From assembly GCA_028023455.1 (NCBI GenBank), contig JAQFVV010000005.1, forward strand, positions 23,420,180 to 23,484,179: a stretch of DNA of 64,000 bases, given 5' to 3'. A model generated the notes under the pieces. That model was not told the DNA's origin. It saw only the letters and a list, made by a program, of their open reading frames with translations, and did not search any database. This document shows, in pieces, positions 1 through 64,000 of the stretch. A program made the translations under genes and the position numbers. The DNA comes from Epiperipatus broadwayi (Eukaryota; Animalia; Onychophora). Every line of letters begins with the position of its first letter. The first letter of the stretch is position 1.

Positions 1-603
1 TCAATTCAAATATAACATTATAATGATAATCATTTATAACAATACAAGTCCTCTTAAAAAATATTTTGTTTTTCAGTTTCAATAAAAAAACAAAATAGAC
101 TCTCAGGTGTCAAATCTAAATAGAAAATTTACTTTTGGAAAACTTATTAATGCCCAATCATACCTTTTTTTGTTGTTGATATATTTACTGAAAAACAAAT
201 TTGTTTCATTTAGTTTTCAAAATGCCAAGCACAATCAATGACATCATTACTTAAATATTTTCCCAGTTTCTTTATATTATATATGTAGGAAGTTAATATC
301 TTACTTTCAAACAATATAATTTTGTTGAATTATGTAACTATGATCAAATATTTATTTTTAAAACTTATTAAATACAGTAGTAGCTTATTGGAGTCAGTGT
401 TGCATTTTAATACATAAATCCATGTATTATCTAAATATCTATCAAAATGTGTAAACAGATCCACCTTCTAAAGATGATAAAGATAAATGTGCTGAAAATT
501 GTTATTTTATCATAGATTTATAAAGAAGCAATATTTTTTAAGTATTGATTACTAAATTAAAATCTGTACAGATGACATTCAAAATGATTAGAGATTAACA
601 CAA

Positions 604-743
604 TCATTCCATTTTTGCTTTTAATTGGTTGAAATTGAAAGCTACACAATCAAGCTTAATCCCATCTTGATAACTCTGTAAATTGTTCCAAAGATTATTA
701 TCATAAAAATGCAAAACAACATTGAAGCCATTTGTAAATAGAA
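604..743 (-). CDS. Candidate terminal exon of a small two-exon gene (about 63 aa when joined to 1066-1117)
   Basis: Strong minus-strand acceptor (ttttttttgtgttttttgtatcgtag). Entered in phase 1 it reads (F)LFTNGFNVVLHFYDNNLWNNLQSYQDGIKLDCVAFNFNQLKAKME to a TGA at 606-604. No homology recognised. Confidence 0.3.
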
Positions 744-1065
744 CTACGATACAAAAAACACAAAAAAAAATCTGACATGGATACTTTTGTTCATAGCTTT
801 CACACTTTTAAGAACTTGCAATTTTTGATGGATATGTGAATTCGTCTAATTTTTTAGATTATTTATATATCTATTTTACCCCAAGGTTGGTGTTTATAAA
901 CCCTTTTAAATGCAATAGGATTGTCAATTAATATGTTAGCTCAATGCATTAATTGCACTTAACTTTTATAAAGCCGAAATTAATTCCATCACTTTTTTCT
1001 TTCCCCTCTACATGGTCAGACTATTTTAAATGGAATCTGGACTGTTACACTATCTATATACTCAC

Positions 1066-1117
1066 AAAGGTTTTGAAAGAACACTATATAGAAACCCTTG
1101 ACGAGAGGATTTTTCAT
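1066..1117 (-). CDS. Candidate first exon of a small gene, signal-peptide-like MKNPLVKGFYIVFFQNL
   Basis: ATG at 1117, then 17 codons + 1 nt and a consensus donor gtgagt at 1065. The phase matches the open frame of 604-743. Confidence 0.3.
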
Positions 1118-1325
1118 GGTCAAAATAAAACAAAGCAGTCCATTATGAATATTTTTTAAAAAAGTTTGTGATTCATAGTTGTAACAACTTAATCTACTTT
1201 ATTCCAAGCATAAAAAATTATTGCCATTGAGGATTTTAGTAACAGGTTCCCCTAATATTATTTTATCTATAGATACTTCAAAACATACCAAATTCATTAA
1301 TCAATATTTTGTTCAATTAGTTATA

Positions 1326-1558
1326 CTTGTAAAATAATATAGGCGCTATTGCACTTAAACACAAAGCTACTTTATATTTAAAACAAAATAATATTATACT
1401 ATTTTGCAAGCACTTTCAAGAGACGTGCTCTCATCTTCATAGCTCTAAATGAATTAATTTTGTTTTAAATATAAAGTAGCTTTGCGTTCAGATGCAATAG
1501 CGCCTATATTATTTTCAAAGTATATTTTTGCATGCAAAGTTTTCGAGTTAGGTTTGAA
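1326..1558. mobile_element. Fold-back element with a degenerate family-B hammerhead in the spacer
   Basis: ~60-bp inverted arms (about 1332-1389 and 1457-1514). 14-bp direct repeat ttcaattagttata at 1312-1325 and 1559-1572. Minus strand 1444-1406 reads AGCT ATGAAGA T GAGAG CACGT CTCTT GAAA GTGC TT. Confidence 0.7.
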
Positions 1559-2966
1559 TTCAATTAGTTATATAAATAACTTGTTTATATAAAATAGTTA
1601 CAATTAAATTTCTGAAGAAGATGAACATTTTTTATCCTGACCCTTGAAAGTGTAACTTTTATACTTTACTTTTGATTCCAAAAAGAGTTACTTAAAATAA
1701 ATATAATCTTTTTGGCTATGTTGTAAGTATATTTCAATAAGTTGTAATGATTACAACTATATATTAAATAGGAAAACAGGTTTTTATTTGTGGTACCCAC
1801 AAACACTTTTCAAAATAACACGAATAGCAAAGAAATCAAACAAATCAATAATTGATCAGGTAAAATCTGAACATTCACTTAAAGAACAAGTGATAAGCTT
1901 GAAATTGTCATATTTTAATGATAATAAAAGACGCTTTTAATTCACTAGAAACATATAATGCTTAAAAAAAAGTGATAGCAAAAGATGAAGTTCTGCAATA
2001 AGATGATTAGAGTCCATCATAAGAGAAATGAATACACAGTTAACAATTGAATGATTTATTGCTTGGATGTTTACATAAAATTTGAATAATAGAATTGGCA
2101 GAGCTGCAGCCATGATCATGAAACTTGAGCTTCATAGTTTGGTAACAATCTTAGTAAAATGTTGTGATAAAATAATAGGGATTTATTATCTGGAAATTTA
2201 TATGAAGTTCATAAACCAGAAGTTAGAGATCCCAAATCATAATCCAGGGACCTTGAGCTCCAAAGATCATTATTTTACTACTGAACTAAACTACTCAGGG
2301 CAATAAGCAATTAAATTATAAAAAATCATAGGTCATTTATAATAGCAGGCATATTTTACTGTATTTATTCAACTGCAAAGGTATCTATTGAAATCTCAAG
2401 TAATCAATGAATCTTGGTTAGAATTAGATACCAAATTTCCAGACAAGTTCACTGAAAAACAAAAGATTTATGCACATACAACTAGCAGACTCTTTTACTT
2501 CTTTTATACTATCCAAAGTGATAGTCTGAGATTCAAAAACAGTCAAAGATTTTGTGTAGAACTGATACCATCCAGAAATTATATATTTTAATTTAATCAC
2601 TATCCTCACTAAAATGTCAAAAACTGGTTTAGTATGTAAATATAGAATTATCATCTAATTCATTAATTACTAATCTACAGTAGATAGCTCTGGAACAAAT
2701 TGCTACTACTGTTGAAAGTATATGGTGGACTATGCAATGCTTGGTTCATAAGAGGAAATAATTAAATTTATTAGAAAAATGTTTGATCATTGGAAATATT
2801 TAATAAAAGAGGGCATATATAGCTATAAGATGAAGTATTATACTTTTCTTTTCACCTTATATAAAAACAGGCAAAAGTTTCTATATGTATTGCCACTCAG
2901 TGCAAGCCAGAGTAATCAATGGATACCAGAAGACTTGTGCATAAAATCCCCATCTAGTGCCTACTC

Positions 2967-3025
2967 ATCCAATATCCCCAGACTAGTTTCTAGCTTGTGG
3001 CCTTCATCAGTGAGGAGTCTTGGAT
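2967..3025 (-). ncRNA. Type I minimal hammerhead ribozyme motif, family A (A1)
   Basis: Minus strand: atccaa gac tcctca CTGATGA a ggc cacaa gct a GAAA ctag TC tgggga ta ttggat. Helix I is tcctca/tgggga plus atccaa/ttggat. Predicted cleavage between 2981 and 2980. Confidence 0.8.
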
Positions 3026-3650
3026 CTGAGAGCATTGCACCTAGATCTTAGAATCTAATGCAATCCTCCAACACCCACCTTTTACCTCTACTTAACTACA
3101 AAACTATAAGTCTTAAACTGAAAACACCATAATATTTTCAATCCAAGCTCATTAGCTTATATAGTCATATAGGTCTGAACTCAGTTCAGCACCTATATAT
3201 TTTGGTCTCTTTGGTTCTTTAGTAACCATAGCCACCACTATTCTATTAGGCAGGATTGGTTTTAAGCCAATAAACATCACATGACTACCATTTCCTATGC
3301 TTTCTTATAACTGTTACTAAAACAGGCAAAACTCTTTATATGTATTGCTATCCAGTGCAAGCCAGAGTAATCAATGGATACCAGAATGTTTGTGCATAAA
3401 ACCCCCAACATGAGATGTTTATTGGCTTAAAACCAATTCTGCCTAATAAGATAGTGGTGGTTATGGTTATTAAAGAATCAAAGACACTAAAATGTATAGG
3501 TGCTGAACTGAGTTCAGACCTATATGACTATATAAGCTAATGAGCTTGGATTAAAAATATTATGTTTTCAGTTTAAAACTCATAGTTGAGATAAAAGGTG
3601 GCCGCTGGAGAGTTGCATTTGATCTTAAGATCTAGGTGTAGTTCTCTCAG

Positions 3651-3709
3651 ATCCAAGGCTCATCACTGACGAAAGTCACAAGCCAGAAACTAGTCTGGGG
3701 ATATTGGAT
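3651..3709 (+). ncRNA. Type I minimal hammerhead ribozyme motif, family A (A2)
   Basis: atccaa ggc tcatca CTGACGA aagtcacaagcca GAAA ctag TC tgggga ta ttggat. Core intact; helices I and II weakened by substitutions. Confidence 0.7.
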
Positions 3710-4830
3710 GAGTAGTTACTAGAAGGGGATTTTATGTACAAGCCTTCTGGCATCCATTGATTACTCTGGCTTGCACTGAGTGGCAATAAGTATAGAGTTT
3801 TGCTTGTTTAATAAGTTATAAGCAAGCATAGGAAATGATGATCACATGATGTTTATTGGCTTTCACCTTATATACTTCTCTATGCATTATTATAGTAATA
3901 AAAAAAAAAAGTGGAAGTTTAATTAATAGCAATAAGATAGTTAATTTCATCATCTCGTTAATGAAAGTATCACTAAGAAATAGATCTTAACAAAGAAAGC
4001 TATTTACAGGATTTGACAACACTTATAAAATGATCACAACTACATATTAAAATAAATTTCACACATCATTAAAATGACTTAAGCGAAGTCATTATAAATA
4101 GGCTATATACTCAGATATCCTGTTAGCCAGGTTAACATTCTCTCTCTCTCCCCAATATTTTTATACATCGCAATAAACCCAACTATTTCTTATTCCCTAT
4201 TATCCAGTTATTTTTCCAGCTAATTACTCCAACAGTGTTTGGCAATAAAATTTAATAAATTTTTGAACCAGTCATTTTTTTAAATACCTTAATAATTTGT
4301 ATTTCTAATTTTAAATATTACTTTTGTGTATATTTCACATGCTCCCGATTATTTTTTTTACTTTCGGTTTCAACACCACATGGTTACTTTAAATTTTTAA
4401 GAGCACGAAATAATCTAATTTTTTAAAAACTTCGTTTAATTCCCTAGTGTTATGAATATTTCTCATTTGAAACTTGCACCATCTTTCCAATTCCTTAAAT
4501 ATTTAATACCATTGACTAGGCAATATTTTTAATATTATTTTTTATCATCACTTCCTAATAGCTTCAATTTTTTTTTTAATACGTATTACTGTCATTAAGT
4601 GACGAATAAATAAAATAATGAACTTAATTTAAAGGAGGACTTTTATTTGAAATTGCCAGATCCTAAATCAGATATACTTTTGAAAATTTAAATAAGTATA
4701 TGTATATTTGATTTGAAATAAATATAATTAATTATACGGGAGATCTTAAACAAAACATTACTCTTCTAGCTGCAGCCTTTTCATTTCAACGTGACGTTCT
4801 CTCGTAAAACGTGGAAGTTGCACAATCAAT

Positions 4831-4845
4831 ATGGCTGACTCGCAG
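4831..4845 (+). CDS. GCN1: GCN1 coding exon 1 (MADSQ)
   Basis: ATG GCT GAC TCG CAG followed by a gt donor. Resembles the N-terminus of human GCN1 (MAADTQ) and splices in frame to exon 2. Confidence 0.8.
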
Positions 4846-4942
4846 GTATTATCCCATGTGCAAATTACTATTAGATCCAAAATTTATATGTTTCTATTAA
4901 TAAAGCATCATTTTATAAAATGCATTTATTCTTTTTTTAAAG

Positions 4943-5048
4943 CTTGTAGTTGCGCTAAAAGATTTTAGCTTGAAATTGACTACTTCGAAAACTAATGAGA
5001 GAAAGAAAATATTTGACCAGATCAAAAAGACATTAAATCAAACTGCTG
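4943..5048 (+). CDS. GCN1: GCN1 coding exon 2
   Basis: ag/gtaag boundaries. LVVALKDFSLKLTTSKTNERKKIFDQIKKTLNQTA aligns with human VSETLKRFAGKVTTASVKERREILSELGKCVAGK. Confidence 0.9.
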
Positions 5049-7879
5049 GTAAGTTAAGATGCTTCTTTTTATTAATTAACTATCATATTTTTAAATTCAG
5101 ATTTCTTAATAAATCTATTTGTTGCATATGTTTAATTTCTCAAAAATGTTTTATAGTCATACGTTATTATCTAAAGCTCTCCATGATGCTGAATTGAGGT
5201 GTATATTGAAAAATATTTGTATGAATAAATTATTTTTAATGCTAACATTATAAGTAATTAATGCGATATGAACTACGTTTTTATTTTCTTTTAAAGCTAA
5301 AAATGTTAATTATGTAAGGAATGTTGAATTATTTAATTCAGCTTAGGAAGTAGGTAATCTTTTGTATAATTGTGAAAAGTTATAGGCTAATTATTATTAA
5401 TAGAGTTCCAGAATATATTTTATTTATAGTTGTATATAAATTATTCTTATTGACGTAGATATTAACAAATGCTAGATACTTTTTTTGTTTTGTTTTACAT
5501 ATCATCTGAAATAGCTAACTAAAATACGTTTTTGATTACTATTCAAAAACGATATATTTAAAAATACTTACATTATCCAAAATAGATTTATTTTAAAATT
5601 TATAAAACAATATCATCACAGATATTGGGAATTTGATATTTTTCGCCATATTTTTTAAATAGATAGTATTTTTTTAATATTTATTATTTGAAGTATACCA
5701 ATATATGTATAATATTATTTGAAGTATACCAATATATGTATAGAAAGTGAGATTTGGATACATGAGGTTTTAATTTAGGATGCTTTGCAACTGAAAAAAA
5801 AATTACAATGGCAACATCATGAAAACAATCAATATGTTTTTCAGTTTGTTGAATGTGGTATTTTAGAGTCCATTATTGTGAAACCACCTCCTAGTAGGGA
5901 TGTTTTATGGTGAATTCGAACTTGGTTTTAGTGGGAGAGATAGAAGTCATTTATGTTATAAGGATTATCGTGCAGACATTCTGAAGAAATTTAATGTTGT
6001 TTTCATTGGAAAGATATGACAAGTAACAGAATACATTAGAGAACTGCAATTAATCATGATATTGAAGTAATTTAGATAGAAGTGTTTTCTTCTGAAGAAA
6101 TCAAAAGACTGCTCAAAATATAAAATAAGTAGAAAAATGGACTAAAGATTTTATATGCGGATATATTTTTGGTTTATAAATTGACTTGTATAGTCATTGC
6201 AAAACTCACTTCGAGTAGTTTTTTTTTTTGGAATTGGGAAGTCCATACTCATTTATGAGTAGTTGCTATATGTATATATTAATGTATATAATGAAAACAT
6301 TTCTTTTATGTACTTTGTTCAATGCAGCACCGTTTTTTACGTTTAGAAATTGGTCTACAGTTTTGACTGTTCAACAGTCTACCTTAAAGTTCTGTCTAAT
6401 ATTTAAAAACTGTTAAATATATAAATATCACAAGATTGATTTGGGTTGAAACTAAATAAAAATAGAACTAAATCAGTATTCTCTATGAGTATGGTAAAGA
6501 TAAATATATTAATTTAAGGAAAATCTTATGGTAAAGATCAATGCTTTTAAATTTTTAGGTAGTGGTTTAAGCAATGATAAAGAGTTTGAAAAAAATTTAT
6601 GCATGAATTTCAGCGATTAGGGTAGTTTTTAATTAAAGAATCAGATTATTTTGTGAAGGATTGGATTCAGAAGTAAGATACTTCTGAAATGTAGTTTTAA
6701 GTAAAATGAAAATTTTAAGATTTTTAGTAGTGATGTTTTATTATAAATTGTTTTGTATTTCTTTATGATTAAACTTTAAACTAGACCTTTTTTTTTTTTT
6801 TAAATAAATGCTGCATAATAAATTTTATACATAAAGTCACCATGTGGATTAGTATTGCTACTTTTTAAGCACATATATCTTTCAGTATATATTTTTATCA
6901 CCATAGAATATATTTTTTAAAGATGTATAGACAGTTAATATTTATTTAGATTAGGTTTTGTACTTGTTTTGGCAAATATGAAAAGATTAATCATTTTCAT
7001 TTTGCGTTACTGTTCAGAGAGATTGACACTTGCTTGAAATATGCATATGTTTATTTCAACCTCGCTGACTATTTATGAAAACTGAGTGTATTACTGCATT
7101 TGACTATTATTAATAACTCATTTTAATATATAAGGAAATTAATAATGCATAGCTAATATAGTAAAAAACTTCAGAATACATTTTAGAAAACTTAGAAGAA
7201 TGAGAAGTTTTCTGAAAATAATTCTGAAAATGATTCTGTTGCAAGTCAAGAAGATGAATATAAATTTTCAAGTTATATAAACAATGATGGAGATAATGGC
7301 AAGGATTCAAACAATTTCCTCTCATAAACTAACATTTATAGCAAATGCTAGTTTACCATGTGGATAAACAATTACTGTATACAGGGGTAATATTGACATT
7401 AACCAGCTGTATAGGCATCAATAATTTATGGAATAAATTACATGAATCAAATAATAAACTTAATAACTTAAGTTTATTTTCTATATAAAATATTAATAAG
7501 TAGTATATCTTAAGTAATTCAACTAGCTTGCTTGCTGGTTGTTTTACAACAAACAAGCATGTAGATGATAGAGAATCTTTTTGCATTCTCTCATCACTAT
7601 ACTAAACTCTACACTTCACTGCACTATTGGTTGCACTTACTGCTTTTACATTACTACACATGCTACTGCATAAATACTGTATTTCACAGTAATGTGCTGC
7701 TATACCACACTTAGAGCTAATTTTTAGATTTATGTTTGATTCATTTAATTTCTACGATCAGTTCAAATTTGCATACTTTTTGCATATTGGCATAACTTAA
7801 ATTTTCTAGTGTAATATATTTACTTCCTGTCCAACCAACGTATTTGCACTCATACATAAAGATTTTATTAATAATTTTA

Positions 7880-10270
7880 CAAACTTATGTACAAATTTGG
7901 TTGAACATGACACAGGCTCCCTTCACTAGAGAAATTAGTGTACGTTTAGTTACAACATTTAATGTCTTGTTTTTTTCGCTATCATTATGTAATCTAATTG
8001 TTGCTGTTGCATTTTTATAAATATTCTTTAAAATATGACAATGTCCTGGATTTATATATTGATGATCCAATGCTTTAATCACTGAAGAAATGTTTATAGA
8101 ATCAAATGCCTTTTCATAATCTACAAATCCAAAGCATAATGGCAACTCATATTCATTTGTTCTTTCTATAACTTCTCTCAATACCTGGATATGATCTACT
8201 GCACTAAAACCACTTTTAAATCCAGCTTGTTCTCTTGGTGGAAATTCAATGTTCTCTGTAGACAAATTATAATTATCTTGGTAAAATTTTTGTATAAAAC
8301 TAATAAACGGTTGATAGGTCTGTAATTTCTAATATCTTCTTTATAACCTTTTAAAAATATTAATATTAATACTGCATTCTTCCAATCATCTGGTACATCT
8401 TTATCATTTAGACATTTGGTATATAACTTTGCTAAAAAAATTCTATTTCTTCACCTGCTTCTTTTAATATATCAATTATAATTCCATCATTACCTGGAGC
8501 TTTTCCTTTCTTCATAAGTTTAATTGCATGTCTCACTTCTTCATTTAAAATTCTGGGCAATTCAGAAGATATAATAGATATAGGAGGTACTTGTTCTTTA
8601 TTACTATATAATTCTTGATAGAACTCTTCTATCCATTTCATGGTGTCAACTCTCATTTTAGTAATAGTTCTATCTTTTTTTCTTATTGTAGATATAAGAT
8701 TCCTACCAATACCAAAATGTTTTGCATTTTTGAGACTTTTATTCTCTTCTATAGCTTTTTTTTGCTAGTTCATAATTATACTTTCTTATATCATTATCAA
8801 CTCTTTTTCGCACCATTTTACAAGTTCGAGATATTCAATCCTTCTTAATGCATTATTTTTATATATCTTCATATTTCTTCTTTTCTTCATAAATTCTCTA
8901 GTCTCAGTAGAAATTTTATTGGTCTATTGCTGCTTTTTTTACCAGCTATCTGTTGCAATTTTTAAAAGTTAAGTTATTTTTTTATTAATTTCATTCAAAT
9001 CTGAATCATGTTCAAAATCTATTAATACTTGAAAACAATTTGCAAATTCTAATTCAAATTTATTAAATGTTTCTGACGATTAGGAATATCAACTGTAAAA
9101 AATTGTTTTTCTTAATAATTTTTATCTCTCTAGTTTTGCATTAACATGTATCTTACATCTTACTAATCGATGATCACTTACTGTATTGAATTTATTAAGG
9201 ATATTACAGTCTTGAAATATGTATTTTTGTTAGTCAAAATATAATCCAATTCTGCTGTACCTTCATTTGGATACTTCCATGTCCATTTCCTTTTAAAATT
9301 TTTCCCAAAAAAAGAATTCATAATATAAAGTTTCCACAAGTCTATGTCCTCTCTCATTTCTATTATCATAATCAAATTTATCTACATCACTTTTATTTTT
9401 CTTTTGCTACTAATTCTAGCAGTAAAGCCTCCCATAAGAATTTGAAAATATTGTTTAATCTGATCAAAAAAAAAAAAAAAAAGTCTTTTATACATCCATA
9501 TAAAAAATTTCTACTACTTCATCACTGAGAACTTGTTGGGACATTTATCTAAATTATCTGCATTTGGTATCCGCTATTAAGCTGCATAACTAATCTTGCT
9601 ATTCTATCCGATACCCCATCAATCTCCATAATGTTATTCTTCCCTTTTTATTTATAATGAATTTTATTCCACTTGTACTTCCAATATTTCCAATATTTGT
9701 GCCTTTGTAGTAGAGTACATGTCCACTTTTTAAATCGTCTCTTCATCTTTTCTTCTAACTTCACAAAGTCCAATAATATCCCATTTAATATGAGACAGTT
9801 CTTCCAATTCTTACAATTTTCCTTCATTTGAAAGTGATCTGCAGTTGTAAGTACCTAAATAAAAAATCATCATCAAACGGCAGCCCGGATCTTTTAGCAC
9901 CCTCCGCCTTCGGCCACCAACCACTGCCTTGGCTGGTGACTTTACAGCCTCCTGGGAATAAGGGCCATGATTTATTTTAGTCTGACATGATTGTATATAT
10001 CTATTAGAAAAAATTTTTCATTCACACACACATTCATTCTGCCTTATCACTCAACTGAGAAGAAAGACCATGGTATTTCTTGATCTTAAACTCGGAGATA
10101 AAAGGCTAATAAACTCACTATGCTGGCTAATGTGTGTTGGTAAGTAGCTCATCCAATGTTTGTATACTATATGAATAATCACATAGTAATAACAGCTGCA
10201 ACAACAAGAATATATGGAGTGGACATTAGGAATTTCCTTTAAGGTCTCCTAGAGGAATCAAAGGTCTTCT
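7880..10270 (-). mobile_element. Decayed RTE-like non-LTR retrotransposon (APE endonuclease plus N-terminal half of RT)
   Basis: Minus-strand fragments: LGTYNCRSLSNEGKL..KWDIIGLCEVRR (APE start, ~9860), ELDYILTN (9178-9375), KKGKAPGNDGI (8432-8656), QAGFKSGFSAVDHI..FVDYEKAFDS (7885-8265). Multiple stops and frameshifts. Confidence 0.9.
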
Positions 10271-10622
10271 TTCAGTTAACAACAAACTCCTTTCTGCAGA
10301 AATATTTTTCATTAATACAAAAATATGCATTAATATCATTAAAAGTTTAAAATTACCAGAGTTATTGTTGTGACAGTATTTTTATGTTGGATTCATAATT
10401 ACAAGTTTTTAGAAAGCAGGTGTGCTTTATATTTAGCTTATTTTTATAATTTTATTTGACTGGTATTAATGCAGTAAATTCTTTTTTATTTAAAGATAGG
10501 TTGCACAAAAAGGCTTAGAGATTTTAGGGTTTTTAGTTTTTGGTGTTTTAAAAATTATTTTTATATGTTTACATTATCTATATAATCATTTTCAAAAAGT
10601 TTATGATATATTTATTTTATAG

Positions 10623-10818
10623 ATCTTCCAGAGAACATAGTTAAAGGAATATTCAAACTATTGTCCTTATGCCTTCACCGATATCAAGATAGTGGTTCTC
10701 GAAGATTAGTTGAAGAACTCATTCATGAAATTAGCAAAAAATATACATCACACACCTTGAAATATCTTACAACCATCTTAAATGATTTCAGTAATTCTTT
10801 AAAAAATGTCGTAGCCAC
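10623..10818 (+). CDS. GCN1: GCN1 coding exon 3
   Basis: ag/gtaag boundaries, phase 1 to phase 2. DLPENIVKGIFKLLSLCLHRYQDSGSRRLVEELI matches human DLPEGAVKGLCKLFCLTLHRYRDAASRRALQAAI. Confidence 0.95.
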
Positions 10819-12365
10819 GTAAGTTTTTCACATTTGTTAATTAACATTATCTGAATTTTCAAAAATGTTAATAACTGTTATTAGTATTCTGTTTATACAT
10901 ACACACTTAAAATTAAGTACCCTGAATTTAATATTTAAATACATGGTATATTTTCTTTACTAAACTTAATGTAATTGTAAGGGATTTGAACTGAGACTTT
11001 CAAATTCCCACAGACTCCAATCCATCTTATACATAAATTAACTAGCTAAACAAATCATTGGTATTTCCCTTTTTTTAATTTATTTATTATTGATTTGACT
11101 GGCTTGTTTGTTTAAACCCTGAGTAGTTAACTTATGTATTATTTCTGATTTAGTAATATGCATATTTGGAATATAATATAGTGGATTAAATTGAAGCTTA
11201 AAAATTTGTAATTGATTTCAAATTAGCATGTCCCAGATAAATTTTATTGTATTATTTAAATGTTGACAGTCATAAAACGAACTTGTGATTATTTTAAACT
11301 TTAAAATTTGATTGGTCTTGAGTTTGATATTTATATTCAAAGCGTTTTGTACATTTTATTGGAGTACTAGCTGTGAGTTCACATTCAACTGATAAACAGG
11401 GTAATAAGTTGTAAAACAATTGTTTTGAAGAAGCAGATTAGCTGGCTATTTTAGTGTGATGTCAGAAGTGATAAGAATATTTATTATTGATTTGATTAGT
11501 TGGTTTTTAAACTTTGTTTGAGTAGTTTGAATGTTTGATGCACATATTTATGTGCTATAAAGAAAATATTCATATAAGTAGCTTTAACTTTGTGCTGTAA
11601 ATTTCATATTTATTATTTCCATGAATAGATTAACTTAGTGATGAGAATAGTAGACTTTAAAACCATAGATTTCACTCTGTTAACTGAAGGAAAAAAACAA
11701 ACTTAAATGATCTCGCTGAAATATAGTATATAGCTGTAAATATTGAGATGCTGAATAACTTGTCTTAAAGAATGATGAGCAATGGTAAACATCATTGATG
11801 ATGATCAAATATTATTCTTAATTGGTTTTTAATCTCAAATTTCTTTGGTCAGAGAACTTAATGTAGATACAGTGTAATCAATTAAATGGATTTCTTTTGT
11901 TCAGTCTGACACTCTGATATTTCACCATTTCTTGACCTCCAGAAACATGACACAATATTTAAATATTTTTTATGGTGTGCTAATTTTATTTTAATCTTTT
12001 ATACATATATAGTGATTATTGTGAAAATGTACACTCGACGTATTTAAAGTGCAGCAGTCGTGATTTTTTTTTTCTAGAAAGTTTTGTTTTCATCTATTTT
12101 CCAAACTGAGATTTAATAAGAAATTAAGATTGTCTATATTGTTTAGTGCGTTGGTAAAATGGTGGATTTTGGAATTCCAAATCTTTGGCTCATAGCTCCA
12201 GTTCTGCCATTTCTGTTGCTCAAACTTTTTATGAATTCCTAGGGAATAAACTATTTGTTTTTTTTATTTAGAGATTAAGGATATAATTTTATTAAAGTTA
12301 AGATAAGCTTATTGATCCAGTTTCTATAATAGTAGGATATCCACCCGTTGAATAGATCATATATT

Positions 12366-12621
12366 CACATGATCACTATCTCATAGAGTTAAAAGATGGG
12401 TGCTGGAGGGTTGCATTAGATCCTAAGATCTAGGTACAGTGCTCTCAGATCCAAGGCTCCTCACTGATGAAGGCCACAAGCCAGAAACTAGTCTGGGGAT
12501 ATTGGATGAGTAGGCACTAGATAGGGATTTTATGCACAAGCCTTCTGGCATCCATTGATTGCTCTTGTTAGCACAAGATGGCACTACTATATGGAGAGTG
12601 TTGTTTTGTTTTGAATTGTTT
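12366..12621 (+). mobile_element. Family-A hammerhead element, partial monomer with TSD
   Basis: Homologous to about 3575-3810. Flanked by the 15-bp direct repeat aatagatcatatatt (12351-12365; 12622-12636). Starts with a short inverted family fragment (cacatgatcac). Confidence 0.85.
12449..12507 (+). ncRNA. Type I minimal hammerhead ribozyme motif, family A (A3, best-preserved copy)
   Basis: atccaa ggc tcctca CTGATGA a ggc cacaa gcc a GAAA ctag TC tgggga ta ttggat. All core nucleotides present; GUC triplet; predicted cleavage after 12493. Confidence 0.85.
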
Positions 12622-13498
12622 AATAGATCATATATTACAATCATATTTTTATTTTTACACTTGTATATTGACAATTGTCCTCTAATTTCAAACTAATTTG
12701 GGATTTAGTAATAATTAAATATCCAGTAACCAAATATATTCTTTGATTAACTGAATTATCTAATAGAACATTACCTGAAAGAAAAACTATAAACATTCTT
12801 ATGACCTGAAAATTTTTTAAAGTTCTCCTGGGCATGACCTGGTTTCCAGGTTATGAGCATGCAGGTAGATATGTTAAATACTGCATTATTGATGACAAAA
12901 TTTTATTAATTGGTAGATTAAAAATAAAATTATCTTCATTAAGTTTTTATTTTTAATGTTCTGTAAACATTCATAATATTGTAAGATATAATGAGATGGG
13001 GCAATGAATTATTTCCAGAAAAGTTTTTTTGTTTTATATTTGTTGTTATAAAACTGTTTTCATTATTCTTTATTTATTTAATATTATATATATAACTAAT
13101 GATTTAACTTTAATATAGTTCTATTTTCTCCTTATTCTATTTTTTTTAAATATCATTTCTAGTTTGATATTAAGTTTTAATGATATTCATTTTATTCTGT
13201 GTTTATAGTAGTCTTAAAAAACATGAGAATTTTTTAATTTAAAATAAATGTTTAAAGCAATAGTATAATATGTAGCACCAGAATGGAGTTCTCTTGATGA
13301 AGAAATCGAAAAACATTAAAAAGATAGCAGTAGTCATATGAATCGCCCAAATATTTTATTATCAGGGTTCTGGCTTCAATATTAGATCACTTTGTTGGTG
13401 AGTGAGAGATTTTAGATAAATAAATTAATATATAAAATTAACAAAGCATATGACACACTTGAATGAGAAGCTATAAAGATACACAGAAATTATTACAT

Positions 13499-13537
13499 GC
13501 TAAGCGCTTTCGAGGCCTTTTGCCTCATATTCATAGC
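13499..13537 (-). ncRNA. Family-B variant hammerhead motif (A3-U8 core)
   Basis: Minus strand: GCT ATGAATA T GAGGC AAAAG GCCTC GAAA GCGC TT AGC. Repeated 100 and 200 bp to the right with helix III changed to GTGC and GCGT. Confidence 0.6.
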
Positions 13538-13762
13538 GGTACTGTGAGCTGCACACACTTGAATGAGAAGCTATAAAGGTACACAGAAATCATTACACGC
13601 TAAGCACTTTCGAGGCCTTTTGCCTCATATTCATAGTGGTACTGTGAGCTGCACACACTTGAATGAGAAGCTATAAAGATACACAGAAATTATTACAAGC
13701 TAAACGCTTTCGAGGCCTTTTGCCTCATATTCATAGCGGTACTGGGAGCTGCAGCTCACCGT

Positions 13763-13806
13763 ACCTCTATGAATATGAGGCAAAAGGCCTCGAAAGCGCT
13801 TAGGGT
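13763..13806 (+). ncRNA. Family-B variant hammerhead motif (inverted copy)
   Basis: acctct ATGAATA T GAGGC AAAAG GCCTC GAAA GCGC TT agggt. Helix I differs from the left copies (tct/agg versus gct/agc) but still pairs. Confidence 0.6.
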
Positions 13807-16414
13807 GTAATAATTTCTGTGTATCTTTATAGCTTCTCATTCAAGTATGTCATACGCTTTGTTAATTTTGTATATTAAATTATCGAATGAGAAGTCTTAA
13901 AATCTTTAATATAAATAAATTAAATAAATAAATAATTGTGCTCTTAAAGTCATGTGATATCTGAACATTTAATAGTTCCATTCAGTTCATATTTTTTTAT
14001 TCAACCAATAATCGATTCTGGAATGTCTAGCTCCATATCCATTCTAATACTATACTAAACTTCACAGGTCAAGATTTTAACTTATTTCTCCTGATTGGAA
14101 GAAAAGAAAAAAAAATTGACATATGATACTATCCAATAGATATTAAAATTAGCAATTGCAATATTATTACTTAATATTCTCATTAAAAAAAAAAAAATTT
14201 CACATGAAATAAACTTATGTAGTGCTGTTCTGCACTACAATTTGACATCTTATTGATTACTAAAAATTGTATTAGGTAAAGAATTTGCTGTATTCTCCTT
14301 TAACAAATTGACACAAAAAAAAGATGAGGTATAATTGTTTTTTTTTGAGTCAGTTACTACACCATTATAAAAAATGACTTAATATTGAGAATGTATTATA
14401 AATGCATATCCAATAGATATTAACATTAATAGTTACTGGTATAGCCAATTATGTGATATAACTCATTCTTAAAATATATAAAGACATATGATAATCTTAA
14501 GATACATTTGTGACTGAACCTACCTTCATCAGTTGTTGATGAAGATTTCTTGTTTCACATATATTTTCATCGTCATAATTTAGTATTTATTTATAGCAAA
14601 CAACTACAATCTTTTTTTTTTTTTTAACAAATGCACTCATTTCGATGATATAATCTTGAAAAATATTATAAGATTATATATTAATCATTTTTATTAGTCT
14701 ATAAATTATTTAATATTCAGTCCAATTCTAGATTTTAAACTCATCTAAAGATTAATCTACAATTTATTAAATCCCAATATGAATATTATTTATTTAACAT
14801 CTCCCTTTTTTTCTGATATTGTGTAAATTCGAAAATATTTGTAAAAATGATTAGTAAATAATTATTTATTTTTGTCAAAATGAATGCATTTGAGTAATGT
14901 CACATTTGTAAATTAAAGTGTAACTCTTTACTCCTAAAGAATGATGATAAAGACATGTGGACAAGGGTCTGGGTCAAGGTGTTGTAGATAGCTCATCCAG
15001 AAATATAACTTAGGAAATGTTTACTTTTTATAAATATATATATCTTTAAACATGTATTTTAAGAATAGCTAAATTTAAAAGATAGTGTATTGTAAATACT
15101 ACACACGATTGGAAAATATGGGAGGTGTTAGATGAACAATATGTTGGGATTTAATGAGTGATATATTAATTTTTATCTGATTTTAAAGTTTATATTTGGA
15201 ATGATAATTAAATAATAAATTATAGTCAATAAAAGATAAAAAATAATCTTCAACATTTATTCTAAATGATATTGTCAAATTGAACGTATTCAGACAGTAT
15301 GCATTTGTAATTATAATTATTACTGGTATAGCATTAGCATGTGAGTGCTTTAAAGACATGACAAGTGTATGTTGAAGTTAGAACTGTATTGTTGAATTAT
15401 TTCTGACATCATTTTAATCTGTCATAGTTGTTAATTTGAGCATGTTAATGAATAAAAACTAGTGATTTAATGGTACTGTACCTGTATTTTATTTATAGTA
15501 TAGTTCATTTATTGTTTTAATATTAGCTGATGATTGTAATAATGCAACCAAATTATTTCTGTATAATGAAGAGTTGACTACAAGTTTTCAGTCTAATTTT
15601 TTATAAGTAATGAAGTCTTGATTATGATTATGAAACGGGACTGATACATTGTCACAAATATTAGGTAATACAGGATTGTTGGTCTAGTGGCAAAAGAAAA
15701 TTATATTGAAATGGAATTCCAGTATAAGTTTGAAATTTTTATCAATACTTTTCAGTAACCAGCAAGTGATATTAAGCATGTTATTGCCGAATCTATTTTT
15801 AAAAGCTTTCATACTGATTTTTAAATATTTTTATGAATATACAGTAGATACTTATTATTTGTATGTACAGTATATTTAATATTTCTCCTCCACCATATCT
15901 ACTCAGACACATGAAAAAATTTGGAGATTTAATTGTAGTAGTTTATTATTTTTACATATCATGTTTAGATTTCCATCCAGCAATTCATTATCTACAAGTT
16001 TTATTTTAATATTGTATATAATCAGGTCCAGTCTTTACTGCTTTGCTGCATAGCAGTCGTGGCTGGAGGTAGAGATTTAATGTTAAGAAACATGAAATTG
16101 AAAATAAATGATATTTCTGAAACAACAAACAACTATAGAGTTTCAAATAAAAGTATGAATGACTCAATTATAAGAATGTTGGAAAATTAAACAAATATTT
16201 GGAAATTATTGGAATAAATTTTGTCAGTTTTATAAAAATTTAACATTTTGTTTGATATAGTGCGCTGTTAAAGTGAATGAAAATCATATTTAAATAGGAA
16301 ATGTACTTTTTAATCTAACATTTATTAATATGGCCATCAATGCTATTATAAATTTAATGGAAAATGGCAAAGCTTTATTTTTTGCTTGTTTTCTATTATG
16401 ATTTTTTTTTAATG

Positions 16415-16499
16415 TGTCAAAGCGTCGGCGGAGTAGCAAACCCTGGGACAACTGCTTGTAAGATAGCTGTGCTAACCACTTAGCCGCCAACGCTTGATA
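16415..16499 (-). mobile_element. tRNA-like mini-element / pseudo-tRNA (copy 1)
   Basis: Minus strand 16493-16422: GCGTTGG..AGTGGTTAG..TCTTACAAGCAG..CCAGGGTTTGCTACTCCG CCGACGC. 7-bp acceptor stem; decayed T-arm; homologous to 46889-46960. Confidence 0.7.
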
Positions 16500-17331
16500 T
16501 TTAAAATTCTCTATAATAAAAAATTTAAAAATTCATATAATTTCTGATTTAATTTTTCCTTTACTTCATGGAGAGAGGGGGGGAGGTAAATTTTGCACAC
16601 CAGTTGATAACTATTTTGACTATCACTAGTGCATCTAAACATTACAAAATGGTAATACTTCTGTATTACAGTATTTTTTATTTTTTAAAGAGATATTCCT
16701 GTAATTGAATAATATATTTTTTTGTGTTATATTTATACAATTGTGTAAATACATTTATTATGGGCAGTGAAATATCGTAAATCAAAATATACTATTGCAT
16801 ATGTTAATGATATGACATCTACTGCATTAAATATTTATTTTAATTTAATGCATTTGTTAAAGTTTTTTTTTTTGTAGATTACTGTGTTGAGGTGATCTTT
16901 GTAATAATAAACAGTAAGACGTAGTCAGTAACAAATTTATTTAAAAAGTGTATCAATTAAAGTTTGTTTTTCACTTTGACTTTGTTTTCCTTTTACTCAA
17001 TTGCAAGAGTTTTGTTTGTTTTTATATTTCACTCACTGTTTTGTGACTAAAAGTGACTAAACACAAAACTGGAATGTGTTTTGGTTGGCACAGTAATTTA
17101 TTTATGTGTTTATTTCTATTCACTTTTTTAAAGTGGGTATTGATTAATTTAAAACTATAATGATATAAAATATATGAATTACATCGTATTTTTTTAAATT
17201 TTATTTAAATAACATGAATTGTTTAATTAGATTAAAATTCGAACTCAGACTTTCACACGACCCACTACTCTCAGTGCCATCTCATATTGCTGACCCACCT
17301 GATCACCCACATGTTGAAAAGATAAATAATC

Positions 17332-17375
17332 ACCAATATACGTATTTCATGCTAAACCAGCAATCATCAGTTGGT
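17332..17375 (-). ncRNA. Type I minimal hammerhead ribozyme motif, family C (C1)
   Basis: Minus strand: ACCAA CTGATGA T TGCT GGTTT AGCA T GAAA TACGTA TA TTGGT. Perfect 5-bp helix I, 4-bp helix II, palindromic helix III (TACGTA). Predicted cleavage between 17337 and 17336. Confidence 0.85.
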
Positions 17376-17508
17376 CTAGATTACTATCCTCACATATATA
17401 TATATATAATCAGTTCTCAGCTTTATATTAAGATAGCCAATATTCATACTTTAATGGACAGGCTTCAAACTATTTTAACTCACAACTCTTCAGCCTTCCA
17501 TTTCATTG

Positions 17509-17560
17509 AAAATCTGAAGATGGAACGTTCAAAGCCCTTGTTAGTGCCAAGGTTGTCATC
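17509..17560 (+). ncRNA. Degenerate plus-strand hammerhead-like motif in family C
   Basis: aaaat CTGAAGA tg gaacgttc AAAG c ccttg ttagtgc caagg tt gtc atc. GAAA is mutated here but intact in the 48353 copy. Helix III is a hairpin (ccttg/caagg). Confidence 0.4.
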
Positions 17561-17817
17561 CTACCATGTTGACATATTAGTCATTCTGACCCCTCATGTA
17601 TAGGAGAATAATCCATTTATACATACATATGTGAGGGATGGGCAGACCTATTACGCACTATTTATATAAATTAATACAATGTACAGGTTTAAACCTGCAT
17701 TTATACATGTAATATAGGCGGGATTCGAACTCAGACTTTCACACGACCCACTACTCTCAGTACCATCTCATATTGCTGACCCACCTGATCACCCACATGT
17801 TGAAAAGATAAATAATC

Positions 17818-17861
17818 ACCAATAAACGTATTTCATGCTAAACCAGCAATCATCAGTTGGT
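17818..17861 (-). ncRNA. Type I minimal hammerhead ribozyme motif, family C (C2)
   Basis: Same as C1 except helix III is TACGTT. Lies 486 bp from C1. Confidence 0.75.
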
Positions 17862-19989
17862 CTAGTCTGAGTTCGAATCCCGCCTATATTACTTATATAA
17901 ATGCAGGTTTAAACCTGTACATTGTATTAGATTAAAATTGTAAATTATTGTAAAAGATAGAATAATGATAGCACTCAGTGTAGGATTTTGGATATCAGAA
18001 GGCTGGTTGATAGGTATTTATATTGTTCTTATAATACACATACTTTTAAATCCATATAAACATACTGCTAAATCTGGGGTAAGTATGTAAATTAACTTAA
18101 TAATTATGGTAAACTAATAAGTTAATCAAATCACTGGAAATATTTACTTGAAACCTTTGATCCCATGTTAAAGTAACTTATTCAATAGCTTTCTTAAATC
18201 TATTGTTTTACGTTGATATTACTCATCAGTTGGCCATCAGCTATTGGATAGTGAGTTAATGTAATGTGCAACCAAATTCAAATGGTTCTAATCTTAAATA
18301 TATATATAAATGAAAATATACGAATAATTCTATGGGTAATAGCTCAGGAGGTTATGTAGTGTTTGAAGTTTTCTAGCAGCTGGCAGTTCAAGTGTTTAAC
18401 AGTACTGTTCAGATAATCTAAATCAAGTTGTTTTTTTAAAATTTTTATTTATGGTAATCAGATTAGAATCGATCTTGTAATCTTTACTTTTGTCCACCAT
18501 TCTATCACTTTAGTAAAGAGCACAGAGCAACATATACATATAAATAATAATATATGTATAAATTATATGTATTTTGTTTTTATCAAATGTCTCTATGCAA
18601 GAAGGTTAATAAAAAAAATATAACTTTTACTCTTAATATATCTGTAATTATTTTCATTATCTGTTAATGAAATTCTTAAATACTTAAAATAAGTAATCTA
18701 CTCTATATTTTACTGCTCAACTGATTATTGTTAAATTGTAGACAAAATATTTCAGAAATAAAATTTTCTGAAAGAAAACATCTTTGGGAAAAAAAAATGA
18801 TTCAGTTCGCTTCTATATATATATAACAGTTACTATTTTGGTAAAAAAAAGAGAAAAATCATATACATTAAAACATAATTCTTGCATTTATACCACATTT
18901 GATAGAAATATTTGGAGATAAGAAACGTATAATGTTTGTGCTAAGAGCTAACATTTATTTCATTTGTATTAGTTTAAAATTTAACAGGAGTAATCTTTTT
19001 TCCCTCCTTTACTCCAGTGCTAGGTTTTTATTTTTGCCAATAGCATTCAAACAGATCTCCAGATGATTTTTTAGCTATTATCTTTTTGAATGCGAATAAA
19101 AAACAGTGCTCTGCACTGAAGAAAGCCATTATCCAGAAATGAGTTTGATTTATGTTATCATTACAATTCAATAACTGTTAATTATGTGTGTTTATAGACA
19201 TAAGTCTGTAGCAAAGAGCAGCCATTGCTGTCAAATACAATTTGAATGTAAGTTGAAGAAGTCGTAATGTTTGCTCGATATATAATAATTTAGAATTTCT
19301 AATTGGTTGTTTTTTGACTGCTGATGATAAAATCAGACTTTGGTGCATGCTTCAATTTATCTAGCTATCAGAGTAGAATATCTCAATATTGACATTGTGA
19401 AATTTTGTCAGTCATGCTGTTCTAGATAATAAGAAAAACACAATTATGCTTTTAGGTTTCCTAGACACCACTTTTTATTAATGAAAAATTGAATCACCTC
19501 TTGCACCGGATTATAATAACTGGCTATTTTTTTATCACAGTAAATTAAAAATAAAAAACATTTTAATTAAAAGAATGTATATTATAATGATATGAACTTA
19601 ACCAAGTATGCCATTGTTTGATGTTACAAGCTACCTTAATTCCAAATATATAAATTAACCAAACGATTTTAAAACAACAAAATAAAAGTAATGAGAAAAT
19701 GAGATTCTCTTAATTGATGATATCTATTTAGTTAAAACCGAACACAAAATTAAAGTTAAAATAAGGTAATTAATGTTGAGTGAAAAATAGCTGATTAATA
19801 TTATTTAGTTTAAATTAAAACAAAGAAAAAAAATTAATTATTTAGTGGTAAACAGTGAAAGCAAAGCAATTTTCAAAAAGACAATAAGAAAGAAAATAAG
19901 TTGAAGCAGATGATTAGATTTGTTCTAATGATGTGTGCAAGAGCTATATATATATTGGATAAGAAGAAGAAGAAGAAAGACAAGCTGAG

Positions 19990-20400
19990 AATCAAAGTGC
20001 ATAGTAAGAGTATTGTGTAGTTGATAAAATTAAGGAATTTGTCAAAAGTGTTATCTCTCCCTACTAAATCACTGATCATTATTTGTCTACAAGGAATCTG
20101 TAAAAATACTTTTCAATACTAATTTAAACACATCCATAATGTTAAATTTCTGTATGAAAAAATGATGATATCTGTATACTCATTAAACCAAAATGTACCA
20201 GTTTAGCCTGGACAATATATCTCTTCCAACACTGAATAATGCCTATAGTGAGTCCAGAAATGGTGATATAAGATATGACTTTTGTTTGCTCACTGTAGAA
20301 CAATTTTCTCATATGTTCACAATTAGATAATCCATCTATTATAGGAGAATATACCATTACTAGGAAGGAGTTGACACAAATCAACTAAAATGTAAAAACT
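19990..20400 (-). mobile_element. Possible decayed Penelope-like element C-terminus (linker plus GIY-YIG endonuclease)
   Basis: Minus-strand peptides YSPIIDGLSNCEHMRKLF..KVISY, IIQCWKRYIVQAK and LVLKSIFT..FSRE loosely resemble Penelope LPYIxGLSExIRRIL, CxxCxxxYIGQT and LEAIxI..NRD motifs. Heavily decayed. Confidence 0.35.
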
Positions 20401-20619
20401 AATCTTAAACGGCACCTGAAGACACAAATTGCTTAGAATTTTTTCTTGTAAGTTACTGATGAAGACACAAATGTATACCTATAATATTAAGCTTACTGAA
20501 TTATAAAAGCTACAGTATGATTTTTTAAAATTATATATACATATAAATAAGAGACTTCTTATAATTTAAAAATTTTATTAGCATAATATGTTTTGCTATA
20601 TTTATATATTTTTGATGTA

Positions 20620-21467
20620 ATCATGTGGAAGGAAATTAATCTTCAGACATGTATTATTAAATTGATAGTAAACTTGCACTCACCTCTGAACAAGTGTCAT
20701 AAGTGAATCACTTATGCTTAGAGCCTATTCTTATATAAACCAACTCTTCTTGACCATGCCTAAATCAAGACTTGATCTTAATATAAACCTGATATTTCAA
20801 TTGACAAATTATTTGTACAAATTTAGTTTATATATCACAGGGAAGAGAAAGTTTCTCATTTTTAACTACCTGTGACTTTGAATTATGTTAGTTTGAATAT
20901 CTGTAATAAATATTTTAGTGATTTATATATATATGTATTCATATGGAAGAAAATTAATCTTCAGCCATGCGTTATTAGATTTATATTAAATTATCTAAGC
21001 ACAGTATCTGTAATAAATATTTTAGTGATTTATATATATATAATCATGTGGAAGGAAATTAATCTTCAGATATATGCTATTAGATTGATATTAAATTATA
21101 TAATAGCACTTGTCTGAAGATTAATTTCCTTCCACATGATTACATATATATAAACCGCTAAAATATTTATTACAGATATTCAAATTAATGTACAGTAATT
21201 CAAAATTGCTGGTAATTAAAAATGAGAAACTTTTTTTTCCCTGCGATATATAAACTAAATTTGTGCATATAATTTTTTCACTTTGAAATATCAGGCTCAT
21301 AATATGATCAAGTTCTGATTTAAACATGGTCAGTAAGGGTTGGTTTATATAAAAGTATTGATAGATGAGTGCAAGTATATTTAATATCAATTTAATAGCA
21401 CATATCTGAAGATTAATTTTCTTCTATATGATTATATATATATAAATCGCTAAAATATTTATTACAG
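20620..21467. repeat. Tandem-plus-inverted non-coding element (family D), no ribozyme recognised
   Basis: The motif catrtggaagraaattaatcttcag occurs at about 20622, 20939 and 21045 and inverted at about 21114 and 21405. Inversion centre near 21105. Near-direct flanks atatatttttgatgt (20605) and atatatttgatgt (21468). Confidence 0.8.
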
Positions 21468-21526
21468 ATATATTTGATGTGTGTAAGCATTGTCTTAAGT
21501 ATTTTATATGTATTTATGAATAATAA

Positions 21527-23179
21527 CAGTGTTTCCCAACTTGTGGTATGCGTACCACTAACCTGTGGTACGTGTACCACTGGTGGTACGCGAGTTGCTG
21601 GTTGGTGGTACACGAAAAATAATCAATAATGGCGGACATAAAAAAAAAAATTAAATCATAAAAATATAGAAACGTTTTTTCCTATAATTCATAAAAATTA
21701 TTTTAATTAATAATATTATACAGTAAAGTTGTTAATATGTACAGTCGATAACGATCTTTAATGTTAATGATAAAATTGAAAGTATGATTAAGAAATTAGA
21801 TTTTTGGAAACAGTAATATATATAAGTATCGAAAACAATCAACTGGAAGTATTCGAAACTCTACATATTTTTTTGTTTGAAAATAAGGTTAGTCTGTCTC
21901 AAGATATACGAGAAAATATAATAGCACATTTAACAGGATTAAAATTGTCTTTCATGGAATATTTTCCAAAACCCGAAAACACAAATGATAATTGGATTTC
22001 AAACCCCTTCTATGCAGAAAATTTAGAAAAAGCTACATCATTATCAATAAAGGATAAAGAAAATTTAATAGAATTATCATGTGACAGAACTTTACAAGTA
22101 GAATTCAAACGACACAATCTAATTAATTTTTGGTTAAACATTAAAGAATATGAACAACTTTCTGAGAAAGCTCTTAAATTATTATTACCGTTTACTAGTA
22201 TGGAATTAGTAGGAAGAGCTTTTTCTTCATATATTTTTTTAAAAAATAAGTATCGAAACAGATTGAACGCAGCTGTAGACTTAAGGGTATACCTCGCATC
22301 TTTTGAACCAAATTTCAAAAAATTATGTTGTTCGAAACAAGCACAAAGATCTCATTAAATTTATTTTATAAAAATATTTGATTATGATAAGAAAATATAC
22401 TAATTGGTTTTTTATAATTTTGTGTTTTTATTAAAACCATTTATTAGTAAACGAAATATGACAAAATAGTAGATAAATAATGAGTCGGATCAAGGCAAAT
22501 CAATCTAAATTATTTAATTTGAAAGAATGTATCAGAAAAGGATCATACCCAGAAATTAGACTCTCATTAATTCTTGATCATCTATTGTGGATTACTAGAT
22601 GTAAGCTAGTATTTAATCATCAAAATTTTAATCCTATTAACTTCATGCTGAACAATATAAAGAAAACAAGAACAAGAGATAGCCTGATAACCCCTGAGGT
22701 TATTTTTACCATGACTTGGGACATGCTGGATTTATCCTCTCCATGGCCCAACCAATAGCAAGATGCTCCAAAAAAGAGAAAACAGACTCAAATTCAGGAA
22801 AACCAAATGAAGGAATGAGAAAACACTTTGAACAAAATATGTACCAAATAACCTTTAATGTAATAATGTAATCTTTAATAAATTATTTTGGAAAAAATAT
22901 GAAACTTTGAACAAACACATACATATAAATATGTTACAGTGAGTTTATAATTTCAGTGAGTTTATAATCTGGTGTGACGTTTAGGCGTGTTTCAATGTAA
23001 TTTGTCTCATTATGAGATGTGAATACATACATGGTCACCCTATAATATTTATAATGCAAATAAAATAACACACTCGCAATAACAAATTTCACGAAATACA
23101 ATCATTTTTACGAAGTGGTACAATTTAGCGTGATGTACTACCAAGTGGTATGCGAGCCAAAAAAGGTTGGGTAATGCTG
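21527..23179 (+). mobile_element. Internally deleted hAT (Charlie/Buster-type) DNA transposon
   Basis: TIRs cagtgtttcccaac and gttgggtaatgctg (11/14 match). 8-bp TSD aataataa (21519-21526; 23180-23187). ORF 21804-22358 encodes the hAT C-terminal dimerisation region (LLLPFTS...FS...KNKYRNRL). Confidence 0.9.
22470..22900 (+). mobile_element. Probable 3' end of an L1/Tx1-type LINE nested in the hAT element
   Basis: ORF 22480-22758 contains LLWITRCKLVFNHQNFNP, similar to the L1/Tx1 ORF2 C-terminal IWxxRNxxVF motif. Followed by aataaa and an A-run near 22880-22898. Confidence 0.45.
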
Positions 23180-24491
23180 AATAATAATATTGGTATGTAA
23201 ATGGACATGTTTTTGTGAATAGTTACTTATTTTTAATTATTCTTAATTATTTTTTTAATTATTTTTGTTTTTCTATCAATAAACTAATTTTGTTATTTAA
23301 ATTATTTATTTGTCTGCAACTTAACATTCTCATTCCAAATGCATATATGAATAATTCACTAAAATAAATGTTGCGATATTATCAGTGAAAACTGTGACGC
23401 TATTGCCAGAGGATACTGGATTCATAAAAAAAAAGAAAGGGGCATTCTAAATTCGAGGATAGTGTTCAAACCCTATTTATAACAAATAAATATTTATAGT
23501 GAAATTTAAAATACATGAATTATGATGATCAGGAAATATACGAGTTGTGGAATAATCATCATTATCTATTTTAATTATTCAGACAAATTTAAGATTCAAT
23601 TAGTCTTTCATAAACTGACAACTTATCAGGTGATCTAAAGTTGATCTAGTACTTGTTAAATGTATTCATCTAAGTGTATGTGTATAAATGAGTTGCCAGA
23701 AGAGGCTCCATCATTCCCCAATATAATATATTAATATACGCATATATTCTTATGCTTGCTACCTAATATCTATAGACAGGATAATCCCAAAAATCAGGTC
23801 TTAAAAAATAGAAGGCAAAATCAGTTGTTATATAAATGTTGATGATAACTGAAATAATCAATTGGAATAGATCAGATGTTGAACTATCATTTGAAGACCT
23901 GTTAAATTGAAGTTGTCTAATTTTGAATTTATCAGAAGATTGAAGTTATTGATAAAGATTGTTATGCTCAGAAAAGTTAAAAAGAATAAGAAAACAATCA
24001 ATCAGATAAAGTCAGTAGAAGAAAAATTATTAGGAGAAAATGAGAATGTTGAGATTTATATAGAGTTGTTAAGGAGTAGTCATCTGTATCATTGGTTATT
24101 TTTATTACTAATTTTCAATTTTTTTAATTCTATTGATTATTTGTTGTTTTACATTGTATTTATGAGAAATACAATTTATTTAATTATGAATCATAACATT
24201 GCCGAGTGACAGTTTGTTAATGAAGTGTAAGGAAATATTCTACTAATATGTTATTTTTATATTATATTGGTTTACTTTTCCTATACAATTGTAACTGATG
24301 TATGCACTAGGAACACTAAGAAAAGTTTAGGAATAAAAGTTTTATTATAGTGTGCTGAGCAGTTTTTGATATCTAAATCTTGATATCACACTCATTGCTA
24401 TTGAAAACTGCTCAGCATACTATATACAATACATATATGTGCACAACAATGAAGCTAATTCAATCTTAGAATTAAAAGTGCAATTTAACTT

Positions 24492-24535
24492 TAGCTAAGC
24501 GCTTTCGAGAGACTTTGCTCTCATAATCATAGCTA
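24492..24535 (-). ncRNA. Family-B variant hammerhead motif (A3-U8 core)
   Basis: Minus strand: TAGCT ATGATTA T GAGAG CAAAGT CTCTC GAAA GCGC TT AGCTA. Perfect 5-bp helices I and II; GCGC palindrome in helix III. Confidence 0.65.
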
Positions 24536-24786
24536 CCAATAGTCTGTAAGACTATGTTTTATTAAGTGTTTTATGCAAATTAATGCAAATTGCTTATAGC
24601 TGCCATTTCTGGGAAAGAGCAAAGCAGGTCTCCCTTCTATTAATGGCTTTGAGATCCTTGGCTATGTGGAATGCCTCTCTAATTTTGTGTTTAGGGCCGT
24701 CTCTCAGCACACACAATGCTGGCATTGGCTGGCTGTAAGCAATTTGCATAAAACACTTAACAAAACGTAATTTTACAGACTATTAG

Positions 24787-24830
24787 TAGCAATGATTACG
24801 AGAGCAAAGACTCTCGAAAGCGCTTAGCTA
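24787..24830 (+). ncRNA. Family-B variant hammerhead motif
   Basis: TAGCA ATGATTA C GAGAG CAAAGA CTCTC GAAA GCGC TT AGCTA. One mismatch at the core-proximal pair of helix I. Confidence 0.55.
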
Positions 24831-25019
24831 AAGTTAAATTACACTTTTAATTCTAAGATCGGACTAGCTCCATTGTCTGTGCGTTATACACATATATGTA
24901 CTGTATGTTATTATCCAATGAAATAAATAATTTACCTATTTCATCATACTATAGTAAAACTTTTATTCTTAAGTTTTTCTTATTCAGCATTCCTAGCATT
25001 TACATTAATTAATATATTA

Positions 25020-25210
25020 ATCTAAGATCTAGATGCAGTGCTCTCAGATCCAAGGCTCCTCACTGACAAAGGTCACAAGCCAGAAACTAGTTTGGAGGTA
25101 TTGGATCAGTAGATACTAGATGAGGATTTTATGCACAAGCCTTTTGGCATCCATTGATTACTCTAGCTTGCAGGGTGTGGCAATACGTATAGTGAGTTTT
25201 GCCTGTTTTT
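25020..25210 (+). mobile_element. Family-A element fragment with a core-mutated hammerhead (A4, 25048-25106)
   Basis: atccaa ggc tcctca CTGACAA aggtcacaagcca GAAA ctag TT tggagg ta ttggat. Carries a G8A substitution. Confidence 0.8.
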
Positions 25211-25529
25211 ATAAAATGATTCTGCAGAATTGAAAAAGTAGTTTTTTTAAATTTTTATTCCTATATTAAGTAAAAAATCATTGAATGGTTTTTTGTCTAA
25301 AAAGTCAATGATGTTTGAGCATCAGAAACAGTTCATGGGTCTTTAACTTAGGATTTCGCGATTTTAGTGCTGTACTGAACAATACATGTATTGTATATTA
25401 TTTTTGAGAAAATTATAATGTGATTACAATTTAAAATTGTATTAAGTTGGCTTAAAACCTTATTTTAAATTCATTTAGATAGTTGATTATGGATGAGCAT
25501 ATAATTGTTTTTTTCAGAATATCTCATCA

Positions 25530-26460
25530 CCTCTGAATATCATTGCTTGTCATTCTATTTCCTGATCAATTTTTTCTAGTGAGCATACTAACAGTGTTTA
25601 GATCTTATGACTTCTCGCCAATACATTGTGTTGCAGTAATTAAGTTATCCATCTTATTGCTAGTTATCTTTCTCTTTTATCAATATATCTATTGGCATCG
25701 TCTTCTTTTATAATCAACCATTCTAATGATCATATCAATAACATTTTTCCAGATTCACCGACAATTTGTTTGATCTTTCCCAGTGACATTAATGATAATT
25801 GTGTTTAAACTTCTTACCATTAGTAAGATAAAATGGATGGATTTTTTTTCTAATTGCAACAACAACAGTATTTTTCCAGAATTCTGGATAAATGTGATAG
25901 ATTTTTAGATTTCTTAATGACACATTGATTACTGTGATGATTGAATCTATCTTTTTTGTTGCTAGTTTATTATTGTTTTTATTTATTAAAATATTGGCAA
26001 TCGGTATCATATTTGTATATTTCTTTTTCATTCATGTACCTCACTAAAGATCAAGATCTCTTGCAGCATATCTCAGTTATAAACTCAATAAAAGTATCTT
26101 GACCTTTGGTTGATGTATGTTCCAGACTAAATGTTATACGACTTCTCTCAATTGTATTCTTCACCCACTACAACTGTGACATTTATTTTCATTCTGTTTG
26201 CTTAAAGATTGAATAATCCATAGATATTAGATAACTATATTGGATATCTTGATGGCTTAGCTTTACAATCTTAAGGTATTGATATTTTCATGTAATTAGG
26301 CTCAGATAGCATAATGATAAGGCTAAATTTTTTGTAATTTCTTTTGCCAGAATAAAGTCTAATTAGCGAAAATTCATTTGCAGAATTCTGAATATCTAAT
26401 TTGCATAGTCCTCTGGTGCCCATTGCCTAATTAAGGCTGTGAAAGAATTGTCATATTTTC
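25530..26460 (-). mobile_element. Highly decayed LINE reverse-transcriptase fragment
   Basis: Minus ORF 25789-26031 contains YPEFWKNTVVVAIRKK, similar to the LINE RT FPxxWKxAxVxPIxK motif. A GFRRS-like motif follows near 25620. Confidence 0.6.
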
Positions 26461-26501
26461 TCATACCATATAAAAAATTTGCTATTGTTTTTGTTTTTTA
26501 G

Positions 26502-26610
26502 GTCTAACATCTCAAAAGTTTGTCTGCAGGCTCTCAACTGGTCATGTATTATCTTAAAAGTGGCATTGGTTAATAAGGATGCAGTTTCCACAGACTGTTT
26601 CATTAAAATG
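26502..26610 (+). CDS. GCN1: GCN1 coding exon 4
   Basis: ttttttag/gtaag boundaries, phase 2 to phase 0. SNISKVCLQALNWSCIILKVALVNKDAVSTDCFIKM matches human SKSSGSAALLALTWTCLLVRIVF...IWNKL. Confidence 0.9.
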
Positions 26611-27059
26611 GTAAGAATAATAATGGTTGTAAATGGTAGATGTGTATGTATATGTATGTATAGATAAATGATAAAACTGCTTTAAATAGTCTACTGCAGG
26701 TCAAGGGCTTCTCCCACAACTTCTCATAGCAGAACAGTGAAGGAGAAAAGTTTTCACCAGGTTTGCAATATGAGAGGATTTGAATGATTTTCATAACTTG
26801 TTTTATTTTCTATCAAAGTCTAGCTAGAAAATATTTACTGACCAATATGGATCACCAGATTGCCTATAAATAAGCTGTCTAGAAAAATTCTAAGCTTATT
26901 GAAAATTTTTTAACGAGGCTTAAGATTTTTTTTTTAGCTTCCTTTGACCTTGATTCAAACCTGGATTATAAACATGACAGCCATATATATTGCTGTTGCA
27001 CTACTAGGTCCTTCTATGTATTTATAAGCAATTATGATTATTGCTGAACCTTATATCTT

Positions 27060-30000
27060 AATTATGTAATAAGATAATAGAGGATGCTTAAATACTCTTT
27101 TTTTATAAAGAGGAAGAAAGTAATGGTTATAGGGGATATAAATGGGCATATTGATGATATGGATAACAAGAGTGGATAGCTTTTGAAATTTTTTTGTCAG
27201 AGAATGAATTTGAGCATTGGAAATTTATCAAATGTTTAGGAGGGACAATACACTTGGTCTAGAAATAATATATTTCACACAATAGATTATGTATTAGTAG
27301 AGAAAGAGGGAATGAATAAAGTATGGAAAATTAAAGTGTTTGATAAAGAAGAGAGAGTATGTAATAGTGATCCTAATTTCTTTATAATAGAAATGGGTTA
27401 GTAATGTGATGGAAAATAGTAATAAAAGTAGAAAGGATAGTGAAAGATGTGAATGGAGAATGAATGATAAGAATAAGTTAGAAGAATATAAAATAGAAGT
27501 AGAAGTCATGGAAAAGTTTGTTGGGGATGAATATAAGGACTGATGTGACGAAGTAGAAAAAGTGGCAAATAGGGTTTTAGGAGAGAATATTCAGAAGAAT
27601 AAAACTAATAAAAAAGTGAGAATTAATAAAAGTGTAAAAGAGAGGAAAAAAGCATGCAGAGAATATAAGTGTGTAATTAAGAACAAAGAAATTGAAAAAG
27701 ATGTTAATATTAAATGGGAAAAATATTTAAAAAAAAAGAAGTTGGCTAAAATAGATAATTATAGAGAGAGAATGAAATTAAATAGTAAATTATTGGAGGA
27801 TATTAGTAAAAGTGGAAGAGATGGGAGTAAAAAATTTTGGAAATATATTAAAAGAAGGAATGTAGAGGAGAGAGAAATAATATTAGTAGATGATGAGGAA
27901 AAAGAGTGTAGCTCTAGAGAAGAATTAGTAATAATCTTAAATAAGTATATAATAGATATAGAAAAGATGTTAGATGTGAAGAACAGAGTGATAACAAACA
28001 TAAAAGCATTTAATAATGGAAATATTAGGTTTACAGAAAATGAATTAAATGAGTCAGGGAAGCAATTGAAAAGTGGAAAGGCAAGAGATTTAAATGGATG
28101 GGTAACAGAGATGGTGATGGATTTAGGAAATAGGACAAAATTAAATCTATTATCATGTTTTAATAAGATGGTTCAGAAGAGAGAATTTCCAGATAGTTGG
28201 AATAATACTAGAATAAGGATACTATTTAAAGGAAGGTATATGGATCATAGAAAGTTAAACAATTAGAGACTGATAGTGGTAATGTCAGTGTTATTAAAGT
28301 TTTTATATATATGGAGGCTGGAAGGATTGCAAAGTGGATGGAAGAAAATATCATGGGAGAAATGCAAGGAGGTTTTTATTTGTAGTCACACAACTTATAG
28401 ATATGAGTAGAAATACAGGTAGTTTATTTGTAGTCACACAACTTATAGATATGAATAGAAATACAGGTAGACAGTTATATATGATTTTTATAGATATAGA
28501 TAAGGCAATTGATAAAGTAAATAGAAACAGATTATGGATAATTTTAGTAAATTTGGGAACGAATGGAGCTTTAATGGAGTTTATTAAGAGATTGTATTAA
28601 AATAATTACTGTACCTATCAATTAGGAAATATAGAATCAGTTAAAGTTAAAAATGGAGTGGGACTAAGGCAAGAATGCCCCATATCCCTTATTTTGTTTT
28701 TGTTATATTTAAGAGAAATTGAGAGATTAATAGAAAGACTAGGAAGAGAGATAGAGATACCATTAATAGGTGGCAAGGGAGTATATACATTATCAGGTCT
28801 TTTATTTGATGATGATATCTTCTTGTGCACAGAAAATTGGGAAGATATGGAAGTTATGCAGAAAACGTGCTCAAGGGTGGGGGAAGAGATGGGGATTAAA
28901 TTTAGAGAAGAAAAATCAAAAGTAATAATGATTGAATGCTGGGAAAGTTTATTGGTGGATATAAAGTTAAATGTGGTGATTATGTATAACTATTTGGGAA
29001 TTGCCTTAAGTAATCAGAGAAATGAAGCAAAGAAAAGAAAGGTACTGATAAAGAAATTAACAGTGTTCATATAATAAATATGATGTAGCTAGAATTGTAT
29101 GGAAGGGAGTGATAATAACAGGATTAATTTATGGTAATGGTGCATTATGTGTTAATAAAGGGATGTTAGATTACTTAGAAAAAATATAAAGAGAAGTAGT
29201 AAGACATGCATAAGTTGCAGATATGTGGATGGCAAAGGAAGCAATTCAAAGAGAAATGGGATAGTCAAGTTTTTATATGAGAGATCCGAAAAGCTAAATG
29301 AAAATGTTTGGTAGATTGCAATTTATGGATAATAAGAGAATAGCAAAAATAGTATTTAATTGGTTATGAATAAATGACAGGCAACAAGATGGATGAGAAA
29401 GATAAATATGGTATGCAGAAGATTTGTATAAAGACGTTATGTCAGTATACTTATACAAAAGGTGGGTGTCGAGTGTTATAATGGCAAGAATAGATTCATT
29501 AATAAAAAATAGGAAGTTGGAGAGATGGAAAACTAGTATGGAGAATAAAAAGTTTAAATATATATAGAAATAAACAGAATATTGAATGCGAGTTGATTTC
29601 TGATAATAGCAAGGAAGGTAGTTTATTGTTTAAGGCTTGAACAGGATTGTTAGCAACAAGGGAATATACCCATAAATGGAAAAATATGGATGATTTAGTC
29701 TGCAAATTATGTAATGAAGGCATAGAAAATATTAGGCATCTATTAATTGAATGTAAATGCCTACAAGCAGAAAGTGTACAAATGATGAAGTTGTGAGAGA
29801 ATAAATATAAACGAAATGATTATACAGAAAGTGGGTTCTTGATTTTTATGCTGGGTTTGGGTAAAGATAAGAGGGATTTAGATATAAAGGCCCTAGAGTT
29901 GACAAAAATAATGCTGTGGAAATGGGAAAAGAATAGGATAGAGAAGAATATGGGATAAACTTAGGGTGGAGAATAGAAAGAGAAGGTAAGGTGGCTAACA

Positions 30001-30071
30001 GGATTCTCTGGGCATAGTGGCTGAGAGATTCTTGATTCTAAGAAAGGAGAAGCCATAGTGCATCACATCAC
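27060..30071 (+). mobile_element. Decayed non-LTR retrotransposon (APE end, RT, C-terminal CCHC); clade not assigned
   Basis: GDINGH..TWSR..TIDYVLV (about 27130-27300), FPDSWNNTRIRILFK, FIDIDKAIDKV, GLRQECPISLILFLLY, LLFDDDI, YLG, and CKLCNEGIENIRHLLIEC (about 29700). Strong purine bias; ends catcacatcaca. Confidence 0.9.
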
Positions 30072-33000
30072 AATATCAATATAAACAGATCTTACATATG
30101 TTAAAAATCGTCTTTTGTAAGGCATACCTGTGAACATTCATTATATGTGCTTTAGTAATAATGATTGGTCATCTTTGAACAATTACAAAATAAATCTATT
30201 AATATAATCTATGAGGAATAGTTATATCCTGAAAGTTGTTTGAAAACAGTTTTTATTGCTATATTTAAAAAAAATTATAAAAAGTGTATAAGAGTGATAA
30301 AGTCTCTTCCCTTGATCTTTCAGTGTTTTAACTCACTAATCATCAGATTTTTTTAAAAAAAAAAAAATTTGATAATACTCTTTTTATCATTATTTTTTGC
30401 ATTTTTTTAAAATTAAAATTACTTTTAATTCTAAGAATTATATTGATCTGACTATATAATATATATATATACACACACAGGCCCAAACAGGATTTCCATA
30501 AATGAATGTTTTGCATCATTATTTCTCCATTAATTATTGAAGACGGCCATTTAATATATAAATTTAAGCTTAATGGTATATTTGTTTTAGATTGCACACA
30601 CAAATACCTATAGAGCTCATAAAAATAGGAAAATATTTTTACTTTGAAACTGCCTTTAAAATTTTGGAAAAAATATAATAAGAAATAAAATAAAAGCAAA
30701 AATTAGAAGAAAAAACAAATTTTGAAGTTCACTCTGCAATTGTTATACACTGCACTGCGATACCAAAATTTTATATCTCGCCATAAGAAAATAGCAGTTC
30801 TCTGCTGAACAAACATGCTTGAAATTATGGGTTAATACTTTAATATCATTGGATATTGCATCTTTTGAATTTTATCACAACTATCTTTCACCGCAAGAAG
30901 AATGAAGAAAATGATTAATTCATTTTTTTTGTTAATTATTTTTATTGTTATCTTAATGTTTTAAAAATAATAATGTTTACATTTTTTTTTTATCTATAAT
31001 ATTTTTTTCTAAAATTTCTCCAGTTTTTATTAGATATAGTAATTGCATGCAATTATATTATTTTTTAAAAATTACTTTTAATTCATAATGAAAATTCAGA
31101 TTCATAATAGAAGTTTTTAAATATTTATTAAATTAAAATATATATGTCTGTTGACTGTATAGTATTTTGCTAGTTATTTTTATTGATGTCTGTGTATTAT
31201 ATAATTTTTAAATTTGCAGTTTTTTTACATATGTTGTGCATATGAATACATTTGTTAAAAATGCCTGATCTAAACTATAAATAGATCAGATATGGTAGTC
31301 AAGAAATGGGTCTCTGCAATCTTTATGAATGTAAAGACCATAATAAGTCAATGTAGAGTTTGGAATCTCTCAATCCCTAACTGTTCAGTTGGACATGGAA
31401 TATTGAATGGTTATCAGGTCATTAATTTTGTAGCAATTCTCCAGAGATATCTAAATGAAGTTTTATTGATTATATTAACTGTCTGATGAATCAAAAAACA
31501 CTGCAGGGTATTAAAAATTAAATAGGAACTATAATGCTATTTAAAATTTGAACTTTGATTAAAATATAACAATGGTTAGAGCTGTTTTATTGATATAGAG
31601 CTGATTATATTGATGATTTTTATATGGGAGACTGAGGATAATCACAAGTAATATGTGATATTGGTAAAGATGGAAAGAAGAAATTCAAGATTATTATGGG
31701 AAGACTTAGAAATAAATGTCAAGACTATCATAATTTTGATTTCTTTACCTAATAATTGGTGACACAATTAGAATAGTTAAAGAGCTATTTGAAAATAAGA
31801 TGAGGTGCATATACAGTGTACCCAGTTAAAAGATGTCTAGTTTTTATTTGAATCAATGTCTATGTTATATAGTGATATAATTTAGCTATTCAACACAAAA
31901 ATTTTAAGGCAGAATGTGTTCCATTGTTTTGTCAATCATCTCTCTGCCTTTATTAAATTTTGGAAACTGCTTAAAAATATTTTTGTGATTCGTGTCTTCA
32001 CTGCCATATGTAGTTTGAATCTTTTCATGTGTTTCAGTAGCAGTTTTGCCCAATTTAAAACAAAATATTACACTGTCATTTCATTGTTGGTTATGATGTG
32101 AAATACACATTTCATGTCATGACTTATAATCCAGACATGCTAGCATCTTAAATTATTGTAGTGAATAAAATTATGTCAGTATATTCATAGATGACTATAA
32201 ACAACTCAGAGAGAGAGAACCAGTTACCAATCTTCTTTTCATTGGAGTGCATTGTATACTTATAAATACATTGTTAGAGGCATTATGCTTACAATTAATT
32301 CAACTGCTAGATAAATACTATAGTGTTCTAAAAGAATATTAGCATCATTTCTGATAATAAACATTGCATGATATAAAGATTGCTGTAGGATAGGGGGGAA
32401 AAGTATTATTCTAAATTTATGATGTATGGATCATTTAGAGTTATTATTCTTAGGTTGTTCTCGTGCAGTTGGAATAATATTGTAATCAAATTAAATCAAA
32501 ATTTGATTGAGGATATCTTTAGATCACAGAATGTATTAGGAATTTTTTTTCCTCAAGAATTTATCTCATTAACATTTAGGATAAAGAAATCTTATCTGGA
32601 TCAATTATTTTGCATCTTTATAGTTTCTCTCGAGTTTACTGCTAGATAACTTATTTATAGGACTTATTTTAGGATTATCTTAATTTAACTAGTCTCCAGG
32701 CTGATGTAATAAGTTATCATGTGGAATAATGCTTTCAACATCTCATATTATTAAAGAGGATTTATCAGGGACATCGGAGAAGATTATAGGATTTAACAAG
32801 GATCTTATACTTGGCTGATTATAATCTAATAGGTATCATTGTTAAATCTGGAGGTGATTTGTTGTAATTATCTGCTTATTTGTTAACATCATCTGTGAGA
32901 TATCATAAGGATTATTAGCAAACATAACTTAATCTGTTAAACGTGTATATTTAATACACTTATTTGTTTGACATTGTTATGAAATTTGTCTGGTCTGATA

Positions 33001-33603
33001 ACATTTACACCACTCACCTGATTTTCCTTAATACATATTTTTGTTTTCATTGCATTGACACTCATCTGACTTCCCCAAATTAGTCTGAGACCATTACATT
33101 TTAGCTAATAATAGCTAGATATCGATTTACTGATCAATACTGAATGTTTAGCTAAGTTGGCTATGGACTTGCTTCTGTTTATTCAATATTTTTGTCTTTC
33201 AACAGTGGTTTAAAATCAGTAACGATTGCTATGCCCTGTATTTTAAATGCAATGATAGAGCGACAAATTCAGGAGTTAAAATTTAACAAATTGATATGTG
33301 AGTCACTGGGCCATGAATCCCTTTTTATAGGGCAAATGATCTCACATAATAATAAATTAGAATTTTAAATTGGTTTCTTTTTGTCAGTTAGACTTAAATG
33401 TTGAAATTGGTTGTTTTCAATGTTTTTTATCTTTCAACAGCTATTTAAGATCAGTAACTATTGTTATGCCCTGTGTGCAATGATAGAGTGACGAATTCAA
33501 GAGCTAAAGTCTAGATTGCTGTTCATCTATATTACATCTGGTGTTCAAACATTATATAATTTCCCAAGCAATAAACAGTTTGATTTCGTTATGCCTTGAT
33601 ATG

Positions 33604-34447
33604 TATGAAGGGTATCCAAATGTAACTGGAATTTTATAACAAAAAATTGTTTATTTATCTTTAAATGTTATAAATTTAATCTTCTTCAAAATAGTGTCCA
33701 TTTAATACAATATACCAGTTTAAACATGTTTTTCACTTTTCAAAGCAGTCTGGAAACACAAAGTGAAGTCTTTACCTGCTTCGTTTTTTTCTTCACCACT
33801 TTTAAATCTGCAAAAAAAAAAAAAAAAAAATTGAGGCATTTTTTCATTTGAAAGAATAAAAAGAAGTCACAAAGTTAAAAGTTGCGTAAATATAGATAAG
33901 CTGGATCATGCTGAATTTAATTAAAAAATTGTTTCACACTCAAGGCTTTTTGCTCAGACATATTGTCAGGTTGAAGCTTGCACTCCTCACTTTGCCACAA
34001 AACGTGACGTTTACATTTTACCATATCATGCAAGCATTTCAGAACTTAACTGTAACAATTAATTCTGAAAGAAAAATACCATTTGTATCAAAAAAAAGAA
34101 TCTGCATTGTCTTGATATTTGGACGTAACTTGCCATGCTTTTTTGGGACATGGTGAATTTTGATATTTTCATTAAAACATTAATGAACTTGTGTTTTCCT
34201 AGAACAGGTTACTTGTAATAAAACAGAATTTCACATTATTGCAACTTTTCAGCTTTTACAAAAATTGACATATACATGAAACTCACTTCACAATTGTGGT
34301 GCTACTTGGCACCACAATTTCACACATTGATGTCATTTGTTAGATTGATGAAGAAGGGTCTTCTCAAGAGGTATCTGTCAGCAAAAGCATGTACGACAAC
34401 AAGTGCACTTACCAAAGAACTATTTTGATTTGGGTCTCTCCCTCGTA
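33604..34447 (-). mobile_element. Internally deleted mariner (DD34D) transposon remnant
   Basis: Minus-strand peptides LQPDN..KALSVKQF, CDFFLFFQMKKCL, RFKSGEE and GHYFEED match the mariner C-terminus. TIR-like ends tatgaagggtatcc (33604) and the reverse complement of tacgagggagagacc (ending 34447). Confidence 0.75.
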
Positions 34448-36490
34448 GAGTTATGCACTTGAAGTTCAGTCTATAACTTCTGGTACTTGAAGATCATTTG
34501 ATTTTTTCCTTTACTAACCAGGAAATTATTATTATTGATATTGCTATATTTTTAATGCAGAGAGAAACATTTTTTTGATGAGGTCTCATAGAAGTGCTAA
34601 TAAATATGTTTTGATATCATTGTGATATGTCCTCAAATACATAATGCAATCGTTTCCTATTCATAATTAATATTTTTTTTTCTGCAGCAATACTCTCTTT
34701 CTTTGAATTATATACTACAATTAAGAAGTCTTTCTGGCAGCAGGGAAATTAAAATTTAGTCATTTAGTTCTATCTCATCAATAACACCTGAGAATTCTAT
34801 ATAACGGTCTTTCAAATATTATTATTGTTGATTGAATAATTATGGAAGATATAGACATTTATGGAGCTTTAGGTAACTGATACTTTATAAATGTAATGGA
34901 TGTTATTTTCTTCCATTAGTTTGACATTAGAATGAGAGGCAATATTTTAGTAGTAGTTTTTAGAAATGGTTAATGTTGATTAATTAGACATGATTGAGAT
35001 CAAAAACATTTAATTGACTAGCGTGAACTAGTTCTAGAGTTTAAAGTTTTTTTAAAAATAGGCTTGGAATTACTTGAAATAATGCTTTATAAGTTATAAG
35101 TTAGATTTTAGATTTAATTCTCTAAATTACAAATATATTGGAATATTTTTTTTCTGAATTATTTTTTAAAGTTTTTAAATTGTTAAAAATAGCAGCCATT
35201 TTTCATTGCTGTTTATAGTTCTGTATTAAAAGAAACTTATTCTTTATGAGAAAAATGAAACATAGTTTCTTAAGATTTGAAACATTAATATTTTTTTTAT
35301 TTTATAAGAACCAAGTATTTAGTTCCTTCATTTTTTTTTTTTTGTCAGTTATTGTTCCAGAGAAGGGATTTTTTTTTGATAACAAAATAATTTTGTAATC
35401 CTTAAATATGTTATTAATAATAAAATTAAAATATAGCACTGGAAATTACAAAATGTGAATGAGCCAAATCTAATGTGGCTGCTGTAGATTTCTAGTCATA
35501 ATTCTGAGGATAATAGTTAAGATCAAAAGTAATTGTCAATAATTTTAATTTGTCAGTGTACTATTTTTTTTTTAGAGATATCCATAGCTTGGACAGTTCA
35601 CTTCCAAATAAAATACCATATTCTTTACTATTACATTGTTTTATTTATAATAGAAATATTTCAATTATATATGTATTATTTTCAGTCTTATAGTTGAAAA
35701 ACCAATTTTTTATTGCAAGGTTTAAAACTGTAGAGAATTATGTGAAATAGACTAAACATTTTTATTTTAAAAAGAAATTTATTATGTAATTATTTACAAT
35801 AAATAACATATTGCATATAGTAAAGTCATAGACGTATTTTATTGATTATTATTTTTTTTTGCATATCTCAACATAAATATCTAATTATATTAGAAATAGA
35901 TCTTAATTGATATTTGTGTATTAGTGAATCCATGTTTTACTTAGATCATAATGGAATACATGAATTAAACAATCCTTCCAGACCCCATTACAATTTTTTT
36001 ATTAATAGAAAAATATTATAGGGGAAGAGGATAATAAATTTTATTTGAAAATTTCATTATATGACTTTGCCTATTAATACTAGAAATCAAAATTTAAAAC
36101 TCCCAACTACTCAATTTTCCAAATGTATTTTAATTTTTTGAAAAAATTCTGTAATTCTTTTTAATCTCTATTTTTTTCAGTTTTTTTTTTGCTTTACTGA
36201 ATTGAGGCGGTATTTAAAAGATATTTTGTTTTTGATCATTCTAAAGAATTCAAGTATTTAAGTTATATCCTTAGAATGGTAAAAAAGAATGATTAAAGCA
36301 GGAATGCTAACTTGCGGATAATCTGTATCAGAGTTAAAAATAATAGATTACTTTATTCTTAATGTTTTTATAGCCTCGAAGAAAAGAATAAATATACTTT
36401 TTTATTTGGCTGGCAAAAAATATTTAAAGTTTATATTAATTAGTTTGAAATAAAAGTTGTTAATAATAATGCAACATTTTTTTTTTTAAA

Positions 36491-36587
36491 TGTCATAGCA
36501 TTGGCCGGGATGCGAACCCGCAACCCGGGCAACTGCCTGCAAGTGCAAGGCAGTCGCGCTGACCTCTCGACCACCAATGCAACATTT
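36491..36587 (-). mobile_element. tRNA-like mini-element (copy 2, expanded anticodon loop)
   Basis: Minus strand 36580-36498: GCATTGG TGGTCGAGAGGTCAGCGCGA CTGCC TTGCACTTGCA GGCAG TTG CCCGGGTTGCGGGTTCGCATCCCGG CCAATGC. Perfect 7-bp acceptor stem. Confidence 0.65.
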
Positions 36588-36938
36588 ACCCCTGGGTTTC
36601 TCATGGTAATCATTATTTTTTTAAAAATATAAATAGCTTTAAATAGACTCATCTGCAATCATTTGTTTGCAAGAATTTGTTGATATTGAGATTTAGGGTC
36701 CATTGTCTAAATCATCCTTTATTACAGTCTTCATTTTTGCACTGGCAATAAAAGTTTCATAGTGTAATATATCTTGCTTATCTGAAAGCTTCACTTATCA
36801 TGTGTAAAAATGTTCACGAAGGAAGTAAATATTGTTTAAAGAGTAAATAATGTTAAATTTAATAAATAATTGACTTTGCAAACATTTTTTTTTTTATTAT
36901 TAAAAAAAATACAAGTATTTTTGTTCAAAATATTTTAG

Positions 36939-37037
36939 GTTGAAACTCAGAGTATGTTACTTCATAAAGTGGTTATGTCTAGCAACAGTAAACTAAGCAA
37001 AAAAGCTGCTAACAAATTGAAAAGTGTTTGGATACAG
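36939..37037 (+). CDS. GCN1: GCN1 coding exon 5
   Basis: ttttag/gtaag boundaries. VETQSMLLHKVVMSSNSKLSKKAANKLKSVWIQ matches human VEVQCLLLLEVLGGSHKHAVDGAVKKLTKLWKE. Confidence 0.92.
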
Positions 37038-40000
37038 GTAAGTATGTGTACATGCTACTGGGTTGTGACTATATGTAACATGTATGTGTATATGTAATGT
37101 TCTAATTTATGATGACTTTCTGATTTCCATGGAAGGTGACTCGAATAGTTTGTATGTGATTAAACTCTTTCATGCTTAGAAATAGTGATTTTCTTTTGTA
37201 TGGATAAAAATTTGATGAATATTGGAATTAACTATAAGGTTTGGTTTAGGACTTATCTAATGAGGAGATAGAGTTTTCAAATTATAATCCTGTGTGTCCA
37301 TAGCCATATTTTTGACTTTTTAAAAGCCAACTAAATTAGGAACATAAAATATAATTTATATCATTAATTACACAACAAATCTTTTAAGTTTTATTAATGT
37401 ATCAATAGATTTCTGGATTTTATCTAATAAACCAAGCAAAAAATTCAGCATAAGTCTCTGTTTTGATATTTTTATTACTCAGGCTAGTGATCTGTTGTGG
37501 CAGCTAAATTGCAAAAGCAGAATATAAATTCGTCTTTGATTTTAGATTGCACAAAAACTATTTTAGCCAGAAAGACCAGTTCTACATGAGTCTAAAGTCC
37601 TCAAACCTCCTACAACTTTCATTGGTATACCAATGTAGATAATAATCTATTTTGTTTCACCTACTTAAATGTTGAGTACTTTATAGATGTTATCTTTTTC
37701 TAGTTTTAATATTTATTTATATATATGCAAGTTGCGTTATGTGTATGAAGATAAATGGAATACAAGTAATTAAATACTACAATGAGGGGATAATAGTTGA
37801 TTATTTGTTGGTGATAGTTTGCTATTAGTTGTATTTTTTTAATTAAAATTATTATCTACATCATAGCAATATTTAAAATCTTAACTAGCTTTTTATATTC
37901 TTTTGATGCAATGTATCATGTTTAAACATGTTAAGTTTATCATTTAGATTACTAGGAAACAGGATAATAGAACTAAGTGACAAAACTTGTTTGTCATCGA
38001 TATTAGTTTGCCAATAGAATGGAACTATTCTGATCCATATTCCAATTGGGTGTTCAACATAATTTTTCTAGGGTCTCAATTTAAAGAGAAACACATATAA
38101 GTGTTAAATTTCTTTTGGAGAGTAAATTCAAATAGTCTATAAAATTCTGTATTTTTTGATTATTGCTAGCAGTAATTTACTATTAAACAATTCAAAACAA
38201 AACCATGTGATGTTTAGTAATTTACTATTGAGTTTGAATCCTGCATCATAGAATTTTATTTTCTTATTAAATATAGATTGAAATCAGCAACAGATATGAA
38301 GATTTCATGTTAATTGTTCTGTTGGTTACTTGTAGATATGTAGTTATTTATATGCATGCATTTATACCTATATATTAAATCATCGCTAGAATATTTCAGC
38401 AGTGCTACCTGTATTTTCAAATACAAAATCTCAATAAAACAGCATAGGTAAAAGGTAAATATGAATAGTGCTGCTGAAGTATTCTAGCAATTGTTATAAT
38501 GATTTACTATATTTGAATTTTAGCTAATGATATGTGACTATTTATAACAGGTAAATATATATGTATAGATTAATAAGATATAAGATTTAAAAATGATTTC
38601 ATTTTGGAATTTTCGGATTAATTGACATGGCTATTAAGTCTTTTTAATAAGTGAATAAGATTTGATCAAATAAAATGTGAAAAATTAAAGCTTTTTTTTG
38701 AACAAAAAAAAAAAAACGCAGCACATGTGATAAGTATGATTGATTAACTTTTAAAAAATAAATAATTAGGGATTTATTACTTTTGCAATATTGGAAATGC
38801 AGTATCATAAAGTCGGAACATATTTACTCTAGAGGTAAAAAAACAAGCTTGATTTTAATGCCATTTTTACACTATTAATTTACCACTTAATAGCATAAAG
38901 CAGCCAATATTTGCAGAGTTTCTCCAAAATAAACGCAACAAGTAAAAAAATTGTTAATTACCAAATGACGATATTTATGAAAACATTTTTTTGATGATGT
39001 TGTTGCTTAGTCGATATGGCAATTTGTCAATGAAAAAAACTATAAATAAATATAAATAATTAAGAAACTAGAATTTTAAAGATGCTAATTTACAATACTG
39101 CGTAGAACAATTAATTTATAAGATTGTTGAATGCATATTTTAAAAGATTTAGATTTTTTTTGTAGAAATATAATGAAAATTTGATTCATCATTTTTTAAG
39201 GTACTAGAAAAAATAAACTAGATATGGAAAAAAATAATGAAAATCCTTAAAAATTAAAGATAAAAACAATTTAATATTTATTGTTTGAATGCATTTAAAA
39301 TATTTAAAGTACAATTTGGCAGTTAACTTTAAATACAACTTAGATATTATATTTCAAAACATTCTATATCTTTTACTCGTGAAATGTGTATACTGTGAAG
39401 CTGCTACATCAACTACCTCAATATATGCTATCCTAAAAAAAAAAAAAGTAAAAATAAAAATTTTATAATTTGTAAATACTACATTATATATACATTATTT
39501 TTTGATAAATAGCAGCCATTTTTTTTGTCGCAGTAAGTTTCATTTATTCATAACTATTGTTTCTGACACAGCAATGTAATTCAGAATAAATTTCATTCCT
39601 TTTTTTTCCTTTCAAGAATTGATAAAATTTTATTTGGGATGCTTCAAAGCTAAAACTTAGTGATTGTAGCCGTTGTATTCAAGTTTAAAAAAATTTGTGA
39701 AAATTTTTTTTTTAAATATTAAAATGAAAAAAAAAAAATCATATTTTTATATCTTTTGTCTGTGATAATAATAAATAGAAATCATTAAAAAAAAATCCAG
39801 CAAGATTTTATAATTGTCAAAGAAATAGAATATGGTAAATTTTATTGTTACTGTTCTATAAAGCTCCTCAAGAGTCAATTCATAAACAAAAATTTCATTG
39901 GAACCTTCCGACAAACTGTAATGCCGAAATCAAGAATTCTTAACATCATCTTTCTCAGATCTCAAACAAGGATAATGACGAATCATAACATCCCTAATTT

Positions 40001-43000
40001 TGACTATTAATTCTTACAAATGTTTTTGAACCATATACAAAACTTGGAATAATGCATGATGATAAATGCAGAATTTGTAAGTTACAGATGATTGTGTTTT
40101 CTAAAATTCTTTGTCATGACAACTATTCTTTAAGAACCTTATCAATTATGATGGTTAATATAGCAAGCCTTCATGGAAGGAAAATAAACTTTGTTATACA
40201 AATATTTCATACTCCAATCAAAGTTTTACTTTAAACTCCTTGTTTATCTTCAATCTACCATATGCTAGAAGTTTAATATGGCTCACAATTTATTTTGGGT
40301 GACCTTAAACCAAATTGCTCATTCCAAATTAGGAGTTATTTCTGGTTGTAATGTAGCTGTCAGTTCTATATTACTTTTAGCAAGCTTAACAAATGTGAAA
40401 AAATTGGAAACGGATATTGGATTGAATTTTGATGGTCTATCTTTCTGATGGTGATTTCGAAGACAATTGACGAAAAAAAACTTGACCCATAACGAATAAA
40501 AAATTGCAAAACAATGTCAAATGTTTGGTTTTTTATTTTTTTTTTTTAAAATGTAATAATTTTATTGATTGTAATAAATGGCAAATATAATTTATTCTAC
40601 TGCAACATAAAATTAATAAATATTTGATTATTATTTAATTCCAAACAAAGAATTGAGTTTTTTAATGTTTTAAGATAATGATGACTATCTTTGATATTTC
40701 TATGGCAGCGATGAATTTTTTTTATTTATCAGTGTGATAAGAACTAATAAACACTTGTGAAATGACACTAAACAGTAAAACATCAAGGTGTTTATTGCAT
40801 TTATTTTTGGATAAAAAAATGGAAAATGTACTTTTCATAAAATATATATCGGTAACTATAATTCACTATTTTCTTTTGCTGTATTTTCTAAATCATAAAT
40901 TATTTTCAAACAAGTTCTATATTAAATAACTAATACATGCATTTACTTTTATGAACACTTCCTTTACTACTTTTATTGAATACATTTATTATCTTCAATT
41001 AATTACGCATAGAATATTTTTTTTATTGTTTTGCTTTCTAAAAGACTGCTTAGCAAATTCATTAATACATATTAATATTTTATTCCTTATTGATTAAGAA
41101 AAACAATAAAAAAGTATTCCATAAATATATATATTTAGTATCAAATGTAAGATTTGTTTGAAAATAATTTGCTTTAGTGAGCAAAAACAATATGAAAGAA
41201 ATGAAATTTGCAACTTTAATTTATCTACATTTTATGAAATGTATATTTTTCATTTTTTTAAAGCAAAAAATAAAGGCAATAAATGCCTATGTATTTTAAT
41301 ATTTTACAAGTAAGTTGTTTATTAATTTTTTCCAGTGGTAAATGGAAAAAGTGATTTTTACATTAAATATATAAACTAATCATAATCTGAAAAAAACTTA
41401 TTTTTCTTTATGTATTGATAAAATGATAAAAAATTAAACAAATTTATCTTTCTTATTCCTGTTATAGTGTGTATTTTATTAAAATTAATCAACCTTAAGT
41501 TTTGTTCGACAGTAAACTTTTTCATAGTTCTGAAGAAGATTGTGGTCAATAGAAACTGTAAGGTTGATTACTTTTAATAAAATAAGAATTCTAACAGTAA
41601 TAAGAAAGTGAATTTGTTTTAATTTTTTATCTTAAAAATAATTAAAACAATCAGTTTTTTTTTTTGAAATTAGCAGTAATCAAATATTTGCTAATTTTAT
41701 TATTATATTTGCCAGATTTATTACTATCATTAAAATTATTTTGCCTTTTTTTTTTTTTTGAGCAAAGAAATATTGACATTTTATTTATTATTTTGCATTT
41801 TTTAATCTTTTATGATTGTTTTTCCGTAGGTTTTTCTATGTGGTGCCATCAAACAGATAGATTGTTCAAATTCAATCCTAATTTACGTTGAACTCACATT
41901 AGAACAATACCATTACTATTTTTTTTTTTTTGAGGAAATGTGAATAAATATTTAAATACATTATGAGCTCTCAATTTATTATTTCACTATCTTTTTCATA
42001 TCTATATTGTAATTTTTTAAGAATATTTTTGTTGATAATTATAGCATGTATATGTACTATAATCTTTACTTAAGCTGTATTATAAATGCATGTATATACA
42101 TATTAAAAAGCTGTGAATATATATACTGTGTATATTGAAAATTGCTCTACATATACATACAGTTAGCAATATCTAATGTAAACAAAACATTGTAAACAAA
42201 ATAAGTTATTCATTAATTAACACCATTTTCTAAAAAGCTTAAGACAAAATGTAATGGATTTGGGAATTCCAATATATTTATAAGTAAATAAATATGTAAT
42301 TTAATATCACAGTAACAACATAAGTTTAACAAGTTTAGATTAATGTTAATTATACTGATTAAATACTAGAAATTTTTTTTTTAATAATCTTAGCTATTGA
42401 AAAAAACTTTTTTTAAAGTTGAATTTTACAAATAAAATTTTCAATTATCACTGTACTTATTAGAAACAACAATAGCCACATAAACAAGTATGGAATTTGT
42501 GTGTTCGGGACTATTTCGTTTCTCCAGTAGCTAAGTTTAACAGCAGTCACGTGCTAATTTAAGATAATTAAGATATGGGGGAAATAAGAAAGAGGGATTG
42601 GGAATGATACAGTTTTTGCTTTGATTCTGAGAATGATTTTGGGTTGATTTTTGAAAATATAAACTTCAGTTAAATATTTTTTGACAAAAGGCTTTTTTAT
42701 TATTATTGATGTTTCTAAGTAAGATCCTAGCCATAAAAGAAATTTGAAAAGAATTTATTAGCAAGGGAAAAAACAAAAATGATTTGGGAAAATAAGATTA
42801 TTTAAAATGCACTCTACATATTTCAAATTATAATACAGGGTTTGGAATAAATATAATAATCAAATATATTTGGGGAATCACTTGACATTTGTGTATTGGT
42901 AGTGGTAGTTTGAATTTTTATTCAGGAACCTTTAGTTCTGGAGTCCATCACTGTGCCAAAATCACATAAGGTTGGGAGGAAATTGGAGTTGTAACTATTA

Positions 43001-43271
43001 TGTGATAGTTATGCCAATGATATCAAATGGTTAAATTTGATAATTTTATCATTATAATTTGATCATGATCGTCTTTATCACTGATGCATGCAAATGAAAA
43101 CTGAACAAGGAACTGAAATCCAACTCTCTAAATAAAATAAAATGGTTTCTGCAATTTCATATTCTTCTTGGTTGGTGGCAAGTGTACATATATCTATAAT
43201 ATTTTTTTACTAATATTTTTTATTTATTAATGATTTATAGTTGTAAACTATTTTTTTATTTTTATTTTTAG

Positions 43272-43406
43272 ATTCCCAGTTCTCTCGAACAATATTTGAA
43301 TTGTGTCACAACAGGAGATGGTTCTGTAAACAGCCTAATCATGGTTTCATTTTTGTATGATTATTTATCCCATTGCAAAAATCTTAATCTGATAAACAAA
43401 TATAAG
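43272..43406 (+). CDS. GCN1: GCN1 coding exon 6
   Basis: tttttag/gtaa boundaries. IPSSLEQYLNCVTTGDGSVNSLIMVSFLYDYLSHCKNLNLINKYK matches human NPGLVEQYLSAILSLEPNQNYAGMLGLLVQFCTSHKEMDVVSQHK. Confidence 0.92.
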
Positions 43407-43999
43407 GTAAATTGTATATACAATTTTGTATCATTGGATAACTAATTTTTTTATTATTATTTAAACTATAGATTTTTAATGATTATTTACTTTGGCTTTA
43501 TGCTAAAAATAAATAAATAATAATAATCAAAAAATCAACTAATTTAAACAAATTTTTAGCAGATAATTATAATGCCATTTTTTCTTCCTTAACTTTAGGG
43601 CACTGTTAATTGTATTAATTTTATTCTAGTTAGAACAAAACCAATTTATTTTTTATTTAGAATGTTAAATATCAACTTCATTTCATTTTTTTTTTGTTTT
43701 TAGATGTAAATAAATAAAATGGTCTATAAACATGTCATGGTTAAGCAATAATACTTAATCACCAGCAACACTAAACTTAAAACTGTTCCATTGCTAATTT
43801 TATTTCTTTGCATAGCTAATATAAGCTGATTTTTAAACCCAAACCTTTATGAAATTAAGAAATGGTACTGTTTATTTACCAGTTAATTTAATGATTTGAC
43901 TTTTGGTTATGCATTTTCTCAATAATGAGGCTAACGTAATCCCCAAAGCTGTTATACCTTTGTATATGTATAAGTATAAAATAGACAATCATTAATGAT

Positions 44000-45330
44000 T
44001 TTCAAGAAAGTAGGACTAAAGGTCAATGCTAAATATGAATTAGATGAAGTTTGGTCAGACTATTAATACAGATGAAAACATAATGCATAAAATTAATCAT
44101 AGAATTAAGCTTGGATGTAGCATTTTTGATAGAAATAACTTATTCTTAAAAGAAAATATACACATGTGTTTTTAAAAAAAGATTTTTAATAGATATGTTT
44201 TACTAGGTTTTACTTATGGATCTGAAACTTGAGTACTTAACTGAAAAACCATTCAGAGATGTCAGACCATTTGATGAAATATGGAGAGTTGTAGTTAGAA
44301 ATAACAAGAAGAGATTGTAAATGAAATACAGGGTAAAAGAACAAAGAATTATTACTAATATTCTTGAAAGAATTAAGAAATTATAATGGAGTTGGAATGA
44401 ACATATTACTAGTAGAGATGATGATAAGAGGATAGTTGAAATCTTAAACTGGATTTCAAGAGATTTAAAGACTTAGAAAAAGACTAAGTTAGATGGATGG
44501 AGTAAAGAATTTTGCTGTGGTGTATCATGGAGAAGAGAGGTTAAAAAGCAAAGAAATTAGACTAAACTTAGAGAGACTTTCATCCCACAATGGGTCAATA
44601 ATGATTGAAAATGATGAGTAATGAGCACAATATAGTCTCCAAAGCTGGTTACACATCAAAATCACGTGTAAGGATAAAATAAGCAATTGTTAATGATTTT
44701 CAAGAAAGTAGAACTAAAAATAAATGCTAAAAAGATTAAAGTAATGTTCAATGGATTTTTCAGAAAATTTTTTAGAAAAAATTAACAAATACAAATACTT
44801 TGATCAGATTAGCAATACCAATAGAAGCATAATAGGTAAAATTAATCTCAGAATTAAACTTGGATGAAGTGTTTTTGATAGAAATAACTTAAGTATGCGT
44901 ACATGTTTGAAGAGAAAGGGTTTTTAATAGTTGTGTTTTACCAGCTCTTATTTATGGATCCGAGATTTGGACACTTAACTAAAGAACAGTTCGGAGAGTT
45001 TAGATCACTCATTGAAATATTATGGAGAAATATATGTAAAGAATAACAAGAAAGAAAAATTGTAAATGAAATACATGGGTAAAAGAACAAGCAAACATTA
45101 TTGGCATCATTGAAAAAATTAAGACTGAAATGGAATTGGACTGGAGATCTTGTTAGAAGAGATGATAATAGATGGACAGTTAAAGTCTTAAACCAGATTC
45201 CAAGAAATTGTAAAAGGCATAGAAAGAGATGACATATGAGATGGATGAATGAAATAAGGAAGTTTCCTGCTGTTTTGTGGAGAAGCTAGGAATCAGAGAT
45301 ATTGGATTAAATTGAAAATGATGATGATGG
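44000..45330 (+). mobile_element. Two adjacent 3' fragments of an RTE-like LINE (about 44000-44620 and 44690-45330)
   Basis: Both begin attgttaatgattttcaagaaagtag-like and encode decayed KVGLKxNAK, RIKLGW, LTYGSE, KWxWxG and RRDDNRW motifs. They end in gaaaatgatga(tga) tails. Confidence 0.75.
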
Positions 45331-45669
45331 TAAAAAATTTAGTTTGTTAACAAATTCAAAATGCATCTTAATGTTGGAATCTTATTTAAAAACTAGTCTA
45401 AATTAGAAATCAATAGTAATAAGTAAACATTCTGCTAAGCATATTTTTAGTATAGTTTATAAACTGTTTATTAATAGCAGTTTATACCCTTCCTTCTTCT
45501 CCCTCTCTCTTTTTAAATTATAATTTCAAAATATCAAATGCAGTTAATTAACGATATCAGCATTCAATTGAAATATGAACACAAAATAAATATTAAAGTT
45601 TTTTGTCTAACTTATTATATACATTTTGTAATTTATTTTTGAAATATTTTATTATGAGAGCTGATTAGG

Positions 45670-46270
45670 CAGATGTTATTAACCTGTAAACCTTGACTTC
45701 TTTTACTACTGATGAGATATTATTTAGCTAAAGATTCTTGAGTTTATAGTTTATCATTATCTTCATTAGTGATAAAGGAAGATATTATTCACTTGCTGAA
45801 TTTGAGATCGTGGTTTATTGGTACCTGGGAGGGAGGTATTATATACTTGCAGACTCTGAGCTCATAGTTGGCCTTTGATTGCCTTTACTACTGGGGAAGT
45901 ATTATTCAGTAGCAGAATCTGAGGTTGTAATGTTTTTTTTTACCATTGATAAGAGATTTGGACTTTGTTCCTAGATTACTGTTATCTTCATATCTGATGA
46001 GGCAATCGTTATTTACCTGCAGATTCTGAGCTGAATTGATTATTGCCTTTGCTATTGATGAGGGAAGTATCATTCATTAGCAGACAGATTGGAATTTACT
46101 ACTTCCTTTACCATTAATAACAAATGTATTTTTCATCTATGGACTCTGAAGTCATGGTTATCTGTTACCTTCACAATTGATAAGAGAGGTGTTATTAACT
46201 TGTGGTCTTTGAAGTCATCAATTATGTTGGAGGTATTATTCCCGTGTAGATTTTGAGTTCATGATTTACC
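45670..46270. repeat. Degenerate minisatellite with a ~55-65 bp unit
   Basis: Recurrent words rtattattcacttgcagattctgagctc and cctttactactgatgaggg, about ten diverged units. Confidence 0.6.
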
Positions 46271-46662
46271 ATTACTTTTTACTGTTTAGTTCATTGATAT
46301 CTTTTTAATATATTATTTATGAAGTTTATAAAATTGCAATATTATTTAAATTCTTTTTAATTACTCGATTCCTTATAATAATTTTTATTTTATTTATTAA
46401 GTTAGCATATTATTTCTTAATTTCAGCAGTGATAGAGTAACTGTTTTATGCATTGTGATCATGTTATTATGATTTAATTTGTATTTTATATATGCAGTAG
46501 TATAATATAATAATGACATCTATCTTCATCACCATCTTTAGTTAGGTAGTAACCAAAGGTAGATCATATTACCATCTGGTATTCTATTTTAAATAGGCTG
46601 TACAGAAAATTGAATGTCTTTATCCTATATTAATATTAGAATTTGTATTATTATTGTTTTAG

Positions 46663-46731
46663 ATTGTTGTTATACAGCAATATATCAAAGTCGTCTTGAA
46701 TTCTCGTGTCAAACCTTCTGTGTATTTTCTG
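46663..46731 (+). CDS. GCN1: GCN1 coding exon 7
   Basis: ttttag/gtaag boundaries. IVVIQQYIKVVLNSRVKPSVYFL matches human SALLDFYMKNILMSKVKPPKYLL. Confidence 0.92.
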
Positions 46732-46882
46732 GTAAGTTTTTTTTTTGTCAGTGTGTGCATAGCTATTAATTAAAAATGTAACTTTTTATATTTTAGAAAG
46801 TTTATTTATTCATATCAAACTTAAACAGATTGTTTATATTCTGAAAATTTTACCTTATGATGGAAGAAAATTAGACAGTTTG

Positions 46883-46967
46883 TGTCAAGCTTTGGTGGCC
46901 GAGTGGTTAGCACAGCTGCCTTACAAGCAGTTGTCCTTGGGTTCGCTTTCCGGCCGACACTATGACA
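46883..46967 (+). mobile_element. tRNA-like mini-element (copy 3)
   Basis: 46889-46960: GCTTTGG TGGCCGAGTGGTTAGCACA GCTGC CTTACAA GCAGT TGTC CTTGGGTTCGCTTTCCGG CCGACAC. A-box and B-box-like motifs; flanked by tgtca and tgaca. Confidence 0.7.
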
Positions 46968-47806
46968 AATAAAATAAAAAAATTAAACAGTTTATGATAC
47001 CCAAATTATTTAACATTTTTTTTGGTTTATTAAAAAGTAATCCCTTGAAACAACTTCAATTACACAGTCTTTGGTAACATTTTAGAATATAACATGTAAT
47101 CTAAATTAATCTTATTAATAGATTTATAGAAACAGTTTCACGTTAGGATATAATATTTTATGCATATATCCCCTGACATTTATATTTTAATGACAAAATA
47201 TTGATCTTCAGTTGTCAGTACAGCTGCCATACTTTACTTGTTTCATAAAGAATTGTTGTTTTTAGCCTAGATTTATAATTATAGAAAAAAGAAAAGATAT
47301 TTTAAAATCATTTTAGATATTGTAAATAGTTTACACATTCAAGATTTTTAAGTAGTAAACATGCTTTGCAGAATTATACCATCTTTACTTTGTCCAATGA
47401 TATAAGCATTAAATAAATCAGTGATAAAATAAATAAATTCAAATTCCAGTCATTATTGGACATAGTATTTAATCCAGTGATTAGAAATTTTTATTCATAC
47501 TGATGCTCTGAAGCTAATGACCTTTCTTGCTATATATGTGATATGAGAGTTGTTTATATATATTAATAACCTGTTGTAAGATAATGTGCATTTATTTCTG
47601 ACCTGATAACAAAAATGCTGATATATATCAAATTAAACGTCATTGACTTTTCCTATTTAAATTTGTATTAAATAGCGACGATTTCTATTTCTACCTTATC
47701 CTTCAGTATTTGCACTCTATTCATCGATCATTCAGAATTTGAATTGTTGGCTAGACTGGAATATGGAGACCATGAGTTTCTAATTTTCACTGGAGTATGC
47801 TAAAAT

Positions 47807-47993
47807 AGGCTTGCAACTAGTCTGGGGATATTGGATGAGTAGGTAGTAGATGGGGATTTTATGCACAAGCCTTCTGGCATCCATTGATTACTCTAGCTTG
47901 TTGTGTGTGGCAATATATAGTGAGTTTTGCCTGTTTTAACAGCAGTTATACACAAGCATAAGAGGTGGTAGTCGTGATGTTTATTGGCTTAAA
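47807..47993 (+). mobile_element. Family-A element, 5'-truncated inside the ribozyme, with TSD
   Basis: Homology starts at aactagtctgggg and ends at gatgtttattggcttaaa. 13-bp direct repeat agtatgctaaaat (47794-47806; 47994-48006). Confidence 0.85.
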
Positions 47994-48079
47994 AGTATGC
48001 TAAAATGTTTGTTGCTTGCCTTGATATATCTATGAATAAGAATGAAAGCTTTTAGCATTAGCTCAACTTTAAAACGAGA

Positions 48080-48396
48080 TGGTATTTTATCTCTTACACT
48101 TATATATATATATATGAACTTAGACTTTCAAGCTTTCTTACAACCGATACACCTGATCACTTACATGTGAAAAAGATAAATGATCAGTATTTTGTGCTGA
48201 ACCAGCACTCATCACTTGGTCCAGATCACCATTTCCCTCACATTTGAACAATCAATGCTCAGTTTATATTAAGATAGCAAATCTTCAAATTTTAATGGAT
48301 AAGCTGCAATCTTTTTTATTCTCCAACTTCGGCCATCCATATCATTGAAAATCTGATGATGGAACACTCGAAACCCTTGTTGATGCCAATAGGGTA
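48080..48396. mobile_element. Second family-C copy with both hammerhead-like motifs
   Basis: Homologous to about 17240-17555. Minus motif ACCAA GTGATGA GTGCT GGTTC AGCAC AAAA TAC (48220-48187). Plus motif CTGATGA tg ga acac tc GAAA ccct...aggg TA (48353-48396). Imperfect 22-bp flanking repeat (48058-48079; 48397-48418, 3 mismatches). Confidence 0.75.
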
Positions 48397-48659
48397 TTAA
48401 CTCAGCTTTAAAACAAGAACATATACATTTATCTAAAGTTACTTCTAATCAAGGACTATAAATGATCAAAATTACTTATTTATTTATTGAAAAATTCTTC
48501 AAAGTCACATGACTATTAATTTTTTACTGCCTCACCTTGATTTTTTGCATTAAGTGTATCTACAAGTCTTTAGAATTATAGTAATGAAAATTTTGCTTTA
48601 CTATAAACTTAAGAATCTGAAAATGATTTAAATATCTTGAGAGCTTTTTATGTAGAAAG

Positions 48660-49520
48660 TCTGGACTTAAAATGTTGCTGCATTTGACAAGTTTAAAAAA
48701 TAATTTTATTATACTGATATAACTACTGCAGCTAAATTAATTATACATGTAACTGTTATTTGCATCATTTTATTGTAAAGGAAATCTGCATTCCTTGTTT
48801 AGTTAACATAAAGGCATTCAAAAAAAGTTATTTAAGAATGCCCCATAAGATTATAGAAATGTGACGATAAACCGTTTAGCTTGATGGATGTGATACATTT
48901 CTTGGAGTGAATGTGTCATGTAAATGAATGGCATCGGATTTCATTTTAAAATATTTTATAATAAATTCATGAATGATTTCTATGGAAGAGGCAGGCTTAG
49001 TTTACATTATAAAAACTATCTTTAAGACATTGTGATGAAGTCCCATATTGATTGTTTTTATTGGAAAAATATGATTGATTTAAAGGATATAGGGAAGAGT
49101 TACAATTGAGCAATTTGTATTTAAAAAAAGTATGACTTAAAATGTTGAAGTGCAACACAGGTTGCATTTAACAAGTTTAAAAGATAGGATATTTTATTAT
49201 AATGATATAATTACTGCACCTAATAGTTATATAAAGAGCTGTTATTTTGCATTATTTTATTCTGAGATCTGCACTTCTGGTTTATTTGCATAAAGGCATT
49301 AAAAAAAAATTTCATTCACCAATTTTTTTTAAGATTATATAAATGTTAATTTATTTAGCTTGGTGGATGTGTGATGTGAATGTGTGATATTGAGTTTCAT
49401 TTAAAAAGTATTTTATAGTGAATTTAGGTATGGTTACCATGAAAGAGACAGACTTCATTTGTGTTATAAAGACTATCTAAGATACAGTGATGAACTGTCA
49501 TATTGTTTTCATTGGTGAGG
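48660..49520. repeat. Diverged tandem duplication with a ~470-bp period
   Basis: gacttaaaatgttg at about 48664 and 49134, followed by collinear blocks (cataaaggcatt, tttagcttgrtggatgtg, gcagrcttc/agtttacattat). Confidence 0.75.
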
Positions 49521-49830
49521 TATGGCTGAGAGCAGATTGAAATATTTTAAAAAGTAAAGCTTAGTGCAAACAAAAGTTAAAGGATCATGTGATATATGTA
49601 GAGGTTAGTGTAATTCAGGGCTATGCAGCCTTAAGTAATTTAGAAGCCACATTAAAAAAAAATCTGAGAGTCACATTGAAAATAATAAATACAATAGATA
49701 TACTAAATTATTGGAGCATGCTATTATTAGTTAAATTTGACAGGCATTTCAAAAATATAAAAAAAATACATTATAGTGTTTATAAATTTTTTATTGAATA
49801 ATAGACAAGGTACAATGATTATTTATATCA

Positions 49831-49980
49831 CATGATCACCATTTCTTATGCTAGCACATAACTGTTATTAAAACAGGCAAAATTCTCCATACAGTAGTAC
49901 CACTCGGTGCCAACCAGAAATCCATTGATTACTCTGGTTGGCACTGAGTGGCACTACTATATGGAGAGTTTTGCCTGTTT
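49831..49980. mobile_element. Short inverted family-A insertion lacking the ribozyme core
   Basis: Two family-A segments in opposite orientation, joined near 49920. 15-bp direct repeat tgattatttatatca (49816-49830; 49981-49995). Confidence 0.85.
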
Positions 49981-52367
49981 TGATTATTTATATCATTTTA
50001 GCAAGAGCTTTGTGATTAGTTTAGTTTTGTTTATAAAACTATTTTGATCAATATCAGTGCTTGTAGTTATCAATTGCAATAAATGAGCTAAAGGCAGATT
50101 ATTAAAGGTAATATGAAAATAAATCACAATTTGTATTTGAGCATCAGTAACACAACCTTAATAAATGAACAGACAAACTATAACTGAACAGAACTAATTG
50201 TGTACAAATAGCACACAGTTCCTCTTGAATATTTGGAGCATGCATGTTGGATCAAAGCAATGCAAAGCTGTTTCTTTGACACATCTTATATTTGCAAAAT
50301 GCACGGATATATAGTATTATAAAACAGTTATTAATAATATTAATATCAAGATTATTCATTAGTGAAAGAATATAAATAATAAGCATTTGATTTAATTCAT
50401 AATTTTATTTTGGAAAAATAAAAATCTCTAGACAAGCCACACAAACCCTCACTGCGTGCCATGTTTTGAGCAGCCCTAGTGTAATTCATGGATTGATTTG
50501 TATAATTGTCACAAAATTCATCTCTTTTTTATATATATTTTCTGGAATTAGAATGACATTCTTATTTAAGAATGATCGGTAATGATTGTAAAGTAATTAA
50601 AAGCAGTTATTATTATTATAGGTGCACATAAAAGAAATATCATCTTGTATTATTATTATAGGTGCACATAAAAGAAATATCATCTTGTACATAATACATT
50701 AAAACAATTTTTATTAGGCTACTGCTGATATTAATAGCAAGATAGCTTAATTTGTTTTGGAATTAATAAAAATCTTGAAAAATGACATTTATCTTGACAA
50801 TTTCGGATGGAGATGTTTTTAAAAAAGTAAATATTCATATTCACTTTGGAAATTTATTTTTTCAATAGTGCACCTATTTTCAGTAATCTATTGCTGACGT
50901 TTTTATTTCAGAAATTATAATGTCTTTGAATTAATAGGACTAAATATCTATTTTTTATTTTTAGCATGAGATTTTTATTTGTACACATGGAATAAATAAC
51001 TAAAATATATATACATAGAGAGCGTACCAATAGCTCAAACAAGCTCGTAATTAACAAGTGCGGTTATGAGAAATATTTAAAATCTCTATCCAGAACACAC
51101 TTATCTCCAGACCATGATTAAAAGTAATGTCACGTTATATATGACTTGCTTTTTTAATTATTACTGAAATATATATGAATGATGTAGCAGTTTTAAAATG
51201 AACTTTGTCACTATACAGTGTTGCATTAACCCTATCTTTCAAAATGTAATATCAGAATGGATAACCCTACCCAGACGAGATGCTTTCTCATTCTTGATAT
51301 TGAGGTTAATGTACTTGAATTACTTATACTACTGTAAGATTAAAAGAAAAATTGTATTAAGTTCCAAGATTTTCCATATGAATTGGTTATGAATGAATTT
51401 CTCATTACAACTTTTGCTAGAGAATCTTAAAAATGTTTGATAAAATCCAATTATTATATGTTAGTTAAAAATGGCTGGAAAAGCAAAAACAGTTCTCAGA
51501 GTACAGTCATTGATTGTTTTAATCTTCATCATTGAATGCATTAGATATAATAATAAGGTTATTCCAATTAAAAAAAACAACTTAGATAACATAAACAATA
51601 GTATCGACATTTGATTAGGTAAGGGATCAATTTTTAAGCAATTAGGATGATACATTCTTTTTAATGTCGAAATCTTGCATCTTACTAACGGCATTACCGA
51701 ATGATAAATGATCAAAATCTACCATATTAAATGGGCAGTACAGAAACAGAGTCCTACAATTCATTTCTTAAAAAAAAAAACAAAAAACAATAAAAATACT
51801 GTTAATTTAGATTGCTGTAACTTATGGACCCTAAATATATTAATCAAATAATGTTAATAAAATCTTGCAAAACATCACATAGTTATTAGTTTACATTCTT
51901 GCATTAGACAGTAATAATTTGTTGCCACTATCTTAAACTTCTAAAATTATTTGTAAATATAATGGTTCCATAAATATAATCATTACAACAAACTTTTCTA
52001 AAATTGGAGATTTTCCCCAGCGGCTTATGGTGCCTATAACATTGCATTTTTTTTGATTACAGATTTATTTGAATACTTTTTTATAGTCATTTATTGGTAT
52101 GTACATACATTAAATTCATCATTCAAAACTCATTTAATAACTAAACAATTGCGTTCAATGACCATGTGATATCTCTTGATCATCATCAGTGATAGTTTGC
52201 ATGCTTGCCACTCTCTTAACATAACTTATTTTAGATTCATAATTTTAAGGTTATATCATAAACTTTATTGAGCCAGTCCCCCCCTCCCCCCAATGATTAA
52301 GATGCATATCATTTTATTTTTAATGTTTGTTTTTAATATTAATTTTTGTACATGTAATCATTTTTAG

Positions 52368-52476
52368 GAAAATTGCCGTCCATTTCTACGCTTTGTAACT
52401 CACGCAGACTTCAAGGATGTATTATTGCCAGCTGTGCAGAAGGCTTTGCTACGAAATCCTGAGCTCATTTTACAAG
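52368..52476 (+). CDS. GCN1: GCN1 coding exon 8
   Basis: tttttag/gtaa boundaries. ENCRPFLRFVTHADFKDVLLPAVQKALLRNPELILQ matches human DSCAPLLRYLSHSEFKDLILPTIQKSLLRSPENVIE. Confidence 0.97.
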
Positions 52477-52610
52477 GTAACTAGAAAAAAATTATTTTTG
52501 ATATATCAGAGACTGTAACAAACTCTTTACAGTAGTGCCATTTAATGTAAGACTAGCAATCAATGGATGAAAGAAGGTTTGTGCATAAAATTCCTCTATA
52601 GTGCCTACTT

Positions 52611-52669
52611 ATCCAATATTCCCAGACTAGTTTCTAGCTTGTGGCTTTCATCAGTGAGGAGCCTTAGAT
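52611..52669 (-). ncRNA. Type I minimal hammerhead ribozyme motif, family A (A5)
   Basis: Minus strand: atctaa ggc tcctca CTGATGA a agc cacaa gct a GAAA ctag TC tgggaa ta ttggat. Helix II has a compensatory A-U pair. Confidence 0.78.
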
Positions 52670-53274
52670 TTGAAAGTACTATGTTTATTTCTTAGGATCT
52701 AATGCAACCCTCCAGCAGTCATCTTTTACCTATATAGTTAACTATAAAGCTATGAGTTCAAGATGAAAACACAACATTGTTTTTAATCCAAGCTTGTTTG
52801 TTTGTATAGTCATATAGATCTGAACCCAGTTCAGCATTTAAACATTTTGCTAACTTTGGTTTTTTAAAAACCATGATTACCATCATCCTATGGGCAGGAT
52901 TGGTATAAAATCACTAAAACATTACATGATCACCAGTTTCTATGCTTCCAGAAGTTATTAATAAATATCAAACTCTCCATACAGTAGTATTACCCAGTTC
53001 AAGTCTTGGTAATCAATGGATGCAAGAAGGTTTGTGCTTAAAATTTCTATTTAATTCCCATTTAATGTCTACTTACCCAATATCCACAGACTAGTTTCTA
53101 GCTAAATCAAAGACCAAAATGTTTAGATATTGAACTGGGTTCAGATCTGTATGATTATACATGTGAATGAGCTTGGATTTGAAACATTGTTGTATTTTCA
53201 TCTTGGGATCATAAGTAAAAAGTGGTTGCTAGAGAGTTTCATTAGATTCTAAGATCTAGATGCAGTGCTCTCAG

Positions 53275-53333
53275 ATCCAAGGTTCCTCATTGATGAAAGC
53301 TACAAGCTAGAAACTAGTTTGGGGATATTAGAT
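53275..53333 (+). ncRNA. Family-A hammerhead motif with C3U and C17U changes (A6)
   Basis: atccaa ggt tcctca TTGATGA a agc tacaa gct a GAAA ctag TT tgggga ta ttagat. Confidence 0.65.
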
Positions 53334-53744
53334 GAGTAGATACTAGATAGGGATTTTATGCACAAACCTTTTTACATTTATTGATTACTAAGGCTTATAC
53401 TGGATGGTACTACTGTATGAAAAGTTTGCTACTGAATTAACAGCTTATGTAAGCATAGAAAACGGTAATCCTGAAATGTTTTAGTGGTTTTATATCAGAG
53501 ATTACTATGTTGTGTATTTTCTGAACATTAGATATCATTACTAACAGATTCATTATTGATGTTTTGGTATATCTGAAACTGCTAATTATGTGTGCATTTC
53601 TGGATATTTTATTTACTGCTAACAAACTCATTATTGATGTTTTTGATATATTTGAGATGATTAAGTATGTATTCCTTTTTTGCCCTTGGATGTCACTGCT
53701 AACAGACTTGCCCTATGTCACCTATTTTGTTTTTATTGTATTTG

Positions 53745-55148
53745 AGAGAAATGGAGAGAGCAATAGAATGGCTAGGAAGAGGGTTGAGATATCAATAATA
53801 GGTGGCAAGGGAGTATATACAATGTTGGTTTTTTATTTGTAGATGATGTCTTTTTGTGTGTAGAAAGAAGGGAAGATATGGATGTTATGCTGAGGAGATG
53901 CACAAGGATGGGTAAAGAGATGGGGATTAAATTTAGTGAAGAAAAATCAAAAGTAATGATTAATACTGGGGAAAGAGAAGTCAAAGAATTTTTATTGGGG
54001 GATATAAAGTTAAGTGTGGTGAATAGATATAACTATTTGTGAATCGTCTTAAGTAATCAGAGAAATTGCTTGGATGAATGGGAGAAAAAATTGATAAATG
54101 AGGCAAAGAAAAGAAAGAGATTGATAAAGAAATTAACAGTGTTCTCATATAATAAATATGATGTAGCTAGAATTGTATGGAAGGGAGTGGCAGTAACAGG
54201 GTTAACATGTGGTAACGATGCGTTATGTGTTAGTAAAGTGGTATTAGATTACTTAAAGTACAAAGAAAAGTAGGAAGACATGATTAGATGTAGATGTGTG
54301 GATGGGAAAGAGGCAATTCAAGGAGAAATGGGATGGTCAAGTTTTTATATGAGAGATGCAAAAAGCAAAAAGAAACTGTTTGATAGATTGCAGTTTATGG
54401 ATAATAAAAGAATAGTCAAAATAGTATTTAATTGGGTTATGAATAAAGGGTAGGCAACAAGATGAGTGATAAAAGTAATGCGATATGCAGAAGATTTGGA
54501 TAAAGAATTTATGTCAGTATACTTATACAAAAGATGGCTTGATTGTGTTAGGAGAATTGTTGAGTGTTATAGTGTTAAGGAATGGGATAGAAGAATAGAT
54601 GCATTAATAAAGAATAGGGAGTTGGAGAGATGGAGAACTAGTATGTAGAGTAAAAAGAGTTTAAATATATATAGAAGTAAACTGAATATTGGATGTGAGT
54701 TAATTTATGATAATAGCAAGGAAAGTAGTTTACTGCTTAAGGCTTGAACGGGATCTTTAGCAACAAGGGAATATACACATAAATTGAAAAATGTGGGTGA
54801 TTTAGTCTAAGTTGTGTAAGGAAGGCATAGAAAATATTAGGCATCTGTTAATTAAATGTAAATGCCTGAAAGCAGAAAGGGTACAAACTGTGGAAGAATA
54901 AATATAAACAAAGTGATTATACAGTAAGTGGTTTATTGGTTTTTATTTTGGGGGTGAATTTAGATATAAAGGCGATGGAGTTGACAAAAATTATGTTGTG
55001 AAAATGGGATGGAGCAGGATAGAGAAGAATATGAGAAAACTTAGGGTGGGGATTGGAAAGGGAAGTTAAAGTGGCTAATAGTTTTCTCTGGGCATAGTTT
55101 CTGAGAGATTACTGATTTCGTATAAAGAGAAGTCACAGTGCATCACAT
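53745..55148 (+). mobile_element. 5'-truncated copy of the LINE family at 27060-30071
   Basis: Collinear with about 28715-30070 (IIGGKGVYT, GIKFSEEKSKVMI, NKYDVARIVWKGV). Same 3' end (gagaagtcacagtgcatcaca). Confidence 0.9.
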
Positions 55149-56806
55149 ACATTAAGGTTGGTGAATTGGTCAGTATTCAATTGAAACATATTATTTCCAT
55201 TTATTATACACTTTATTCCCATTATGCTATTCCAAATAATAATGTAATTTTTTTTACACTTTTAAGGATTTGAAATAAACTAATTTGTTATTCATCTGTA
55301 TGGTGCTGAAGTCAATTAAAAAATTATATAGGAATTCTCTCTATTATAATCTAATTAAAGCATTTTTAAGGAAATGAAAATATTTACCAAATCAGCTATC
55401 ATATGTATGTAATGGTAATCTTTTTTATCCATACTGTTTATATCAGCGTTATATTATTCAATAACATTAGGTGGGAATATTAACATTTCTCATAATCAGA
55501 GGAATTATTATATTGTGAGAATACAAAAATATATTACCTAATGAAAATCTTTTAACCAGAAAGTAGTCATGTGGCATCTGTCAGAGTATCATTTAATTAT
55601 TATTTTTATCTTTTATCTGTGAGTGAATGTAGATTTACCGCAGTCTATTTATTTTTCTAGTTTATTATTTTCATGCTTCTCCATAATCACATTGCAAAAA
55701 CTTCTAAATGTCTGTGTTTTTTTTTTTGCTTTTATTTATTTGTCATTATCCATAAAATGTTTTGCTTTTAATTCCACCTTTTGTTAACAGGTTTTCCTCT
55801 TAATTCAAATCTTATTCATTCACAAAACTTTGATTAAAAGTCCAATTAGCTATATCAAATGTATGTTAATCCCTCCCTTTACTTTTAATATTTTTGACCG
55901 CCATCGTATTTCCTAATTTTATTTTATTCTTTCCAATCTCATTTTTATGTTTTTTTTTTTTTAATCTCTTTATTTTTAAAATTATTAAATTCTTTTTCAA
56001 TATTTTCTCGACTGTCAGCAAATTCATGCGTTACATCTGTCTTTTTATACAAATTTCATTTTAACTTAACTGTTGTTCTTTTTCGTCTTTTTGGCATGAA
56101 TCAAATCGTATAACTCAGTTTTCGTTTATTTCTCAATTTCTAATTTAATTGAAAGCTTTGCATACATTTGTATTACCAACGATAATTTATTTTATTAAAG
56201 TTTGTGAACAATTTTAGTGATAATGTAAATTTTAAAATTTTATATGTTGACATCAGTGCTAATGGTGTCTACTAAAACTCATTTTCTTGTATTAACAGCG
56301 GCAAGTTTATTTAAATCACTTTTTGAGAAATATTTTTATAATTCAATATAGAAAATAAAAAGACAAAAAAAAAGTAAAGAAATATTTATTTACATAATGC
56401 ATTGAAAAGTAAAAAATAAATTTCTTCAGCTTTCACAAATAAAAGTATGGACTGCGAAAACGTTATTATGGATTATGACTCTTGTACCATATGGTTAAAT
56501 TATATTGCATTTTCACAGTTATCTAACTGTTTTATTGATAAAATTGCAATTCAATCCACAGAAAAAAAAATTTTCTTTTTGTCAGAGGACTTGCTTGTCA
56601 CAAAATGTATTCAGTTTGGTACACAGTTTTCACCCACGAAAACTGTATTCTAAGCTTTTCATTTTAAAGATACATTTCAGTGAAGATTATTCCTAAAATT
56701 TCTTTGACTAATGCTATAATTATTAGAAAAATTATGTATAACATTCATATGTGCTCAAATTTAAACAAACTTTATAAACTAGTAAACAGTTCTTTATATA
56801 TATACT

Positions 56807-59260
56807 GTACCGGTCCGTCTGACTGTCTTACCCGTATACACGCATTGAACATGAAAATGCGTGTTATGCAACCGAGCAATGATTGTAGGTATTCAGTTAG
56901 ACACCATCATTTATTATTTTCTAGAATTGCATCACAAAAGGAAATTATTACATTCATACCTTTGAAAGATCCGGTTCACCAAGACCTTTATGTGCCACCT
57001 CTGAGAAAAGATTGCTCCCTCCCCAGAGGGATATGACTACATAATTTAGATAAGGGTTAATCCCTTTTTGACAATAAATTCAATAATATAGATGCTATAC
57101 TTAATAAATCACTAGAAAGATGGATGTTCTAACGAATTACTTATGTCCCGATAGAGATTAATCCCAGGCTAGCTCATCTACTCTTTATCTCGGGAAAGTG
57201 ATTTGTTACTTGGCTAACAAAGGAGGATAAACGTTAAAACATTTACCAAATTACACAGCACAACGTTGAAATTTTAATATTCTATCTCCGTATTTATTTA
57301 GCCCTTAATTTTATTATAATATTACAAATAAATGAAATAACAGAAATATATAAATACGAAACACACTATGAAATTTTAATCAAAAACCCCAACTTATAAT
57401 CTTAAATATTTACCCAATGGGATAAAATGGTCTCCATTTCACCTTCGCTTGCACACTCTATAGCATTTTATAGGATAGATTATTCTATACATGACTACAA
57501 TATATATGCGAGCCATGGTGGGTACGTGTTTCATTAAACAACTCTCTGTCTCTTTTCTTAATCTAATAAAGATTTCATTATTATTTGATATCATTACTTA
57601 ACTGCCATTTATAATATTTAAATAAGAGAGTTCCTCAATCGATCCTGCACGTAGCGGATCAGCCAAACAAGGAACTAATAGACTTATTTATTCCTTTATT
57701 TTTTTTTACCATTATTATATTTATCCTGCACCTAGCGGATGGAATAAGTTTATGTTAATAGAAATGAATTTGCGGTAAGTTATAACTTATTGAATCCTGC
57801 ACGTGGTGGATTGAAAAGTTTTTGAGTTATTTATAAATGAATGCACACTCTCCATCACCTTTCAACTATATGGGAAGGTAGATTTAATAACCCGTTTCTT
57901 GATACGATACATTTTTAAAGAACAGAACAGTTATTAACTGTACACTAATCCTGCACGTGGCGGATATTTATGCAGTAAAATAAGACTAAAGTGGGCGAAC
58001 AGGCTAATGCCTACCCCTTGTGTGAATATGACTTTACAAGTAATCTACCTGCCTCAAATCTTTAATCTAAATCATTTGTGATATACCAAAATTTATTTTG
58101 GTATATGAAATATATTGAATCACGTATAGAATTAATAATAATAATAAAAAAAATCATTGATCAAATACACATAAAAGATTACGTAATTCCTCACTAAAAG
58201 AAAATCATTCATAAGAAATATTTAAATCACACACACACAAAAAAATTATATTTAGAAATATAAATGGGTTTACTTCCCCAAGGTTTCGTTTTCTTCCTGG
58301 CTGAGGGCTTTTGAAGGAGATACATAAGTCACGAGCAGGCAACTGCAGGGGACTCTTCTATGGATGGCAGGCAAGATAGTTCGAGACAGCTACATTATGA
58401 TTGGGCAGAGAGTCGCATAACTTGGTGGCTACATCGGTCTTGAAAAGTGCGAATGCACCGAATTGGGTCCTCTACTCCATGTTTGCTTGGGCAATAATAC
58501 TCAGTCTTGATTTTATTCTTTCCATTTTGGTGGGCTGCGCTTCGGTTTTAATTGATTTTAACAGCGTCCTCTGGCTCTTCGGGCTGGTTAGACATCTTTG
58601 ATTTCTACTTCAAATGGATTCACTTTAAAATGGTATATCTTGTTGAAATTATTACATTAATTCTTTAACTAACTTGCGATATCTTTCCATCGAATTTCTT
58701 TCTTTCAGCTAACTTTTCCTGGTCACATTGCCAATTCCTTTCTATATTTCTATTTGCAACTTTTATTTCATCGGACTGGACATGATTACAGTTTGCGATG
58801 ACTTTTAATTCTTACTGCCAATTATTCACTCTTTGAAAGGCAAAATCAAAAACATCCAAGACGATTCAAATGAACTTAAAGAAGCAATCCCGGCGTGAAT
58901 GACTGCTTGGATCAATCATCAATCGAAAAATAAGTCAATTTGTTTTAACTGCACGCATTGAACTCGCTGCCTCCAACCCAACTGAATTCAATATTCTGAA
59001 CTTAAGTCCTTGCCTTCCTGAACTGAATTTAATATCTGAATTGAATGCCCCTATATCACCTGATCAGCACCTACATATCTTCCCCATTACAGGGTCCCCT
59101 CTACAAACTATTGCTTTTTTCAATTTTAATTAGTTTAATTAAACTACCTTTGTTCTATCGAAACTTTTCTTATTTTTTTTTAAATCTGTTTAATAATTTT
59201 CTTTTTAGACTGGTGATTTACCTTCCTATCCCATGTTTTAATTAATTTTTAATCTGCAGG
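56807..59260. other. Relatively GC-rich retroelement-like segment, unclassified
   Basis: Composition shift with CpG-containing sequence starting tgtaccggtcc. Four copies of atcctgcacgtrgcggat. Decayed Lys/Glu-rich and Cys/His-containing coding-like sequence on the minus strand at about 58280-58900. Confidence 0.35.
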
Positions 59261-61058
59261 TGTCAAGCCGAATGACTATTCATATGCTTTTACAATTTTC
59301 TCTAAAAATATTATAACATAAGAGAGAAGTCACTGACTTTGCCTGTGGTCATCAAAACTATATTCTAACAAAGAAAACAAAAATTTTATAAAGATTACGT
59401 GTTGTAACAAGGTTAACATTATTTTAAAAATTTTATACATAAATTGATTTTCAACACGTAATCCAAAAATAAAAATATACATTAAAACTTGATAATTTAA
59501 AAATGCAACATATTTAGTTGCTGGGTTGTTTACATTTAAATTTCCCGGGTTGTTTACATTTAAATTTCCCAGTATAATTTTATATCCCCTCCATCATATA
59601 AAAAATGACACATTTGTAAAACAGAAAAAAAAATATGCATTTCACTTTAAATGTATCTGATTGTACATTTAAAATGTATTGTCACCATTTATCTTCTTTT
59701 TTAATTTAAAAGATATTATGTGCGCAAACGAAGAGAAAATATACTTGCACAGACCAACCTTTTATTATTTCCTTTTTATGTATACGTTTATAAAGGCTGC
59801 AACTGTGCTTGCAGCCATCTTTGTGCCTGTCATTTATGACTGACTGTCACAATATATATATGCACACACACAATGCATAGTAGTGAAAAGATGACTTATT
59901 TTCTCTCCAAGTTACCTGTGTTGCTATCTCTGAACATGTGTTTTACATATGTAGTGCCATAAATTTAAAAAACTTTATAAACTAATAAAAAGTTTTCAGA
60001 GTTATATATATATATATACGCAGTGTACTTCAGTGAAAAGATGACTGGTTCTCTTGCCAAATTACATGCCATGCCATCTCTGAATGTGTTACATACATAG
60101 CACTATAGTTTTATTATTTGCCACAAAAATTTTAAATTGCTATTATATCTGGATCATAAGTTACAGTATGAAATATGACCATGTATTTGGCATGTTTATG
60201 AATCATTTTCAATGCTATTCCTGCTATCATGAAATCCTGCAAAGTAAACTACTTGAAAATGTTCTTGTGACTCATGACCTCATTGCTATATATAGTTTCA
60301 ATCATTTCAATGGTTTCAGTAGCATTTTGTCCAATTTAAAATGAAATATAATATTGGTGTGTTGTTCCATCAACCTTTTCACTTTCAAAGCGGCCATATT
60401 GAAAATTTAAAAAATTATGCTAAGCCACAAATTTTACAATAACTTAACTTTATATTAGTCTAAAGTCACATAATGTATACTTTTGTGTACATGGAACATC
60501 AAAGAATGTAATGAAGCTGAAAAAGTATAGCTATTGATACTTAAAGTAATAAAAAAAATTAATATTTCAAAAAATTATTTTTATACTATTTCATAATTCC
60601 TATGTTTTCATGGTTATATTATAAAACTACAATTTTATTAATAAGCTAGCTGCATTCCTCATTAAATTTCCAAGAAAATAATATATAATATGACCTACCC
60701 GAGGCAATGCATCACTTCAATACTTGAAAGAATAAAGACATTGGTACCTTTCCATTTTTCACAGCAGCCCTGCAAAATCTTTCCATACAGGGCTATGCAA
60801 CGAATATGGCATCTCTGATAACAAGATGATAATATTGATCAATAATTAGTATATTTTGAATATTATAATAAAGAATTTCAATTCAGTTTGTAATTTATTA
60901 AAAAGTACTATACACTAGTCACTATATATACAAAATAAAATAATAAAATAAAATAAAAAGTGAATGAAATACTAAATTTATTATAGAGTTAAGCTTTAGG
61001 CACATTTGTTTATAGTTTAAATATTTGAAAATCAGGCACTCTTTACAAACCTGGAGCT

Positions 61059-61180
61059 TTGGTGATTATTTATCTTTTCTACATGTATGTGGTCATGTGT
61101 ATCAGTTATATGAGATAGTATGGATAGTTGGTGGGTGCTTGAAAATCTGAGTTCAAATCCCCTATATTTGTAGTTTTATA
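61059..61180 (+). mobile_element. Family-C fragment starting at the predicted hammerhead cleavage site
   Basis: ttggtgattatttatcttttc...gaaaatctgagttcaaatcccctatatt matches the family-C minus strand 3' of the C1 cleavage site. Confidence 0.65.
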
Positions 61181-61188
61181 TATATAAT

Positions 61189-61900
61189 GTCAAAACTATT
61201 ACTTTTAGCATTGGCTTATTTTTTACTATTATTAAAATGCAGACAAAAAATTATAAAAAGATCGAAATCAGGTCATTATATTTCCACAATATATTTATTT
61301 TTGTCTCATATCAATTAATTCAAATACTCCATCCACCCAAGCTCACATTATAGAAAAATATGCACTATCTTTTTTTTTTTATGTTAGTTTCAATAATCAT
61401 TTTTTTGTTTTTTATAGCAAATATATATATAAAAAAACAATAATTAAAAAATATATAATTAAATAATAATTAAAAAACATAATAAAATAATAATTAAAAA
61501 ATATGCAGCTTTAAAATTTATATTGCAATAGTCTATAATCGGCCTAAGTTTATGTATTGTCAAAATCATTACTTTTAACATTTGCGTATATTTTACTATT
61601 ATTAAAATTATAGAAAAATCTAAAGCAGCTCATTATATTTCCACAATATATTTATTTTTGCCTCATATCAATTAATTCAAATACTTCATCCATCCAAGCT
61701 CACATTATAGAAAAATATGCACAATCTTTTTTTTTATTATGTTAGTTTCAATAATCATTTTTTTGTTTTTTTATAGCAAATGTATATTAAAAAAAACAAT
61801 TAAAAAAATATATAATTAAATAATAATTAAAAAACACATAATAAAATAATAATTAAAAAAGTATAGAAAAATAAAAATACTTACTATTAAGCCTCCATAA
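61189..61900. repeat. Tandem duplication with a ~370-bp period
   Basis: tcaaaa..attactttta at about 61190 and 61560. Shared core tcattatatttccacaatatatttatttttg...caagctcacattatagaaaaatatgcac. Confidence 0.85.
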
Positions 61901-62549
61901 TGTTTTTTTCAAAATACAATGGAAAAAGTAAAACTTTTTGCTGTTATATTTTTCATGTTTTTTCACTCTGAACTCTTCTCCAATAACTATCAAAAAAATG
62001 AGAGAAAGACAAAAATATTCAATCTACTTGATCACAAAAATTATCATAAAATTTTTATTTTTTATCGTAGAAAAATAAGATTTATCTTTCTGGAAAGTAG
62101 AGAGGGAGCTGCAAACGCAGATCTAAAAAGTGCATGTGTAGCCTGTGTAGATTTCCCTTAATCTTAACCTCAACCTGGATGTTTATAATTTGAAAATCAT
62201 TGCCATAATTTATGATCCAGATTCTAGCACTTTAAATTTTTTTGTGATGAACAACTGGACTATATTGCTATACAGCATATGCATAAATTTAGAGATGGTG
62301 TTGTAGGCAGCTTGGAGAGACAAACAATCATCACTCATCTTTTCGGTGGTACACATTGACTATAGTGAAGTGGTTGTGGTAATGTGTATATGTATATAAA
62401 TAGTCCTAACCTGAATGGAATAATTTGAGAATAGACTTTTCACATGCACGCTCACTAAGTGTAGTTTATGACTTGTTTTCACGATCAATGTTTCTTTTTT
62501 TTTTAAAATTATTATTGTTTGATTAAAAAATTATTTTTTTTATTTATAG

Positions 62550-62624
62550 CTGTTGGATATTTGTTATCTAATTTATCTATTGAACTGAGTCCTTACGGAT
62601 TGGATATTGGAAAGCATTTAGCAA
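62550..62624 (+). CDS. GCN1: GCN1 coding exon 9 (gene continues beyond the window)
   Basis: tttatag/gtaag boundaries, phase 1 to phase 1. AVGYLLSNLSIELSPYGLDIGKHLA matches human TISSLLASVTLDLSQYAMDIVKGLA. Confidence 0.95.
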
Positions 62625-62709
62625 GTAAGTGGCTAAGACTTATAGTAATTTAATTTTTTTATAATAACTGATATAAAAATAATTGATCTACATTAGTTAA
62701 TGATATTAT

Positions 62710-63081
62710 AATATTCATTTTTATAAAGCGCAAACAGTATTGACATTAAGTTGAGAGACTGCAAAACCTCTCGTGCTCATTACTATAACAGCCAATCAGA
62801 TTGTAAATACAAGACAGAGAATTTAACAAGAATAGGGCGGTCCACCCTATTCTTTACTTGTCTTTTTATATATCCAATGTTTGTAATTTAAACTTGGTGA
62901 GTTAAGTGTGAAGATATTTAATATTCACGCTTTCAGATCTAAGTACTTTAGACTGGCTTGGTTATATAAAAAGAATAGGGTGGACCGCCCTATTCTTGTT
63001 AAATTCTCTGTCTTGTATTTACGATCTGTTTGGCTGTTATAGTAATGAGCGCGAGAGGTTTTGCAGTCTCTCAACTTAATT
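62710..63081. mobile_element. Fold-back element (family E) with internal hairpins and TSD
   Basis: Inverted arms at about 62745-62855 and 62970-63081, each containing the hairpin aagaataggg-7nt-ccctattctt. 13-bp direct repeat ttaatgatattat (62697-62709; 63082-63094). Confidence 0.8.
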
Positions 63082-64000
63082 TTAATGATATTATGTTAAA
63101 TGTCGTTTAAAGTTTTTTATGTACATGTGCGTGTATACATATGTGTAGTAGATTATAGAAGTATTCACTATGTAATAACTAATAGTAACACAAATCTGTT
63201 TAATTCAGTGGTAGGGTGTCAAACTCTGGATCAGAAGTTTCTCAGATGGGGTTCAAACTTTTTATACATTTCCGAGTAATAGAGCTATTCAATTATTATT
63301 TTTTTTTAATGGTAGCACTATAGAATAAAAGAATCAGAGAGCAAAAGTTATCTTCTCAACTTATTACATTGCTTTTACATGGGATGGAAAATTTATCTAT
63401 ATATCTGATCTTCTCTTGCATTATAATGAGTTATATTTTTATTAATTAACTGATGACTATAGAATTATGAGATAAGAAGAATGAATGCTTATGAATTTGG
63501 AAAAATTGGCTTGATTATACATATTTAATAGCATTTTATTAATTATATAAAAAATATAATTCATTGCAGCACAGTATTATAATTCTACAAGATGTTATTA
63601 GTCTTTTGATAGTTGCTTAAATATTAGTACATATATATTCTATCATTATCTAAATAGAACAGACTGGCATAATGTTACCATGACAATTAATAAAATTCGT
63701 ATGTAAATGAAAATGTTTAGATTTCTGAATTATTTTTATTTAAATATCCTAATTTATATAAAAAATGACAATTATAATTTATTTAAAAAAATATTGTGTC
63801 TTAATAATTACTGCAAGTGTGCAATATGTTGGACAACAGTTATAAAGTAGATAATTACATTTATCAGTCATATTTTATAAGTACCAGTATGGTGTGTTAT
63901 GTATAGCATAGTATTATAGTCTCGATTCTGAAATATAAATAAGTTCTCAAAATAGATTTTGGTGTTGTCTCAAAATTTTTTTTGGTAATACCAATATTAT

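Follow-up and report, generated by a model that had tools for sequence, protein, structure and literature searches.

The segment 24255-25005 of the window (the whole 64-kb stretch of DNA that was analysed) is best explained as an old 5'-truncated Penelope-like insertion, whose hammerhead motif with an A3-U8 core would cleave itself only weakly and only with help. We assign this reading a probability of about 0.65. The weak, assisted ribozyme is placed in the parent element rather than in the present copy. It is preferred to a non-cutting fold in the same Penelope relic, kept for protein binding or for the start of translation, which we regard as unlikely. The coordinates of the motifs and of the associated features are collected in Table 1.

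Table 1. Hammerhead motifs and associated features (window positions)
Feature	Position	Strand	Remarks
Main motif copy, family B	24492..24535	-	minimal type I hammerhead motif
Second motif copy, in inverted arm	24787..24830	+	U2.1 -> A at 24791; 9a = C
Likely one-sided tail	24255..24297	-	repeated in genome, missing from inverted arm; limits approximate
3' repeat (pLTR) of main truncated copy	24298..24593	-	limits approximate; local hairpin at 24346-24424
ORF end, likely Penelope/Poseidon RT-endonuclease	24594..24731	-	last 45 codons and TAA (24596-24594)
Inverted pLTR copy	24732..25005	+	begins at position matching ORF stop codon; ~90% identical over best 136 nt
Family A, three tandem 100-bp units	13453..13753	-	A3-U8 motif in each; N3 at 13534, 13634, 13734
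Family A inverted copy	13750..13883	+	fourth A3-U8 motif; N3 at 13769
Locus C, decayed related motif	1408..1446	-	A3 opposite G8; helix I broken

Candidate hammerhead motifs

The 44-mer quoted in a preliminary description of this DNA is found exactly, at 24492-24535 on the minus strand. It starts with a helix I of 5 bp, followed by the core A3-U4-G5-A6-U7-U8-A9 with an extra U9a, a helix II of 5 bp opening with G-C, GAAA, the palindromic GCGC and the CUU triplet. Positions 3, 8, 9a, 12 and 17 correspond to A3=24530, U8=24525, 9a=24523, G12=24506 and U17=24497, and according to the standard hammerhead numbering the predicted cut would fall between 24497 and 24496. Alternative registers of the core were dropped on inspection, as G5 or the closing pair of helix I would be lost.

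The conserved core (U4 G5 A6 A9, G12 A13 A14, A15.1-U16.1, H17) is present in both copies at 24.5 kb and in all four copies at 13.5 kb, so that the catalytic-core bases other than 3 and 8 are canonical in 6/6 copies of families A and B. The canonical C3-G8 identity is absent, these positions being occupied by A3 and U8. The 3-8 pair is complementary (A-U) in six of the seven copies, the seventh being locus C with A-G. Helices I and II can form, with 5+5 bp in the left copy; the mirror copy on the plus strand loses the innermost pair of helix I. Traits of the minimal hammerheads of Penelope-like elements (PLEs) are present as well, namely the extra base after A9, the G10.1-C11.1 pair and a palindromic helix III that allows dimerisation. 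Judged by these bases and potential pairs, both segments at 24.5 kb are minimal type I hammerhead folds with an A3-U8 core.

A descriptor allowing any bases at positions 3 and 8 matches the 64-kb window six times, twice at 24.5 kb and four times at 13.5 kb, and all six matches are A3-U8. In 100 dinucleotide shuffles the mean was 0.29 matches, and A-U matches had a mean of 0.03 and a maximum of 1; since the descriptor was composed after the motif was known, this control is generous. A relaxed scan of the window, with one core mismatch allowed, yielded no canonical C3-G8 or U3-A8 motif. Pattern scans with the A3-U8 motif produced no matches in metagenome contigs or in viral contigs. A looser pattern produced at least 120 prokaryotic matches, and among the matches listed 0/120 fold as the motif.

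One could suppose that the motif is a MITE-like palindrome or a chance look-alike, unrelated to hammerheads or to Penelope elements. Indeed, none of the 11 Rfam matches in the window at E up to 5 is a hammerhead, and the ORF described below is unconfirmed by protein searches. However, the excess of real over shuffled matches, the failure of the listed prokaryotic matches to fold, the occurrence of the motif in three unrelated inverted-repeat contexts and the fit of the encoded peptide to the Poseidon motif spacing make such an explanation extremely improbable.

Structure of the probable insertion

The two motif copies are located in the arms of a single inverted repeat, 24446-24581 and 24741-24876. 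The arms have 13 differences in 136 nt (~90% identity), and the homology reaches about 24298 and 25005. Thus the mirror is the other arm of this repeat and not a separate locus. The plus-strand copy announced in the preliminary description is present but not intact, as U2.1 -> A breaks the helix I pair adjoining the core. Its 9a is C, where most aligned public-run contigs have T. The arms differ at 3/44 positions inside the motif and at 10/92 outside, which is a similar rate within small-number noise.

According to the available part of Craig et al. (2021; PMC8557442), PLE insertions are 5'-truncated, often have an adjacent inverted copy and carry a tail of 30-40 bp at one end. The same arrangement was found here: a 5' truncation, an adjoining inverted copy and a one-sided tail, the limits of the latter being approximate. 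The summed depth of aligned run contigs is ~6,600 at 24262-24292 and ~48 at 24200-24230. The left arm goes on as repeated DNA to about 24255, with no counterpart on the right arm, as would be expected of a tail. It is likely, by analogy with the elements in the accessible portion of PMC8557442, that 24255-24297 is such a tail. The inversion probably arose at insertion.

The left arm also contains a 26-bp hairpin at 24346-24424, where the right arm has a different, shorter segment. This may reflect a rearrangement, or else a stem-loop close to where reverse transcription starts. The element is adjoined by an extremely abundant repeat (25022-25200) with a summed depth in millions and nine further blastn matches in the window.

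The spacer frame

The frame between the arms stops, in the minus-strand reading, ~60 nt before the motif. By eye, its peptide gives an ungapped match to the endonuclease end of PoseidonFr in Fig S7 of PMC8557442, within the part of that figure at hand: the highlighted E and N, as well as the neighbouring A, H and R, occur at equal spacing. The base at 24688 that gives the Arg at the start of the PoseidonFr-like motif is seen in about half of the depth (223/448 in run X1, 769/1220 in run X2). Among the nearest named clusters of the ESM Atlas, one has a common Pfam family, which is GIY-YIG (0.84; 17% of members); we take it as a lead only.

The peptide has no matches in Pfam. Its best match in PHROGs has E=0.39 and belongs to a family of unknown function, and the best match in PDB has E=9. 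A phmmer search over 1.84 billion proteins gave two repetitive, uninformative matches, and word searches gave none. Part of the protein searches may have lost sensitivity, since their query also included 16 residues of non-coding origin, contributed by the inverted arm. No parent element with a reverse transcriptase (RT) was recovered. Only 45 codons are left in the 24.5-kb copy, and the RT, GIY and YIG motifs are absent there.

As the HMM and sequence searches are negative, we infer the endonuclease identity from the motif and from its context, which is strong. The frame is likely the C-terminal end of a Penelope/Poseidon GIY-YIG domain, and this makes a Penelope-like retroelement, truncated at the 5' end and accompanied by its inverted copy, the most likely identity of the locus. 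It resembles the Penelope/Poseidon clade, as covered by the available text of PMC8557442, in the truncated ORF end, the pLTR, the one-sided tail, the inverted copy and the PoseidonFr spacing. It differs from these elements in having only 45 codons, and its placement in the clade comes from a match by eye.

The ORF-end segment 24603-24664 has 3-5 times more contig depth than the ribozyme. This suggests related families with the same endonuclease end and other pLTRs.

Related loci in the window

Family A at 13.5 kb consists of three tandem units and an inverted copy. Two of the three tandem units show decay in GCGC or in helix I. In the inverted copy, both partners of a helix I pair are altered, from G-C to U-G. 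Head-to-tail tandem hammerhead units are present in this array and absent at the 24.5-kb locus. Within the window, only this retrozyme-like region (13420-13883) would permit a cis dimer.

Locus C, centred between the 68-bp arms 1322-1389 and 1457-1524 of an inverted repeat, shows decay of the CpG type. Its A3-G8 combination may have arisen privately in this copy, or it may mark a step between C3-G8 and A3-U8. An inverted-repeat layout of the same kind is observed at 24.5 kb, at 13.5 kb and at locus C.

Comparison of families A and B

Helix I, helix II, loop II and position 7 had all been said to differ between the two families. For position 7 and loop II this is correct. For the helices it is overstated, as the inner three pairs of helix I and of helix II are identical in a typical family A copy and in family B; both partners are replaced in the fourth and fifth pairs of helix II (A-U -> G-C and G-C -> C-G). 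The core bases and the 3-8 pair are retained (6/6 copies). The downstream flanks of the two families are indeed unrelated: they align no better than shuffles, the alignment score being reached by 627 and 919 of 1000 shuffles. An apparent similarity of these flanks was removed by the same test.

The A3-U8 core itself had been described as backed by covariation. However, the 3-8 pair is A-U in both families and does not change. The covariation score of the 7-copy alignment of related sequences is reached by 89/500 shuffles; a gap in the alignment meant that the structure scored comprised helix II without its pairs 4-5. Nor can it be said that structure rather than sequence is conserved, as the motifs of families A and B are identical at 34/40 positions (85%). 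The presumed independence of the families also finds a simpler explanation: they are probably homologous Penelope families descended from one A3-U8 ancestor.

On the other hand, two or more repeat families have A3-U8 in common although their flanks are unrelated, which argues for constraint on the motif during their divergence. Common descent from an A3-U8 ancestor, together with constraint in the active parents, would account for both families as one event. The constraint would have acted on active parent elements and not on the 24.5-kb copy. It is evidence of selection, not evidence of catalysis.

Copies of family B in public-run contigs

The 91 nt around the motif align with 152 contigs of run X1 and 121 contigs of run X3, many of them at 80-99% identity. 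The summed depth over the motif is ~8,000-17,000, compared to ~30 per contig, although depth is not copy number. Runs X1 and X3 come from one sample, which may be the source of the window. Related contigs were found in two other studies with the same species label, five in X5 and three in X6. Family B is a dispersed multi-copy family.

The copies are decayed at particular sites. G12 -> A accounts for 20% of the depth in X1 and 13% in X3, and C11.1 -> U for 42% and 48%, respectively; the central CG of GCGC is variant in 23-41%. At six G/C sites outside CpG the variants make up only 0.6-9% of depth. Two positions of loop II are variable at 32-46%. The observed/expected ratio of CpG in the window is 0.35. 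Such a concentration of the listed variants at CpG sites is typical of neutral decay under genome methylation. Among the variants listed there are none at 24519-24530, a zone that includes A3 and U8 and is near contig ends. A3-U8 is probably the majority state of family B.

Some contigs match only ~24494-24534 and then enter at least three other flank types. Since several flank types surround a similar motif, more families have a similar motif.

Fate of the 24.5-kb locus

When the complete inverted element is folded as one transcript, a long hairpin is predicted to take up 41-42 of the motif's 44 bases, and hence a cis dimer of the two mirrored copies is ruled out. The motifs point away from each other, so that each transcript would contain one sense copy trapped in the hairpin, and the locus is likely inert.

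The preliminary description presented the motif as a functional ribozyme subtype with independent support; on this view, taken to include function at this locus, the mirrored copies at 24.5 kb would form a dimer pair through GCGC. Such a subtype would be consistent with the unrelated downstream flanks, the two compensatory pairs of helix II, the intact left copy and the several further flank types around the motif. However, it is very unlikely, as the families share most of the motif with an invariant 3-8 pair and the covariation score is matched by many shuffles. Moreover, the mirror is broken at 2.1, the copies are on opposite strands, and the arms differ within the motif about as much as outside it. 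Function at this locus also finds no support in view of the CpG decay at G12, C11.1 and GCGC, which affects copies throughout the family, and of the predicted hairpin that buries the motif.

Proposed mechanism and predicted activity in the parent element

In the established hammerhead chemistry, G12 acts as the base, and position 8, the pairing partner of position 3, provides the 2'-OH. Exchanging this pair for another Watson-Crick pair can therefore work. In the parent element, tandem pLTRs on one transcript would pair via the palindromic GCGC to form helix III; cofolding of two copies predicts an intermolecular duplex via this palindrome, in line with expectation for motifs of the dimer type. 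A3-U8 would replace the C3-G8 Watson-Crick pair, with the 2'-OH of position 8 and G12 serving as acid and base, and cleavage would occur after CUU. It would probably need the element's own protein, as for the hammerhead of the Anolis Poseidon element (PAc). According to the available text of PMC11167929, that hammerhead cleaves only with the protein of the element and is dispensable for insertion in vitro. The same text reports a partial rescue of a PLE hammerhead by G3-C8, which indicates that the 3-8 pair tolerates swaps in the PLE context.

Nevertheless, low activity is predicted because A3 can pair with U17, lengthening helix I. The probability of the A3-U17 pair in monomer ensembles is 0.91 for family B and 0.80 for copy A1 of family A. 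A comparable mispair, C3-G17, is treated in PMC3884650 as inhibitory. The folding energies of the monomers are no better than those of shuffles in 7/7 copies (z from -0.55 to -1.35). In the full pairwise scan of a type III hammerhead (PMC9901934), only the swap of C-G to G-C rescued the ribozyme, and the other double mutants had low activity. Finally, the published in vitro activity of dimer-type motifs is low, as stated in the part of PMC4209133 at hand.

These data also bear on the unlikely alternative of a motif that does not cut. The rescue by the G-C swap alone and the predicted mispair agree with it, as does locus C, where A3 is opposite G8. According to the available text of PMC11167929, the Anolis Poseidon ORF begins at stem II and ribozyme mutants leave in vitro insertion unaffected, and the Naiads spread without canonical hammerheads in the account of PMC8557442 as far as that text is at hand. 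In 7/7 copies A3 makes an AUG that shares its reading frame with a second one at A9-U9a-G10.1, which follows from the spacing of the motif. However, translation from A3 would meet a stop after 11-13 codons in each of the seven copies, so that a continuing unspliced ORF from the AUG of A3 or A9 is rejected for them. Furthermore, a dead ribozyme need not keep the hammerhead core, whereas G5, A6, A9, G12, A13, A14, A15.1-U16.1, H17 and the 3-8 complementarity are kept in 6/6 copies of families A and B with diverged flanks. We therefore prefer the weak, assisted ribozyme of the parent element.

Other features of the window

Several further segments were noted. A long hairpin at 49867-49984 consists of inverted pieces of the abundant 25022-25200 repeat family and has a weak match to mir-458 below the gathering score. 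A cluster of ~105-bp direct and inverted repeats occupies 20600-21470, with a weak match to mir-581, also below the gathering score. The minus-strand segment 36497-36580, which is single-copy in the window, is GC-rich and tRNA-like and is followed by an A-run; it is possibly a SINE head. Broken LINE-like RT remnants are found at 7885-8764 (minus strand) and 27544-29074 (plus strand), with RVT_1 matches at E=6e-5 and 1.5e-6, below the Pfam cut-off. A plus-strand frame of 188 codons at 21792-22358 has no Pfam match; we take it to resemble the C-terminus of a hAT/ZBED transposase.

Relation to known hammerheads

Minimal hammerheads of PLEs have been described by Cervera and De la Pena (2014; PMC4209133). 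The available part of their paper reports pairs of such motifs on opposite strands, 100-700 bp apart, the extra base 9/10.1, and a palindromic helix III. It also describes a PLE that is truncated at the 5' end and has another hammerhead, encoded by the opposite strand. The motif considered here shares with the elements of that text the short helix I, the G10.1-C11.1 opening of helix II, the 9/10.1 base, the palindromic mini helix III and the NUH triplet. At the level of the locus, the AT-rich flanks, the opposite-strand pairs and the site just after the endonuclease end are the same. The difference is the 3-8 pair, which here is A-U. Among the 56 representative motifs of Fig S3 in the same source, insofar as it is available, 53 have C3-G8, three have U3-A8 and none has A3-U8, and the descriptors excluded A3-U8. 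By all testable structural features the motif, as predicted, belongs with the PLE minimal hammerheads, save for the identity of the 3-8 pair.

Natural variants with a U3-A8 core are known from Perreault et al. (2011; PMC3088659, available part). Like these, the motif described here is a natural case in which the 3-8 tertiary pair has changed in a compensatory way. Unlike these, it has the pair reversed, and A3 adds a possible mispair with U17. PAc, in the portion of PMC11167929 at hand, is similar in being a hammerhead of a PLE whose stem II opens with an AUG. However, PAc has C3-G8 and its ORF continues from the ribozyme, whereas here the frames close in 11-13 codons. The 13.5-kb array of 100-bp type I units resembles the non-LTR retrozymes, which are derived from PLE pLTRs, as outlined in the accessible part of bioRxiv 10.64898/2026.07.22.740005. 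In contrast to the retrozymes of that text, the 24.5-kb locus is inverted rather than tandem and contains an ORF remnant and divergent copies. No report of a natural A3-U8 core was found in the literature searched, whose coverage was without several key hammerhead papers.

The 24.5-kb locus itself is an ordinary transposon relic. However, the A3-U8 core escapes searches of the CUGANGA/UUGANAA type. Since the descriptors of hammerhead surveys are restricted to C3-G8 or U3-A8, such surveys overlook A3-U8 families, and there may be Penelope elements recorded by mistake as lacking a ribozyme. A broader conjecture, which we consider doubtful, is that A3-U8, as the remaining Watson-Crick option at the catalytic 3-8 pair, is fixed across several families of one Penelope lineage, dominates the hammerheads of this genome (as in all six descriptor matches of the window) and may recur in distant animals, the A3-U17 pair being an off state released by dimerisation or by a protein. 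The A3-U8 core offers a natural test of what the hammerheads of PLEs do. If several successful families keep a core with poor predicted activity, then either slow or assisted cleavage suffices, or catalysis is not what is selected.
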